Positions 1 through 64,000 of a stretch of 64,000 nucleotides of DNA are shown here, piece by piece. The number at the start of each line of letters is the position of its first letter. Positions within the stretch are counted from its first letter, which is position 1. The translations under genes were made by a program, and so were the position numbers. Below the pieces are notes generated by a model that ran no database searches, had not been told where the DNA came from, and saw only the letters and a list, made by a program, of their open reading frames with translations. The stretch is from an uncultured Ruficoccus sp. (GTDB taxonomy: Bacteria > Verrucomicrobiota > Verrucomicrobiia > Opitutales > Cerasicoccaceae), in NCBI GenBank assembly GCA_965140785.1, contig OZ223489.1, positions 50,373 to 114,372 on the forward strand, in the 5' to 3' direction.

Positions 1-40
1 TCGTTTGGAGACAGGCCCTTGGAAACAGGCCCTGACGGCC

Positions 41-889
41 TTACGGCATTTTCGCCAGGAAGAACCGCTCGCGCTTGCTCAGGTCGGGCACGCTCTCGGT
101 CTCGACGAAACCAGCCTCGCGGGCCAGCTCCGCCAACGCCGCGTGCTGGGCGATCCCCGTCTCCAGCGCCAGCCAGCCGCCGGGCGCAAGGTGGGCGGGA
201 GCGGCGGCGAGAATCTTTTTTAAATCATCGAGCCCGTCCATACCGGCGGTCAGGGCGCTCTTCGGTTCCCATTGCCGTACCTCGGGCTCGGCCTGCTCCC
301 ATTCGTCCTCGGTCAGGTAGGGGGGGTTGGACACGATCAGGTCAAAGGTTTCCCCCGCCAACGCAACGAACCAGTCCGACTCGGCGAAGCGCACCCGCTC
401 GGCCAGCCCGGCGCTCTGGGCGTTCTCGCGGGCCAGGGCGAGGGCGTCTGCAGAGGCGTCCACCGCCGTGACCGCCGCCTGCGGGAAGGCCGCTGCCAGC
501 GCCAGCGCGAGGGCCCCGGTTCCGGTGCCCAGGTCGCAAACACGGGCGGGCGGCTGGGCCCCAAAACGCTCCACCAGCAGTTCGACCAGTTCCTCGGTTT
601 CCGGGCGCGGGATGAGGGCGCGGGCATCGGCCTTGAGCACGAGGCCGTGGAAGTGCGCCTCCCCCAGCAGGTACTGCAAGGGCTCGCGCTTTCCGCGACG
701 CGCCACCAGCGGGCGCATGGCGGTCAGCTCGTCCTCCCCCAGCAGGCGGTCGAACTGCAAATACAGGTCCAGGCGCTTGCAGCCCAACACGTGGGCGATA
801 ATCAGCTCGGCGTCGAGCCGCGCCTGGGGCACACCTTTTTGCTGGAAAAATGCCGTGGTTTTCTGGAGAATATCGAGCAGCGATTGCAT
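41..889 (-). CDS. prmC: Release factor glutamine N5-methyltransferase
   Basis: [21 protein letters not shown] motif and NPPY motif. Confidence 0.95.
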
Positions 890-991
890 GAACGCCTTCT
901 AACTTGAAAGGATTGCTGCCACCTGACGACATAGAATCTGCACCAATTTCACTCCCTTTCCTTTTCCTTCGTCGCCCAGCCCCCCGCCACG

Positions 992-1264
992 ATGTTCAAG
1001 TTTTTCCTCAAACACGCCCTGAGCTGCCGAGATGCCACCCGGCTGATCTCCGAGGCGCGCGAACGCCCCCTGAGCTTCGGCGAAAAGCTCAAACTGAAGA
1101 TCCTCTGCCGGTACTGCTGCTACACCGATCGCTATCGCCAGCAGATCGAGGCCGTCTGTACCCAGGTACACGAGCAACCCGAATGCTGCGAGGAAGCCCT
1201 GCCCGAGGCCTGCCTGTGCGAGGAATCCCGCGCCCGCATCAAGGCCAAGCTGCGCGAAGAGTAA
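992..1264 (+). CDS. Small Cys-rich zf-HC2-like anti-sigma factor
   Basis: LSCRDATRLISEARERPLSFGEKLKL N-terminus typical of zf-HC2 anti-sigmas; many Cys. Confidence 0.75.
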   Translation: MFKFFLKHALSCRDATRLISEARERPLSFGEKLKLKILCRYCCYTDRYRQQIEAVCTQVHEQPECCEEALPEACLCEESRARIKAKLREE

Positions 1265-1429
1265 GACGAACCGCGCCGGAAAAAGCATTCCTTCCCCGAA
1301 AAGCATTTAACAGGAAGCGACCTCGCAGGGGCATTAATTAATGTGTTCCCACTCAGCAATTCACCTAATAGACGTGTAAAACATTTCCCGCCACCCCGAT
1401 ACGGTGCGAATTATGCGGCACTTCGGGGC

Positions 1430-2500
1430 ATGACACAGACGCTGGAAACCGGATATGGGAAACTGACGGGCATCACGAGTGCCATGACCTTTAAAGACGG
1501 CTCCCTGAAGTCGTGCATGCTCAACGCCGAGAACCGGGTGCACACGCCGGTCGGGGAAATCGTCCCGCAGTATCGAATGGCCGAGCTGGGCGAGCGGCAG
1601 AGAAAGCACCGCGCCTCGCTGAGCTTTCACGCCAACGGTCGGCTCAAGAGCGCGTCCCTGGACCGGGCGACCTCGCTCCAGACGCCCATCGGCCCGTTCA
1701 AGGCGGAGTTCGTCACCTTCCACGAGGACGGTTCGCTCAACCGCCTCTTTCCGCTCAACGGCCAGATCGACGGCTTCTGGACCGAGCAGATGGAGCGGGA
1801 ACTGGCCGAGGTGCTGGACTTCGACCTGCCAGTGGGGAAGTTCAGCGCGAAAGTCATCAGCCTGCACTTTTACCCGGACGGCGCCCTCAAGTCGCTCACC
1901 CTCTGGCCCGGCGAACGCCTCACGATCGAAACACCCGTCGGGGCCATGCGCATCCGCACCGGTTTCTCCCTCTATGAAAACGGCTCGATCCGCTCGGTCG
2001 AGCCCGCCGGCCCGGTCGAGCTGGCCACCCCCATCGGCCTGGTCAAAGCCTTCGACCCGGAAATGATCGGCATGAACGCCGACCAGAACTCCGTGCAATT
2101 CGATCCCGACGGCCTGCTGACCTCGGTCAAGACGATCCACACCGGTCTGTGCGTGACCGCGCCGGGTCAGCCCGAAACCGTCATCGAGCCGCTCGAAACC
2201 GAGAGCCTGATCGAGATGGCCGCCATGCGCACGGTGCCGATGCAGATTGATTTTACGGCTGGTACGGTGCAGGTCGTCGCCGCGCGCGAGCACAGCTTCG
2301 ATCTCCCGACCGTCACGCTGGCGACCTTCGAGCGCGAGCGGGTCATCCGCGAATCCTGCGGCTCCTGCAACGGCTGCGAGGGCGACGCCAGCGACAAAGG
2401 CGACGACAGTTCCTCCTGCTGCGGCGGTGGTTCCTGCGGAGGAACCGACGAGCGCTGCGCCGACTGCAAGGACGACGAGACCTGTTGCCGGAATCAATAG
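1430..2500 (+). CDS. Hypothetical protein with MORN-variant-like repeats and a Cys-rich tail
   Basis: Repeats FHANGRLKS / FHEDGSLNR / FYPDGALKS / LYENGSIRS / FDPDGLLTS; Cys-rich C-terminus; ATG at 1430 chosen as start. Confidence 0.75.
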   Translation: MTQTLETGYGKLTGITSAMTFKDGSLKSCMLNAENRVHTPVGEIVPQYRMAELGERQRKHRASLSFHANGRLKSASLDRATSLQTPIGPFKAEFVTFHEDGSLNRLFPLNGQIDGFWTEQMERELAEVLDFDLPVGKFSAKVISLHFYPDGALKSLTLWPGERLTIETPVGAMRIRTGFSLYENGSIRSVEPAGPVELATPIGLVKAFDPEMIGMNADQNSVQFDPDGLLTSVKTIHTGLCVTAPGQPETVIEPLETESLIEMAAMRTVPMQIDFTAGTVQVVAAREHSFDLPTVTLATFERERVIRESCGSCNGCEGDASDKGDDSSSCCGGGSCGGTDERCADCKDDETCCRNQ

Positions 2501-2545
2501 GCCCTATGGCATTTCCCCAAGAAATGCCATTCTGGTGCGCAGCAA

Positions 2546-3148
2546 CTAAGGTGAAGGACGGCGTCCTTCCAGAAAATTTTTCTCCAAACACTGGCGCAGG
2601 GCCATGCGGGCGCGGTGGAGGATGGTCCACAAGTTCTGCGGGGTGATGTCCATCTGTTCGCAGATCTCGGGGCTGGGCATGCCGTCGATCTCACGCAGGA
2701 TGAAAACCTGGCGAATCTTGTCCGGGAGCTTGGCCGCGCAGGCGTGAAAGTGCTGCATGAACTCGGCCCGGTCGAGCTTCTGCACGGCCTCGGGCGTCCA
2801 ATCTCCCGGCACGGCCTCGTTGGTGTAGTTCCACGCGCCGTCCTCGCTGAAGAGTTCGCTCTCCTCCTTTTCGAAGAAGCCGGCCAGCTCGCTCATCGAC
2901 TGGGTGCGGTTCTTTTTGCGGTAGTAGTCGATGATCTTGTTCTTGAGAATGCCGGTCAGCCAGGTCTTGACCGAGGAACGCCCGGAGAAGTTCTCCTTCG
3001 CCTTCATCGCGGCCAGAAAGGTGTCCTGCACCAGGTCCTCGGCCAGCGTCGGGTTGTTGACGCGGAAATAGGCGAAGCGGTACAGGGCGTCCCCATACTC
3101 GTCCACCCAGTCAGCCGGGTCGGGCGCCGTGGTATTATCCGCTGGCAT
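2546..3148 (-). CDS. ECF sigma-70 factor (TIGR02943-like)
   Basis: AEDLVQDTFLAA, SSVKTWLTGILKNKIID and region 4 LHRARMALRQCLE. Confidence 0.9.
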   Translation of the reverse strand: MPADNTTAPDPADWVDEYGDALYRFAYFRVNNPTLAEDLVQDTFLAAMKAKENFSGRSSVKTWLTGILKNKIIDYYRKKNRTQSMSELAGFFEKEESELFSEDGAWNYTNEAVPGDWTPEAVQKLDRAEFMQHFHACAAKLPDKIRQVFILREIDGMPSPEICEQMDITPQNLWTILHRARMALRQCLEKNFLEGRRPSP

Positions 3149-3240
3149 GGAATCCGCTTCGTGTAACAGGTTCAGTGATAATTTCCGCGCGGGGAAAGTT
3201 AGGATTAACCTCTCCGCATTCTCCTGCTATTCAACCTGTC

Positions 3241-4101
3241 ATGAAGGAATACTACGAGCAAAATCAACTCCCTCATCCCCATCTGCCAGCCTGCCCGATC
3301 GACCGCAAGCTGGCCGGGCAGAAAGCGCTTGTGACCGGGGCCAACTCCGGCATCGGCGAAGCCGTCGCCATCGCCCTGGCCAAGGCCGGGGCCGATGTGT
3401 GCATCAACTACGTCACCCGTCCCGAAGTGGCCCAGCAGGTCGCCGACAAGGCCGCCGAGTGCGGCTCGAAGGCCATCATCGCGCAGGCCGACGTCAGCCA
3501 GGAGGACCAGGTGCAGGCCATGTTTAAAAAGTGCTTCGACGAGTTCGGCACGCTCGACATCGTCGTGCCCAACGCCGGGGTCCAGATCGACCACCCGATC
3601 GAGGAGATGAGCGTCGAACACTGGGACAAGCTCATGGGCATCAACCTGCGCGGTCAGTTCCTGTGTTGCCGCGAGGCGATCAAGGAGTTCAAGCGCCGCG
3701 GCGTCGTCCCCGATGTTTCCTGCGCCGCCGGCAAGATCATCTGCATGAGCAGCGTGCACGACATCATCCCCTGGGCCGGGCACGTCAACTACGCCTCGTC
3801 CAAGGGCGGCATTTCCATGATGATGAAAAGCATCGCCCAGGAGGTTGCCCCCTTCCGCATCCGCTGTAACGCCATCTGCCCCGGCGCCATCCGCACGCCC
3901 ATCAACCATGAAGCTTGGTCGAACCGCGAGGCCTACGACTCGCTGATGAAGCTCGTCCCCTACAAGCGCATCGGCGAACCCGAGGACATCGGCCGCGCCG
4001 CTGTCTGGCTGGCCAGCGACGAGAGCGACTACGTCACCGGCACCAACCTCTACGTGGACGGCGGCATGACCCTCTACCCCGGCTTCGAAACCGGCGGTTG
4101 A
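3241..4101 (+). CDS. SDR oxidoreductase (glucose 1-dehydrogenase-like)
   Basis: TGANSGIG, NAG, YASSKGG, PGAIRTPIN motifs. Confidence 0.9.
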   Translation: MKEYYEQNQLPHPHLPACPIDRKLAGQKALVTGANSGIGEAVAIALAKAGADVCINYVTRPEVAQQVADKAAECGSKAIIAQADVSQEDQVQAMFKKCFDEFGTLDIVVPNAGVQIDHPIEEMSVEHWDKLMGINLRGQFLCCREAIKEFKRRGVVPDVSCAAGKIICMSSVHDIIPWAGHVNYASSKGGISMMMKSIAQEVAPFRIRCNAICPGAIRTPINHEAWSNREAYDSLMKLVPYKRIGEPEDIGRAAVWLASDESDYVTGTNLYVDGGMTLYPGFETGG

Positions 4102-4126
4102 GCTACGACTCGATGCTTTTAATAGC

Positions 4127-4159
4127 AAAAAAACGGCGGTTTATCACCGCCGTTTTTTT
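4127..4159. terminator. Bidirectional intrinsic terminator
   Basis: A7-CGGCGGT-ttatc-ACCGCCG-T7 between convergent genes. Confidence 0.85.
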
Positions 4160-4247
4160 AGGCCCATGCGCCGGAAAAGGCTCTGGGCAAATACTAATTT
4201 TGTTCACGTCCGCCTACCATGAACGGTTAAAGCATCGGAAACAGACC

Positions 4248-4829
4248 TTAGCTTCGGCGGCGGCGACGCAGCACCACCAATGAGGCCAAGCCCGCCAAAG
4301 CCAGCGTCACGGCAAAATGTCCGGGCTCAGGAATGACGCTCCACTGTCCCAGGATTTTCCCGCTGCCTGAACCTCCGTTTCCAACTGTGATATCACCCGT
4401 GCTGCCAAAGGCGATCTCGACTCCGGACATATCCAGAGAGGATGCACCGATAAAAGCGACCTGATCCGTAGTATAGTTAATATCAGAAAAAGTTTCAGGC
4501 GCACCCGTAGTGTTTTTCAAGTACAAGTTAGTATTAGTAGAAGAATTCTCAGCCGTACTAAAATCGGCGTCTATCCCAATAGGAGCCAATCCGGGGCTCA
4601 ACTCAAATGTATTAAATATACCTTCCTCTTGAAAGAAATCTTGAAGAGTTATGCCTATTGCAAGGATGCTATCGCTATCATTAACAGCAGAGTAATTATC
4701 TGTCGCCGTGATTTTCACATCAGCCATATTGCTGATATCAATGATGAGCAGCACGTCGGCTCGAGCCGACAGCGTAGACACGGTAAACCCGATTAATAGA
4801 CAGATCCAAACATTGAGCACACATTTCAT
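4248..4829 (-). CDS. PEP-CTERM surface protein
   Basis: Signal peptide; IPEP + TM helix + RRRRR C-terminus; visibly AT-richer than flanks. Confidence 0.85.
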   Translation of the reverse strand: MKCVLNVWICLLIGFTVSTLSARADVLLIIDISNMADVKITATDNYSAVNDSDSILAIGITLQDFFQEEGIFNTFELSPGLAPIGIDADFSTAENSSTNTNLYLKNTTGAPETFSDINYTTDQVAFIGASSLDMSGVEIAFGSTGDITVGNGGSGSGKILGQWSVIPEPGHFAVTLALAGLASLVVLRRRRRS

Positions 4830-4944
4830 ATATATCTCACTCCAAGAGAATCGTTTAGCGAGATCAAGACTCTTTCTGCACAAATCAAAGTATTCGCTCT
4901 TAAAACTGCTTGCACGCTCACTTCATGCACCATTTTCATGACGT

Positions 4945-5742
4945 ATGCGAAATGAACTGCCCGTCGCCCTCACCATCGCCACCTCCGACAGCGGAGCCGG
5001 GGCCGGCGTGCAGGCCGACCTGCTGACTTTTGCCGCCCGCGGCGTGTACGGCGTGACGGCTTTCGCCGCCCTCACCGCGCAGAACCCCGACGGCGTCAGC
5101 GCCATCGAAGAGCTCCCGCCGGAGTTCCTCCAGGCTCAGCTCGACCAGCTCGCCGCCTACTTCCCCATCCGCGCACTCAAGACCGGGATGCTCTTCTCCG
5201 CGCCCCTGATCGAGATGACCGCCCGGTTCATCGAGCGCGAAAGCATTCCCGCCGTAGTCGATCCGGTCATGGTCTCCACCTCCGGCGCGGTCCTGCTCCA
5301 GCCCGCAGCCATCGCCACGCTGGAAAAGAAGCTGCTCCCGCGCGCCGTCCTTATCACCCCCAACCTCGACGAGGCCGCTGTCCTGCTCGGGCGCGAAGTA
5401 AAGAGCGAAACCGATCTCGCCGCCACCGCCGCCGAACTGAGCGAGCGCTACGGCACCGCCGTCCTGCTCAAGGGCGGCCACCTGCCCGGCGGCACGCTCA
5501 TCGACACCCTCTCCCGGCCCGGCGAGGCACCGCTCCAGCTCACATCCGAACGTATTGAAAATATCAATACACACGGCAGCGGCTGCACCCTCTCCGCCGC
5601 CATCGCCGCCGAGCTGGCCAAAGGACTTTCCCTGCCCGATGCCGTCCGCGCCGCCCACGCTTATCTGCAGGCAGCGATGAAGCAGCCGGTCCTCGTTCGC
5701 GGGGAGCGCTTCATCGGACACGGGGTGGGATTAAATTCATGA
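4945..5742 (+). CDS. thiD: HMP/HMP-P kinase
   Basis: LTIATSDSGAGAGVQADL, DPVMVSTSG, THGSGCTLSAAI. Confidence 0.92.
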   Translation: MRNELPVALTIATSDSGAGAGVQADLLTFAARGVYGVTAFAALTAQNPDGVSAIEELPPEFLQAQLDQLAAYFPIRALKTGMLFSAPLIEMTARFIERESIPAVVDPVMVSTSGAVLLQPAAIATLEKKLLPRAVLITPNLDEAAVLLGREVKSETDLAATAAELSERYGTAVLLKGGHLPGGTLIDTLSRPGEAPLQLTSERIENINTHGSGCTLSAAIAAELAKGLSLPDAVRAAHAYLQAAMKQPVLVRGERFIGHGVGLNS

Positions 5743-7440
5743 ATGGATAGAGCCATGCCCGCCCCGCTGACCGATGGACCCGCCGCCCGTTCGCAAGGAC
5801 ATGCGCCGTTGGTATGGCTGGCCGCGCCGCTGGTCTGGGGTTACGTGCTGGCACGGGAGCTGGGCACGGATATTTCGCCGGGCTGGCTGGTTGCGTTTGG
5901 GATGGCCGTGGCCCTGACCGCACTGCTGCTGACGCTGCGCGAGCAGTGGTTCGTGCGACCGGCATGGGGCTTTCTCCTGGTGCTGGCGGGAACGTTTCTG
6001 TGCTGGGCGTATTATCTGGTGCGCGAGCCGCCGCCGGTCCCGGCGGGGGAGTTTCTCCCGCGCGAGGCCGAGGTGGTGCTGGAGGTCGAACGGCTCTTCC
6101 AGACCGACCCGGCCTTTCCCCGGCTGAGCGGACAGGCGATAGTCGTGGAAGCCCCGGCCCGGCAGCCGGAGCTGCGCGGCCAGCCGCTGGCCTTCTCGTT
6201 GTGGGCAGAGAATATCGCCCGCGCCCAGGCGCTGCCGGGCGCGCACATCCGCGCGCGCGGAAAAGTCACTCGGCTCGATCCGGCGGCGGAGCTGAGCGAC
6301 TTCGAGCGCTACCTGAGCGACAGCGGCACGGCCTTCTGGCTCGGACAAGGAAACGTTCTCGCGGTGGATCGGCCCGCCGGGGCCTTTCGTCAATGGTGCC
6401 ACCGGATCAACCGACGCATTGCCGACACCCTCAAGCGCGGGGCCGACACCCCCGGGACACAGGCGCTGGCCGGGGTCGCCACCGCGATGTTTCTCGGGGA
6501 TAAAAGCGCCCTGCAGCGGCAGCAGAAGGAAACCTTTATCGCCAGCGGGACGATGCACCTGTTCGCCGTCAGCGGGCTGCACGTGGGAATCATCGCCGGG
6601 GCGCTCGCGCTGATGCTGCGGGTGTTACGCGTGCCCGGCCCGGCGGCGGCGGGGCTCGGGCTGGCGCTCCTGTTGCTCTACGTGCAGATCATCGGCGTGC
6701 CGCCCTCGGCGCTGCGGGCGTTTCTGATGGTGGCTTTTTACTGGGGGGCGCAGGTCGTCCGGCGCAAGCCCGCTCCCTTCTCCGCGCTGCTGGCCTCGGC
6801 GGTAGCCGTGCTCCTGATCGACCCGCGACAGCTGTTCGGAGCGGGCTTCCAGCTCTCGTATCTGGTGGTGGCCGCGCTGCTGCTGTACGCCGCGCCTCTG
6901 ACCGAGTGGGCCAACGCCTGGCTCGACCCGTACCGGCTGATCCCGGAGGGCAGCCTGAGTCGCACGCAACGCCTGCTGCGCAAAAGCCTCCACGTGCTCA
7001 ACGGCTCGCTGGCGGTCTCGGTGGCGGCGTTCATTTTCGCCACGCCACTGACGATCGAGTATTTTCACATTTTCGCTCCCGGCGCCATTCTCCTGAACCT
7101 GATCCTGATCCCGCTGGCGACGGCGGTCATCGTCGTGGCGCTGGTGGCGGCCGTGCTCGGGCTGGCCGGAGTCGGCCTGCTCAGCGGCTGGCTCAATCCC
7201 CTGGCCTGGGCGGCAGTCTGGGAAATGTGGGTCGTGGTCAGCGCCGCCGTGCGCCTGCCCGGCGGTTTCTGGCAGGCGGAGTTTGCGGCTTCGTGGCTGC
7301 CGCCACTGGCCGCGCTGTTCCTGCTGGGGAGCCTGCTCATCGTCGCCCGCTGGGCCCGCACGCGCCCGGTCGTCTTTTTGCTGCCGCCGGTAATTCTCGC
7401 CCCCGTGCTTGTCTTCGGGGCGAATTTCGCCAACCTTTGA
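5743..7440 (+). CDS. comEC: ComEC/Rec2 competence membrane protein
   Basis: GTMHLFAVSGLHVG, GFQLSY, many TM segments; start may be 5755. Confidence 0.88.
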   Translation: MDRAMPAPLTDGPAARSQGHAPLVWLAAPLVWGYVLARELGTDISPGWLVAFGMAVALTALLLTLREQWFVRPAWGFLLVLAGTFLCWAYYLVREPPPVPAGEFLPREAEVVLEVERLFQTDPAFPRLSGQAIVVEAPARQPELRGQPLAFSLWAENIARAQALPGAHIRARGKVTRLDPAAELSDFERYLSDSGTAFWLGQGNVLAVDRPAGAFRQWCHRINRRIADTLKRGADTPGTQALAGVATAMFLGDKSALQRQQKETFIASGTMHLFAVSGLHVGIIAGALALMLRVLRVPGPAAAGLGLALLLLYVQIIGVPPSALRAFLMVAFYWGAQVVRRKPAPFSALLASAVAVLLIDPRQLFGAGFQLSYLVVAALLLYAAPLTEWANAWLDPYRLIPEGSLSRTQRLLRKSLHVLNGSLAVSVAAFIFATPLTIEYFHIFAPGAILLNLILIPLATAVIVVALVAAVLGLAGVGLLSGWLNPLAWAAVWEMWVVVSAAVRLPGGFWQAEFAASWLPPLAALFLLGSLLIVARWARTRPVVFLLPPVILAPVLVFGANFANL

Positions 7441-7444
7441 CCCT

Positions 7445-7711
7445 ATGAAGAGCGCTTACGAACTTGCCATGGAACGGCTCGAAAAGCAGGAGCCGACCGC
7501 CAAGCTGACCGAGGAACAGAAGACCGAGCTTGGAAATATCGACATGAAGTACGACGCCAAGATCGCCGAGAAGGACGTCTTTCTCAAAGAGCAGATGGCC
7601 AAGGCCCAGCCCGAGGAACGCCAGGCGATCGAAAAACAACTCGTCAACGAGCGCGCCCGCCTAAATGAGGAGCGCGAAGCGGCCAAGCAGAAGATTCGCT
7701 CCGGCGAATAA
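7445..7711 (+). CDS. Small helical hypothetical protein
   Basis: MKSAYELAMERL start, host-like codon usage. Confidence 0.75.
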   Translation: MKSAYELAMERLEKQEPTAKLTEEQKTELGNIDMKYDAKIAEKDVFLKEQMAKAQPEERQAIEKQLVNERARLNEEREAAKQKIRSGE

Positions 7712-7730
7712 CGTCTTGCAACTGCCGGAC

Positions 7731-7767
7731 TAGCCGCCTGTCTGGCGGCGTAGAGGCGCGGCCCCTC
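7731..7767. repeat. REP-like double hairpin (modular repeat family)
   Basis: TAGCCGCC-tgtct-GGCGGC-GTAGAGGCGCGGCCCCTC, similar to copies at 8664, 15533, 54594, 63865. Confidence 0.7.
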
Positions 7768-7842
7768 AATCTCGAATGCCGCAAGCCCCGTGGGCAAAGC
7801 CACATAAATCCAGGTCCACCCGGACCCGTCACAGCCGGAGCG

Positions 7843-7871
7843 CAAAAAACGCCGCCCTTGGGAGGCGGCGT
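7843..7871 (-). terminator. Terminator of the rpmJ-rpmE operon
   Basis: ACGCCGCC stem-loop followed by a U-run on the minus strand. Confidence 0.7.
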
Positions 7872-7899
7872 CCGGAAAGAAAAAAGTGAGCCGTGAGGC

Positions 7900-8151
7900 T
7901 TACTTGCCGCGGCGGCGGCGGAACTTGTTCTGGAACTTTTCCACGCGGCCGGCGGTGTCCACGAAGCGCTTCTCACCGGTAAAGGCCGGGTGCGAGTGGC
8001 TCGTCACGTCGCAAACCATCACGCCGTACTCGACGCCATCGATGGTTTCCTTCTGGCTGGCACGAGCGGTGGAACGGGTCAGAAACTTGTTGCCCGTTTC
8101 GACGTCCACGAAGGCGACGGGCTGGTACTTGGGATGAATATCTTTTTTCAC
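7900..8151 (-). CDS. rpmE: 50S ribosomal protein L31 type B
   Basis: KKDIHPKY ... SHPAFTGEKRFVDTAGRVEKF. Confidence 0.95.
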   Translation of the reverse strand: MKKDIHPKYQPVAFVDVETGNKFLTRSTARASQKETIDGVEYGVMVCDVTSHSHPAFTGEKRFVDTAGRVEKFQNKFRRRRGK

Positions 8152-8167
8152 GGTTACGCCTGAAAGG

Positions 8168-8293
8168 TTAGCCCTGCCGCGCCTTGAAGCGGGGGTTGGT
8201 TTTGTTGATCACGTAAATGCGGCCACGACGGCGGACTACCTGGCAGTCCGGGTGCCGGTTCTTGAGCGACTTGATGGAGGATACGACTTTCAT
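8168..8293 (-). CDS. rpmJ: 50S ribosomal protein L36 (C-minus type), absent from ORF track
   Basis: Hand translation: [41 protein letters not shown]. Confidence 0.95.
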
Positions 8294-8446
8294 GGGTCTG
8301 AAATTGATGGAAAGCGGACGAAAAAAGACCTCCGCGCCAGTAATGTCAAGCGACTATTTTCCCCGATTGCAGGTTACACCTGCCAGCATTCATGAGGCTC
8401 CGCCCCATCGCTCTCAGTTAATGGTAATTTGCCTACAGATTTCGTG

Positions 8447-8570
8447 CCCTACCTGTGCGGGACGAGTGAGATTTGTTTGAACTGGCGACAATCACCATGG
8501 CCCATGCCGCCGCGTTAGCGGCGGCATCAGTGATGCCTGAGCATCACAGGTGCAGGACTATGTCCTGCCG
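8447..8570. repeat. Structured dispersed element, copy 1 (copy 2 at 37205)
   Basis: 80-nt core 74/80 identical to 37205-37284; ends CCTACCTGTG ... CACAGGTGCAGG can pair. Confidence 0.85.
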
Positions 8571-8663
8571 CTCCCTGAAGGTAGCTGCCCCATGCGTCGT
8601 TTTCCGACTCTCGAACACGATCTACACGAGGATAGTCCCCCTGAAGCTAGTACAGCGGCGCCC

Positions 8664-8767
8664 GGGGTAGCGGCCTTTCTGGCCGCGTAGGGGCAGCGCC
8701 CCTCAGTGCCCGCAGGTGCAACCTGCCGTAGGGGCAAAGCCCCTTTATGTCCCGTGCGGTCACGCAC
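8664..8767. repeat. REP/BIME-like hairpin cluster (modular repeat family)
   Basis: GGGGTAGCGGCC-tttct-GGCCGC-GTAGGGGC..GCCCCT modules shared with 15533, 54594, 63865. Confidence 0.85.
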
Positions 8768-9494
8768 TCCAGATGCCGAGGGCTTCGAGCTGGGCGGTAG
8801 CCTGGGGGGCCCAGCCGCGGTTGGCGATGGGGCTGGCCGGACTGGGGTGCAGGACGGTACCGATCTTCGGGCCGCCGGAGCCAAGCGCCTCGCGGGCGCG
8901 CCCCTCGGCGAACTTACCCACGCCGATCACCCACTCGGGCTGGAGCGCGGCGACGACGGCGCGCAGGTGCTCGTCGCAGAGGGCCAGGAGCGGGGCCAGA
9001 TCGGTCGCGGAGAGCTTGTCGGGGGCGATGTTGCGGCAGCCTTTTGCGTCGGCCTGGAGAAAGAGTAGCGGGATGTAGTTGGCCACGAAGTGCTCGCGAA
9101 AAAAGTTCTCCGCCGAGCCGAATTTCTCCGCGAAAAGCCCCCAAAGCCGCCGCCCGCTGACCTCGGAGCGGGTGCAGGCGAAGCCGTCCACCGGGCGCTT
9201 GGGGTGCTCGACGGGGGGCTTGCCGACCGGGGCCTCGATGCCGACCCACTCGCGTACGGCGGCGATTTCGCCAAAAGGCACGCCGGTCTGGGCCATGCCG
9301 AAGGGGCCGGGATTCATGCCGAAAAAGAGCACACGCTTGCGGGTGGCGCCCCATTTTTTCAGGTACTGGGCGTGCGGCTCCCAGGCGTAATCCAGCGGCT
9401 GGTAAACATGCGTCACGGGCGGGCCGAAGCGCAGGTCCGCAAGTTTTTCGCGCAGGTGAAGGGCTGAGCTTTGCAGTTGTTCGGAGATCGACAT
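8760..9494 (-). CDS. SMUG1-type uracil-DNA glycosylase
   Basis: GMNPGPFGMAQTGVPFG, SEVSGRRLW, HPSPASP motifs. Confidence 0.92.
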   Translation of the reverse strand: MSISEQLQSSALHLREKLADLRFGPPVTHVYQPLDYAWEPHAQYLKKWGATRKRVLFFGMNPGPFGMAQTGVPFGEIAAVREWVGIEAPVGKPPVEHPKRPVDGFACTRSEVSGRRLWGLFAEKFGSAENFFREHFVANYIPLLFLQADAKGCRNIAPDKLSATDLAPLLALCDEHLRAVVAALQPEWVIGVGKFAEGRAREALGSGGPKIGTVLHPSPASPIANRGWAPQATAQLEALGIWSA

Positions 9495-9591
9495 GGGATT
9501 AGGGTGGCGGTGAAAATCTTTTTGGAACAAGCAGGCTCGAACGCGGCCTGAATTTATCAAACTCGTCTGGATTCATGCCGGAAACCCTCCC

Positions 9592-10848
9592 ATGCGCAAG
9601 CTCGCACGCACCCTCACCGCCTTTCTGTCCGTCTTTCTGCTCAGCCAAGCCCTGCTCCTGCGGGCCGAACAAATGACCAGTCTCGGCCAAAGCCCCGTGT
9701 GGAGCGAGCTGGACAAGTACCAGCGCACACTCACGCGGAAGGAGTTTTTAGACCGGCTCGACACGCTCTACGCCCCCGGCGGCGCCTGGCGCGAGACCAT
9801 CGTCATCACCGATGAGGTCGCGCTCATCCGCACGGGCGATGGTACCCGGGCCTACCGGCTGGCCTTCGCCGCGAGTCCCGAAACCGCCGCCCCTGTCCCC
9901 CGACTCTGGCGCGCGCCGGAGGAGTTGTTGTCCGCCGCACCGGCGGACCAGCCGCTGACCGGCTGGAGAATCGCGCTCGACCCCGGCCACCTCGGCGGGA
10001 AATACGGCCCCATGGAAGGGCGCAGCTGGCGCATCGGCGAAGGACCGGTTATCCAGGAGGGCGACCTCGTGCTGGCCGTGGCCGAAGTTTTACGGGACAA
10101 ACTCGAAAGCCTCGGGGCGGTCGTCAGTCTTGTGCGCAAGGGGCCGGGACCCGTTACCACCGAGACGCCGGAGTCCCTGCGTCCACAGGCCGAGGCGTGG
10201 TATGCCGACCTTCACCCGGATGGTCCGCCACCGGAGGAAGCAGACATCCAGAAGTTGAGCGACCTGCTTTTTTACCGGGTGAGCGAGATTCGCGCCCGCG
10301 CCGAGCGTGTCAATGAAGCCATCCGGCCCGACCTGGTCCTCTGCCTGCACCTGAACGCCGAGGATTTTCCCGACCCCGAGCACCCCACCCTGCTGGAGCC
10401 CAACCACATGCACGCGCTGGTCAACGGCGCCTACAGCGCAGAGGAACTGGCCTACGACGACATCCGACAGCAGATGCTGGTCAAGCTGCTCAATGGCTCC
10501 GGCCCGGTCGAGACCGAGGTGGCAGTCGCCGTCACCGCCTCCCTGGCCGATGCTACCGGGATGCCGCCCTTCACGTATACCGGCTCGAATGCCGTGGCCG
10601 TGCCCGGCCAGCCCTATGTGTGGGGACGCAACCTGCTGGCCAACCGCCTCTACGCCTGCCCGGTCGTCTTTCTGGAGCCCTACGTGGCCAACAGCCGGGC
10701 GGTTTACCCGCGGCTCCAGGCCGAGGTGGAGGCCGGCCAACCGCTGCCCGACGGCCTGATCGAGGAATACGCCGAGGCCGTCACCCAAGGGCTGCTGGCC
10801 CTGCGCACCACCATCACCGAGTCGGACGAAAAAGGCACGGAGCATTGA
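9592..10848 (+). CDS. N-acetylmuramoyl-L-alanine amidase-like exported protein
   Basis: Signal peptide; IALDPGHLGG, E, LCLHLNA, VFLEP zinc-amidase motifs. Confidence 0.75.
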   Translation: MRKLARTLTAFLSVFLLSQALLLRAEQMTSLGQSPVWSELDKYQRTLTRKEFLDRLDTLYAPGGAWRETIVITDEVALIRTGDGTRAYRLAFAASPETAAPVPRLWRAPEELLSAAPADQPLTGWRIALDPGHLGGKYGPMEGRSWRIGEGPVIQEGDLVLAVAEVLRDKLESLGAVVSLVRKGPGPVTTETPESLRPQAEAWYADLHPDGPPPEEADIQKLSDLLFYRVSEIRARAERVNEAIRPDLVLCLHLNAEDFPDPEHPTLLEPNHMHALVNGAYSAEELAYDDIRQQMLVKLLNGSGPVETEVAVAVTASLADATGMPPFTYTGSNAVAVPGQPYVWGRNLLANRLYACPVVFLEPYVANSRAVYPRLQAEVEAGQPLPDGLIEEYAEAVTQGLLALRTTITESDEKGTEH

Positions 10849-10945
10849 CGGAGCACGGTTCCGTCCGCCTTTTCGCCGCTTTTTCGACGCTTTTTGCGTC
10901 CGGTATTCGGTGCACAGAGCAGTTTTTTTAAAGAAAATGCAAAAT

Positions 10946-10962
10946 CGTAACGCGCCCGTAAC
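10946..10962 (+). promoter_or_regulatory. Possible Pho box
   Basis: CGTAAC direct repeat at 11-bp spacing just upstream of pstS. Confidence 0.5.
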
Positions 10963-11006
10963 ATTCGCCTGATAATATACTGCGTTTTTAGCCGATAGTC
11001 TTTGCC

Positions 11007-11885
11007 ATGAAACACCTCCGTCACCGCATCCGCCTGAAAGCGCCGGGCCTGATCCTGCTCGCGTGCGGGTGGCTGGCCGCGTCGGCGGGCGCCTCGGACA
11101 AGATTGTGGTCAAGGGCTCGGACACCCTCGGAGCCAAGCTCATGCCGCGGCTCAAGGAGGAGTTTATCGCCATGAAAAAGGCCAAGGGCGAGACGGTGAC
11201 CTTTGAAATCTCGGCCGAAGGCTCGCGCACCGGCATCGCGGCCATCATCGACGGCAAGGCCGACCTGGCCATGTCCAGCCGCGAGCTTCAGAGCACGGAG
11301 CTGACCGAGGCCCGCTACAAGGGCGTCAACCTCAAGGCCATCCCGGTCGGGGTGGACGGCATCGCCGTCATTGTCAACGAGGACAACCCGGTCAACAAGC
11401 TCGGCCTGCGCGAGGTGGAAATGATCTTCACCGGGGACATCGACGACTGGAGCGCGATCAGCCCGGTCCGCGGAAAGATCTCCACCTACACGCGCAATAC
11501 CTCCTCGGGCACCTACAGCCTTTTTCAGAATCTGGCCCTGCATCAGCGCAACTACTCGCCCTTCGCCCAGAAGCTGGCCGGCAACGAACAGATCGCCTCC
11601 GAGGTGGCGAGCAACCCGCACGCGATCGGCTATGTCGGGCTGGCCTACACGCACACCCCCGGCGTCAAGGTCCTGCCCATCGACGGGAAAAAGCCCTCCA
11701 ACGAGGGCTACCCGCTGGCCCGCCCCCTGTATTTTTATGTCAACGTGAACGAGGAGCACCCGCCCGCCGTGCAGGAGTTTATCGACTTTATCCTGAGCCC
11801 GGAGGGCCAGGCCGTGGTGGAGAGCGTGGACTTCCTGCCCGCCTCGCGCCTGAAGGAGATTTATCCCGAACTGGCGGCCGACTGA
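11007..11885 (+). CDS. pstS: Phosphate ABC transporter substrate-binding protein
   Basis: KGSDT, GSRTGIAA, DLAMSSR, RNTSSGT, YPLARPLYFY. Confidence 0.92.
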   Translation: MKHLRHRIRLKAPGLILLACGWLAASAGASDKIVVKGSDTLGAKLMPRLKEEFIAMKKAKGETVTFEISAEGSRTGIAAIIDGKADLAMSSRELQSTELTEARYKGVNLKAIPVGVDGIAVIVNEDNPVNKLGLREVEMIFTGDIDDWSAISPVRGKISTYTRNTSSGTYSLFQNLALHQRNYSPFAQKLAGNEQIASEVASNPHAIGYVGLAYTHTPGVKVLPIDGKKPSNEGYPLARPLYFYVNVNEEHPPAVQEFIDFILSPEGQAVVESVDFLPASRLKEIYPELAAD

Positions 11886-12049
11886 GCCGCCCTGCCTGCC
11901 CCCGTGAGCACGCCCGATGTCAACGGTCCGGACACATTCCGGGATTGCGATTGGCGGCGGTTTGCCCAAAAGCTTGGATCGACTACCCGCGCCGGGCGGC
12001 CTGACCGCCGGGGCGCTGATTCCCGCCGCACTCCGGTAAAACGCCTGCC

Positions 12050-13618
12050 ATGACCGGCTCCTCCTCCCAGCCACCGCTCAATCTGCGCCGCCGGCGCGAC
12101 GCCCGTTTATTCGGCGTCGGACGCCAGGGTCTGCTGAAGGCGTTTTTCGGGGGCAACGCCATCGTCGCGGTGATCGTGCTGCTGTTGATCACGTTTTTCC
12201 TCTTCCGGGAGGGGTTGAGCTTTTTCCCGCAGTACCGGCAGGATATGGAGCTGTACCGCCGCAGCGGCATGGAGTACGCCTCTCTGGTCAAGCAGGAGCA
12301 CGACCGCTTCAACGAGCTGCTCGGCCAGCTCGTCGATATCCGCAAGAAGCAGATCCGCCTGCTCGAGTCCGAGGGAAAGAGCCGGGACGAAATCGCCGCG
12401 CTGACCGCACCCATGCAGGCGTATTTCTACACCTTCAGCGACCTGATTATCCCGCTGCGCGACTACCGGATCACCGTGCGCAACCTGGCGGCGGAGACTT
12501 ACAAGCAGGCCCAGATCGCCGCAAGCCAACAGCGGCTCGGTCACGGTCAAGATGCCGACCTGCAGGCGCACGCCATCGACTACGCCGGCACCATCGCCGA
12601 GATCAAGGCCACTTTCCCGCAGTTCACCGCGCTCAACAACCAGCTCGAGTCGGATATGCTCCAGGTCCTGCGCCGCTTCCCGCCGCAGGAGGAGCCCGCG
12701 CTCAAGGCCATGGCCGAGCGCTTCCGCAAGGACGCCATCGCCTTCACCGCCGGACTGCCGCGCTACGGGGCCACGCTGGCCGAGTGGGAGCCGGAGCGCC
12801 ACGTGGGCCTGCTGGAGGCCATCAAGAGCTTTCTTTTCGGCCGCCACTGGATCGTCAACAACAACGGGCACAGCCTCTTCGGACTGTTGCCACTGTTGAC
12901 CGGTTCGTTGCTGGTGACGGGCATAGCCATCCTGCTGGCCATTCCCTTCGGCGTAGGCGCGGCCATCTACACCAACCAACTGGCCCGGCGCGGCGAGTCG
13001 AGCCTGATCAAGCCGTGCATCGAGTTCATCACCGCCATTCCCTCGGTCGTGATCGGCTTTTTCGGGATCGCGGTCTTCGGCACGCTGGTGCGCGAGCTTT
13101 CCCAGGTCGCCTGGCTGGAGTGGCTGCCGGGCTTCCCCATCGCCGAGCGCCTGAACGCCTTCACCGCCGGGTGCCTGCTCGCGCTGATGGCCATCCCGAC
13201 GATTTTCACCCTCTCCGAGGACGCCATCTCCCGCGTGCCCCGCGTCTATGCCGAGTCGTCGCTCGCGCTCGGGGCCACGCGCTTCCAGACCACGATGCGG
13301 ATCATCGTCCCGACCGCGGTCAGCGGCATCGTCTCGGCGGTGCTCCTGGGCATCGGGCGCGTCATCGGCGAGACGATGGTGGTGCTGCTGTGCGCGGGCA
13401 ACCGCATCCGCATCCCGGACTTCACTGAGGGGCCGGGCGTGGTCTTCCAACCCGTGCACACCATGACCGGCATCATCGCCCAGGAGATGGGCGAAGTCGC
13501 CCAGGGCGGCATCCACTACCGGGCGCTGTTCTGCGTGGGCGTCGTGCTGTTTTTACTCACCCTGCTGATCAACTTCGCCGCGCAGCGGATCTTCCGCCAC
13601 ACCCGCGTGGGCGAATAA
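12050..13618 (+). CDS. pstC: Phosphate ABC permease with long helical insertion
   Basis: [32 protein letters not shown]. Confidence 0.92.
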   Translation: MTGSSSQPPLNLRRRRDARLFGVGRQGLLKAFFGGNAIVAVIVLLLITFFLFREGLSFFPQYRQDMELYRRSGMEYASLVKQEHDRFNELLGQLVDIRKKQIRLLESEGKSRDEIAALTAPMQAYFYTFSDLIIPLRDYRITVRNLAAETYKQAQIAASQQRLGHGQDADLQAHAIDYAGTIAEIKATFPQFTALNNQLESDMLQVLRRFPPQEEPALKAMAERFRKDAIAFTAGLPRYGATLAEWEPERHVGLLEAIKSFLFGRHWIVNNNGHSLFGLLPLLTGSLLVTGIAILLAIPFGVGAAIYTNQLARRGESSLIKPCIEFITAIPSVVIGFFGIAVFGTLVRELSQVAWLEWLPGFPIAERLNAFTAGCLLALMAIPTIFTLSEDAISRVPRVYAESSLALGATRFQTTMRIIVPTAVSGIVSAVLLGIGRVIGETMVVLLCAGNRIRIPDFTEGPGVVFQPVHTMTGIIAQEMGEVAQGGIHYRALFCVGVVLFLLTLLINFAAQRIFRHTRVGE

Positions 13619-13627
13619 TCTTTTACC

Positions 13628-14683
13628 GTGAAGCCAACCCAAATCCGTCCCGCGAACAATCCCTTCCTGCCGCAGCCCTCGGGCACGCGGCGGGTGGAGA
13701 AGCTCGTGCGCTGGGTCCTGCGGGGGCTGACTTACTTCATCCTGGCGTGCATCTCGGCCATCATCCTGACCATCGCGGTCAGGGGCGCGCAGACGGTTTT
13801 CCAGCTCTCGTGGCCGTTCGTCAATGTCGAGTTCCTGACCCAGGCACCGGAGACGCTGCACGTCTTTGAGGTGGACGGACAGACGGTGGAGATGAGCGAC
13901 TCGCAGTTCCGGGCGACGTATGAAGAGCAGGGGCTCAAGTCGCCCCCCACCCGGACCTACGCCCACGCCGGGGGCGGGATTTTCCCCGCCATTATCGGGA
14001 CGCTTCTGCTGGTGGCCGGAGCGATGACCATCGCCATGGCTCTCGGAATCGCCAGCGCGATCTTTTTGAGCGAATACGGCAAGCGCGGCCCCCTGCTGCG
14101 GCTGATCCGGCTGTCGATTCTCAACCTGGCCGGGGTGCCGTCCATCGTGTACGGGCTCTTCGGCTTCGGGCTGTTCGTCATTTTCCTGGACTGGAACATC
14201 TCGCTGCTGGCCGGGTGGTTCACGCTGGCCTTCATGGTGCTGCCGGTCATCATCGCCGCCAGCGAGGAAGCCCTGCGCAGCGTGCCCACCGGCTTCCGCG
14301 AGGCCTCGCTCGCGCTCGGAGCCACCCGCTGGACCATGATCCGCACCAGCGTCCTGCCCTATGCCACGCCGAGCATCCTCACCTCCTCGATTCTGGGCAT
14401 CGCCCGGGTCGCGGGGGAGACCGCGCCCATCATGTTCACCGCCGCCTACCTGCTGCGCGACCAGTTGCCCTGGGAGGGACTGGACCACTGGTACGACTTT
14501 TTCTTCCAGGGCGTCATGGCCCTTCCCTACCACCTGTATGTGGTCAGCGCCAAGCTCCCGCAAAACGCCTACACCGAGCGCATGCAGTACGGCACGGCCT
14601 TCGTCTTTTTGGCCATCGTGGCGGCCATGGCGTTGACCTCGATCATCCTGCGCACCAAGATCCGTTCCCGCCACAACTGGTAA
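13628..14683 (+). CDS. pstA: Phosphate ABC permease
   Basis: [33 protein letters not shown]. Confidence 0.93.
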
Positions 14684-15516
14684 TGACTTCCGCTCCCATG
14701 GACACGTCCCCGACAGCCCGCCCGGCCTCCAGCCCAACCTCCGACGCTAAAAGCCGGGCGCAGGCGCTGATTGAAATCGAGCACTTCGACTTTTTCTACG
14801 GGCAGACCCAGGCGCTCAAGGACATCAACCTGACCGTCCAGGAAAACAGCGTAACCGCCCTGATCGGCCCTTCCGGCTGCGGCAAGACCACCCTCCTACG
14901 CTGCCTCAACCGACTCAACGACCTGACCGACTCGGCCCGCGTGGCCGGGGGGCGCATCCTCATCGGCGGCTACGACATCTACGACCGCGAGATCGACGTG
15001 ATCGAGCTGCGCAAAAAGGTCGGCATGGTCTTCCAGAAGTCCAACCCCTTCCCCAAGTCGATCTACGACAACATCGCCTACGGCCTGCGCATCCAGGGTG
15101 TGCGCAACCGCGACCGGCTCGACGACACCGTCGAAAAGTGCCTGCGCGCCGCCGCCCTCTGGGACGAGGTCAAGGACCGCCTCAACGACAGCGCCCTGAC
15201 CCTCTCCGGCGGCCAGCAGCAGCGCCTGTGCATCGCCCGCGCCCTCGCCGTCGAGCCCGAGATACTGCTCATGGACGAGCCCTGCTCGGCCCTCGACCCG
15301 GTCGCCACCTCCAAGGTCGAGGAGCTCATCCACTCCCTGCGCCTGGAGTACACGATCGTCATCGTCACCCACAACATGCAGCAGGCCGCCCGCGTCAGCG
15401 ACCACACCGCTTTCTTCTACTTGGGCCGCATCGTCGAGCACAACGTGACCGAGGCCATCTTCATGAACCCCAAGGACCCCCAGACCGAAGCCTACGTCAG
15501 CGGCCGCTTCGGTTAG
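14683..15516 (+). CDS. pstB: Phosphate ABC ATPase
   Basis: [24 protein letters not shown]; start overlaps pstA stop (TAATG). Confidence 0.95.
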
Positions 15517-15525
15517 ACGGAGAGC

Positions 15526-15771
15526 CTCCGCTGGCACTGAGGGGCTGCGCCCCTACGCGGCCAGAAAGGCCGCTACCCCTGATTGCTGGTCCAGCCGGAC
15601 CCTGCACTTTCTATGCTCCGCATCGGCATAAACTGTACTCGCAAGGGTTGAGTGCAGGTACGCCTCAGTAAAGACTTCAAGGTCGGTCCAGCGTTTGGGC
15701 GAAGCCCGGACGCTGGACCGAAAGTGCAGGCTGTGCCTGCCGCGGGGTGTGGGGGTGCGGAGCCCCCACAA
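15526..15771. repeat. Composite structured repeat (modular family)
   Basis: Inverted GTAG modules plus a CCTGCACTTTC ... GAAAGTGCAGG-closed domain shared with 27630-27914. Confidence 0.8.
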
Positions 15772-15774
15772 ACC

Positions 15775-16656
15775 TTACCCCAGCAGGATGCCGAGCGAGA
15801 GCAGGACGCCGTAGGCGAGCAGGAGCTGGGCGGTGCGGGCCAGCAGCCAATCGAAATCGCGCGGGCGATGGCCGCGGGAAAAAAGCACACAGAGGATGGC
15901 CGCGAAGGGCAACAGCAGGAGGGTCAGCAGTACCCAACCGCCGTAGCCCAGGCGCAGGAGCAGGTCCGGCACCGCGAACGCCACCAGCGCGCTCAAGCTA
16001 TACTGGATGACGGCGTAGCGGTAGCCGAAGCGGACCGGCAGGGTGCGCTTGCCCACTTCGCGGTCGGTCTTGATGTCGCGGGCGTTGTTGACTACGAGAA
16101 GGTTGACCGAGAGCAGGCCGCAACCGGTGCCAGCCCAGAAGGCCCCCCAGGAGAAGGCGCCGGTCTGCACGTAGTCGGTGAACATAACCGCCACCAGCCC
16201 GAAGAAAATGAAGACAAAGATGTCGCCGAGGCCGTTATAGCCCAGCGGGTACGGGCCGCCGGTGTAGGCGACGGCGCAAAGGATGCTGAGGATGCCGACC
16301 GCAACCAGCCACCAGCCCCCGTAAATGACCAGCAGCAGGCCGACCGCAAAGGCCGCGCCGAGCACAATCAGCGTCGCCCGCCACATCGCCTGGGGCGAAA
16401 CCAGCCCGGTGGCCACGGCGCGCATGGGGCCGATCCGCTTGTCCGTGTCCGCCCCGTGGCGGAAGTCGAAATAGTCGTTGGCGTAGTTCGTGCCGATCTG
16501 GATCAGCAGGGCGAAAATCAGACAGATAAAGGCCGGGATGAAGCGAAAACCGCCCGCGTGGACCGCCACCGCCGTGCCCAGCAGGACGGGGACCACCGCC
16601 GCCGGCAAGGTCTTCGGACGGGCCGCAAGGAGCCAGATTTTCCAGGATTTTTTCAC
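15775..16656 (-). CDS. menA: 1,4-dihydroxy-2-naphthoate prenyltransferase
   Basis: AARPKTLPA, NYANDYFD, YTGGPYPLGY, NNARDIKTD. Confidence 0.93.
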   Translation of the reverse strand: MKKSWKIWLLAARPKTLPAAVVPVLLGTAVAVHAGGFRFIPAFICLIFALLIQIGTNYANDYFDFRHGADTDKRIGPMRAVATGLVSPQAMWRATLIVLGAAFAVGLLLVIYGGWWLVAVGILSILCAVAYTGGPYPLGYNGLGDIFVFIFFGLVAVMFTDYVQTGAFSWGAFWAGTGCGLLSVNLLVVNNARDIKTDREVGKRTLPVRFGYRYAVIQYSLSALVAFAVPDLLLRLGYGGWVLLTLLLLPFAAILCVLFSRGHRPRDFDWLLARTAQLLLAYGVLLSLGILLG

Positions 16657-16784
16657 ACGTACAGTTGTTGCGGAGCGTCGCTTCCACGCTTACAGCAAAG
16701 CACCAGCAGGCGAGTTATCTACCCGCGACACCATGCCCTAAGCACGGAAATAGAAGCACGAAATGGACAACCTGTCCACCCCGC

Positions 16785-17756
16785 TCAGAGCGGTTCGCTC
16801 ATAATGTACACGCGGCGCGTGAACGTCTGACCGTAGGTGTCCTTGAACTGATCCCAGTCCATACCCACCTCGTCCCAGTGGCCGGTATCCACCATGTTGG
16901 CGCCCTCGTCGCCGAGAACGGTCATCTTGACATCGGCATAGACGAGGTGGCCGTCCACGTGTGTGCTGTAAGGGGCAGAACCATCCGGGCTCTGGGAGAT
17001 ATAGATACCGTCGGCCACAACGAAGGCCCAAGGCGTCCCCGAAGCAGTTCCGTCACTCGTAATCGCTTTTATTCGGCGGGCTTGGTTAGGCTCATTCTCG
17101 TCGTAGTAGTAGAAGATTATCTGGAAGTTGACGACATTGGCACTGAGGTAGTTATCATCGCTCAGCAACTGACCGTCACCGTTTCCAGATATGCTCTGCC
17201 AGTAACTGGAATACAGCTTGTCCGTCGGAAAATCCGACATGCTCATGACGTCATCAAAGGTCGTCTCGGCATCAACCACTTTGCGGTAGAGGCCGTACTT
17301 CTGACCATCCGCCTCTGTGGCGCTATTGCTGCCTTCCGGATCAAAGGGGTTTTGAAATGCGGTCGCGTAGCCTACGGTGCAATAGTCTCCGGCCCTGCTA
17401 CGGTCACGGTCCGTCACCGCGCAAAAGAAAAAGAGCTGCGTCTGAAAGGCGGCTTGCCCGACGGTGACATACCGCGCTTCCATCCAAGCCAAGCCCCGGG
17501 AATTGAAATACGCGGCCTCCAGATCCTGGTTGAGAAAGTCCAGGCCGATGCGGGCTTCGTAATTCTGCGCGAGCCGGTCGGAGGAGAAGTTCCAGGTGTT
17601 GAGCACGTTGCCGGTCAGGCTCAGTACCAGCAGGATAACCGCGACCATGATCCCGGTGGCCGCCATAATCTCCACCAGGGTGAACCCCCGGCGACCGGAT
17701 GCCGCCTGGCGGGCGGGGAAAGATTTCGAATGCGTATCCTGGGAAAGGGTATTCAT
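16785..17756 (-). CDS. Pseudopilin-like protein (Verru_Chthon cassette C-like)
   Basis: RRG/FTLVEIM type III signal peptide. Confidence 0.8.
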   Translation of the reverse strand: MNTLSQDTHSKSFPARQAASGRRGFTLVEIMAATGIMVAVILLVLSLTGNVLNTWNFSSDRLAQNYEARIGLDFLNQDLEAAYFNSRGLAWMEARYVTVGQAAFQTQLFFFCAVTDRDRSRAGDYCTVGYATAFQNPFDPEGSNSATEADGQKYGLYRKVVDAETTFDDVMSMSDFPTDKLYSSYWQSISGNGDGQLLSDDNYLSANVVNFQIIFYYYDENEPNQARRIKAITSDGTASGTPWAFVVADGIYISQSPDGSAPYSTHVDGHLVYADVKMTVLGDEGANMVDTGHWDEVGMDWDQFKDTYGQTFTRRVYIMSEPL

Positions 17757-17768
17757 AGAAGGGAGCAA

Positions 17769-18395
17769 TTATCTCAGTTTAGCCGAGGGATAGGAAAGGA
17801 CACGGGTGCTTTCATTAAGGGACTGTTCCGGATTGGCAGTATTGAACCTCGCATCCATATCCAACTGATAAATCGTCACCAGGAAGGGGACATAAGCCTC
17901 GGTATCCGTATCCGCATAATCATACCCATCAAGGGTCAACCGCTCGAACTTAACCACAAAAGCCGGGCCGGCCATGTTGGCGCGGTCGTCACTGGGCTCA
18001 TTGACATTCGAGGTCCCGCCGTCCGCATTGACTACGGTCGTTCGGCCGGGCTGACCTGTTTGCGGCTCAGACATGACGATATCAATGGTGCCATCTCCCA
18101 TGTCACGCTCCCAGGCGTAGGCGTACAGGTCGGCAGTCCCGACGGGAGTCACATCGTCGTAGTCCATGTCGTTGTTGACCTTCGAATTGATCATGCCGAC
18201 GAGAGCGGTGGCCTTGTTGCCGTCCACCACCTCTTTGACCGAACCCATGGTGGGCGCGAACAAGCCCAGCATCGCCACCACGGCGAGCGAAAGCACGCCG
18301 ATAGCCAGCACCACCTCGATGAGAGAGAATGCCCGCGGGCGCCGGGAAAAGGTACCGGACCGGAGCGGAAAGGAAGTAATTGAAGGGCGTGCCAT
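17769..18395 (-). CDS. Pseudopilin-like protein (Verru_Chthon cassette B-like)
   Basis: RA/FSLIEVVLAIGV motif; start uncertain (18395 or 18422). Confidence 0.8.
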   Translation of the reverse strand: MARPSITSFPLRSGTFSRRPRAFSLIEVVLAIGVLSLAVVAMLGLFAPTMGSVKEVVDGNKATALVGMINSKVNNDMDYDDVTPVGTADLYAYAWERDMGDGTIDIVMSEPQTGQPGRTTVVNADGGTSNVNEPSDDRANMAGPAFVVKFERLTLDGYDYADTDTEAYVPFLVTIYQLDMDARFNTANPEQSLNESTRVLSYPSAKLR

Positions 18396-18414
18396 GTCCG
18401 TATTTACTGATTGT

Positions 18415-19116
18415 TTAATCAAGGTCGTTGTATTCGGCCAAGCTCACACTGCCAGTCCTGCGAATGTAGAAGCCGGTAACAGCATAGGGGTTGTCAAAGA
18501 CCAGCTCGGGAATGTCGCCGGCGTAACCACCCACACTGCCGGCGGCGAACACCACCTTATTGTTTGCCATGTTGGAGAAAAGCCCGTTGCTGTCGAATTG
18601 GAAAACATAGGCGTTCATCCTCACCCGGACAGTCGAGGTTTCCGTCGGGCGGAAAGTGACCGCGGTGGTGCCGGTGTTATCGCTTTCCACCACCACCTGG
18701 CTATCGGTAAAATCGCTGCGCTGGGGGTAATAGTAAACTCCCTGCGGCAGGTAGGTACCGGCATTGGCGGCCACCCATATGTCCTGCGGGGTCGGGGTGC
18801 CACTGCCATCGTCCACCATCTCGGTGCCCGTGTAGTAGATGACCTGCATGAAGCGCAAGTACTTGGCCGCGTCGGTATCAGCGCCATTGCTCCCGTAGAT
18901 CAGCACACGGGTCTTGGTTTGCTTAAGCACGGCGATGGAGCGGGCGGACTGGAAGATACCGGCGGCGATGCGCTGGCTGCTGCCCAACGAGGTGGTGGCA
19001 TTGCCTCCGCCCAGGGAAACGCCGATGACCGTGGCCATGACTGCGATGATGCCGATAACGGCCAAGAGCTCGACCAGGGTAAACGCCCGGCGGGATTTTT
19101 CTGAAAAACGTCTCAT
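18415..19116 (-). CDS. Pseudopilin-like protein (GspH/FimT or cassette D-like)
   Basis: RA/FTLVELLAVIGII; QSARSIAV helix. Confidence 0.8.
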   Translation of the reverse strand: MRRFSEKSRRAFTLVELLAVIGIIAVMATVIGVSLGGGNATTSLGSSQRIAAGIFQSARSIAVLKQTKTRVLIYGSNGADTDAAKYLRFMQVIYYTGTEMVDDGSGTPTPQDIWVAANAGTYLPQGVYYYPQRSDFTDSQVVVESDNTGTTAVTFRPTETSTVRVRMNAYVFQFDSNGLFSNMANNKVVFAAGSVGGYAGDIPELVFDNPYAVTGFYIRRTGSVSLAEYNDLD

Positions 19117-19122
19117 ACTCGT

Positions 19123-19692
19123 TTATTCCCAGGAATAGACGCCCTCATAGCCCTCGCCATCGTTCTCCACGCTCCAGATAACGACCTTGGCGCGGGGGTC
19201 GTTTTTCACGGAACCGTCCCTCAGGCCATTAATGGTTATTTTCCCATCCCCGTCCGTGTCGACCAGGATGACGATGTTGGAGTTGCCAAATGCGTCGTTG
19301 AGCACATTGCCCGTATTGACATCGAACTCGTCTTCAGCGAAGGAATAAAATGGCGCCGCCCGACGATTACCGCCTTCCTGGATCGGGTTGCCATTTTGCA
19401 TATTACGTCCGGAGAGCGTCTCGACAAACTCCCGGCTATTGGCAGTTGAACTGAGTGAGTACTGAGTATCCTCATCCAGAAAATCCGGGTAATAGCCGTA
19501 AGTACTTTTAAAGCTCTGAATGGCATTGGCCCAGCCGGTGAACTGGGCCTTGGTCTTGGCCTTGTTGGCGGCCTTGCGGGCAGCGCCGACCGTCGGGATG
19601 AGGATACTGGCCAAGATGCCGATGACCGCGATCACGGTCAGCAGTTCGATCAGGGTAAAGCCGCGGCGGCGGGGGCGAAGGGTCTTTTTCAT
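19123..19692 (-). CDS. Pseudopilin, GspG-like
   Basis: RG/FTLIELLTVIAVIGILA; FKSTYGYYP; DAFGN. Confidence 0.85.
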   Translation of the reverse strand: MKKTLRPRRRGFTLIELLTVIAVIGILASILIPTVGAARKAANKAKTKAQFTGWANAIQSFKSTYGYYPDFLDEDTQYSLSSTANSREFVETLSGRNMQNGNPIQEGGNRRAAPFYSFAEDEFDVNTGNVLNDAFGNSNIVILVDTDGDGKITINGLRDGSVKNDPRAKVVIWSVENDGEGYEGVYSWE

Positions 19693-19709
19693 AGGGCGGA
19701 TAAAGAAGG

Positions 19710-20381
19710 TTACTGAATTTCGAGGCCGTAAATGAGGTTGTCCGCTTTTTTATTGTTGTTGCTGATTTCACCAGCGTAGTCGTTCCCGTTCTGCGGGAAG
19801 GTACCGTCAGAGAAATCATAACCGTCACCACTGGCGCCGCCCATATCGCGATCCGGTCCCAGTGACAGCAGGACGAAGCCCGAGTGATTCCAGGGGCTGG
19901 TGGCATTACTTTTATAATAGTATTTGTAGGGGCTGCCCCAGGGGTCGACAAAGTACAGATTCTCGCCATTACCGGCCGTCTCGATCAGGTTTTCGTCAAT
20001 AAGGGCTGCCACGGGCTTTTTAGCCGCAGTGGAATCGTCGAGGTTGACCATCGTATAGTTGGCCCCCTGCTTGCGCAGGACCCGCTGCCCGGTGAGAACC
20101 TTGAACAAGTCTCGATCAACCGCCGAATCCGTATTGTTCGCGGTCTGTGCACTGCCGGACAGCCAGGGGTAATCGCCGTATTTGAGCTTAAAAGTCTCCA
20201 AAGCGTTGGAAATGGCCTGGAGGTCGGCCTTGGCCCGGGCCTGCGACTGCTGATGATAAACACCGCGCTGCACGCCGACGACAATTCCAGCCAGGATCAG
20301 GATAACGCCCATCACCACCAGCAACTCGATCAAAGTGAAGCCGGGGGTCGACTTCCGCATCTTCATAAGGGGGAACTTCAT
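19710..20381 (-). CDS. Pseudopilin, GspG-like
   Basis: G/FTLIELLVV; FKLKYGDYP; DPWGSPY; LLSLGPD. Confidence 0.85.
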   Translation of the reverse strand: MKFPLMKMRKSTPGFTLIELLVVMGVILILAGIVVGVQRGVYHQQSQARAKADLQAISNALETFKLKYGDYPWLSGSAQTANNTDSAVDRDLFKVLTGQRVLRKQGANYTMVNLDDSTAAKKPVAALIDENLIETAGNGENLYFVDPWGSPYKYYYKSNATSPWNHSGFVLLSLGPDRDMGGASGDGYDFSDGTFPQNGNDYAGEISNNNKKADNLIYGLEIQ

Positions 20382-20719
20382 AGGGTAAGAATATAGGAGT
20401 CTGACACTGTCGCGCGTGCTGTCAATTGAGAAGCCACGCGGCTTTATCAGCCTCTTGGCTTAATATAGTATAGCCCGTCCGGGGCGAATTTGCATCCCTG
20501 CCCCCCGCTAAAACCCGAAAAACAGCCGCCGGAAAGCTGACGCTCGGAAAATTTGGGCTTGATTCTCCCGCATCGCCCTGAGAGCCTGTGTGCATCCGGG
20601 ACGAACTTGTTCTACCCGCCCGGTGGCCCCTGAGGCCCGTCGCCGCAATGTCGCGGCAGACCCTTTTCCCCTTTTGCTCGCAGCCAGCCCTTCGGCTCCG
20701 CTACGCGAACCTCTTGTTT

Positions 20720-21850
20720 ATGAGCGAAAACCACTCGCCTGAGAATCAGATTGCCGTGGAAGGCATCTTCGAACCGTCTAACAACAAGACGGGGCAACTG
20801 CTTGACCCGTCCAAAAACGGGCGGCAGCGCCATAGCGATCCCTTCATCCCCCGGGAGCTGGTCCGCCGCTTCAAGCTCAAGCGCGGCCAGTGGGTCAGTG
20901 CCAACGCCATCCACGACGGGCGCTTCCCCAATCCCAAGGTCCGCTACATCGAGGCCATCGATGGGCTCAGCGTCGAGGACCGCCGCCGGCGCTACGACTT
21001 TTCCCAGCTCACCACCATCGCCCCCAACGAACGGCTCAACCTGGAGTGCAAGGACGGACGCCTCACCACCCGCGTAATTGACCTGTTCTGCCCCATCGGC
21101 AAGGGCCAGCGCGGCCTCATCGTGGCCCCGCCCCGCACTGGTAAGACCACCCTGCTCAAGGACATCGCCGAAGGCGTGATCGAGAATCACCCCGAGTGCA
21201 CCGTCATGGTCCTACTGGTGGACGAGCGGCCCGAGGAGGTGACCGACTTCCGCCGCGAGCTGCCCACGGCCGAGATTTTCGCCTCCTCCAACGACGAGGA
21301 GCTCGAGAGCCACATCCGCATCGCCGACATCGCCATTGACCGGGCCAAGCGCCAGATGGAGGTCGGCAAGGACGTGGTCCTGCTGCTGGACTCGATCACC
21401 CGCCTTTCCCGCGCCCACAATGCCAACCGCAGTTCCGGGCGCACCATGACCGGCGGTCTCGACGTGCGCGCCCTGGAAAAACCGCGCCAACTCTTCTCCT
21501 CCGCCCGCAATACCGAGGAGGCCGGCAGCCTGACCATCATCGCCTCCGCGCTCATCCAGACCGGCAGCAAGATGGACGACCTGATTTTCGAGGAGTTCAA
21601 GGGTACCGGAAATATGGAAATGGTCCTCGACCGCAAGTGCGCCGAGCTGCGCTTGTGGCCGGCCATCAACATCAACTCCTCCGGCACCCGCAAAGAAGAA
21701 CTGCTGCTCGACGCCAAGACCCTCGACAAGGTCGGTTTCTTCCGCCGGGCCCTGGCACCGATGAAAATCGAGGACGGCTGCGAAACCCTGATCGAACGTA
21801 TGGGCAAGACCAAGAATAATGCCGAACTCCTGCGGCTGCTGGAGGGTTAG
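20720..21850 (+). CDS. rho: Transcription termination factor Rho (short form)
   Basis: PIGKGQRGLIVAPPRTGKT, DERPEEVT, FEEFKGTGNME, SGTRKEELL. Confidence 0.93.
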   Translation: MSENHSPENQIAVEGIFEPSNNKTGQLLDPSKNGRQRHSDPFIPRELVRRFKLKRGQWVSANAIHDGRFPNPKVRYIEAIDGLSVEDRRRRYDFSQLTTIAPNERLNLECKDGRLTTRVIDLFCPIGKGQRGLIVAPPRTGKTTLLKDIAEGVIENHPECTVMVLLVDERPEEVTDFRRELPTAEIFASSNDEELESHIRIADIAIDRAKRQMEVGKDVVLLLDSITRLSRAHNANRSSGRTMTGGLDVRALEKPRQLFSSARNTEEAGSLTIIASALIQTGSKMDDLIFEEFKGTGNMEMVLDRKCAELRLWPAININSSGTRKEELLLDAKTLDKVGFFRRALAPMKIEDGCETLIERMGKTKNNAELLRLLEG

Positions 21851-22136
21851 GCAATGGCCCCAAATTCCGGCACCGGCGCCGGATTCATCCGTCCGGGTCC
21901 AGGGCACGCCCCCGGCCCAATGACCGTTAGGGTAAAAACGGCAGCGGAAGGGCGTGAATGACCTCGCTTTTGATCAATCCGATGGCCGTTTTTTCCAAAC
22001 GGCCTTATGATCAATTGATTTTCCATCAATCGGAAACCGATGGCATTAAGCTCTGCTAATGGCACGAATAAAGCTAACGTAAAATAACGTTTGCCAGGTT
22101 AACTCAGGCCGGCCGGGCTCCGATATTAAAATATCC

Positions 22137-22376
22137 ATGAAGACGGTATCCAGCCAACAGAGCGACCTGCGCCGCTTGTTTCACGACATCAATGGGGAGA
22201 TATTCCTCATTCGCGGTAATGCCGATATGGCCCTAATTGGCCTCCCGGAAGATTCCCCACTGAAAATCCAGCTTCAGGAAATCATCACTCACGCGGAGAT
22301 TTTGGGTGAGCGCCTTCAGCAAACTCACGACATTTGCGTGAGCGAGGACTCTATTCCCCAGGAAAAAGCATTATAA
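22137..22376 (+). CDS. Stand-alone HisKA-like helical protein
   Basis: LRRLFHDINGEIFLIRGNADMAL resembles an H-box; no ATPase domain. Confidence 0.55.
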   Translation: MKTVSSQQSDLRRLFHDINGEIFLIRGNADMALIGLPEDSPLKIQLQEIITHAEILGERLQQTHDICVSEDSIPQEKAL

Positions 22377-22388
22377 GCGATTTTTCTC

Positions 22389-22415
22389 TTAAGGAGCGGT
22401 CAAGCCGCCCGATAA
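22389..22415 (+). promoter_or_regulatory. Sigma28-like promoter
   Basis: TTAAGGAG-N11-CCCGATAA versus consensus TAAAGTTT-N11-GCCGATAA, 12 nt before ATG 22428. Confidence 0.45.
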
Positions 22416-22427
22416 GGCTAACTAACC

Positions 22428-22616
22428 ATGCTGCCTAGAATAGAATATTCCAACGTGAACGCCCCGCTCCCGCCGCGAAGCGGGCAATACCGCGCGCCCT
22501 CTGGTAAGATACGGCGCGAAAAGGTGTTGCTGGGGCAGCGATTGATGGCGGATCCCGATTATCCCGGTCGCGATGCCCTGCGGGGTGTCGCCAGAGCGAT
22601 GATCGAGAACTGCTGA
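22428..22616 (+). CDS. Small FlgM-like protein
   Basis: IRREKVLLGQRLMADPDYP..ALRGVARAMI resembles the FlgM C-terminal helices. Confidence 0.5.
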   Translation: MLPRIEYSNVNAPLPPRSGQYRAPSGKIRREKVLLGQRLMADPDYPGRDALRGVARAMIENC

Positions 22617-22851
22617 ATATCGCTCCAGTAACCCGCAATAGATCGGTGCTTTCCTGTCACGGCGCCGGCGGAACGGCTTGGCCAGCCAGCCAAGACCGAA
22701 AAAATCCAACTCTCACGCCTTTCGTGTGGACGCCGGGGTTTTTGTCATTAGGCTGCGGGGCTCAAACGCAAACTTGAGCTTTTAGCTGGCGACGCCTTTG
22801 TGCCCCCCTTGTCAGGGTCAAAGGTCCGCCTAACCCTTACCCGAGATTATT

Positions 22852-24429
22852 ATGAGTTGGAGCCGCTTCAAAGAGTATTGCCTGAATATCCCTTCCCTGG
22901 ACCTGATGCTGGACGTCAGCCGTGTTGACTTCCCGGAGACCTATTTCGCGGAAATGCAGCCGAAGATCACCCAGGCCATCGCCGATATGGAGGCCCTCGA
23001 AGGTGGCGCCATCGCCAACCCCGACGAAAACCGCATGGTCGGCCACTACTGGCTGCGCAACGCCGCCCTCGCCCCCGAGGCCTCGATCACCGAGGAGATC
23101 TCGCAGACCCGCCAGCGCATCAAGGATTTTGCCGCCCAGGTCCTCTCCGGCGAGATCGCCGGTCAGGACGGCCCCTTTAAGAATATCCTCTGCATCGGTA
23201 TCGGTGGCTCCGCCCTGGGCCCGCAATTTGTTGCCCAGGCCCTCGGTAACCCCGCCACCGACCCGGTGAAGGTCTATTTCTTCGATAATACCGACCCGGA
23301 CGGCTTCGACATCGTCCTCAAGCAGTTGGAGGGCAAGCTCGGCCAGACGCTGGCCGTCGTCACCACCAAGTCCGGCGGCACCCCCGAGACCCGCAACGGC
23401 ATGGTCGAGGCCGAAGCCGCCTGGAAGGCAGCCGGCCTGGACTTCGCCAAGCACGCCGTGGCCATCACCGGCAAGGACAGCAAGATGGACAAGGTCGCCG
23501 TCTCCGAAGGCTGGATCGAACGCTTCCCGATGTGGGACTGGGTCGGTGGACGCACCAGCGAGCTCGCCGCCGTGGGCCTCGTCCCCGCCGCCCTCTCCGG
23601 CTTCGACATTGACGGCATGCTCGACGGCGCCGCCGCCATGGACGAAGTCACCCGCGAGAAGGATTTCCGCAAAAACCCCGCCGCCCTGCTCGCCCTCATG
23701 TGGTACCACCTGACCGGCGGACGCGGTGCCAAGGACATGGTCATCCTGCCCTACAAGGAGCGCCTCTCGCTCTTCGCCAAGTACCTCCAGCAACTCGTTA
23801 TGGAGTCCCTCGGCAAGGAAAAGGACCTCGACGGTAACGTCGTCCACCAGGGCATCGCCGTTTACGGCAACAAGGGCTCGACCGACCAGCACGCCTACGT
23901 GCAGCAGTTGCGCGACGGCGTCGCGAACTTTTACGCCACCTTTATCGAGGTGCTCAAATCCCGCGACGGCGACTCCATAAAGGTCGAGGGCGAGCACACC
24001 GCCGGAGACTTCCTCCAGGGCTTCCTCCTGGGCACCCGCGACGCGCTCTACGAGAATGGCCGCAACTCCATTACCATCACGGTCGGAGAGGTTACGCCGT
24101 TCACCGTGGGCATGCTGATCGCCCTCTATGAGCGCGCCGTCGGCTACTACGGCTCGCTGGTCAACATCAACGCCTACCACCAGCCCGGCGTCGAAGCGGG
24201 CAAAAAGGCCGCCGCCGGCACCCTCGAACTGCGTCAGGCCATCCTCGACACCCTCCGGGCAGCCAAGGGCGAAAGCTTCACCGCCGAGACCCTGGCCCAA
24301 AAACTAGGGCGCGAACCCCAGACCGAACTGATATACAAAATCCTTGAGAATCTGGCCGCCAACCCCTCCAAGGGCGTGCAAAAAAGTGCTGGCCAAGCCT
24401 TCTACGACAATCAATATTCGTGCGTTTAG
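22852..24429 (+). CDS. pgi: Glucose-6-phosphate isomerase
   Basis: [44 protein letters not shown]. Confidence 0.96.
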
Positions 24430-24460
24430 CCCCAAGTAATCCAGTTCAGTTACCCGCTTT

Positions 24461-25363
24461 ATGAAAATGGTTTCTATCCTCCTCCGCGTTATCGCGATCC
24501 TCGGTGCCTGCGCCGCCGTTGCCGGTTGGGTCCTCACCCAGGGCAAGGTCAACGAGGCCAATGAAAAACTTGCCCAAAAGGACAAGCAAGTCCAGGCCGC
24601 TAAGGCCCAGGCCAGCGATGCCCAGGGCCAGCTCGAAGGACTGCAGGGACAGATCCGCAGCCTCGACTCCGACCTCGGCGCGATCAAGGACCGCGAAGCC
24701 AAGGCCCGCTCCCAGTACGCCAAGGCCAGCCGCGACATCACCGGCCTCCAGTCCGACCTCGACAAGGCTCAGAAAGATCTCAACGACCTGAAGAGTAAAA
24801 ACGAGAGCCTGAAGCGCGAGTTGATCGACCAGCGTACCCGCGTGCCCGGCACCGATGCCACCATGGTCACCGACTACGAGGCGAAGATCGAAAAGCTCGA
24901 ATCCCAGATCAGCGCTCTGAGCACCCAGCTCGCCGACGCCAACAAGAAGCTTCAGGAGGCCTCCGCTACCGCCGCTTCCGTGGCCGCCACCGTGCCCTCG
25001 ACCCGCTCCACCTACGGCAGCACGACCTATAACCCCGGCACCACCACTGCCGGCACGACGACCACGACCACTGTCGCTAATGCCGACGGCACGCCGTCGG
25101 CCGCCCCGATTGTCACCACCTCCGTCATCGGCAGCGCCTCGATCCTGAAGGCCGACCACGAGAAGGGCATTCTGATCATCAGCCGTCCCCAGCGGGGCGA
25201 CTTGCAGAGCCAGAGCGAGTTCGGCATCGTCAAGGGCCTGGAAAAACCCGTTCGCCTGAAAGCTACCAAAGTTGAGCCGACCTACGTGATCACCAACATC
25301 ATTCCCGGCGATAACAACGCCCGCATCTACAAGGAAGGTGACCAAGTTTCGATCATCCAGTAA
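24461..25363 (+). CDS. Membrane-anchored coiled-coil protein
   Basis: N-terminal TM, long heptad coiled coil, Thr-rich linker, small beta domain. Confidence 0.8.
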   Translation: MKMVSILLRVIAILGACAAVAGWVLTQGKVNEANEKLAQKDKQVQAAKAQASDAQGQLEGLQGQIRSLDSDLGAIKDREAKARSQYAKASRDITGLQSDLDKAQKDLNDLKSKNESLKRELIDQRTRVPGTDATMVTDYEAKIEKLESQISALSTQLADANKKLQEASATAASVAATVPSTRSTYGSTTYNPGTTTAGTTTTTTVANADGTPSAAPIVTTSVIGSASILKADHEKGILIISRPQRGDLQSQSEFGIVKGLEKPVRLKATKVEPTYVITNIIPGDNNARIYKEGDQVSIIQ

Positions 25364-25370
25364 ACGTACT

Positions 25371-25538
25371 ATGTGGAAAAAATTGCTGTGTCTGAGTGCT
25401 CTCGCCCTCGCCGCCCTCGCGATCAGTGGTTGCGAGAGCGATCCGGATGAATCCAACATCCCTTGGGGTCGCCCGGCCTCCTGGGAAGGCGGTCCCGCCG
25501 GTTACGGCGACGCGCTCCCCGGCAAGGAAAGATACTGA
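25371..25538 (+). CDS. Small lipoprotein
   Basis: MWKKLL..AISG/C lipobox; IPWGRPASWEG. Confidence 0.75.
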   Translation: MWKKLLCLSALALAALAISGCESDPDESNIPWGRPASWEGGPAGYGDALPGKERY

Positions 25539-25561
25539 TTTTAGCGTCCTCGGACGCATCC

Positions 25562-25593
25562 AGCAGGTTCCGGTCACCGGAACCTGCTTTTTT
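25562..25593 (+). terminator. Intrinsic terminator
   Basis: AGCAGGTTCCGG-tca-CCGGAACCTGCT followed by T-run. Confidence 0.85.
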
Positions 25594-25656
25594 GTGCCCA
25601 AGCACAACCCGGTCTTGAGCCTGCCGACGGACCGGTCTATGCATCGTGACTCTGCC

Positions 25657-26382
25657 ATGAGTGACCCCCTTTCAGCCGAATCGTCCGCCCCGGCCCTTGA
25701 GCCCGCGCTCTATGTCGTCGGTACTCCGATTGGCAATCTGAGCGACTTGAGCCAGCGGGCCATCGACGTGCTCTGCGGGTGCGACGTGATCGCCTGCGAG
25801 GACACCCGCAAGACCGGGCATCTCCTGGCCCGGATCGGCAGCACCCGCCCCACCCTCTCCTGCCACGAGCACAACGAGCAGCCCCGCGCCTCAGAGCTGG
25901 CCGACAAGGTCGCCGCCGGGCAGGCCGTGGCCATCGTCTCCGACGCGGGCACGCCCGCCATCTCCGACCCGGGCTTCCGTGCCGTGCGCGAGTGCCGCCG
26001 CCGGGGCCTGAGGGTCATCCCCATCCCCGGCCCGAGTGCTGTCATCGCCGCCCTTTCGGCCTCCGGCCTGCCGACCAACGGTTTTCTCTACGTCGGCTTC
26101 CTCCCGCCCAAAAGCGCCGCCCGCCGACGCTTTCTGGAGGAGCACCGGAACTTTCCGTACACCCTGGCCCTCTACGAATCCTCCCACCGCATCGGCAAGT
26201 TTGCCGCCGAGATGGTGGACGTACTCGGCCCGCAGCGTGTCGTCTGCCTGGCCCGCGAGGTGACCAAGCTGCACGAGACCTTCCTCGTCGGCCCGGTCGA
26301 GCAGGTGGCCGCCCAGCTCACCGGCAACAACCTGAAAGGCGAATTCACGGTCCTGATCGCGCCGGATACGTTCGAGCTCTAA
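25657..26382 (+). CDS. rsmI: 16S rRNA C1402 2'-O-methyltransferase
   Basis: LYVVGTPIGNLSD, ACEDTR, VSDAGTPAISDPG, REVTKLHE. Confidence 0.94.
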   Translation: MSDPLSAESSAPALEPALYVVGTPIGNLSDLSQRAIDVLCGCDVIACEDTRKTGHLLARIGSTRPTLSCHEHNEQPRASELADKVAAGQAVAIVSDAGTPAISDPGFRAVRECRRRGLRVIPIPGPSAVIAALSASGLPTNGFLYVGFLPPKSAARRRFLEEHRNFPYTLALYESSHRIGKFAAEMVDVLGPQRVVCLAREVTKLHETFLVGPVEQVAAQLTGNNLKGEFTVLIAPDTFEL

Positions 26383-26694
26383 GCGTCAGAGCAGAGACCT
26401 GACGCAGTGACGCACTGCGTCACTGCTGCCACTGCCAACACGGCGACATCAGCGACGGCAGTTGACGCTAGCTCAAACGCACGCCGCTTTGCCCAGGCTT
26501 AAAACTTTTTAGGTACGTGGGTATTGACGGCGAGAAGTCGCCATCCCCGGCGAATGGCATCGACCAGCCCTCAGGCGTATTGACCACTGCCGCCGGAAAA
26601 ATGACGGAGAGCGGCATGTAAATTCCCCCCGCCCACCGTCTTCTCCGTGACTCCGGGGTTCTTTTGTGCTTAATAGGGATTCACTTTCCCCCTC

Positions 26695-27618
26695 ATGAGA
26701 ATCGGCGTCATCGACATCGGAAGCAATTCCATCAAACTCCTCGTGGCCGAAACCGGCTCCACCCTGGCCGCACTTTACCAGACCACACTGGAGACCCGTA
26801 TCAGCGCCGGCATTGGCAAGGACCAGCCCGTCCTTAGCCAACCCGCCATGAAGGCCGCCACCGAGGCCGTGATCAAGCTGATCAACGAGGCCCGAAAATT
26901 TGCCCCGGAGAGCTTCGCCATCGTCGCCACCAGCGCCGTCCGCGACGCCGTCAACCGCAAGGATTTCATCCAACGCATCGAAGACGCCACCGGCCACCGC
27001 CTGCGCGTCCTCACCGGCGAGGAAGAGGCCGCCTACATCGGGCGGGCCATCACGACCGATCCGGCCTTGGCTGAGTACCGCGCCTTCACCCTGTGCGACC
27101 TGGGCGGCGGCAGCCTGGAGTTTATTCGGCTGGAGGACGGCAACCTGACCGAGAAGGTCAGCCTCCAGCTCGGCGCGGTCCGGCTGCTGGAACGCTTTGT
27201 CAACGACCCGACCGCACCCCTGGCGCCGCGCACCGCCGCCCGCATCGCCGACTACGTGCGCCAGAAGGTGACCGAGTCGGGCTTTCGCGCCATCAAGGGC
27301 CAGAAGCTCCTCGCCGCCACCGGCGGGGCGGTCAATGTCGCCCGCGCCGTGCGCGCCGGCTGGCTGGGCCGCAAGTACGCCGAGACGCCCTCGACCATCA
27401 CCGTGAATTTCCTGCGCTACCTCGGCGAAGAGCTCAGCGCCGCCACCCTGGAGGAGCGCCAGCGCATCCCCCAGCTCCCCGCCGAGCGCGCCGACATCAT
27501 GCCGGTGGCCTGCGTCATTCTGCTCACCGTGGCCGAGCTTGCCGGGGCCGATCATTTCGTCCACTCCCTGCACAACCTGCGCTACGGCATCGCCGCCGAA
27601 GCGGGCGAAGGCGGGTAA
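26695..27618 (+). CDS. ppx: Ppx/GppA phosphatase
   Basis: IDIGSNSIK, ATSAVRDA, GEEEA, DLGGGSLE. Confidence 0.88.
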   Translation: MRIGVIDIGSNSIKLLVAETGSTLAALYQTTLETRISAGIGKDQPVLSQPAMKAATEAVIKLINEARKFAPESFAIVATSAVRDAVNRKDFIQRIEDATGHRLRVLTGEEEAAYIGRAITTDPALAEYRAFTLCDLGGGSLEFIRLEDGNLTEKVSLQLGAVRLLERFVNDPTAPLAPRTAARIADYVRQKVTESGFRAIKGQKLLAATGGAVNVARAVRAGWLGRKYAETPSTITVNFLRYLGEELSAATLEERQRIPQLPAERADIMPVACVILLTVAELAGADHFVHSLHNLRYGIAAEAGEGG

Positions 27619-27629
27619 GGGGAGGATTT

Positions 27630-27914
27630 CTGGGCTTATGCAGCCCAGACCCGCAGCAGACGAAGTCTGCACTTTCGATGCTGCGCATCGCGTCGGCGTT
27701 CGTGGGAAAGAGCGATCGCTCTTTCCCACAAACGCCGAGGGAGCATCAAAACTGGGTCGCCACCTTTTTACTCCGCTCGCGACCCGTATTTAGCTGGGCA
27801 GGCCGTGCGTCAGAAGAGACTTCAAAGTCGGTCCGGCGTTTGTGCGCAGCACGAACGCCGGACCGGGGGTGCAGGCTTCGCCTGCCGCGGGGTTTGGGGG
27901 CGCGGAGCCCCCAA
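27630..27914. repeat. Composite structured repeat with imperfect terminal inverted repeats
   Basis: Left half shared with 54432, right half shared with 15660-15771; multiple internal hairpins. Confidence 0.85.
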
Positions 27915-27929
27915 CATCTCCCCCCCACC

Positions 27930-29171
27930 CTACCCGCGCAGGTCGCCCAAACGCGGGCCGCCCTGGGCCTTGGCACGGGCGCGCAAGCGCAGGCCCTGGA
28001 GGTGGATGAAGCCGCTGGCGTCGTCAGGGTTGTAGTCGCTTTTGACGCCTTCCATCGAGGCGATGTTCTCGTCGTAGAGCGAGACGGGGGACTTGCGCCC
28101 AACGGTGATGATGTTGCCCTTGTAAAGTTTCAGGCGGACGGTGCCGTTGACGTTTTTCTGCGACTCGTCCACGAAGGCCTGAAGCGCCTCGCGCTCGGGC
28201 GCGTACCAGAACCCGTAGTAAACCAGCTCGGCGTACTTGGGGATGAGGCTGTCGCGCAGGTGGGCAAGGTCGCGGTCGAGGGTCAGGGACTCGACCTGGC
28301 GGCGGGCGTGAAGGAGGATGGTACCGCCGGGGGTCTCATAGACGCCGCGGCTCTTCATGCCCACGAAGCGGTTCTCGACCAAGTCCACACGGCCGATGCC
28401 GTGCTTGCCGGCGAGGGTGTTGAGCTTTTTGAGGACGCCGGCGGGGCTGAGGGCCTCACCGTTGACGGCCACACAATCGCCCTTTTCAAAGTCCAGCTCG
28501 ACGTATTCGGCCTGGTCGGGGGCGTCCTCGGGGGAGACGGAGAGCTTGAACATGGCCTTGTTCTCCGGCGTGGTCGGGTCGAACCACGGATCTTCGAGAA
28601 TACCCGCCTCGTAGGAAATGTGCAGCAGATTGCGATCCATCGAGTAGGGCTTGGACGCGCTGGCCTCGACGTTGACGCCGTGCTCGCGGCACCAGTTGAT
28701 CATCTCCTTGCGGCCCGGGAAGGCGTGGCGGAACTTGTCCATGCGCCAGGGCGAAATGATTTCGATGTCCGGGGCAAGCGCGGCGTAGGTCAGTTCGAAA
28801 CGGCACTGGTCGTTGCCCTTGCCGGTCGCGCCGTGGGCAACATGGGTCGCGCCCTCCTTGCGGGCGATCTCGATGTGGTGCTTGCCGATGAGCGGGCGGG
28901 CGATGGAGGTGCCCAGATAGTACTGGCCCTCGTAGATGGCGTTGGCGCGCATCATCGGGTAAATGAAGTCGCTGGCGAACTCCTCGACCAGGTCGAGCGT
29001 GTAGTGCTTGACCGCACCGGTGGCCTTGGCCTTTTCCTCCAGCCCGTCGAGCTCCTCCTGCTGGCCCACGTCGGCCGCAAAGGTCACGATCTCGGCGGAG
29101 TATTCTTCTTTCAACCACTTGACCAGGACGGACGTGTCGAGCCCGCCGGAATATGCCAGGACAATCTTCAT
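27930..29171 (-). CDS. argG: Argininosuccinate synthase
   Basis: [36 protein letters not shown]. Confidence 0.97.
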
Positions 29172-29240
29172 AAGCCCTCGAAAAGATGAGATTCCCGGGG
29201 TCAAGTCAATGCTGGACGCCAGTCCGAAGCATAAAGAACC

Positions 29241-29365
29241 AGCCACAGAGAGCATGGAGAATACACAGAGTTTTTAAAAAAACTCGAAAGGCAGCGATTC
29301 AACTAAACAACCTCCCAAAATGATAAATTCCCTTCCCCTTTCTGCCTTTGTGTCTTTGTGGTTAA
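29241..29365. repeat. 9-nt-periodic inverted-repeat element
   Basis: CCACAGAG..CACAGAG left arm; CTTTGTG..CTTTGTGGTTAA right arm. Confidence 0.6.
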
Positions 29366-29482
29366 TCATCTTTAAATGAAGAATCAACCTCCCGCACAAA
29401 GCGTATCTGATTCTCGTCTTTTCGTGCATTAGCGCATTTTACTGTTTCCAAGCGGGCGAAAATCCCGACAATAGCCCGCGCT

Positions 29483-30712
29483 ATGACGCCGAAGAAAGTT
29501 GGAATCCTTACCGCCGGGGGGCTCGCGCCCTGTCTGTCGTCCGCCGTGGGCGGCCTGATCGAACGCTACACCGAGATTGCACCGGATATTGAGATCATTT
29601 GCTACCGCAGCGGCTACAAGGGCCTGCTGCTGGGCGACTCGATCAAGGTCACGCCCGAGATCCGCGCCAACGCCGCCATCCTGCACCGCCACGGCGGCAG
29701 CCCGATCGGCAACAGCCGCGTGAAGCTCACCAACGTCAAGGACTGCGTCAAGCGCGGCCTGGTCAAGGAAGGCGAGAACCCGCAGAAGGTCGCCGCCGAC
29801 CAGCTCGTCAAGGACGGGGTGGACGTGCTCCACACCATCGGGGGTGATGACACCAACACCGCCGCCGCCGACCTGGCCAAGTTCCTCCACGAGAACGACT
29901 ACGAGCTGCACGTCATCGGCCTGCCCAAGACCATCGACAACGACGTCATCCCGATCAAGCAAAGCCTCGGGGCCTGGACCGCCGCCGAGGAGGGCGCCAA
30001 GTACTTCCGCAACGTCGTGGCCGAGCACAACTCCAACCCGCGCATGCTCATCGTGCACGAGGTCATGGGCCGCAACTGCGGCTGGCTCACCGCCGCCACT
30101 GCCAAGTACTACCGCGAAAACATCCTCGGCGACCGGGGCTTCCTGCCCGAGATCGGCCTGGGCAAGAGCAACCTCGACGTGCACGCTATTTTCGTTCCCG
30201 AGATGGAGATCGACTTCGCCGCCGAGGCCAAGCGCCTCAAGGCGATCATGGACGAGGTGGACTGCGTGAACATCTTCGTCAGCGAAGGAGCCGGTGTCTC
30301 CAGCATCGTCAAGGAGATGGAAGCTGCCGGTAAGGAAGTCCAGCGCGACGCCTTCGGCCACATCAAGCTCGACACCATCAACCCCGGCCAGTACTTCGCC
30401 AAGGAGTTCGCCAAGAAGCTCGACGCCGAGAAGACGATGGTGCAAAAGAGCGGCTACTTCTCCCGCGCGGCCCCGGCCAACATCGACGACCTGCGCCTGA
30501 TCAAGTCCTGCACCGACCTGGCTGTGCAGTGCGCCTTCGAGGGCAAGAGCGGCGTCATCGGCCACGACGAGGACCAGAACTTCGTCCTGCGCGCGATCGA
30601 GTTCGACCGCATCAAGGGGGGCAAGCCCTTTGACATCGACCAGCCCTGGTTCGAGGACCTGCTCGGCGCCATCGGCCAGTCCAAGGGCACCAAGGTCGAA
30701 GTCGAGCACTGA
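29483..30712 (+). CDS. pfp: Pyrophosphate-dependent phosphofructokinase
   Basis: TAGGLAPC, TIGGDDT, LPKTIDND, EVMGRNCG. Confidence 0.93.
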   Translation: MTPKKVGILTAGGLAPCLSSAVGGLIERYTEIAPDIEIICYRSGYKGLLLGDSIKVTPEIRANAAILHRHGGSPIGNSRVKLTNVKDCVKRGLVKEGENPQKVAADQLVKDGVDVLHTIGGDDTNTAAADLAKFLHENDYELHVIGLPKTIDNDVIPIKQSLGAWTAAEEGAKYFRNVVAEHNSNPRMLIVHEVMGRNCGWLTAATAKYYRENILGDRGFLPEIGLGKSNLDVHAIFVPEMEIDFAAEAKRLKAIMDEVDCVNIFVSEGAGVSSIVKEMEAAGKEVQRDAFGHIKLDTINPGQYFAKEFAKKLDAEKTMVQKSGYFSRAAPANIDDLRLIKSCTDLAVQCAFEGKSGVIGHDEDQNFVLRAIEFDRIKGGKPFDIDQPWFEDLLGAIGQSKGTKVEVEH

Positions 30713-30793
30713 GCCCGGCTACCGATTTTTTGAATCCACAGCCGCCAAGATCGCGCTCGACAATTTAAGGGTAAGCACCTATAAGGTCACATC

Positions 30794-31474
30794 ATGGGGA
30801 AATTAGCCGCTTTACTTACCGTGGTCGCGTGCGGACTGACCGTTAACGCTTCCGCGCAGAACCTGCTCGCGTACTGGAATATGGACTCCGTGTCCGTCAG
30901 TGGGAAGCTCGAAGCTGACAACGGCAGCCAGCAAGGTAACGTCTCCATGGCGGCCAAACCCGAAGGTATCTTTATCAATTACCTGACAACCGGCACCGGT
31001 ACTGAGATTAACATCTACCCGTCGAGCACGATTACCCCCGGCAACCAGGCGCTCATTGTTAGCTCGGTCGCTGACATCGGCCAGGCCGCTTACCTCGAGA
31101 TATCGGGACTGAACTTTACAAACCAGACCGATGGTGTCATCTCTTTTGCGATCAAGAGCGAGGACGGGCTGATCTGGAATCAACACATCGATCTCGGCTA
31201 CAAAGTCGGCGCGGGAACGTGGCAAGACTGGGACACCACCGGAACGATTCAAAAAACCGACTGGGAGCTGACTACCTTTGACATCCCCGACGCTGTCAAT
31301 GGCCAGAGCGATGTCAGTGTGCGAATTGAAATCATCGACTGGCTTGCTTTCGTTCACGAACTCGGCATCGACAACATCCAGATCACCGCAGTGCCGGAGC
31401 CGGGCACCTGGGCGCTGATGGCCGGAGTCGGAGCCGCCGGGCTGTTGCTCCTGCGCCGCCGCAAGCGCGGGTAA
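30794..31474 (+). CDS. PEP-CTERM surface protein
   Basis: Signal peptide; VPEPGTWALM + TM + RRRKR. Confidence 0.9.
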   Translation: MGKLAALLTVVACGLTVNASAQNLLAYWNMDSVSVSGKLEADNGSQQGNVSMAAKPEGIFINYLTTGTGTEINIYPSSTITPGNQALIVSSVADIGQAAYLEISGLNFTNQTDGVISFAIKSEDGLIWNQHIDLGYKVGAGTWQDWDTTGTIQKTDWELTTFDIPDAVNGQSDVSVRIEIIDWLAFVHELGIDNIQITAVPEPGTWALMAGVGAAGLLLLRRRKRG

Positions 31475-31511
31475 GGCCGACGAAGCTTCGCTATTATTTT
31501 TCAAGATCCCG

Positions 31512-31540
31512 AGGCCGGAGCATTTCGCTCCGGCCTTTTT
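31512..31540 (+). terminator. Intrinsic terminator
   Basis: AGGCCGGAGC-atttc-GCTCCGGCCT followed by T-run. Confidence 0.8.
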
Positions 31541-31827
31541 CGTGCCCATCGGTCGGGAAATCTGGGGTTCTCTTCCCGCAGGAGCGCCTGCGCGTGGCCT
31601 CCGAGCTCCATCGTCGCCCCACTCCCCCTGAAAACCGGGACCTCTCGTGCCGACTGAAAACAGAACAGGCCGGGAGAAACTCCCGGCCTGCACCATTTAT
31701 AGCTAAGAAACACCGGATCCACTCCGGCGCAAAGAGAAAGCATTTTTGCTATCTATATATAGACCGGGGAAGGCAGGCAATATTCAATCCGTGCCCGCCT
31801 CTCCCCGGCGGAAGGTTGATGGAGCGT

Positions 31828-32919
31828 TTACAGGTCGTCGTCGTCCACGGACTCCAGCGCCGAGGCCTTCTGGTATTCGGTCACGCGGCCCTCGAAGAAG
31901 TTCTGCTCCTTCTTCATATCAATGGCCTCGGAGAGCCAGGGGAAAGGATTGGTGACGCCGGGGTTGAGGATGGGCAGGCGGCAGCCCTCCAGGCGACGGT
32001 CGGCGATGTAGTCGATGTACTGCTCGAACTCCTCGGCGGAGAGGCCCAGGGCGTTGACCGGCAGGCAGTCGCGGATGAATTCCTTTTCCAGCGAAATGGC
32101 CTCCTTCATCATATCGACCAGTTCCTGGCGGAACTCCGCAGTCCACATCTCGGGATTTTCGTCCACCAGGGCGATGAAGAGGTTGCGCAGCAGCTCGATG
32201 TGGTTGGACTCGTCACGCAGGGTGTAGCGGAACATCTGCCCGATGCCGGGGAACTTGTTCTGGCGGTAAAGGGAAAGCACCATGCCGAAGAGCCCGTAGA
32301 ACTGCGTGCCCTCCATGCACTGGCCGAAGAGGAACATGTTCTTGGCTAAGTCCTGCTTGTTGCGGGTGTCGGTCAGGTCGATGTCGCGGCGCATGGCGCG
32401 CGAGTTGGAGACGACGAAGTGGGTCTTTTTCTCGATCGTGGGAATATCCGAGAACATGGCTTCGCACTCGTGCGGATTAATCCCGAGCGAGCTGACCATG
32501 TAAACGAGCGAGTCGGCGTGGATATTCTCCTCATGGGCGTGGCGGCCCAGCACGAGCTTGAGCTCGGCGGCGGTAACGAGCTCGCGCACGACGTGGATGA
32601 TGTTGTCCCCGACAATGCCCTCGGCAGCGGAGAAGTACCCAATGGCCATTTTGATGATCCAGCGGTCGATCTCGGAGATGGCCTTGGAGGTGTCGCGCCA
32701 CTGTTCGCAGTCCTTCTGCATGGGGACGTCCTCGGGTTCCCAGTGGTTGGCCTTCATGTTCTTGTACAGGTCGTAGGCCCACTGATACCGCAGCGGCAGG
32801 ATATTGAAAAACATCGTGTCGCGGCCGTTGATGACGGCCTTGGCCGCCAAGGCCTTTTCGGCTTTGTCCTTGTCGAGGACGAAGGTCTTGTTCCCAATCG
32901 TGATCGTCGTGGTTTCCAT
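31828..32919 (-). CDS. nrdB: Class I ribonucleotide reductase beta subunit
   Basis: HWEPEDVPM, EENIH, EGTQFY, RDESNH, NFFEGRVTEY. Confidence 0.93.
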   Translation of the reverse strand: METTTITIGNKTFVLDKDKAEKALAAKAVINGRDTMFFNILPLRYQWAYDLYKNMKANHWEPEDVPMQKDCEQWRDTSKAISEIDRWIIKMAIGYFSAAEGIVGDNIIHVVRELVTAAELKLVLGRHAHEENIHADSLVYMVSSLGINPHECEAMFSDIPTIEKKTHFVVSNSRAMRRDIDLTDTRNKQDLAKNMFLFGQCMEGTQFYGLFGMVLSLYRQNKFPGIGQMFRYTLRDESNHIELLRNLFIALVDENPEMWTAEFRQELVDMMKEAISLEKEFIRDCLPVNALGLSAEEFEQYIDYIADRRLEGCRLPILNPGVTNPFPWLSEAIDMKKEQNFFEGRVTEYQKASALESVDDDDL

Positions 32920-33017
32920 GCGTCTAGTTCGTGAAATCAGGGTTTGCGGGTGAGAGAAGCGGCGTTATTCGCAACGTCATATTGTCGTAACATAGCCGCA
33001 GAGAGCGTATGGAGGGC

Positions 33018-33046
33018 AGCATGGGGCGGACTGAGTAAGCTGTCAA
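33018..33046 (-). promoter_or_regulatory. Sigma70 promoter of nrdB
   Basis: TTGACA-N17-CATGCT on the minus strand. Confidence 0.6.
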
Positions 33047-33052
33047 CATCGC

Positions 33053-33099
33053 CCACTATATCTAGCCAAGTATTAGAAAAATCACACTAGATATAGATC
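33053..33099. promoter_or_regulatory. Tandem NrdR boxes
   Basis: CCACTATATCTAGCCA (33053) and ACACTAGATATAGATC (33084), 31 bp apart; resemble acaCwAtATaTwGtgt; upstream of nrdB. Confidence 0.8.
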
Positions 33100-33330
33100 A
33101 TTTCAGGCAAAACTCATAAGCGCCGGCGGGCCGCCCTTCTGGCATTTTTACCAGTTCACGCCGTCGCCGTGAGCCTCGCAACGGTAAATTATTTTTTCTT
33201 GTCCACGAGTTATTCACAGCAGGGCATGCCCTGCGGCCCCAGACCGGTGGCTGCCCCGAATACGAGGTTCCAGAAGTAACCAATAGATAGGGTCACGCCG
33301 CGTTCTCTCACCTGCACACGACGTTCGCCT

Positions 33331-33365
33331 CCAATGACCAAGGACCAATAACCAATAACTAATGG
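33331..33365. repeat. 7-mer tandem repeat x5
   Basis: CCAATGA CCAAGGA CCAATAA CCAATAA CTAATGG. Confidence 0.7.
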
Positions 33366-33476
33366 GCACTACCGAAACTTTTGGGGGCGGGAGGGGTTAC
33401 ACGTCGTGTGAATAATGCTCTTGCCAGCCCGCTTCCGGCTTGGCTGCCGACCCGGACCATGCCTACAGTATCTGCA

Positions 33477-34044
33477 ATGCCCGCCCCGAACGAGCACTGT
33501 GACGATCCCGACGCCGCCCTCATGTTGGAAGCCGCCGGCGGGAACGAACAGGCCCTGCGCATGCTGATCGAGAAATGGCAGAGCCCGCTGATCAACTTTT
33601 TCTACCGCTCACTCGGCTCGGTCGAACAGGCCGAGGATCTCGCGCAGATGGTCTTCATCCGCGTGTACCGGGCGGCGGCCAGCTACGAACCCCAAGGCCA
33701 AGTTCTCTACCTATCTTTTTCACATCGCCCGCCGCCTGCTCATCAATGAGTACCGCCGCCAGTCCCGCAAACCGCTGGAGGCGGTGGACCCGGCTGACTT
33801 GCAGGCCGACACGCCGGGCCGCGACAAGCTGGCCCTGATGGAGATCGAAGAAGCCTTTGAACAGGCGCTCGAAACCTTGCCCGAAAACCAGCGCACGGCC
33901 ATTCTTTTACTCAAGCAACAGGAACTCAGCTACGAAGAAATCGCCCAGGCTATGGACACGACCGAAAGCTCGGTCAAAAGCTGGATTCACCGGGCCCGCC
34001 AGAAGCTGAAAGCCGAACTGAAAGATTTTTACCACGCCTCATGA
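33477..34044 (+). pseudogene. ECF sigma factor split by a +1 frameshift
   Basis: Region 2 (AEDLAQMVFIRVY..SYEP) continues in another frame as KAKFSTYLFHIARR..region 4 (SYEEIA..VKSWIHRAR) after CCCC at 33690-33693. Confidence 0.85.
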
Positions 34045-34721
34045 ACTCCGATCCGACAGGCAAAGATCCGCTTGAGCGGCTGCTGGGCAGCCAGCCCGTC
34101 CGCCCCTCGCCCGGCTTTACCGAGAAAACCCTGGCCCGCCTCCGGGCCGAGGGCACGGAGAAGCTGTCCGAGGAGGAACTGGACCGGCGGCTCGACGCCT
34201 GGCTGGCCGACAGGCCGGCGGCAGCGAGCGAGGACTTCAGCCGCCGCGTGCTGGCCGCGGCCACCGCTTCCCGCCCGGTCCGTCGTTTCCTGGGCCTGCC
34301 CGTCTGGGTGGGCGGCCTTGCCGCCGCGCTCGCCATCGGTGGGTTCACCACGTTCGCGGTCCTGCGCGAGCAGCCGAGTCCGCAGCCGCAGACCTTCGCC
34401 GAAGCGGAGGAACTTTCCCCGGTCGCCGGCCCCAAGGCCTCCGCCCCCCTGATGGCCAAAATGTCCGTGGCCGCCGACACCGCCCCCGTCGCCAACCGGG
34501 CCGCCCCGAGCGCACGTATGATGGCCGTCGCCTCCACGCCCCTCGCCGTCGAGGAGGTAGCCGTGACGGAAGAGGAAACGCCGGACTTTCTCTTCGTCTC
34601 CCGCACGGACGCCGAGACCGACGAACTCGCCGACCTCATCCTGATGCAGGACGCGCTGGTCGAAGTCGCCGCCCTGAGCGACGCCGACACGATCGAGGCC
34701 CTCGACCTGCTTGTGAACTGA
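34041..34721 (+). CDS. Probable membrane anti-sigma factor
   Basis: ATGA overlap with the sigma gene; duplicated PSPGFTEKTLARL / ASEDFSRRVLAA motif, then a TM helix. Confidence 0.7.
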   Translation: MNSDPTGKDPLERLLGSQPVRPSPGFTEKTLARLRAEGTEKLSEEELDRRLDAWLADRPAAASEDFSRRVLAAATASRPVRRFLGLPVWVGGLAAALAIGGFTTFAVLREQPSPQPQTFAEAEELSPVAGPKASAPLMAKMSVAADTAPVANRAAPSARMMAVASTPLAVEEVAVTEEETPDFLFVSRTDAETDELADLILMQDALVEVAALSDADTIEALDLLVN

Positions 34722-34746
34722 AATTCTTTTCGCTCATCACTCACCC

Positions 34747-35490
34747 ATGAAGCCGACACTCAAGATTCACCTGCTGCGCCTCGCCCTGCTGGCGGGAGCG
34801 CCCCTACTGTTCGGCTCCCCTGTCATGCTGGCCGCTGACAGCTCAGACTCCGACCAGACACCCGCCGTGACCGCCCCAAGCCCGCCTCCCAACGACCGGC
34901 CGCCTCCCCCACCCCCGGACGAGTTCAGCCCCGATGACAGCCGCAGCCGCCATCACCGCCCTGAACGGCAGCCCCCCAGCCGCCGTCCCGAGGGCATGAC
35001 CAAGGAACTGGCCGCGGTGGAGAAATTTCTCGATATGTCGCCCGAGCAACTGGCCATGATCCGCAACCTCATCGCGCGGATCGAGCAGATGAGCGACGAG
35101 GAAAAAGAAGAGCTGCGCGCGCGCATCCGCAAGATCCGGGAGATGGACGCCGACCGTCGACAGGAACTGATGGAAAGTCACCGCCAGATTCCCTGGGAAG
35201 AACGCATGGTCATGCACCAGTACTGGCGCAGTCTGCCGGAAGCCGAGCGCAAGCAACTGTGGGAGGAAATGAAGAACCTCAGCCCGGAGGAACGCCTCGC
35301 CCACCGGCAGGAAATCCTCAAGCGCGCCCGGGCCGCAGGCTTCGACGAAACCACCTTGCCACCTCCGCCCGAACGCCCTTTTTATAAAAGACTCCGTCCG
35401 GATAATACGTCCGGTGAAAATGCCCCTGGAACCTTCCCCACCGACAAACCGCAACCGACACCCGCAAATTCCTCCAACGACACCGAATAG
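34747..35490 (+). CDS. Exported helical repeat protein (DUF3106/Spy-like)
   Basis: Signal peptide, Pro-rich linker, MSPEQ/MSDEEK/LPEAER/LSPEER repeats. Confidence 0.7.
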   Translation: MKPTLKIHLLRLALLAGAPLLFGSPVMLAADSSDSDQTPAVTAPSPPPNDRPPPPPPDEFSPDDSRSRHHRPERQPPSRRPEGMTKELAAVEKFLDMSPEQLAMIRNLIARIEQMSDEEKEELRARIRKIREMDADRRQELMESHRQIPWEERMVMHQYWRSLPEAERKQLWEEMKNLSPEERLAHRQEILKRARAAGFDETTLPPPPERPFYKRLRPDNTSGENAPGTFPTDKPQPTPANSSNDTE

Positions 35491-35623
35491 CGCAACCCCA
35501 TCTGGGACCGGGACATAGCGTTGTAAAAAAAGTGTGTTTTTTATGAATACATTGGATTTTTCCGTTAAGTGGACTATAGTAGATAAAGAACATCCCGATA
35601 CCCCAGATAGTTAAAAATTTTTC

Positions 35624-35649
35624 TGAAACAAAATCCCCATTTACACGTC
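35624..35649 (+). promoter_or_regulatory. ECF-type promoter
   Basis: TGAAAC-N16-CGTC. Confidence 0.6.
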
Positions 35650-35656
35650 TAACTTA

Positions 35657-35798
35657 ACAGAACACTTTGCCTAATCCCGAATGGGAAAACGGCAGATAGT
35701 AGCGTAGCATAGCAACCGAAGTAGCGAGACAGATTCCATAGCAGAGATTCTGTCGAATTAGTGGAGCCACCTTCCCGTCCCCCCGGGAAGGTGGTTTT
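35657..35798 (+). ncRNA. Candidate sRNA with repeated UAGC motifs
   Basis: ECF promoter upstream, no ORF, two hairpins, terminator at the 3' end. Confidence 0.55.
35766..35798 (+). terminator. Intrinsic terminator
   Basis: GCCACCTTCCCG-loop-CGGGAAGGTGGT-TTT. Confidence 0.8.
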
Positions 35799-35895
35799 GC
35801 TTAAGAAACTCTCACTTTAATGATCGACCCGAAATTCATGAGCGGCGATGCTCGGAGCTTTCCGTCCCGGAACTCATCCCGCCATCCCCTTGACC

Positions 35896-36375
35896 ATGCC
35901 TGAGCGATACCTTCTGTTCGTCTGCACCGGCAACTACTACCGGAGTCGGTTCGCCGAAGCGGTCTTCAATCACCAAGCCGAAGCCGCCGGCCTGAACTGG
36001 CGCGCGTTTTCCCGGGGTCTGTTCCCCGGCTGGGTGGAGGATGACAACGACCTTTCGCCGTACACACGTTCCGCCCTGGCCGAGCGCGAGATCCCCTTGC
36101 ACCACACGGGTAAGAAACGCACGCAACTGACAGTTGAGGACTTGGAACGTGCGGACCACACCATCGTCCTCAAAAAGACCGAGCACCACCCGATGATGCT
36201 AAAGGCCTTCCCCAAGCTGGCCGACAAGGTCGAATACTGGGAAGTGCACGACCTCGACTTTGCCGAACCCGAAGAAGCGTTACCGGAAATCGAACAACAC
36301 GTCGAAAAGCTGGTCCAAAACCTGAGGGAAGATCCCGAGGGGAATTTTCTTCGCTCGGACACCCACAAGCTTTAA
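35896..36375 (+). CDS. Low-molecular-weight protein-tyrosine phosphatase family
   Basis: LFVCTGNYYRS CX5R motif. Confidence 0.85.
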   Translation: MPERYLLFVCTGNYYRSRFAEAVFNHQAEAAGLNWRAFSRGLFPGWVEDDNDLSPYTRSALAEREIPLHHTGKKRTQLTVEDLERADHTIVLKKTEHHPMMLKAFPKLADKVEYWEVHDLDFAEPEEALPEIEQHVEKLVQNLREDPEGNFLRSDTHKL

Positions 36376-36412
36376 GTTTGACCCTTCACCCTCGATAACA
36401 AACAACCACGTT

Positions 36413-37129
36413 ATGAGATTGTACATCGCAAAAACCCTCACCGCACTGGCTGCCGGTAGCCTCATCGCCCTGAGCGCGAGCGCCCAGCCCAACCAGCCTG
36501 GACAGGCGACTCAAGCCGACGACACCGAGCTGATCAAGAACTACGGCTGGCTCGTCACCCCTGATCCCGACCGCCTCGGCATTACCGAGGAAGAGAAAGC
36601 CGCCTTTTTGGCCGGTGTCCAGGCTCACCTGAACGGTGAAGCCGGCCCGGACGATCCGCAGGTCGCCTGGCAGGATATCCAGCAGGCGTTGAGCCAGCGC
36701 TTCGTCAAGATCAACCAGCAAAAGGGCAAGCAGTTCCTCAAGGATCTGGACTCCAACCCGAACGTCAAGAAGTCCCCTACCGGTCTGTACTACGAGATCA
36801 TCGAAGAGGGTGAAGGCCCCAAGGCCGGCCCGAACGACACCGTCAAGGTGGACTACGTCGGCACCCTGGTGGACGGCACGGAGTTTGACAGCTCCTACAA
36901 GCGCGGCCAAGCCGCCACCTTCCCGGTCTCGGGCGTCGTGCCCGGCTTCGGCGAAGGCGTCCAGCTCATCGGCAAGGGCGGCAAGGTCAAGCTGTACATC
37001 CCCTCCGATCTCGGCTACGGCGACAGCGCCCAGCCCGGCAGCCCGATTCCTCCGGGCTCGACCCTCATCTTTGAGGTCGAAATGGTCGAAGTGAACCCCT
37101 CCCCGCAGGGCGGCCCCACCACCAAGTAG
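36413..37129 (+). CDS. FKBP-type peptidyl-prolyl isomerase (FkpA/Mip-like)
   Basis: GLYYEII, YVGTLVDGTEFDSS, LYIPSDLGYG, IPPGSTLIFEVE. Confidence 0.93.
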   Translation: MRLYIAKTLTALAAGSLIALSASAQPNQPGQATQADDTELIKNYGWLVTPDPDRLGITEEEKAAFLAGVQAHLNGEAGPDDPQVAWQDIQQALSQRFVKINQQKGKQFLKDLDSNPNVKKSPTGLYYEIIEEGEGPKAGPNDTVKVDYVGTLVDGTEFDSSYKRGQAATFPVSGVVPGFGEGVQLIGKGGKVKLYIPSDLGYGDSAQPGSPIPPGSTLIFEVEMVEVNPSPQGGPTTK

Positions 37130-37156
37130 TCCGCGTCTTCAACGCTTTTTTTCCCA

Positions 37157-37187
37157 AAGGGAGTCCCACACACGGGGCTCCCTTTTT
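37157..37187 (+). terminator. Intrinsic terminator
   Basis: AAAGGGAGTCCC-loop-GGGGCTCCCTTTTT. Confidence 0.8.
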
Positions 37188-37204
37188 GCAGGGCACGCCC
37201 TGCA

Positions 37205-37357
37205 CCCTACCTGTGTAGGACGAGTGAGATTTGTTTGAACCGGCGACAACCACCATGGCCCATGCAGCCGCGTTGGCGGCGGCACTCCGGCTGGAGCAGC
37301 AATCGTGATCCGTCAGGATCACTGGTCCAGGGCAAGCCCTGGTCACAGGTGCAGGAC
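37205..37357. repeat. Structured dispersed element, copy 2
   Basis: Core 74/80 identical to 8447-8526, with extra internal hairpins before the shared TCACAGGTGCAGGAC end. Confidence 0.85.
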
Positions 37358-37600
37358 CGCGTCGTGCCTCCCTTTTAGTCGCTCCCCGATGTCGAGGTGG
37401 TGAGCGGAAGTGCAGGCTGGGGTCGCACCGCTGAGGTGAGAACTGCTTTTCAGGCCTAAAGGTCGTGCTGTAGGCAGGCCAGGCGACCTAGGCACGCCAG
37501 AAGGTCTGGCACTAAAATAGTTCAAAAGTAAACTATTGTTAATTGACATATTGGCTATTGCTGGTAGTTTATTCCATTCACTCAGCGAAAGCCTTCCCTC

Positions 37601-38077
37601 ATGACAAAGCGCATCCACACGCCGGAAAGCCAGACTCAGGCCGATTTGACATCGGCGCTGCTGCCTGCGCGACGGGCGTGGATCCAGGCCGCCGACAACG
37701 CAATGGGCGTGCGCGAGGCTTCCACTTCGCTGACAATTGTCGCGCTGATGGTCTCACGTCTGGGGCCGGATGTGCAGCAGAAGACGCTGGCGCGCGAGAT
37801 CGGCGTCAACGCCGCCGCTATCGTGCACCTGCTTGATCAGGGTGAAGAGGCGGGGCTGCTGACGCGCACCGAGCTGCCAGAGGACCGCCGCTGCAAGGGC
37901 ATCAACCTGCTCCCCAAGGGGCAGGCACTGGCCGAGGGGATGGAGGTGCGCCTGTGCGACCTGCGGCGAGAGCTGCTCGCCGACGTGCCGGCGGAGGATA
38001 TTGCAACCGCGACACGGGTGCTGCGACTGCTTGAGGAGCGGAGCCTGGAGTCCCTGAAGTGCGATAAGGTGCAATAG
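37601..38077 (+). CDS. MarR/SlyA-family regulator
   Basis: QKTLAREIGV..LLDQGEEAGLLTR..EDRR wHTH. Confidence 0.88.
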   Translation: MTKRIHTPESQTQADLTSALLPARRAWIQAADNAMGVREASTSLTIVALMVSRLGPDVQQKTLAREIGVNAAAIVHLLDQGEEAGLLTRTELPEDRRCKGINLLPKGQALAEGMEVRLCDLRRELLADVPAEDIATATRVLRLLEERSLESLKCDKVQ

Positions 38078-38083
38078 CGGCCC

Positions 38084-40060
38084 ATGAAATTCAAAGCGGC
38101 CCATTGGCTGTTCGCGCTCAAGCTGTACCTGGCGATCATGCTGGCCTTTTTCCTGTCCTCACGGATGGGGCTGGCTCAGACGTACTGGACGGTGGTGACG
38201 TGCTGCGTGGTCATGAACCCGATGAGCGGGGCCATGCGCTCTAAGGCGGCCTACCGCTTCACCGGCACGCTGTGCGCGGGGATTGTCGCGCTGGCGCTGG
38301 CCTCCTGGCTGGCGCATGCGCCGCTGCTCATGCTCATCAGCGTCGGGTTGATCGGCTCGGCGGCTTTTGGGGCTTCGCTGCTTGACCGCACACCGCGCAG
38401 CTATGGGCTCCAGCTCTTTGGCCTCACGCTGGTCATCATTGTCGTGCCCGCGGTGAATGCTCCCGGCACGCTCTTCGACACCATGGTGACGCGGCTGTGC
38501 GAGATCGGCCTGGCCATCATCTGCTGCACGGTCGTTGACAGTGTGATCTTCCCGCGCTCGCTCTGGCCGACCGTCCTCGGGCGGCTCGACAAGTGGCTGG
38601 CCGATATGGAGGAGTGGCTAACCGACGCCTTCGCCGGGCGACAGGCCGATACCGCAGCCACGCACGATCGGCTCAGTGCGCTGGCCGACATCGGCTCGCT
38701 CTCTGTCATGGCGGCGCAACTACGCTACGACCCGCTCGTGACCCGACAGGAGCGGCGGACGGCCTTTTGCATCCAGGCGCGCCTGCTTCAGATGGTGCCG
38801 CTGCTCTACGCCATCTCCGAACGCGTGGCCGATGCCGCTCCGGAAACGCAGGAGAAACTGCGTGGCCCGCTCAGCGAGGTGGTGAAGCGGGCCCATGCGG
38901 GCGAGCCCGCCGACAAGACTTTTCACCAGCAAGTGACGGCGATCGAAGTCCCCGAGGGGCCCGCCGCACTCTGGCGGGGGCTGGTGCGCGATAACCTGGC
39001 GGAGCTGGCCGAGAGGGTGCTCAAGCTTTGGGCGGAGGTGCAGGTTTTTAAGCGAGCGTTGGAGAAGCACGAGCCGCTGCCGGAGGAGCTGGCGGCGGAG
39101 GTGAAGCGTATCCGGACCTTTCCGCTGTGGCCGGACCTCTATCTGGCCCGTCAGGTGTTCCTCGGCTGCGTGCTGACCTACACCGCACTGATTACGATGT
39201 GGGGGCTGACGGGCTGGCCGCAGAGCACGCTGGCGATTTTTCAGGGGGTCGTGACGCTGGCTTTCTGCGGGGGCAGCGACGAGGCAGACCAGGCTGTCCT
39301 GCAGATGGGCAAGGTGCTGGCCTACGCGCTGCTCGCGGCCGGCGTATTCAGCTACGGGCTCCTCCCGCTGGCCAAGGACTTTCCGACCTTCGCGGTCGTG
39401 ATGGCGCTGTTTGTCCTGCCGATGGGGGCGCTGACCGCGAAGAACCCGATCATGATGCTGGTCATGGCCGCCGGGTTCAGCAGCATCAACTTCCAACGGG
39501 TGTACGCGCCGTATGACTTTGGGTACTTTCTGGATGTGTGCCTGGCGACAATGGTGGGTGTTTTCGCCGCGTTTTCCTGCGTGGGCCTCGTGCGCGTGAT
39601 GGGCAGTAAGCACGCGCTGGACCGTCTCCGGCGCTGGGGCCTGCGCGATATTCTCAAGTTAACCCACCATGCCACGCCGCGTGACCGGGACTTGTTCCTG
39701 AACCGCGCCCTGAACCGCATAGGACTGCTGGCCGGGAGGCTGTCCACGGCGGGTGAGGTCCGCCAGAGCAAGAGCATCATGCAGCGTATGCGGGCCGGGG
39801 TGTGGATCGCCGAGCTGCGGCAGCTGGAGAGCGACCTGAGCAGCGAGGAGCGCACGGCGTTCGAGGGAATGTTCGAGACACTGCGGCGGGAGCTGCCCGA
39901 GCCAGAGGTGACGGAACGCCTGCTGACCCGCATCGACGCAACCCTGAGCGCGGCCTGGGGCGGGGGAAGGCGCTCCGCCTGTGATCCTTTCATGCGCAGC
40001 CTGATCGGGTTGCGGCTAGTTTTATTCGAATTTGCCGAGGCCTGGAGGCCGACACGATGA
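38084..40060 (+). CDS. FUSC/AaeB-family efflux membrane protein
   Basis: FALKLYLAIMLA, YWTVVT, KAAYRFTGT, RSYGLQLFG. Confidence 0.9.
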   Translation: MKFKAAHWLFALKLYLAIMLAFFLSSRMGLAQTYWTVVTCCVVMNPMSGAMRSKAAYRFTGTLCAGIVALALASWLAHAPLLMLISVGLIGSAAFGASLLDRTPRSYGLQLFGLTLVIIVVPAVNAPGTLFDTMVTRLCEIGLAIICCTVVDSVIFPRSLWPTVLGRLDKWLADMEEWLTDAFAGRQADTAATHDRLSALADIGSLSVMAAQLRYDPLVTRQERRTAFCIQARLLQMVPLLYAISERVADAAPETQEKLRGPLSEVVKRAHAGEPADKTFHQQVTAIEVPEGPAALWRGLVRDNLAELAERVLKLWAEVQVFKRALEKHEPLPEELAAEVKRIRTFPLWPDLYLARQVFLGCVLTYTALITMWGLTGWPQSTLAIFQGVVTLAFCGGSDEADQAVLQMGKVLAYALLAAGVFSYGLLPLAKDFPTFAVVMALFVLPMGALTAKNPIMMLVMAAGFSSINFQRVYAPYDFGYFLDVCLATMVGVFAAFSCVGLVRVMGSKHALDRLRRWGLRDILKLTHHATPRDRDLFLNRALNRIGLLAGRLSTAGEVRQSKSIMQRMRAGVWIAELRQLESDLSSEERTAFEGMFETLRRELPEPEVTERLLTRIDATLSAAWGGGRRSACDPFMRSLIGLRLVLFEFAEAWRPTR

Positions 40061-40269
40061 TCTCAGAACTCGATATCGCCGGGGTATTCGTTTCCCCGCT
40101 TCTGCTGTGCATGCTCGTAGCTCTGGTGCTGCGGGTGGCGCTTTCGCGCGGCCTTGATGCGCTGGGCCTGTACCGGGTGGTGTGGCATCGTCCGCTCTTC
40201 GACATTTCCCTATATTTCATCCTGCTGGGCCTCTCGTTCGAGGGGCTCAAGTACTTTACCAAAATCTGA
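40057..40269 (+). CDS. DUF1656/AaeX-like small membrane protein
   Basis: ELDIAGVFVSPLL..LYRVVWHRPLFD. Confidence 0.88.
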   Translation: MISELDIAGVFVSPLLLCMLVALVLRVALSRGLDALGLYRVVWHRPLFDISLYFILLGLSFEGLKYFTKI

Positions 40270-40276
40270 TCCGACG

Positions 40277-41185
40277 ATGAAGCGACATATAACCGCAGTC
40301 CTGAAAGTCCTGTTCACATGTGTACTGGCCGCGCTGGCCGTGGTGGTGCTGTGGCGACTGTACGACTACTATACCTACGCGCCGCAGACGCGGGACGGAA
40401 AAATCCGTGCCGACATCGTACCCCTGGCCGCCGATGTCTCCGGGCGGGTCGAGGCCGTCTATGTGCGCGACAACCAGACGGTGCGCAAGGGTGACCTGCT
40501 TTTCTCCCTTGACAAGGAGCGGCTGAAAAACGCCCTCGCGCAGAGCGAGGCGGTGCTGGCCCACGCCAAGTCCGCGCTGGGGGCTGCTGAGCGCGAGTCC
40601 GACCGCTACAACAAGATCGAGGAGGGCGTCGTCTCCAAGCAGGAGCAGGACGACCGCACCTCAGCCGCCGAGCAGGCCCGCGCCAACTACGAGCAGGCCG
40701 TGGCCGACCGCGACTTAGCCAAGCTCAACCTTGAGCGTTCCGACGTGTACTCGCCCGTCAACGGCATCGTGACAAACTTCTCGCTGCGCCCCGGTGTGTA
40801 CGCCACCACAGGTCAGCCGGTAATGACGCTGGTGGACACGGACAGCTTTTACATCGTGGGCTACTTCGAGGAGACCAAGCTCAAGCACATCCGCATGAAC
40901 ATGCCGGCCTCGATCCGGGTCATGGGTGAGAGCCAGGACATCCGCGGGCACGTGGTCGGCCTGGCCGCGGGTATCGCCGACAGCGAATACCAGACCGAGA
41001 GCCACACGCTCCTGCCGGACGTGAACCCGACCTTCAGCTGGGTGCGACTGGCGCAGCGCATTCCCACGCGTATCGCTATCGACAAGGTGCCCGAAGGACT
41101 GACCCTGGTTGCAGGCCGGACCGTCAGCGTCACGCTCCAGGACGATACCGCGATCGAGGGGCCGCGGATCGCCACGGTAAACTAG
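40277..41185 (+). CDS. HlyD/AaeA-family membrane fusion protein
   Basis: TRDGKIRAD, DVSG, SPVNG, YFEETKL, PTFSWVRLAQRIP. Confidence 0.92.
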   Translation: MKRHITAVLKVLFTCVLAALAVVVLWRLYDYYTYAPQTRDGKIRADIVPLAADVSGRVEAVYVRDNQTVRKGDLLFSLDKERLKNALAQSEAVLAHAKSALGAAERESDRYNKIEEGVVSKQEQDDRTSAAEQARANYEQAVADRDLAKLNLERSDVYSPVNGIVTNFSLRPGVYATTGQPVMTLVDTDSFYIVGYFEETKLKHIRMNMPASIRVMGESQDIRGHVVGLAAGIADSEYQTESHTLLPDVNPTFSWVRLAQRIPTRIAIDKVPEGLTLVAGRTVSVTLQDDTAIEGPRIATVN

Positions 41186-41237
41186 CCAGCAATAATTCCA
41201 TCACGCACCCACCGTCAGCCGGATGTGGTTGAGGGCG

Positions 41238-41595
41238 TTGCTCGTGGAGACGGCTTTGCCGTCCAGCTTGATCCGATTGCCGATGAGATGGATGTGCTCG
41301 TAATCCGTGTCGTAGTGATTAACCGCTACAAACTGCTCAAAGCCATAGTCGTCGGCTATCTGCTGAGCGAAGGTAGCCCTTTGAGCGATTCGCCCGTTTT
41401 TAAAGAGAATGCCAGATGGGCGACGGGCTTCTTGCAGCGGGAGTTCAGACCGGCAAGCTGGCCAAACTCGACAATGATGCCCTCGGGGTCCGTAGCGGAA
41501 AGGTTGCCGCCGACAATCTCCGGGCCTTTGGTCGGTTTCATGGCATAGCCCACGACTCGACCGAAGGATTCCCGATAGTTGATCCGGGCAATCAT
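41238..41595 (-). pseudogene. MobA/VirD2-type relaxase, frameshifted and truncated
   Basis: MIARI..FGRVVGY..PVAHLAFSL..GE, then in another frame FVAVNHYDTDYEHIHLIGNRI (HUH), then ends. Confidence 0.85.
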
Positions 41596-41843
41596 AGCCG
41601 CCCTCCTTTCTCTTGCCCAAGCAGGCTGGCCCGGATTAATGCCAGTTGTTGCCGTAGCTCGGCTAGCGTTTCCAGCACGCGCCCTGAGTTCGGACTAGCC
41701 TCGCTGATATGACAGAGGTGAGTAAGCTGGTTGAGGTTAGCCGCCACCTTGGACAACGCCCGCCACTGGTCCCCATTGATTGTTGGGATGGCCGGGCTCA
41801 CCTGCACGTGGGACGCCAAGGCGGCGTCACGAAGGAAGGTGCT
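41592..41843 (-). pseudogene. MobC relaxosome accessory protein, N-terminally truncated
   Basis: FLRDAAL..IPTIN..LSKVAANLNQL; overlaps the relaxase start. Confidence 0.8.
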
Positions 41844-41907
41844 GTGAAGAGAACCGGATATACGAGTAGGCGTTTTTCATGTTTTCAGTCATCATGCTTG
41901 TAGGCAT
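41827..41907 (-). pseudogene. Serine recombinase N-terminal stub
   Basis: Hand translation MPTSMMTENMKNAYSYIRFSSQHLPS*; YxRxS catalytic motif; TATAAT just upstream. Confidence 0.6.
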
Positions 41908-42087
41908 ATTATAAGAATACGCTCGCAAAAGCTCGCTGCCCCGGATGCCGTTGGAGTTGAAACGCGAAAACCCATGAGCCGCGAATGGCACTGATGCAAA
42001 GCTAAGAAAAGCATCTGTGTCTGTCAGCGTAATCCTCGGTTAATTTCCCGGCCATCCACACAAAGGTGAAGAGACCTTTGCTTATCC

Positions 42088-42132
42088 AAAAAACACAAAG
42101 GCCCCCCGCAGCCGAAGCTACGGAGGGCCCTT
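42088..42132 (-). terminator. Intrinsic terminator of the large ncRNA
   Basis: 16-bp stem with C(UUCG)G loop and G-U pairs valid only on the minus strand, then GUGUUUUUU. Confidence 0.85.
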
Positions 42133-43135
42133 GAAAAGTGGGAGTGGGCGTTCGCCACGCGCTCTTCCCCGATTGACGACATTAGGCGCTCTTGGCCCCG
42201 GAGGGGGGGCAGGCTGTCGTCTCCCCGACGCTATTCCCGTTGGCATCGTACGGGTCGGCGGGCTCATAGCAGGCCCGTCAGAGAGGTTGCCCTCTCTGAG
42301 ATTCTCGGGTGAGGCCTTTCAGCGCGGTTCGGCATCGTCCCCGTCGGGACAAATCGCTCGCCGCACCAGGCCGAGGTGACGCTGTCACGCCGCCTTGGCC
42401 TTGTCTCCGGGAGGTCGGCCTCCGAGCGCGAAGGCTCGGAGCGTTGGCCCCTCGGTTACGGGTCTTGCCTCTTAGGTCCTGCCTTGCGGCCCGGCGGGTC
42501 CACAGCCTTGTACGGGGCCGCTTGCCGCCGCCGGTCCAACTCCTTTTCAGGGGAATTGGCCGGGGACATCCCTCAGGAAGCATTTCGCGCCAGACAGCGC
42601 CGTCGAAGCGGTTTTACGCTCCGCCGACGTTTTCCTGTGTGTCGGAACAATCGCGTGCGCCTTGCCCGGCGCCCGCTGTCCCGCGCCCCGTCAGCCGACC
42701 TTTTCGCGTTCCCGGAGAGGAACCTTTTGGCGACGTGCCGTCGCCGGTCGTTGGCACTGTGGGGGACTGGCTCACGGCAGCTTCTCTTCGACCCTCTTGG
42801 CAGGCGCAGGGGTCGCCGTGTATCAGCCAAAGACCCGGATACGGTCCGAGGCTTGACTCGAGTCGCGCGCCTTATCCGTTCGGCCGCTCCTCGCCTCCTT
42901 CCTTTCTTCGTGGTGGTAACCCGCAAGGTCACGACACCCGCGGGCGGAAGGGGTGACATATGCCTGAACAACCCATCGCAAGGATGTGCTGCCAGGGGCC
43001 GGAACCGCCAGTTCAGTTTCCGACCTTTGCCCGGTTACCCGGGATTATCCTAGGGATGATGGAGGTCTCCTTCTATCGTCAGGGACAAGCCCGGACGCGA
43101 ATCGGAGAACCTTTTTCCCGTTCTGTCAAAGAACG
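42090..43135 (-). ncRNA. Large (~1.05 kb) structured ncRNA candidate, possibly MISL-like
   Basis: Promoter, boxA-like motif and terminator bracket a hairpin-dense region with GNRA tetraloops on the minus strand and no credible ORF. Confidence 0.7.
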
Positions 43136-43140
43136 AGGAT

Positions 43141-43170
43141 AAGGTAAATGCAACAAACGCCTCCGGTCAA
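43141..43170 (-). promoter_or_regulatory. Sigma70-like promoter of the ncRNA
   Basis: TTGACC-N18-TACCTT with a T-rich tract upstream. Confidence 0.6.
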
Positions 43171-43416
43171 ACAAAAAAATTGCATAAATGCCTGAAAATC
43201 ACATACTTGTGAATAACTTTAACTCCAAGAAAAACGCTCCTGTTAACAAGTCTGTAACCGATTGAAGGGGATTTTATTACGAATGTTACGACGGTGAACA
43301 TCTTCAGAGGCTCTAAAATGGCCCCGGTGAATAAGTTCGTAAGTCGCGTTTGAGGTGTTTTTGGGGAGCGGTTTTTTGGACAAAGCGGAGCATTTTAACG
43401 AAATAGGCCCATGAGT

Positions 43417-43490
43417 TTAACCACGGATTACACGGATGGACACGGATAGGCTGGAAATAATCTGTGCCCATCCGTGAAATCTGTGGTTAA
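43417..43490. repeat. 9-nt-periodic inverted-repeat element
   Basis: TTAACCACGGATTACACGGATGGACACGGAT ... ATCTGTGCCCATCCGTGAAATCTGTGGTTAA. Confidence 0.8.
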
Positions 43491-43517
43491 AATAGGCGTC
43501 TAGGCGACGCAATGGCC

Positions 43518-44801
43518 TCAAATCGCGTCCTGCAGGCAGCTTCCGCCGGGCACGCCGTCGGCGTAGAGGCGGGCGCAGATTTCGCCCACCAAATAGATCG
43601 ACCCGGCCACCACGAGAGCCTCGTCCGGGCCGCCCGCCGCGCACTGGCCGGGTGCGGGGAACAGCTCCTCCACCGTGCTGGCGCGGACCGTCCCCTCAAA
43701 ATCCGCCGGGATAAACGTCCGCAACCGCTCCGGGGTGAGGGCGCGGGGCTGGTCCGGCTGGAGCAGGACGAGCCCGCCCGCGTGGCGGGCCATGACCGGG
43801 AGCAGCGCGGCGGCGCGCTCTTCGCCGAGAATGCCGGTCAGCAGAACCGGCTTGCGTCCGGTCCGGGCGACGAGCTGGGAAAGGTTGTTCTCCAAGGCGC
43901 GGGCGCCCTCGGGGTTGTGCGAGCTGTCGAGGATGAGCAAGCGACCGTCGCGCAGCTTGACCCGCTGCCAGCGCCCGGCCCAGTCCACCTCTGAGAGCGC
44001 GGCCTCGGACACGGCCTGAGTGACGGGGAAGCGCCCTTGCAGCACCCGCACCACGAGCGAGGCGACGGCGGCATTGCGGCGCTGGAAGTCGCCTTCGAGG
44101 TTCGTCTCGGGGAAGTTCGCCTCCTCCCCGAAAGTCTCGCGCACGCTGTGAACCACGCACCCGCGCTCAGTCGCCACCGCGCGGATGACCGCCTCGGCCT
44201 CCGGCGGCAGGCAGCCGATGACAACCGGGCGGCCCGGCTTGATGATGCCCGCCTTTTCCCCGGCGATAGCGGCCAGGGTTTTGCCCAGAATGTCGGTGTG
44301 GTCCAGCCCGATCGACGTGATGACGGAGACCTCGGGATCGACGACATTGGTGGCGTCCAGCCGTCCGCCCAATCCGGTCTCGAAAATGGCCACCTCCACC
44401 TGCTCGGCGGCGAAATGCAGCATCGCCATGCCCGCCATGAACTCGAAAAAGGTCGGGTGGTCCTGCGCATCGGCGGAGGCAAGTTTTTCGCCCACCGGGC
44501 GCATCTGCGCCACATAGGCCTCAATCTGCGCATCGGTAAGCGGCTGGCGATTGACCTGAACCCGCTCGCCCAGCCGGATCAGGTGCGGCGAGGTAAAGAG
44601 CCCGGGGCGGTAGCCGGCGCGGCGGTAAATGCCCTCCAGCATGGCGCAGACCGAGCCCTTACCGTTGGTCCCGGCGACGTGGATAACCGGGTAACGCCGC
44701 TCAGGATGCCCGAGGGCTTCGGCAAAGACCGCCATGCGCTCGAGGCCGTACTTGGAGCCGCGGTTGCGCAGGCCGTAAAGGTAGCGTTCCGTCTCGGTCA
44801 T
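43518..44801 (-). CDS. folC: Folylpolyglutamate/dihydrofolate synthase
   Basis: HVAGTNGKGS, FTSPHL, ETGLGGRLDATN, EKAGIIK. Confidence 0.95.
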   Translation of the reverse strand: MTETERYLYGLRNRGSKYGLERMAVFAEALGHPERRYPVIHVAGTNGKGSVCAMLEGIYRRAGYRPGLFTSPHLIRLGERVQVNRQPLTDAQIEAYVAQMRPVGEKLASADAQDHPTFFEFMAGMAMLHFAAEQVEVAIFETGLGGRLDATNVVDPEVSVITSIGLDHTDILGKTLAAIAGEKAGIIKPGRPVVIGCLPPEAEAVIRAVATERGCVVHSVRETFGEEANFPETNLEGDFQRRNAAVASLVVRVLQGRFPVTQAVSEAALSEVDWAGRWQRVKLRDGRLLILDSSHNPEGARALENNLSQLVARTGRKPVLLTGILGEERAAALLPVMARHAGGLVLLQPDQPRALTPERLRTFIPADFEGTVRASTVEELFPAPGQCAAGGPDEALVVAGSIYLVGEICARLYADGVPGGSCLQDAI

Positions 44802-44854
44802 GACAGTGGGCGACCGGCGGCAAGCCGGGCAGGACAGGTCGTTTATAAAACCCG

Positions 44855-45706
44855 TTACTCGGCCCCGTGGCCGCCGAAGGCGCGCAGCAAGGAGGCGATC
44901 CGGGACTTCATCTGGTGCCGGTGTACGATCTGGTCAATCAGCCCGTGCTCGATGAGAAATTCCGAGGTCTGGAAGCCCGGAGGCAGATCCTGCTGGGTGG
45001 TTTCCTTGATCACACGCGGCCCAGCGAAGCCGATCAGTGCGCACGGCTCAGCCATTATCACATCCCCGAGCGAAGCGAAACTGGCCATGACGCCCGCCAT
45101 GGTCGGATTCGTCAGAACGGCAATGTAGGGCAGTCCGGCGTCGGCGAGACGCTTGAGGGCGGCGCTGGTCTTGGCCATCTGCATCAGGCTGAGAATGCCC
45201 TCCTGCATGCGGGCGCCACCGGAGGCGCACACGATGATGACCGGACACTTGTTTTTCAGCCCCCGCTCGATGGCGCGGGTGATTTTTTCCCCGACCACGG
45301 AGCCCATGCTCGCCCCGATGAAGCTGAAGTCCATCACCGCGATACTGACGGGCAGGCCCTCCAGCTCGCCCATGCCGCAGACGACGGCGTCCTTTTCGCC
45401 GGTCTTCTGCTGGGCCTGGGTCAGGCGCTGCGGATAGGGCTTGCTGTCCTTGAACTCCAGCGGGTCGCCCGACACGAGATCCGCGTCGTACTCCTCGAAG
45501 GTGTCCTCGTCGATCAGCAGCTCGATCCGGCGGCGGGCCTTGAGCGGAAAATGGTAGCCGCTCTTGGGCACAACCATCCAGTTCTGCTCCAGTTCCTTGT
45601 TAAAAATAATTTCCCCGCTCTCGGGACATTTCGTCCAGAGACCAGTGGGGATGTCCTTCTTTTTGACGCGGACGGTAGAGTATTTCGGCTTACCGAAAAT
45701 CGACAT
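44855..45706 (-). CDS. accD: Acetyl-CoA carboxylase carboxyltransferase beta
   Basis: [35 protein letters not shown]. Confidence 0.96.
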
Positions 45707-45894
45707 AGCGCGAAATCATGAAGGAACGGGGCGGGAAAATAAAGAGGAAAAAATCCGGGGGATTTTTCCATGCGCAGAGACTTGTAAATTACTGGATTCG
45801 TAGGGATTAAGAAATACGAAGTATCCTCCCGGCTCCCCGCATACTCGAATTCACGAATCTTTATGGATCTAGAAATCTCAACAAATTTATAAAT

Positions 45895-46746
45895 TTACCC
45901 GTGCGCCAGCATGGCCACGTCCACGTGCTCAGCCCCGGCGCGGCGCAGGACGCGGGAGCAGGCGTTGAGCGTGGCCCCGGTGGTGAAGACGTCGTCCACC
46001 ACCACGTAACGACGCGCCAGATCAAGCGAAACGCCCGGCTTGAGGGCGAAGGCGCCGCGCATGTTAGCCTCGCGCTGCTTGCGATCGAGCCGGGTCTGCG
46101 AGGGCGTATCGCGGGTGCGTACGAGCAGGTCGGCAACTTCACACGGGGGCGGCGGGGAGATTTCAAGATCCGCCTGGAGCGACAGGCCGCCGCTGGCCGG
46201 GAGCGGGAAGTCGGCGGAGTCGGGCTGAGCGAGAGGTGTTTGGCCAGCTCCGACGACGCGAGCGAAGGTCTCGGCCAGCCAGCGGCTCTGATTGTAGCCA
46301 CGCTGGCGCTCCCGGCGAGGAAAGAGCGGCACCGGCACCAGCACCGCCCCGGCCAGGTGCTGCCGGAAGGCCCCCGACCCCGCCGCCAAGGTGGCGATGT
46401 CGGGCAGCAGGTAGCTCCCGCGATGGTACTTGAGCGCATGGACGAGCTCACGCCCGCCGTCGCGGGCCAGCATGAGCGGTCGCCCGTGCCCGAAGACCGG
46501 CTCCAGCTCCCGGCAATGCGGGCAGACGCGGCTGGCCAGCAGTTCGCCAAAGAACGGAAACCCGCAGACCGGGCAGCAGGGGTCACGGACGAAGAAAATC
46601 CGCTCCAGGCCCTTTTTCGAAAGATAACGGCAGGGCGAGTCATCCTCCACCGGCTCCCCCGTGGCCACGCAGTCCCGCGGAAAGACTAGATCCAGCCCCG
46701 CACCAACGAGCGCGCGCAATAGAGAGGGCTTGTGCGGGGGAATCAT
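45895..46746 (-). CDS. comF: ComF family (double zinc ribbon + PRTase)
   Basis: CPVCG, CPHC, RGYNQS, VVDDVFTTGAT. Confidence 0.88.
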   Translation of the reverse strand: MIPPHKPSLLRALVGAGLDLVFPRDCVATGEPVEDDSPCRYLSKKGLERIFFVRDPCCPVCGFPFFGELLASRVCPHCRELEPVFGHGRPLMLARDGGRELVHALKYHRGSYLLPDIATLAAGSGAFRQHLAGAVLVPVPLFPRRERQRGYNQSRWLAETFARVVGAGQTPLAQPDSADFPLPASGGLSLQADLEISPPPPCEVADLLVRTRDTPSQTRLDRKQREANMRGAFALKPGVSLDLARRYVVVDDVFTTGATLNACSRVLRRAGAEHVDVAMLAHG

Positions 46747-46792
46747 GAGCGGAGAAAGTATTTGGATTAACCGCAAATGGCGCAAAGGTCGC

Positions 46793-46957
46793 TAGGGCCT
46801 GTTAACGCAATGAAAAAAGAGGATAAAAGATGCATTTTTCCGACTGAAAAATGGGTTTCGAACCGAGGCAATTCAAGAATTGTCGAGGTGAGGAAACGGT
46901 TTTCAGACAAAAAAGGCACTTTTTGGCCGATTTGAGTCGTTGCGTTAGCAGGCCCTA
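46793..46957. mobile_element. MITE, IS5-like ends
   Basis: TAGGGCCTGTTAACGCAATGA / TCGTTGCGTTAGCAGGCCCTA inverted repeats (19/21) bounded by TA; no transposase. Confidence 0.75.
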
Positions 46958-47012
46958 AGAAAATAGCGAGATGCCGACGGCGTAATTCACCTCAAGACCA
47001 TGAGATATTCAC

Positions 47013-47121
47013 TTAACCGCGGATTTCACGGATAAGCAAACATCTGTGCCCATCCGTGAAATCCGTGGTTTGAGTACATCCTTCATAGAATCTTCGCGCT
47101 CTTCGCGTCCTCTGCGGTTAA
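47013..47121. repeat. 9-nt-periodic inverted-repeat elements
   Basis: 47013-47070 nearly identical to 43417-43490; a further right arm CTTCGCG..CTCTGCGGTTAA. Confidence 0.75.
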
Positions 47122-47152
47122 TAAAAAAAGATTCCCGCACGTCCCCAGCCGC

Positions 47153-47908
47153 TCAATAATACACCCGCTCCATCCACAGGCCCTTGGCCGGGGCGGTGAC
47201 GACCTGCTCGGTGCGGCGGCGGCTGGCGAGGATGGCGGCCAGCTCGGAGGGGGAGATTTTTCCCAGGCCGACCTCGACCAGCGTGCCGGTCATGCTGCGG
47301 GCCATTTTATACAGAAAGCCGCTCGCCTCCAGAGTGACGGTGACGCGGCTGCCCCGCCGGGAGATGTCCACCCGGCGCATGTCCTTCAGCGGGTTGTCCG
47401 CCGAGCCGTCGCCACGCCTGGCCCCGAAGGCGCTAAAATCGTGCTCGCCTATAAAGTGCCGGGCGGCCACGGCCATGGCGTCGAGGTCGAGCCGCCGGTT
47501 GCCCATGGACCAGTAGTAGCGGTTGTCCCATGGCGGAGCGTAGCCTTCGAAAAGCCGGTAGCTGTAGCGCTTCCCTTTGGCCGAAAAACGCGCGTGGAAG
47601 TCCGCCTTGGCACGGCTCAGGCGCTGAACCTGGATGCCCGCCGGCAAGCCGCAGCGCAAGGCCCGCAAGAGGTCGGCGGGCGGGTGCGCCCAGTCGGCCT
47701 CGAAGTGAAAAACCTGCCCCTTGGCGTGGACGCCGGAGTCGGTGCGCCCGCTGCCGTGGATGCGCGTGGGAGTCCTTAAAATCACCGCCAGCCGCGCCTC
47801 GATAAAGTCCTGCACGGTATTGCCGCCGGCCTGACTCTGCCAGCCGTAAAAATCCGTCCCGTCGTAGGCGCAAAGGGCTTTGAACTTGCGCCGGGCCGGG
47901 GCGGTCAT
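47153..47908 (-). CDS. truA: tRNA pseudouridine(38-40) synthase
   Basis: YDGTDFYGWQ, GSGRTDSGVHA, FHARFSA, TAPAKGL. Confidence 0.95.
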   Translation of the reverse strand: MTAPARRKFKALCAYDGTDFYGWQSQAGGNTVQDFIEARLAVILRTPTRIHGSGRTDSGVHAKGQVFHFEADWAHPPADLLRALRCGLPAGIQVQRLSRAKADFHARFSAKGKRYSYRLFEGYAPPWDNRYYWSMGNRRLDLDAMAVAARHFIGEHDFSAFGARRGDGSADNPLKDMRRVDISRRGSRVTVTLEASGFLYKMARSMTGTLVEVGLGKISPSELAAILASRRRTEQVVTAPAKGLWMERVYY

Positions 47909-48378
47909 TCCTCGTCCTCCTCCGGCAGGAAGGCTCCTCCCCCCACCACCCGACCGTCGAGAAAGTCCTGCAGGATGAGGGCGGCGGCGCGGGAGTCCAC
48001 CTCGCCGGTGGCGCGGGCGGCGCGCTGGGCCTGCGGGGTGCGGCGCTTGCGACCGGGCATCGCGGCCATGCCGCGCTCGACCTGCTGCGAGGTCAGGCGC
48101 TCGTCACTGCGGGTGACGGGCAGTCCGAACAGCTCCTCCAACTCCGCGATAAAGGCGTCCACCTCCTTGGCCTTGAAACCGACCGACCCGTCCATGTTGT
48201 ACGGGTAGCCGACGACGAGCGCGTCGATGCGGCGGCGCTTGATCTCCTCGCCGATGCGGGCCAGCCGGGCCTTTTTGGTGGGCTCGACCGCCGCCGGGAT
48301 GGGCACGGCCACGCCGATGTCGTCGCCGAAGCTCAGGCCGACACGCTTTTCGCCATAATCAATACCGAGGTAATTCAT
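47905..48378 (-). CDS. ruvX: YqgF/RuvX nuclease
   Basis: LGIDYGEKRVG, VVGYP, DERLTS, VDSRAAALILQ. Confidence 0.93.
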   Translation of the reverse strand: MNYLGIDYGEKRVGLSFGDDIGVAVPIPAAVEPTKKARLARIGEEIKRRRIDALVVGYPYNMDGSVGFKAKEVDAFIAELEELFGLPVTRSDERLTSQQVERGMAAMPGRKRRTPQAQRAARATGEVDSRAAALILQDFLDGRVVGGGAFLPEEDEE

Positions 48379-48537
48379 GGGAAACCGAATTCAATAAAGG
48401 ATTAACCACAGAGCACACAAAGGACACAGAGCGATAAACTCCGCTCTCCCGGCCGTGTCTTCAAATTACGGAGCGAGCACGCGCAGGCTGGTTTTGAGGG
48501 CATTATCCGGCTTAAGTCTATCCGAAGACGCCCGCCG

Positions 48538-49626
48538 TCAGGTCAGACGCTTGAGGGCCTCGTCGGCCCCGATGCGCTTGACCAGGGCCTTGATCTCCTG
48601 GGCGCGGGCCTTCGGGCAGACCAGGGTGGCGTCCTCGGTGTGGACCACGATGAGGTCGTCCGCGCCGACCACAGCGGTCAGGTGTCCCTTCGAGCTGACG
48701 ATGATGTTGTTCGAGCCGGCCTCGACCATGGCCTCGCCCTTGAGGATATTGCCGTTGGCGTCGGGCTCGTGGTGGCGGGCCACGGCGGGCCACTCGCCCA
48801 CGTCGTCCCAGTCGAAGGCCGAAGGGATCGTAACGACATTATCGGCCTTCTCCATCAGGGCAAAGTCCACGGAGATTTTTTCCATCTTCGGGTAAAAACG
48901 CCCCATGGCGTCTTCGAGGGATTCGCCGCCGTCGAGGGCCTCGTTCATGGCGGCGAAGTCCTTCGAGAGCCCCGGCACGTGCTTGTCAAAGGCAGCCTCC
49001 ACCGTGGAAACCGCCCAGATGAACATCCCGGCGTTCCAGAAATACTCGCCGCTGTCGAGGTAGCCCTTGGCGGTGTCCAGATCGGGTTTTTCGACGAAGC
49101 GCTGCACCCGATAGGCGGGCAGGCCGTCAAAATCGTTGAACTGCTCGCCTTTGTGGATGTAGCCGTAGCCGGTGGCCGGATAGGCCGGCTGGATGCCGAT
49201 TGTGACCAGGACGGGCTCGGCGGAGGCGGCATCGAAACCAGCCTGGAGCACCCGTTTAAAACCGTCCGCGTCGTGGATGACGTGGTCGGCGGGCAGAATG
49301 GCGAAGACCCCCTGCGGGTCGCGGCGCTTGACCAGCAGCGCGGCCAGGCCGACGGCCGGGGCGGTGTCGCGCCCGACGGGCTCGCCGATGACGTTCTCCG
49401 GGCTCAGGCCGGGACAGACCTCCAGCACGGCGTCGCGTTGTTCGCTGTTGGTGATGACAAAGATGTTCCTGGCGGGGACCAGCCCTTCCAGGCGGTCGAT
49501 GGTTTGTCCGAGCATGGAGGTTTCCCCGACGATGGGGAGCAGGTGCTTGGGCTTGCGCAGGCGGCTCTGCGGCCAGAAGCGTTCACCGCGCCCCCCGGCC
49601 ATAATGACAACGTATTTTTCCGGCAT
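48538..49626 (-). CDS. manC: Mannose-1-phosphate guanylyltransferase
   Basis: MAGGRGERFWPQSR, EPVGRDTA, TGYGYI, FVEKPD, WNAGMF. Confidence 0.93.
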   Translation of the reverse strand: MPEKYVVIMAGGRGERFWPQSRLRKPKHLLPIVGETSMLGQTIDRLEGLVPARNIFVITNSEQRDAVLEVCPGLSPENVIGEPVGRDTAPAVGLAALLVKRRDPQGVFAILPADHVIHDADGFKRVLQAGFDAASAEPVLVTIGIQPAYPATGYGYIHKGEQFNDFDGLPAYRVQRFVEKPDLDTAKGYLDSGEYFWNAGMFIWAVSTVEAAFDKHVPGLSKDFAAMNEALDGGESLEDAMGRFYPKMEKISVDFALMEKADNVVTIPSAFDWDDVGEWPAVARHHEPDANGNILKGEAMVEAGSNNIIVSSKGHLTAVVGADDLIVVHTEDATLVCPKARAQEIKALVKRIGADEALKRLT

Positions 49627-49706
49627 AGGCGGAACATGTTTGATTTTTAGCGCACCAGAGACAACAGTGAAAGTCCTTAACCGCCGAAATTAACTCCCCC
49701 CCGACC

Positions 49707-50444
49707 GTGATTTCTGCTGTTCGCTTATGCGTTTTTTGCCTGTTGGTGCCGTTGATGCCGTCAGCACTTCATGGCGAGTACCGTCAGTTCCGGAGCCAGG
49801 ACGGGCGCACGCTTGAGGCTGAACCGATCGGCGTCTATGAAGACAACGTCATCCTCCGGCGCAAAGACGGCAATACCTTCACCGTCTCCCCCACGATCTT
49901 CTCGGAGCCGGACCAGCGATACCTGAAAACCTGGATGCTGCGCTACTTGGGACAAAACGATGCCCTGCTCCAGATCCGTGCCACCCGCAAAGAAGTGGCT
50001 CCCGACGAGCAGCGTAACGATGATCGCTACAACACTTTTCAATACGAATTGCGCCTAAAGAATATCAGCCACTTGCCCATCGAGCGGCTCTCCCTGCGCA
50101 TTTACAATGTCGTCACGTGGGAAAAAGACGGGAAAAAAAAGCAAGGCATCTCCGATGGCATGCGCCCCTTCAACCGCAGCGACCTGGACATCCCGGCGGG
50201 AGAATCCGTTACGATCGACTCACCCCAGCAGCGCCTGTTGACGGACCGGCCGACCGGGAACCGAAACATGCCCTCGTTCGCAACCGTCTCCGAACTCGAC
50301 GGCGTCCTGGTACGGGTTTATGATCTGAACACGCTTATTCTAGAATGGAGCGATCCCTCTTATCTGGTTGAGCAGTTTCCAGCCGATCCGCCCAAGAAAG
50401 AAAAAGCCCCTAACCTGAACATGCACCTGAACGTCGCCCGTTGA
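49707..50444 (+). CDS. Secreted protein with SHD1-like N-terminal domain
   Basis: Signal peptide; RQFRSQDGRTLEAE..LRRKDG..FSEPDQRYL. Confidence 0.75.
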   Translation: MISAVRLCVFCLLVPLMPSALHGEYRQFRSQDGRTLEAEPIGVYEDNVILRRKDGNTFTVSPTIFSEPDQRYLKTWMLRYLGQNDALLQIRATRKEVAPDEQRNDDRYNTFQYELRLKNISHLPIERLSLRIYNVVTWEKDGKKKQGISDGMRPFNRSDLDIPAGESVTIDSPQQRLLTDRPTGNRNMPSFATVSELDGVLVRVYDLNTLILEWSDPSYLVEQFPADPPKKEKAPNLNMHLNVAR

Positions 50445-50448
50445 TACT

Positions 50449-51780
50449 GTGTTCCACCGCCACCCATTCCTGATTCTCGCATTCCTGCTCGCCTCGTTTG
50501 CCCAGGCCGGCTACTCCCCACTGACCACGCCCGAGAGCTGGACCTTCACCGCCCCCACCCCGGCCTTCAACCCCGACAACGGCGACACCCTCGGGGACTT
50601 CCAGCCGGGCATCAAGGTCAAGGTGCTGGAGGCCGACATGAGCGGCGGCACCTGGCTGGTCGAGTACACCCGCTACGGCTCGGCGCCCATTCGCGCGCTC
50701 ATCGCCATCCCCGACCTGTCCAAGAGCAACCCGCGGGCCTTCTCCAGTGTGCGCGAGGATATCGAGAATTTCCCCCTGCTGAAAAAACAACTCGAAGCCC
50801 TCAATCCGTGGGAAGGCAGCCTGACCGACCTGCGCAAGCGGCTCTTTGACGGCGAGGCCATCCTGCTCGGCGGCACCGAGGAGAAGCCGACCAAGCTGGC
50901 CTCCTCACAGCCCATGAGCGACGGGTTCGCCTGGAACCAGATGCCGGTCGAAGTGCGCCTGGAGAACGACTTCAACGGCACCCCGCGCCTCGTCATTAAC
51001 TACTGGAACAAGGGAGACCGCAACTGCACAGTCGATCCCCGCCGCGGCTACGATGAGCTGCGGGAGAAGCTCGAGCGGCTGGAGACCGCCTTCGACACCG
51101 GCCTGTCCTCCAGCGAGCGCAAGGCCGGCGGCTCGGGCATCATCGCCCTGAGCGACGACACGGAGAACTTTTTCCTGCCCAATGACATCCAGGCCAAGCT
51201 ACGGTACCGCATGGACGAGTACCTGATCCTCGAGTTGGGGTCCTTCAGCAGTGCCCAGGGCATCCGGGAGAAACGCCAGCAGAGCCGCAAGCAGTATGCC
51301 AGCCAGCTCAGTTCGCACGTCAAGACCTCCGACGAAGGCGAGCGCTACGTCTCCGATATTCCGATGATCACCCAGGGCGATAAGGGCTACTGCGTGGCCG
51401 CCACCCTGGCCCGGGTACTCTCCTACTACGGCTATCCGGTCGATATGTACGCGGTGGCCGAGCTGGCCGAGACCGACCGCTACGGCACGACGATGGACAA
51501 CGTCATCGCCTCCATCCGGCGTGTCAGCGGCACCACGCCCTTCCGCATGAAAGAGCTCGACCGCAGTGACCCCATCAGCATCCAGGCCATAATCGAGGAA
51601 GGCGTACCCATCATCTGGCTCATTCCCCGCCACTGCCGTCTCATTATCGGCATCAACCCGGATTCCAGCGACATCGTTTACTCTGACTCCTGGGGACCGG
51701 AGCATGCCTACAAAACCATGCCCTACGAGGATTTCTTCGCCCTCAACGAACACATGTATATCCTTGAACCCCAACGTTAA
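50449..51780 (+). CDS. Secreted C39-like cysteine peptidase
   Basis: IPMITQGDKGYC, HCRLIIG, YSDSWG (C-H-D triad). Confidence 0.8.
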   Translation: MFHRHPFLILAFLLASFAQAGYSPLTTPESWTFTAPTPAFNPDNGDTLGDFQPGIKVKVLEADMSGGTWLVEYTRYGSAPIRALIAIPDLSKSNPRAFSSVREDIENFPLLKKQLEALNPWEGSLTDLRKRLFDGEAILLGGTEEKPTKLASSQPMSDGFAWNQMPVEVRLENDFNGTPRLVINYWNKGDRNCTVDPRRGYDELREKLERLETAFDTGLSSSERKAGGSGIIALSDDTENFFLPNDIQAKLRYRMDEYLILELGSFSSAQGIREKRQQSRKQYASQLSSHVKTSDEGERYVSDIPMITQGDKGYCVAATLARVLSYYGYPVDMYAVAELAETDRYGTTMDNVIASIRRVSGTTPFRMKELDRSDPISIQAIIEEGVPIIWLIPRHCRLIIGINPDSSDIVYSDSWGPEHAYKTMPYEDFFALNEHMYILEPQR

Positions 51781-51802
51781 TCCCGTACCATCGACGCCTG
51801 TC

Positions 51803-52513
51803 ATGAAACTGCCAAAACTACTGTTTGCCCTATTGATCCTCTTCACAGCCACCCACCTCAACGCCGAGTTCCGGGAGTTCACCGATCAGCAAGGCCGAAG
51901 CATGAAAGCCGAGCTGATCAACGTCATCGGCCAGGAGGTCATGCTCAAGCGCGAGGACGGAAACACCTTCACCGTCTCCCCGAACATTTTTTGCGAAGAG
52001 GACAAGGAGTATATCCAGATCTGGATGGTCCAAAAACTCAATGAGCGCGATTCGCTGCTCACGGTCAACGCCCGCTCGTCCGAGACCAATAAGAAGAAGA
52101 TGGACGACGGCCTGGCCAAGATGGAGAAATGGGACGGCTACTACAAGGTCACAATCGAAAACGAGAGCGACCTGCTGCTCCAGAACCTGAAGGTCGAATA
52201 CCGGCTGTGGGCCTTTCACATGAATATGGCCGCGCAAAGCCGCGACGACGGTAAGACCGAGATCATCAAGAAAGACATTACCATCCCCATGATCAAAGGC
52301 CGGGACGAATTCGCCTTTGACACGGCCAAGGCCGAGCTCTCCTCCATCGACCTCGACAGCAACGTCATCTGGGCCGGCGGGGGTAAGGACAGCAGCAAGG
52401 ACAAGCTCGAAGGCATCTGGATCCGCATTTACTATAAAGGCGTCCTCATCAAAGATTGGTCCAACCCCTCCAGCCTGAAGGATAAACTCAACTGGGCCAA
52501 GCTCAAGGATTGA
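51803..52513 (+). CDS. Secreted protein with SHD1-like domain
   Basis: REFTDQQGRSMKAE..LKREDG..FCEEDKEYI. Confidence 0.78.
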   Translation: MKLPKLLFALLILFTATHLNAEFREFTDQQGRSMKAELINVIGQEVMLKREDGNTFTVSPNIFCEEDKEYIQIWMVQKLNERDSLLTVNARSSETNKKKMDDGLAKMEKWDGYYKVTIENESDLLLQNLKVEYRLWAFHMNMAAQSRDDGKTEIIKKDITIPMIKGRDEFAFDTAKAELSSIDLDSNVIWAGGGKDSSKDKLEGIWIRIYYKGVLIKDWSNPSSLKDKLNWAKLKD

Positions 52514-52517
52514 TCAC

Positions 52518-53258
52518 ATGTCTCACCTGCGCGCCAGCCTCATTGCCTTTTTCGCTTTGCTGAGCCTGGCCCGGGCCCAGGAGACCCGCAGCTACAACCT
52601 GCTCGACGGACGCTCCATCAACGCCCGCATCATCGAGGCCGACGACGGTAAAGTCGTCCTCGAGCGCACCGACAAGCTGACCTTCACCCTGGAGCCCAAA
52701 AGTTTCAGCCCGGACGATCAGGCCCGCATCCGCGAATGGCGCATCGCCGACCGTTTGGAGAAGGGCACCCTCTTCAAGCTCGGCGGAGAAAGCGTCGCCC
52801 AGGAACCGGAGTGTCAGGACGAGGAGGGCCTATCCATCCGCTTCTGGCAGGCCGGCTACGTCGTGCAGGTCGAAAACGCCTCCACCCTCGACCTTGAGGA
52901 CGTCACCCTCACCTACTCCTTTCAAGTCCAGCGCGCGAGCATCGCGCAGCCTCAGGCTGACGCCGAGCCCCAGCCGCCGGAAACCGTTTCACGCACGGTC
53001 CAGATCAAGGACCTGCCCGGGGGCAAACCCCTGAGCTTCCCCACCCCGACCGTGCGCCTGCGCTCAGCGGAGCTGGAGGAGGGCTGGACCTGGCCCGGCG
53101 GCGGAGACAAACCCGTCACCGACACCCTGAGCCCGTTGACGGCCACACTCACCTTCCGGGATCAGGAAGTGGTAAAGGTCCAGATCAAGCCCACGGCGGC
53201 GGATAACGCCCTCCCCCAAGACAAGACCTCGACAGCGCCTGCCGAAGCTGAACAATAG
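52518..53258 (+). CDS. Secreted protein with SHD1-like domain
   Basis: RSYNLLDGRSINARI..LERTD..FSPDDQARI. Confidence 0.75.
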   Translation: MSHLRASLIAFFALLSLARAQETRSYNLLDGRSINARIIEADDGKVVLERTDKLTFTLEPKSFSPDDQARIREWRIADRLEKGTLFKLGGESVAQEPECQDEEGLSIRFWQAGYVVQVENASTLDLEDVTLTYSFQVQRASIAQPQADAEPQPPETVSRTVQIKDLPGGKPLSFPTPTVRLRSAELEEGWTWPGGGDKPVTDTLSPLTATLTFRDQEVVKVQIKPTAADNALPQDKTSTAPAEAEQ

Positions 53259-53263
53259 CCGGA

Positions 53264-54418
53264 ATGGGCAACGAGTCACTTTCTCCCGAAGAACTGTCCC
53301 GCTACTCCCGGCACATCCGCCTGCCGCAGGTCGGGATTGATGGGCAGGCGCGCCTGCGTCAGGCCCGGGTACTGGTCATCGGCATGGGCGGACTGGGCAG
53401 TCCGGTCTCGCTCTACCTGGCCGCCGGCGGGATCGGCACCCTCGGGCTGGCGGATTTTGACAAGGTTGAGGAGCACAACCTCCAGCGCCAGGTCCTGCAC
53501 ACGCAGGCCGCCGTCGGCCGCTCCAAACTCGACTCCGCCGCCGAACGGCTGCACGCTCTCAACCACGGCTGCAACCTGGAGTTGCACCGTGGCGGCATCA
53601 CCCTCGACAACGCCGTCGAGCTGATTTCCCAGTACGACCTCGTGGTGGACGGCTCGGATAACTTCCCCACCCGCTACCTGGTTAATGACGCGGCCTACTT
53701 CGCCCGACGCCCACTGGTGTACGGAAGCATCTTCCAGTTCGAGGGGCAGGTCTCGCTCTTCGAACCGCACGCGGGCGGCCCCTGCTACCGCTGCCTCTTT
53801 CCGCAAATCCCCGCCCCCGGCACCGTGCCCAACTGCGAGCAGGCCGGGGTCTTTGGCGCGCTGTGCGGGATCGTCGGCAGCCACCAAGCCATGGAGGCGC
53901 TCAAATATCTGCTCGGGGTCGGCGAAAGCCTCCGCGGGCGCTTGCTCGTGATCGACGCCCTCGACACCCGCATCCGCACGCTCAACCTCAAAAAAGACCC
54001 GCACTGCCCCCTGTGCGGCAGCGAGCCCGCCATTTCCGGGTTGCAAGCGGGCAACTACGAGTTTTCCTGCGAGACCGACGAACCGCAGACCGAAGAAACC
54101 CAGATGGAAATCGATATACACACCGCCCAGGCCAAACGCGAATCCGGCGAAAACCCCGTCCTGCTGGATGTCCGCGAGAGCTTCGAACGCGAAATCTGCC
54201 AGATCGATGGCTCCAGCCACATCCCCCTGGCCCAACTGGGAACACAGGCCGACGCCCTCCCCCGCGATACCGAGATCATCGTCTATTGCCACCACGGCGC
54301 CCGCAGCCTCCGCGCGGCCAAGCTCCTGCGCGAGCGCGGGTTCGACCAGGCCGTCAGCATGGCCGGCGGCATCGACCAGTGGGCCCGCGAAATCGATCCC
54401 GCCATGACCCGCTACTAG
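53264..54418 (+). CDS. moeB: MoeB/ThiF adenylyltransferase with rhodanese domain (MoeZ-like)
   Basis: RYSRHI, GMGGLG, NLQRQ, PCYRC, CPLC, C-terminal CHHGARS. Confidence 0.92.
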   Translation: MGNESLSPEELSRYSRHIRLPQVGIDGQARLRQARVLVIGMGGLGSPVSLYLAAGGIGTLGLADFDKVEEHNLQRQVLHTQAAVGRSKLDSAAERLHALNHGCNLELHRGGITLDNAVELISQYDLVVDGSDNFPTRYLVNDAAYFARRPLVYGSIFQFEGQVSLFEPHAGGPCYRCLFPQIPAPGTVPNCEQAGVFGALCGIVGSHQAMEALKYLLGVGESLRGRLLVIDALDTRIRTLNLKKDPHCPLCGSEPAISGLQAGNYEFSCETDEPQTEETQMEIDIHTAQAKRESGENPVLLDVRESFEREICQIDGSSHIPLAQLGTQADALPRDTEIIVYCHHGARSLRAAKLLRERGFDQAVSMAGGIDQWAREIDPAMTRY

Positions 54419-54429
54419 CGGGCCGGTGG

Positions 54430-54720
54430 TTCCTGGGCTTGTGCAGCCCAGACCCGCAGCAGGCAAAGCCTGCACTTTCGATGCTGCGCATCGTGTCAGC
54501 GATTACTGAAAATGTGCGTTGCTCATTTTCAGTAATCGCTGAGCTGAGCATCAAAACTGGGTCGCCACCTTGAGGTGTGTCTGTTCGGTTGCCGGGGTAG
54601 CCGCCTTTCTGGCGGCGTAGGGGCGCAGCCCCTCCATGTCCAGTGCGGTCACGCACCGTAGGGGCGGAGCCCCTGAGTGCCACCGGGTGCAACCCGGTCT
54701 GGGCTGCATAAGCACAGGAA
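54430..54720. repeat. Composite MITE/REPIN-like element with 25-bp terminal inverted repeats
   Basis: TTCCTGGGCTTGTGCAGCCCAGACC / GGTCTGGGCTGCATAAGCACAGGAA (23/25); internal modules shared with 27630, 8664 and 63865. Confidence 0.85.
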
Positions 54721-54735
54721 AACAGACCGGAGCTT

Positions 54736-56553
54736 CTACTTCTTCTTCCGCCCGGGGTTGACGTAGATTTTGATGTCGGCCTGCTGGCCGCCCATGATCT
54801 CCATGGCGCGCTTGAGGGCGTTGGCGGTGGACTTGGTCGGGTTGTGCGGCGTGTCGGGAAAGACGCCGTGGCCACGGCCCAGCTCGTCGAGCAGACCGGA
54901 GTTTTTAAAGACCCGGATGACGTCCTTTTTGCACTCGGAAAAGAGCAGGTGGCGGTCGTGTTCGCGCATGAACCTGAGCAGTTCTTCGATGGCCATGACG
55001 GCGGTGGCGTCGAGGTGCCGGGCGTTGCGCATTTTCACGATGACGATTTTCAGGTTGGCGTCCTCGCACACACGACGCATCTGGTCGCGGAATATCTCCG
55101 CCGCGCCGAAGAACAGGTCGCCCTCGACGTGAATGATGGAAATCTCCGGGTCGCGCCGCTCAGTCTGCTCCTCCAGTTCGGTCAGCTGCCCCTCGTCAGT
55201 GAAGCCGTACTCGACCAGTTCGGGCGAGGCCGCCTTGCGCAGGAAAAGAATAATGCTCAGGCCCACGCCGAAGTAGATGGCGGTGTCGAGCGGCACCAGC
55301 AGACCCGCCAACAGCGTGGAAAAGAACACGATCGCGTCGCCCCGGGTCGTACGTGAAACGAGCTTGATCGAACGCCAGTTGACCAGCGACAGGCCGATGG
55401 TGATGACCAGGACTGCCAGGACGGACTGCGGCACATACTTGATAAACGGGCCCAGCGCGAAGGCCCCGGTGGCCACGATGAGCCCGTTGATCAGGCTGGC
55501 CAATGGCGTCGAGCCACCACTCGACCAACCCAACTGCGAGCGGGTGAGCGAGCCGGAGGCGGGCATCCCGCTAAAGAACCCGCTGGCCATATTCGAAACG
55601 CCGATGCTGAACATCTCCTGGTTGGCATCAAGCCGTTCGCCCGAACGCGCGGCCAGCGATTTGCCGATGGACGTCCCCTCCAGCACGCACAAGAGCGCGA
55701 TGGCCAGCGCCATGTTCCCAACCTGGCTGATGGTGTCGAAGTTCAGCGACGGCGGGGTAAACTTCCACTCCGAGGCGTCGATCGAGCGCAGCCACTGAAA
55801 GGTAAGCTTCGTGCCCTGTGCCTCGGCAAAGTGTGTCGCCGCCACCGCCAGACCCGACATGACCACCAGGGTGATGGCCACATTCGGAAGCTTGGGCACT
55901 TTCCGGCTCAACCCGTAATACAGCGCGAAGGTCAGCCCGCTGAGCAGGACCGACTCCAGGTGACACTCGGGCAGGTGTTTGAGGGTCAGATAGAACTTGT
56001 CGAAAAAAGTGATCGCCTCCTCGCCCGGCAGGAATTTTATCCCGAACACGTTTTTCATCTGCCCGACGATGATCAGCAGCGCCGCCGCCGTGATGTACCC
56101 GACGACGACCGTTCGCGAAATATACTGGATCAGGTTCGCCACCTTCAGGTAGGCCCCGACGATCAGGAGCAGACCGATCAGCAACATCAGAATCGGTATG
56201 TACAGGGCGCGCGTTTCCGGAGCCATGATCTCCATCGCAGCGAAAGCACTGGCCAGGGTGACGGAGGTGGCATTGGTCGGCCCCAGCGTGATGAAGCGCG
56301 AGCCGGCGAACAACGTGGCCGCGATCGCCGCCACCGCCGAGCCGTAGATCCCGTACTGGATGGGCAGCCCGGCGATCATCGCATAGGCCATGCCCTGTGG
56401 GAAGGCCAGCAGCGCCACATTCAGCCCGGCGCGAAAGTCCCCCTTGAAGGCGGACGGCGTGTAGCCCCGCAAGTGTTTGCGTAGCGGAAAGAAGTCGAGC
56501 TGGTTCTGGGAAACCAGCCAACGGGCAAGCAATTTGACGCGTAGTTTTCTCAA
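54736..56553 (-). CDS. SulP-family anion transporter with STAS domain
   Basis: PQGMAYAMIAGLP, GPTNA, NQE, GSLTRS, GDLFFGA. Confidence 0.92.
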   Translation of the reverse strand: MRKLRVKLLARWLVSQNQLDFFPLRKHLRGYTPSAFKGDFRAGLNVALLAFPQGMAYAMIAGLPIQYGIYGSAVAAIAATLFAGSRFITLGPTNATSVTLASAFAAMEIMAPETRALYIPILMLLIGLLLIVGAYLKVANLIQYISRTVVVGYITAAALLIIVGQMKNVFGIKFLPGEEAITFFDKFYLTLKHLPECHLESVLLSGLTFALYYGLSRKVPKLPNVAITLVVMSGLAVAATHFAEAQGTKLTFQWLRSIDASEWKFTPPSLNFDTISQVGNMALAIALLCVLEGTSIGKSLAARSGERLDANQEMFSIGVSNMASGFFSGMPASGSLTRSQLGWSSGGSTPLASLINGLIVATGAFALGPFIKYVPQSVLAVLVITIGLSLVNWRSIKLVSRTTRGDAIVFFSTLLAGLLVPLDTAIYFGVGLSIILFLRKAASPELVEYGFTDEGQLTELEEQTERRDPEISIIHVEGDLFFGAAEIFRDQMRRVCEDANLKIVIVKMRNARHLDATAVMAIEELLRFMREHDRHLLFSECKKDVIRVFKNSGLLDELGRGHGVFPDTPHNPTKSTANALKRAMEIMGGQQADIKIYVNPGRKKK

Positions 56554-56695
56554 TCCGGTATAACAGCAGCGAGTGACCTCAGTAAGGGGGCCAACGGCTA
56601 TGAGTTCAACCCCAATTCACCGGGGCCGTGCTCATTTCAGGAAATAATGGCAGAAGCCGGAGACGCTCCCGCCGCGCTGTGTTCCGAATATGAAA

Positions 56696-57565
56696 TCAGG
56701 CCAGTAGCTCCGCCGGGTCATAGTCCGGAATGGCACCGTCGCAACTGGCGACATACGCCCCCAGCTTGCAGGCGCGTTCCAGCAGCTCCTGCGGGTCGTC
56801 GCCGCGCACCAACCCGGCGGTCAAAGCCGCCGTGAACGAATCACCCGCGCCGACCGTGTCACGCACCTCGACTGGGGGAGACTTGGCCTGGATAAGGCGG
56901 CGACCGTCGTAGTAGGCCGCGCCCTCGCCGCCGAGGGTCACGCAGATTTTGCGCGTGCCGGTCTTTTCCATCACGGCCTTGATCGCCGCTTCCAACTCGC
57001 CGGGACCAAAGTCCTGCTCGGCCAGAAACGCCAACTCGTCTTCGTTGAGTTTGAGCACGTCGGCTTTTTGGGCGAGGGCCAGCACAGTGGCCCGGTCATC
57101 GTGCGGCGGGCGCAGGTTGACATCGAAAATGCGCAGGGCGTGCGTCTCGCTCAGGATACTGTCGAGTTGCTCGGCGTTGCGCTCGCTGCGGGCGGCCAGC
57201 GAACCAAAGAGGATCGCGCTCGCCGTGGTCAACTCGTTGCGGGCGGCCTCGTTCAGCTCGATCCGGTCCCAGGCGCAGGGCTCGGGAAAGACGTAGCTGG
57301 CACTGCCGCTCGCATCCAGCTCGACCTTGGCCACGCCGGTGCGCAGCCCCTTCTTCACCGCGAAGGCGAAGGTGTCCAGCCCTTGGGCCTGGGCGCGCTG
57401 GAGGGTTTCCTCGCCCAGAAAATCGTCGCCCACCGCGCTGATTACCACCGGTCGGCAGCCCAGCTTGCGCAGGTGGCAGGCGGCGTTGAAGGGAGCACCG
57501 CCAAGAAAGAGCCCCTTGGGCAGACAGTCCCAGAGCACCTCTCCGAAGCAAACGATCTTTTCCAT
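56696..57565 (-). CDS. PfkB-family carbohydrate kinase (fructokinase-like)
   Basis: CFGEVLWD, GGAPFN, FDVNLR, DTVGAGDSF. Confidence 0.9.
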   Translation of the reverse strand: MEKIVCFGEVLWDCLPKGLFLGGAPFNAACHLRKLGCRPVVISAVGDDFLGEETLQRAQAQGLDTFAFAVKKGLRTGVAKVELDASGSASYVFPEPCAWDRIELNEAARNELTTASAILFGSLAARSERNAEQLDSILSETHALRIFDVNLRPPHDDRATVLALAQKADVLKLNEDELAFLAEQDFGPGELEAAIKAVMEKTGTRKICVTLGGEGAAYYDGRRLIQAKSPPVEVRDTVGAGDSFTAALTAGLVRGDDPQELLERACKLGAYVASCDGAIPDYDPAELLA

Positions 57566-57630
57566 ACCACCCAGCGTAAAAGAGCTCCCCCGCCGTCTGC
57601 GAGCGAAAACCCAATCAAGCGAAGAACCCG

Positions 57631-57726
57631 TTTGAGAGTTTGAGAGTTTGAGAGTTTGAGAGTTTGAGAGTTTGAGAGTTTGAGAGTTTGAGAGTTTGAG
57701 AGTTTGAGAGTTTGAGAGTTTGAGAG
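57631..57726. repeat. 8-bp tandem repeat (TTTGAGAG)x12
   Basis: Perfect array; about 4 degenerate inverted copies at 57880-57913. Confidence 0.95.
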
Positions 57727-57917
57727 TTTTTATGCCAAGCGTAGCCCACTTGGTTTTTTCCGCTGAAAGAGGGTAACACCTCGGTGTTTCGTCACGGGCA
57801 TAAAAATTTCGACCCGCGCAAATATTTGCCAACACCGTAATCTTGTCATATTTTTCCCCGACACGCGCAAACGGACTCTCTCTCAACTCTCAAACTCTCA
57901 AACCTTCAAACTCCCCC

Positions 57918-58667
57918 ATGAACCCCTACGAAGCCGACGACCAGCTCCATCAGTATTTGCTTTTCCACTACGGCACTCCGAAGGAAATCCTGCCCTACAG
58001 TTTCGGTCCGCGCGAGGCGCTGAACTTCCCGGTGCGCTGCGTGCGCGAGTTGGTGGAAACAGATCGGCTCGGCCCGGAGAGCCGGGCGCTGGAGGTCGGC
58101 TGCGCGGTGGGGCGCACGAGTTTCGAGCTGGCCCGCTTTTGCGCAGAGGTGACCGGGATCGATTTTTCACAAAGCTTCATCGGAGCAGCCCGCGAACTGG
58201 CGGACAAGCGCATGCTCGACTACACCCGTCCGCACGAGGGGCGCATCCGGCTGCGCAGCACCGCCGCCGTGCCGGAGGATATCGATGGCTCGCGGGTCCG
58301 CTTTCAGACCGGCGATGCCATGGCGCTGCCGGAGTCGCTGGGCAGCTTCGATCTCGTCATCGCGTGCAACCTCATCTGCCGCCTGCCGCGTCCGCTCGAC
58401 TTCCTGAAGCGGCTACCCACGCTGGTCAAGCCCGGCGGCCAGCTCGTGCTGACCACCCCCTTCACCTGGTTGGAGCAGTACACCCCGCCGGAGAATTGGC
58501 TCGGCGGCACCGAGCAGGCGGAGGATTCCTTCAACGGCCTGCGTGCCGCGCTCGAACCGGCCTTCACGCTCGAACTGGAAAAGGACATGCCCTTCCTCAT
58601 CAAGGAAACCGCCCGCAAGTACCAATGGACCGTCGCCCAGGGCTCGCGCTGGAGACGAACGGGTTAA
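57918..58667 (+). CDS. SAM methyltransferase resembling the OvoA C-terminal domain
   Basis: NPYE..QYLLFHYG, EVGCAVGRTSFELA, NLICRL, PFTWLEQYTP, RKYQW. Confidence 0.75.
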   Translation: MNPYEADDQLHQYLLFHYGTPKEILPYSFGPREALNFPVRCVRELVETDRLGPESRALEVGCAVGRTSFELARFCAEVTGIDFSQSFIGAARELADKRMLDYTRPHEGRIRLRSTAAVPEDIDGSRVRFQTGDAMALPESLGSFDLVIACNLICRLPRPLDFLKRLPTLVKPGGQLVLTTPFTWLEQYTPPENWLGGTEQAEDSFNGLRAALEPAFTLELEKDMPFLIKETARKYQWTVAQGSRWRRTG

Positions 58668-58926
58668 GCAGAGGCGAGGCCACGAAGAACTCAAAGATTA
58701 AAATTATGGCACAAGAGCTTCAGTGCCAGCGGGCAAATTCATGCCTCGAAAACAGGCAGGGGAATCGAAGCCCCCTTGACAGTTCAACCCCCTTAAAACG
58801 TCTTCGTGCCCTTCGTGTCTGCTTCGTGTCCTTCGTGACGAACTCCCGGACATAGAAAAGCGGTCCCCCGCCCCTCTCCAAAAATCCTCGCTTCGGTGAA
58901 CCGGGTGCGTTTAACTGTCCGGCATT

Positions 58927-59526
58927 ATGGCAGGTCTCATTGCTTTGGGCATTATTGTCCTGATTCTCGTCGTGCTGGTCTTTGTCGTGATCGGCACCTA
59001 CAACCGGCTGGTCCAACTGCGCAACCGCTTCAAGAACGCCTTCTCACAGATCGACGTGCAACTGAAGCGCCGCTACGACCTGATCCCCAATCTGGTCGAA
59101 ACCGCCAAGGGCTACCTCAAGCACGAGCGTGAAACGCTGGAGGCAGTCATCGCGGCGCGTTCCACCGCAGTCAACGCTCAGCAGAAAGCCGCCGCCAGTC
59201 CGGATAACCCCGCCGCCATTCGCGAACTGGGCGCGGCCGAAGGGCAACTCGGCAGCGTGCTCGGACGGCTCTTCGCCCTCTCCGAAGCCTACCCGGACCT
59301 GAAGGCCAACCAGAACATGATGCAGCTGACCGAGGAGCTGACCTCCACGGAGAACAAGGTCGCCTTCGCCCGGCAGGCCTTCAACGACTCGGTCATGCAG
59401 TACAATAACGCGCGCGAGGTTTTCCCCGCCGTGGTCTTCGCCGGAGCCATGGGCTTCCAGCCGGCCGAACCCTTCGAAATCGAATCGCCCGAGCAGAAGG
59501 AAGCCCCCAAGGTTTCCTTTACCTGA
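58927..59526 (+). CDS. lemA: LemA family protein
   Basis: QIDVQLKRRYDLIPNLVE, EAYPDLKAN. Confidence 0.95.
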   Translation: MAGLIALGIIVLILVVLVFVVIGTYNRLVQLRNRFKNAFSQIDVQLKRRYDLIPNLVETAKGYLKHERETLEAVIAARSTAVNAQQKAAASPDNPAAIRELGAAEGQLGSVLGRLFALSEAYPDLKANQNMMQLTEELTSTENKVAFARQAFNDSVMQYNNAREVFPAVVFAGAMGFQPAEPFEIESPEQKEAPKVSFT

Positions 59527-59604
59527 AAACGGCGTTGAAACCTCACCCGCAGCGCATGCGACTCGGACACGGGCGGCACGGCTGGCAGGCACACGGCTGA
59601 AATC

Positions 59605-61542
59605 ATGGCGACGGACTTTTTCGAGCGGCAGGACCGGGCACGCGGCAAGACCACACTGCTGGTCCTGTACTTTATCCTCGCACTGGTGGGGATCATCGCC
59701 GCGCTTTACTTCGTGATCGTCCTCATCTGGTCGGTCGTCCTGGCCCGCAAGGAGCAGGCCGGTGCCGCCATCGACTGGTGGAACCCGCAATTCCTGCTCT
59801 GGATCGGGCTCGGAACGGTCGTCGTAGTCGGCCTCTCCAGTCTCTTCAAGAGCCTGTCCCTGCGCGGCGGGGGCGGCGCAGTCGCCCGCAGCGTAGGCGG
59901 AAAAAAGGTCGAGCCTTTTACACAAAACCCCGGCCAGCGGCGGCTGCTCAACGTGGTCGAGGAGATGGCCATCGCCTCCGGCGTCCCGGTGCCCGAGGTA
60001 TACGTGCTGCCCGAGGCGGGTATCAACGCCTTTGCCGCCGGGTACAGCCCGGACGACGCCGCGGTCGCCGTGACCCAGGGATGCATCGACACCCTCAGCC
60101 GCGACGAACTTCAGGGGGTCATCGCGCACGAGTTCAGCCACATCCTCAACGGCGACATGCGGCTGAACATCCGGCTCATGGGCATTGTCTTCGGCATCCT
60201 CGTACTGACCGTGATCGGGGGCGTCATCCTGCGCAGCGTCGGCCGGGTGCGCATGACCAGCAGCCGCAGCAGTGGCAACGGTAAGGGCGGCGGCGGAGCC
60301 GCCGTTATTGTGGCTATTTTTCTCACCGCCATCGCGCTGTATATCATCGGATACATCGGGGTGTTTTTCGGGCGGCTGATTCAGAGCGCGGTCTCGCGCC
60401 AGCGGGAGTTTCTGGCCGATGCCTCCGCCGTGCAGTTCACGCGCAACCCTGGCGGCATCGCCGGGGCGCTCAAGCGCATCGGCGGCTCCATGGCCGGATC
60501 GCGGGTGGAGAACGCCCATGCTCAGGAGACGGCGCATTTCTTTTTCGCCTCCGGGCTGAAAAGCGGCTTCGGGGGGATATTCGCCACGCACCCGCCGCTG
60601 GAGGAGCGCATCCGCGCCATCGAGCCGGGGTGGGACGGGAAGTTCACCGTCACCTCCCCACCCAAGCCCGAACCGGAGCCGGACGCCCGCCCGCGTAAGG
60701 CTGCGAAGGCCCCACCGCCCCTGCTCAATCCGATGGAGATGGTCGTGACGGTGGGCACGCTCAGCGCCGCCGCCCTCGATCAGGCGCAGAGCACCCGCGC
60801 CTCGCTCGATGAGGCCTTCGGCCCGCTCCTGCGCAGTCCGCTGGAGGCTCGCGCCCTGCTCTACGCCCTCGTCCTCGACCCCGAGGAAACCCGCCGCAGC
60901 CAGCAGATCGGCTACCTCCAAACCGAGGCGGGCGAGGAAGTCGCCCAGGCCACCCGCGAGCTTTACCCCCGCCTGACGCGGCTCAAGCGCAGCGAGTACC
61001 TGCCCCTGATCGAACTCACCCTGCCCGCCCTCAGCCAGATGGAGGCGGACCTTTGTCAGGAGTTTCAAAAACGGCTCCGCTACCTGGTCGAAATGGACGG
61101 CAAGGTCACCGTGCTGGAGTTCGTCATCACTCGCCTCGTGCGCAAGCATCTGGAGCGGCGGCAGGCAAAAAAAGCCCACCCCGGCAGTTACATCTGGAGC
61201 GCCTCCGCGCTGGGCGAACCGCTCTCCGAGGTGCTCTCGGCCCTCATCCATCTGGACACCCCGGAGGCGGGCGTGGCCAAATCCCGCTTTGAGGCTGCCG
61301 CCGAGGTCTGGCCACCATTCAAGCCCCACCTGCGTTTCATTCAGCGGGAGCGGCTGAACTTCGCCGGGCTCGACCAGGCGCTCGACCAACTCGGCCGCGG
61401 TGCCTACGGCCTGCGCAAGCAGGTCCTGCGCGTCTGCGCCACCGCCATCCGCGACGACGGTAAAGTCACCCCGGACGAGGCCGAGCTCTTCCGCGCCATC
61501 GCCGTCTCCCTCGACTGTCCCATGCCACCTCTGGCGACGTAG
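59605..61542 (+). CDS. M48 (HtpX-like) zinc metalloprotease with C-terminal extension
   Basis: NAFAAG, HEFSH, SRQREFLADA, THPPLEERI. Confidence 0.9.
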   Translation: MATDFFERQDRARGKTTLLVLYFILALVGIIAALYFVIVLIWSVVLARKEQAGAAIDWWNPQFLLWIGLGTVVVVGLSSLFKSLSLRGGGGAVARSVGGKKVEPFTQNPGQRRLLNVVEEMAIASGVPVPEVYVLPEAGINAFAAGYSPDDAAVAVTQGCIDTLSRDELQGVIAHEFSHILNGDMRLNIRLMGIVFGILVLTVIGGVILRSVGRVRMTSSRSSGNGKGGGGAAVIVAIFLTAIALYIIGYIGVFFGRLIQSAVSRQREFLADASAVQFTRNPGGIAGALKRIGGSMAGSRVENAHAQETAHFFFASGLKSGFGGIFATHPPLEERIRAIEPGWDGKFTVTSPPKPEPEPDARPRKAAKAPPPLLNPMEMVVTVGTLSAAALDQAQSTRASLDEAFGPLLRSPLEARALLYALVLDPEETRRSQQIGYLQTEAGEEVAQATRELYPRLTRLKRSEYLPLIELTLPALSQMEADLCQEFQKRLRYLVEMDGKVTVLEFVITRLVRKHLERRQAKKAHPGSYIWSASALGEPLSEVLSALIHLDTPEAGVAKSRFEAAAEVWPPFKPHLRFIQRERLNFAGLDQALDQLGRGAYGLRKQVLRVCATAIRDDGKVTPDEAELFRAIAVSLDCPMPPLAT

Positions 61543-61597
61543 CGAAGTGATGAAAGCCTTGGCGCCCGCTCTTTGCCGAGCTGAACGGCTTTTGTTT

Positions 61598-61687
61598 TTA
61601 ACCACAGAGAGCACAAAGAACACAGAGCGGGGCTGGGCGCTATACGCAGCTAATCCTCTTTGTGTTCTTTGTGCCCTCTGTGGTTAA
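61598..61687. repeat. 9-nt-periodic inverted-repeat element
   Basis: TTAACCACAGAGAGCACAAAGAACACAGAG ... CTTTGTGTTCTTTGTGCCCTCTGTGGTTAA. Confidence 0.8.
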
Positions 61688-61752
61688 AGCATTTCTTAAA
61701 AAGCTTGTAGGATGGGCGTGTGTTGCTTTCCAGCCCATTCCGGGAATGGGCT

Positions 61753-62208
61753 CTAGCCTTTGATCACCCGGTTGATAAGCAGGCGTACCAGATAGACCAG
61801 CAGTCCGAGGGGGCCGAGTACCCAGCAGGCGATCAGCTCGCCCGGGACACGCAGGCCCATCCGACAGGCATGCTGAAAAATGACCAACCCCAGAAACAGG
61901 TGCATGATCTGGATCTGGCACCACAGGATGAGGAAGCCCATCGGGTGCAGCACCACGTCCTGCGCCTCGGTGTAGCCGATCCCGCCGGGCCAGACGATGC
62001 CGCCCACTTGCCATGCCTCGTGGTAGAGGTAGATCAGCGGGACCAGCAGCAAGGTCGGGGCCACCAGCGGATGGCAGACCCGGCGCACCCAAGTAACCGA
62101 GGGAAAGAAAATCACCGCCAGCCAGAACGGCGCGGGCATCATCAGGATCATCCAGAAAGCGCGGGTAATGCGCTCCCCGGCCAACAGTTCAATCGTCCAC
62201 CCCGGCAT
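61753..62208 (-). CDS. ABA4/DUF4281-like membrane protein
   Basis: PFWLAVIFFP, W..I..LFLG, LGPLGLLVY; 4 TM. Confidence 0.65.
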   Translation of the reverse strand: MPGWTIELLAGERITRAFWMILMMPAPFWLAVIFFPSVTWVRRVCHPLVAPTLLLVPLIYLYHEAWQVGGIVWPGGIGYTEAQDVVLHPMGFLILWCQIQIMHLFLGLVIFQHACRMGLRVPGELIACWVLGPLGLLVYLVRLLINRVIKG

Positions 62209-62343
62209 GGCTCCCGACAATACCGCCCCGCCTGTCGCTGGAAACAAAAAAGCAGGACAAAGTCCTGCTCCTGTTTTCCGCCCGCCTAGGCAGGCTCTCT
62301 GTCGGGGCAGAGCCCCGCATCCGCATCAAACGCCGGGCCTTTG

Positions 62344-62955
62344 TCAGTTGGCGTACTTGACCCCGCAGCCATAGGGCTGGGTGCTGGCCTGGGAGACGGG
62401 CTTGCCGGCCTTGGCCTCGGCCATGGCGGCGTTGACGTAGTTCTTGGCCTCCTTGATGTCGGCCTGATTGGACGAACGGATGCTGTCAATCGCCCCGTGG
62501 TAGATCACCACGCCCTCGGGATTGATGATAAACATCTCGGGCGTGCGCTTGGCACCGTATTCCTTGCCGACCTCGCCGGTCGGGTCGAGTAGCACCGCCG
62601 TGGCCTTCGAGTCGTTGTCCTTGGCGGTCTTCAGGGTCTGCTCCGGCGACTCGTAGCCCTGCTTGCCCGGCGCGGAGGAAACCACGCTAAACCAGACCGC
62701 GCCGTTGGCGATTTGCTTTTCCTGCGTGGCCTGCATGTTGCCGCTGTCGTAGTGCTTGCGCACGTAGGGACAGCCGTGGTTGAGCCATTCGAGCACGACG
62801 TACTGGCCGGCGTAGTCGGAGAGCGAATACTCCTTGCCGTCGGCGCCCTTGAGGGTGAAGTCCGGGGCCTTGTCGCCCGGTTTGACATCGGCACTGGCGC
62901 TCAGGCTGAGCCCCAGGAAAGAGAGAAGAATGAGAGGATAGGTCAGGGTTTTCAT
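62344..62955 (-). CDS. Exported redoxin (AhpC/TSA-like)
   Basis: APDFTL, VLEWLNHGCPYV, YGAKRTPEMF, PYGCGVKY. Confidence 0.88.
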   Translation of the reverse strand: MKTLTYPLILLSFLGLSLSASADVKPGDKAPDFTLKGADGKEYSLSDYAGQYVVLEWLNHGCPYVRKHYDSGNMQATQEKQIANGAVWFSVVSSAPGKQGYESPEQTLKTAKDNDSKATAVLLDPTGEVGKEYGAKRTPEMFIINPEGVVIYHGAIDSIRSSNQADIKEAKNYVNAAMAEAKAGKPVSQASTQPYGCGVKYAN

Positions 62956-63068
62956 AGTGTGAAGGGAGAGGGTTAGCCTTAGTCTGCGTGCGAACGGTAT
63001 AAGTTCCCCGGAAAAACTTTGCTGTCAAATCCCTTGCTCAATCGGTAAAGCCGGTTTACCTAGGCCCC

Positions 63069-63848
63069 ATGGAAAACGATCAGGTCTGGGAACTGCTGCG
63101 CAAGCAGGCCGAAGAGGCTGCCTCCAAGGAGCGCGCCCTGGCCAGCCTGTTCGACGAGGTCGTACTCAGCCAGGATAGCCTGGAGAGCGCCTTGGCCGTG
63201 CGCCTGTCCCGCAAGCTCGCCTATCACGCCACCCCCGAAGGTTATCTCAAGGAGGTCTTCTGCGAGTGCTTCAGCAGCGAGCCAAAGATTGGCGAGCGTA
63301 TCCGCGCCGACATCATTGCCATCAAGGAGCGCGACCCGGCCTGCCGCAACTACCTCGCGCCCATCCTCTATTTCAAAGGCTTCCAGGCCATCACCTGCTA
63401 CCGTGTCGCCCACGAACTGTGGACCCAGGGTCGCGAGGAGCTGGCCCTTTACCTGCAAAGCCTGATCTCCGAAGTGTTCGCGGTGGACATCCACCCGGCC
63501 GCCCGCATCGGCTGCGGCCTCCTGCTGGACCATGCCACGAGCTTCGTCGCGGGCGAGACCAGCGTGATCGAGAACCACGTCTCCATTCTGCACGAGGTCA
63601 CTCTCGGCGGCACCGGCAAATCCGCCGGCGACCGCCACCCCAAGGTGCGCCACAACGTGCTCATCGGGGCCGGGGCCAAGCTGCTCGGCAACATCGAGAT
63701 CGGCCAGGGCGCGCGCATCGGTGCCGGTTCGGTCGTGGTCGAGGACGTCCCCCCCCACGCCACCGTGGTCGGCGTCCCCGCCGTCGTGGTCGGCTTCACC
63801 AAAGACCCCGACCCCGCCGAAAGCATGGACCAGTGCATCAAAAGCTAA
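63069..63848 (+). CDS. cysE: Serine O-acetyltransferase
   Basis: RDPAC, YFKGFQA, DIHPAARIG, VTLGGTGK..DRHPK. Confidence 0.95.
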   Translation: MENDQVWELLRKQAEEAASKERALASLFDEVVLSQDSLESALAVRLSRKLAYHATPEGYLKEVFCECFSSEPKIGERIRADIIAIKERDPACRNYLAPILYFKGFQAITCYRVAHELWTQGREELALYLQSLISEVFAVDIHPAARIGCGLLLDHATSFVAGETSVIENHVSILHEVTLGGTGKSAGDRHPKVRHNVLIGAGAKLLGNIEIGQGARIGAGSVVVEDVPPHATVVGVPAVVVGFTKDPDPAESMDQCIKS

Positions 63849-63850
63849 GG

Positions 63851-63958
63851 CGGGGTACCCCCGCTGGCACTGAGGGGGCAAGCCCCCTACGGAGCCAAAA
63901 GGCTCCTACCCCGTCCACGAACAGACACACCAAAAGGTGGCGACCCAGTTTTGATGCC
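63851..63958. repeat. Inverted partial copy of the modular repeat
   Basis: Reverse complement matches 54548-54635 with compensatory stem changes. Confidence 0.8.
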
Positions 63959-64000
63959 TTCGCTCGGCAATAATATCATCTTCAAACGGAAATGATAAAA

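Follow-up and report, generated by a model that had tools for sequence, protein, structure and literature searches.

A full-length match to the MISL RNA family, carrying an inserted structured domain, in an uncultured Ruficoccus sp.

The DNA analysed (the window) is a stretch of 64,000 nucleotides from an uncultured Ruficoccus sp., and its minus strand contains, from 43135 to about 42088, an ORF-free transcription unit some 1.05 kb long that has a promoter and an intrinsic terminator of its own. This locus is almost certainly a single-copy gene for MISL RNA (RF03079), a family already catalogued. With cmscan against Rfam, the check proposed in an earlier sequence-only reading, the MISL model is matched from end to end (positions 1-751 of 751, untruncated) at 43050..42147 of the minus strand with an E value of 2.9e-77, and this match defines the RNA core. 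That reading had proposed either a MISL-like RNA or a new class; the full-length match, and homologues in 15 of 41 related genomes (8 of them above the Rfam cut-off), bear out the first and not the second. Its further suggestion, that this was the best candidate in the window for an undescribed system, falls with the presence of the family in Rfam, and the occurrence of MISL in this genome is not news by itself. Taken as a whole, MISL identity together with the mode of action proposed below is an explanation that we consider probable.

Scanning the whole window against Rfam at default settings gave no match, because the score is under the curated gathering cut-off: the window RNA has 258.5 bits and the cut-off, an operational threshold and not a biological feature, is 274.6, leaving it 16 bits short. 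MISL appeared only when cmscan was run in E-value mode on the region 41800-43400 (E<=10), and it is the sole significant match of the seven obtained. The remaining six, with E values of 2.3-6.8, are far under their own cut-offs; at E<=10 the region matched neither the covariance models of GOLLD, ROOL and OLE nor any known ribozyme family. The alignment to RF03079 is full-length with a minority of pairs flagged as non-canonical. A same-genus homologue, at 277.5 bits, is over the cut-off and other family members score 239-274; in the window's taxonomic family five of six copies are under it, as are four of 20 representative loci. The cut-off misses expanded forms of MISL, and the RNA is therefore under-reported by annotation pipelines.

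Most plausibly it is a 97-nt structured domain at 42571..42475 that brings the window copy below the cut-off. The cmscan alignment put this insertion before CCUGAGGGA rather than after it, with the loss of 11 model positions. The invariant blocks of the MISL core are all present in the window RNA (including UAAGAGGCAAGACCCGUAA, GCCUCAC, CCUGCUAUGAG and GCGUCGGGGAG), and at 121 positions it has the residue common to at least 95% of 77 homologues, among them those of AAGAGGCAAGACCCGU, CCUCAC, CCUGCUAUGAG, GCGUCGGGG, GCGCCUAAUG and GUGGCGA. Were this a new class of large structured RNA merely resembling MISL, its low score, the absence of any family from the default scan and about 97 nt that have no counterpart in 71 of the 77 MISL RNAs would be accounted for, but the match to the whole model, the same-genus homologue above the cut-off and the complete set of core blocks would not. 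The additional sequence is an insertion within one loop of the common core, and convergence on blocks with so many positions conserved at that level is implausible; we regard a new class as very improbable. A variant of one of the universal RNAs was also considered and rejected, as 6S, RNase P, tmRNA and SRP RNA are all elsewhere in the genome (the separate RNase P RNA scores 216.7 bits).

The inserted domain (42475..42571, minus strand) is family-specific and lies in the internal loop between the GGG and GAGG halves of the long-range helix of the core. This loop segment is 3 nt long in 70 of the 77 full-length homologues and 4 nt in locus L090; the window copy has 97 nt where these 71 have 3-4. 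It is 89-98 nt in the four genus members and 150-156 nt in loci L010 and L013, its expansion being confined, among the 77, to the window's taxonomic family. Two sets of compensatory changes within the domain distinguish the four genus members, CGGCGG/CCGCCG versus UGGCGG/CCGCCA and GCGGCC/GGCUGU versus GUGGCCU/AGGCCAU, and a GCC-GCAA-GGC hairpin (42490..42481, minus strand) is part of it. A core loop otherwise fixed at about 3 nt tolerates, in the window's family, a domain of 89-156 nt. Its acceptance of a large domain therefore marks the loop as solvent-exposed for any three-dimensional model.

The order within the unit is promoter, conserved 5′ hairpin, leader, conserved core of ~750 nt, 3′ tail and intrinsic terminator. 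The sequence-only reading was right to describe an RNA of about 1045 nt that is stand-alone, strand-specific and highly structured, and every sequence element it named is found on the minus strand at the coordinates given there. The promoter (43141..43170) has TTGACC at −35 (43170..43165), an 18-nt spacer and TACCTT at −10 (43146..43141). Its −35 TTGAC and −10 TAnnnT are kept in all four species of the genus while the spacer varies, and many other MISL loci have a TTGAC about 36 nt before the 5′ hairpin. (Because its −10 is weak, the promoter was missed by a generic sigma-70 scan.) The 5′-terminal hairpin GUUCUUUGACAGAAC (43120..43134, minus strand) has a 4-bp GUUC/GAAC stem and the loop NUUGANA. 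Its conserved motif GUUCNUUGANAGAAC is outside the Rfam MISL model, 38-206 nt before the model start; the strict form is found at 44 and a relaxed form at 73 of the 77 full-length MISL loci, and in the 4.36-Mb genome the motif occurs once where 0.30 occurrences are expected. The conservation could also reflect a DNA operator instead of an RNA hairpin. Between hairpin and core is a lineage-specific leader (43051..43119, minus strand) with a small hairpin, GGGCUUGUCCC; it is kept within the genus, GGG/CCC being swapped for CAGG/CCUG in locus L011. Further minus-strand elements are CCCGGG-UAAC-CCGGG (43044..43029), UCCGAGC..GCUCGGA (42440..42421) and the hairpin UCAGAGAGG-GCAA-CCUCUCUGA (42299..42278).

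At the 3′ end (42086..42146, minus strand) the tail CACUCCCAC precedes the UUCG-loop terminator that had been claimed, which is borne out by a 17-pair stem at 42133..42096 with 11 G-C pairs and a T run after it (TGTTTTTTGG). In the homologous loci compared, the tail motif is CACNCCC or GUCCCAC and terminators are 10-15 nt past the conserved core, the exceptions being L002, whose sequence ends early, and L015, which has no terminator in the 75 nt displayed. The window transcript thus runs about 85 nt further 5′ (hairpin and leader) and about 60 nt further 3′ (tail and terminator) than the Rfam model: the MISL transcript exceeds that model by a 5′ hairpin conserved throughout the phylum and a terminator.

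The earlier judgement that the region holds no credible ORF stands, as the five ORFs overlapping it have no Pfam match at E<=0.1 and stop-free frames are not conserved among 11 homologues. The longest such frame is one of 246 codons (antisense) in the window, of 131 in L009 and of 93 in L010, and strand, frame and position all vary. The chance that the region codes for protein, or is a degraded pseudogene, is practically negligible: stop-free frames of 246 and 218 codons antisense and 153 sense, and listed ORFs of 215 and 225 aa, would suggest it, but spurious long frames are expected at 62-68% G+C, and substitutions in the helices are compensatory.

The minus strand folds with a minimum free energy of −428.2 kcal/mol (z −3.75) and the plus strand with −416.4 kcal/mol (z −1.72), each against 20 shuffles; folding beats chance and favours the minus strand. 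The consensus structure of the 77 full-length MISL RNAs, which the window RNA fits, has 173 pairs, 88.7% of them canonical versus 37-44% with shifted partners, and double changes occur at 130 consensus pairs versus 84-103 in the shifted controls. The core helices covary strongly, with covariation in variable regions probably underestimated by the alignment used (E-INS-i, without structure awareness). RNAalifold proposes two long-range pairings between invariant blocks, UCACC/GGGGA and CCUGAG/CGUCGGG, which are 98% canonical and without covariation. Fifty-one of the positions conserved at 95% or more are unpaired in the consensus.

MISL is restricted to Verrucomicrobiota. Besides the related genomes, homologues are present in 9 of 151 genomes of a sample of the phylum, and none of 14 control genomes was matched. 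A scan of 185,579 species with core motifs yielded 83 stretches; 76 of the 80 titles listed were recognised by name as verrucomicrobial (one of the 76 was verified in the taxonomy), and the remaining four are three of 'Candidatus Moanabacter' and one labelled Blastochloridaceae. Where a locus is identical to that of a same-order relative, its label is Opitutales or Puniceicoccaceae. In the window's own family 10 of 16 genomes yielded no MISL, and in one genus of that family it was found in none of six, five of which are 96-99% complete; it is therefore dispensable or replaceable.

No conserved neighbour or partner gene was found among 96 loci, the largest neighbour cluster (17 of 96) following lineage. 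An L25-S6-L9 cluster is downstream of MISL at 14 of the 96, and PALP then rho at 12-17. The window has a folC-like gene 380 nt upstream and fragments of MobC and a relaxase directly downstream, all on the same strand as the RNA, which gives some colour to the idea that the region belongs with one of these neighbours, serving the folC-like gene as a long 3′ UTR or leader or being an RNA of the mobile-element remnant with MobC and relaxase. Against this are the RNA's own conserved promoter and strong terminator, its single copy per genome, the presence of folC upstream at just 9 of the 96 loci with unrelated neighbours in other lineages, and downstream synteny that stops at the terminator even within the genus; such an origin is highly improbable. 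A cis-regulatory leader or riboswitch was likewise rejected, since a strong terminator follows the RNA and the genes downstream differ between lineages and within the genus.

RNA libraries from several habitats contain MISL RNA. Metatranscriptome contigs from all four RNA runs, of four studies, map to 42138..43117, several with no mismatch, though such contigs are no proof of transcription, strand or ends. The predicted start lies 18-24 nt beyond the point where they stop. Two complete contigs, from two studies, have ends at 43111 and 43117, within the leader, and at most hint weakly that a 5′ end is near. An 868-nt contig at a depth of 159 is the MISL of another organism. (The bins 41700-42126 and 43164-43500 have zero depth in all four runs; the uncovered part is not evidence.) Presence in many metatranscriptomes, together with the 5′ hairpin, the terminator and the DnaA-box-like sites described next, gives the first testable handles on the regulation and abundance of MISL.

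A DnaA-box-like site, TTATTCACA (43208..43216, minus strand), is 82 nt upstream of the 5′ hairpin, and a degenerate second one, TTGTTAACA, is at 43249..43241 of the same strand. Sites like TTATTCACA (at most one mismatch) are present 40-150 nt upstream at 62 of 73 MISL loci, with a density of 12.7 per kb versus 0.30 per kb in the flanks (about 43-fold), and in 37 of the 73 an exact TTWTNCACA box precedes the hairpin by 51-116 nt, for the most part at −71 to −92. In the window's genome the TTATTCACA 9-mer also precedes the dnaA start, by about 25 nt, and a passage of PMC1888806 has it within the two-DnaA-box oligonucleotide used for EMSA in another bacterium. From the predicted sites we infer that MISL transcription may be under DnaA-type control; another regulator with a similar motif fits equally well. 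The cluster was also considered as an oriC and this was rejected: MISL and dnaA are 156-563 kb apart in four near-complete genomes, and a 400-nt span with at least three strict boxes was found nowhere in the genome. In three of the four, a small sample of related genomes, MISL is on the origin-proximal side.

MISL is among the few large, intricately folded bacterial RNAs still without a function. The motif reportedly comes from the 2017 survey by Weinberg et al., with its 224 candidate structured RNAs. The main text of that paper (PMC5737381) does not contain the term 'MISL', and RF03079 is named in one unrelated genome paper. The literature search found no functional study of MISL and no experiment on its function, only a Ribonanza chemical-mapping figure, so that our argument about how the RNA works draws entirely on its anatomy. 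Our proposal, a tentative one that may well prove wrong, is that MISL is an abundant trans-acting RNA working through its fold. It would act in trans by its three-dimensional, tertiary structure, and not by coding, cis-regulation or simple antisense pairing, and it would most likely be a catalytic RNA, a self-assembling RNA or the RNA core of a ribonucleoprotein. The fixed core would tolerate expansion segments at its periphery, much as RNase P and rRNA do, and transcription would be tied to DnaA, with its link to replication and growth status, through the DnaA-box-like sites found upstream across the phylum.

More specific forms can be weighed. MISL might be a ribozyme, with an active site and invariant unpaired junction nucleotides in the ~750-nt core and with RNA or a small molecule as substrate. 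Its size and complexity are typical of ribozymes (according to the section 'Large IGRs' of PMC5737381, large, complex bacterial non-coding RNAs are often catalytic), and the 51 unpaired conserved positions, and a core that stays fixed while expansion occurs at peripheral sites only, would suit a catalyst. Yet known ribozyme families gave no match at E<=10, neither a conserved substrate gene nor a processing site is evident, whole genera have lost the RNA, and the passages of 10.1101/2024.12.08.627333 that describe GOLLD, ROOL and OLE as RNA-only complexes report no catalysis, and a ribozyme seems unlikely to us. An RNA-only homo-oligomeric assembly, a cage or scaffold like those of the same three RNAs, is suggested by analogy: the size is similar, GNRA-type loops are many and abundance in RNA libraries is high. 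ROOL and GOLLD are often found with phages or prophages. MISL has no phage association and is a vertically inherited, single-copy chromosomal gene, which sits poorly with such an assembly. Multimeric RNA-only complexes are reported from cryo-EM for ROOL, GOLLD and OLE (parts of 10.1101/2024.12.08.627333), and we judge this form of MISL rather improbable. Similarly doubtful, as a more ambitious version of the trans-acting proposal, is a phylum-wide, DnaA-controlled, highly abundant RNA machine (ribozyme or self-assembling ribonucleoprotein core) that would couple replication-initiation status to a cellular process, the 5′ hairpin serving as a dedicated recognition or stability element and the inserted domain, far from being neutral padding, bringing a new function, for example that of a binding platform, to the centre of the core helix.

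Comparison with known large RNAs sets MISL apart from each. Like ROOL and GOLLD it is large and ornate with many covarying helices; unlike them it is in housekeeping chromosomal neighbourhoods that follow lineage, and it has no Rfam match to either. OLE RNA (RF01071) is about 600 nt, highly conserved, chromosomal, abundant and confined to one bacterial group, its biochemical function is unassigned, and its genes adjoin those of conserved partner proteins. MISL resembles it in being large, structured and restricted to one bacterial group, and differs in its phylum, in having no conserved neighbour gene and in giving no Rfam OLE match. Missing from many relatives, MISL is, unlike RNase P RNA, not universally essential. 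The likeness to bacterial RNase P RNA is one of evolutionary pattern and not of kinship: a fixed core with lineage-specific expansions, in an abundant, stable, single-copy RNA.

The feature on the minus strand at 43135..~42088 is real and is a member of the catalogued Rfam family MISL (RF03079). The sequence-only reading had offered a MISL-like RNA or a new class; the first part stands, with a full-length match (43050..42147, model positions 1-751 of 751, 258.5 bits, E 2.9e-77), and the second does not, the family being already in Rfam. With default settings the Rfam scan of the entire window gave no matches, though the Infernal comparison that this reading had suggested returned MISL when run in E-value mode; the score of this copy falls below the curated cut-off of 274.6 bits. 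Six further Rfam matches in the region are noise (E 2.3-6.8). As the genome has 6S, RNase P, tmRNA and SRP RNAs at other places, MISL is an additional RNA and not one of these universal RNAs in disguise. Literature searches returned no functional study of it, and the sole mention found is as a chemical-mapping example in Ribonanza. [New here are metatranscriptome evidence for MISL, a conserved 5′ hairpin and full transcript boundaries, a family-specific inserted domain with the sub-threshold score resulting from it, and a quantified enrichment of DnaA-box-like sites before the RNA.]

The model search finds one copy in the window's genome. Full-length matches occur in 15 of 41 related genomes (8 above the cut-off); 9 of 151 genomes of a phylum-wide sample have a match, and none of 14 control genomes does. 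Within the window's own family 6 of 16 genomes have a match, only one of them above the cut-off; the 10 without it include all six of one genus, five of which have 96-99% completeness, so MISL is not universally essential. A search of 185,579 species genomes with two invariant core blocks gave 83 stretches. Of the 80 titles listed, we take 76 to be verrucomicrobial from recognised names (Opitutales, Verrucomicrobiales, Methylacidiphilales, Pedosphaera, Limisphaerales and others; one was confirmed in taxonomy); three are 'Candidatus Moanabacter' and one is labelled Blastochloridaceae. Two MAG assemblies each have two identical copies at separate places (loci L033/L077 and L034/L054), either true duplication or assembly artefact; elsewhere there is one per genome.

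Direct reading of the minus strand of 42086-43170 bore out, at the positions given, all the elements described earlier: the promoter TTGACC-N18-TACCTT at 43170..43141, the hairpins CCCGGG-UAAC-CCGGG (43044..43029) and UCAGAGAGG-GCAA-CCUCUCUGA (42299..42278), the GCC-GCAA-GGC loop (42490..42481) and the UCCGAGC..GCUCGGA pairing (42440..42421). The proposed UUCG terminator was recovered by a terminator scan as a 17-pair stem with 11 G-C pairs at 42133..42096, followed by TGTTTTTTGG. Upstream of the Rfam model start is a 5′ hairpin, GUUC-N-UUGA-N-AGAAC, present as the strict motif in 44 of 77 loci and in relaxed form in 73; only its 4-bp stem GUUC/GAAC and loop UUGA are conserved. Its distance to the model start is 38-206 nt across loci and 84 nt in the window, which places it at 43134..43120, and in the 4.36-Mb genome the motif has a single occurrence against 0.30 expected. 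Many lineages have a TTGAC some 36 nt before the hairpin, and within the genus the −35 and a TAnnnT −10 are kept with a variable spacer. Since promoter elements are conserved upstream, transcription most likely begins with the hairpin or just ahead of it, at ~43135. At the other end, CACNCCC or GUCCCAC forms a short tail after the core in examined loci, and a G+C-rich hairpin and T run come next (exceptions are L002, which ends too early, and L015, without a hairpin in the 75 nt examined). Start and terminator together give a transcript of ~1.05 kb, in agreement with the earlier estimate. [In three of four genus members, L009 being the one without it, the hairpin's AGAAC arm can instead pair with a downstream GUUCU (AGAAC-GGGAAAAAG-GUUCU, 43119-43100, minus strand), giving two mutually exclusive 5′-end hairpins.]

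The absence of a credible ORF also held: none of five ORFs overlapping the region has a Pfam family at E≤0.1, and stop-free frames across 11 homologues show no conservation of strand, frame or position. The region is ~62-68% G+C, with A+T-richer spacers on both sides. Folding of the 904-nt core gave −428.2 kcal/mol (z −3.75) for the minus strand and −416.4 kcal/mol (z −1.72) for the plus strand, each z from 20 shuffles only.

Collection of 104 loci yielded 96 distinct sequences, 77 of them full length (742-1047 nt), from which an E-INS-i alignment and RNAalifold gave 173 consensus pairs. Canonical pairs fill 88.7% of cells against 37-44% when the partner is shifted by 1-3 columns, a figure flattered by deriving the structure from the same alignment, though the margin over the shifted controls is still large. 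By the same comparison 130 pairs are changed on both sides (84-103 in the controls) and there are 481 extra canonical pair types (262-350), with 5-6 pair types in many of the helices.

Length variation is limited to a few peripheral sites, of which one, at RNA positions 480-576 (42571..42475), is exceptional. Of 77 homologues, 70 have 3 nt here and one other (L090) has 4 nt; the window's genus, in all four species, has 89-98 nt, and two sister genera have 150-156 nt. The insert separates two halves, GGG and GAGG, of a long-range helix that the model gives as GAG/CUC plus GAGG/CCUC; in the window's genus GGG/CCC has replaced the GAG/CUC half, a compensatory change. The predicted fold of the insert is a multi-helix domain closed by GUCC/GGAC, with compensatory changes among the four species, for instance CGGCGG/CCGCCG versus UGGCGG/CCGCCA. 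The cmscan alignment put the insertion before CCUGAGGGA rather than after it, and because of this misplacement dropped 11 model positions; misplacement together with the insertion penalty most plausibly explains the 16-bit shortfall. When 20 representative loci were spot-checked, 16 passed the cut-off, and the four that failed are other expanded or divergent forms.

Part of the MISL stretch is listed for 24 sequencing runs. Records class 21 of these as RNA, namely metatranscriptomes from salt marsh and hypersaline lake, from marine and rhizosphere samples, from sediment and from further habitats, with shares of sampled words of 0.13-0.37. Contigs from four RNA runs of four studies map to 42138..43117, several mismatch-free, and leave the flanks uncovered, which is not counted as evidence; such contigs do not inform on strand, transcript ends or expression level, and carry-over of DNA is possible. 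An 868-nt contig at depth 159 and pieces at depth 2800-2900 match conserved blocks only and are MISL RNAs of other organisms.

Upstream of MISL are accD and a folC-like Mur-ligase gene (43518-44801, minus). Directly downstream of the terminator are a MobC-family ORF (41592-41819, minus) and a truncated MobA/VirD2 relaxase fragment (41201-41620, minus). [These fragments (41201-41819) resemble the remnant of a mobilisable element, and synteny with three genus relatives stops at the terminator.] No neighbour gene is universal across the 96 loci: folC is upstream in 9, an L25...S6...L9 ribosomal-protein cluster downstream in 14, and a PALP enzyme then rho downstream in 12-17. As these neighbours differ among loci, synteny tracks lineage, which fits an independent, vertically inherited gene. 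[Between the folC-like gene and the promoter, at 43416-43492, is a short dispersed repeat of ~70 nt containing CACGGATGGGCACAGAT... and ...ATCCGTGTCCATCCGTG; other contigs of this genome carry 11 or more partial copies of it (22-71 nt, 86-100% identity).]

Within 150 nt before the 5′ hairpin a TTWTNCACA box is found in 37 of 73 loci (40 boxes, 3.65/kb versus 0.11/kb over 290 kb of flanking sequence), nearly always as TTATTCACA, in a single orientation and at −71 to −92. With one mismatch at most, TTATTCACA is at −150..−40 in 62 of 73 loci, twice or more in 32 (102 sites, 12.7/kb versus 0.30/kb), counts that overstate independent support because the loci share kinship. Position-specific conservation of the box across orders is clear. 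The window's box is at 43216..43208; the 4.36-Mb genome has 16 exact copies, one of them ~25 nt before the start codon of dnaA. TTATTCACA is also contained in an oligonucleotide with two DnaA boxes that served for EMSA in another bacterium (PMC1888806). We infer that DnaA would be the protein binding these sites, and promoter anatomy suggests that MISL synthesis may be tied to DnaA status. [Two further exact boxes, at 33210-33218 (+) and 33407-33415 (−), are in opposite orientation ~200 nt apart in an ORF-poor gap starting at ~32935, and a second inverted pair, 16 nt apart, is at G000:C43:72532/72557 (a genome contig handle); with the dnaA and MISL sites, the two pairs may outline a small regulon of one DNA-binding protein.] A position at oriC is ruled out, as MISL and dnaA are 156-563 kb apart in four near-complete genomes (G001, G007, G098 and G039). 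[In three it is at 156-281 kb (3.8-5.8 Mb genomes, ~4-7% of the chromosome) and in the fourth, of 2.6 Mb, at 563 kb; for this small sample of related genomes the distances may reflect an origin-proximal bias as in highly expressed genes.]

MISL is an independent, single-copy RNA of ~1 kb with strong covariation, present in RNA libraries, whose fixed core carries lineage-specific peripheral expansions. The window's RNA has, at 121 positions, the residue that 95% or more of the 77 homologues share, and 51 of these positions are unpaired in the consensus; this, and the lack of an ORF, cis target or conserved partner gene, argues that it would act in trans through its tertiary fold. Among fold-dependent modes the core or scaffold of an RNP is tentatively ranked first, at less than even odds. 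Catalysis as a ribozyme, ranked second, is distinctly less probable, and slightly less probable again, in third place, would be an RNA-only multimer of the ROOL, GOLLD and OLE kind.
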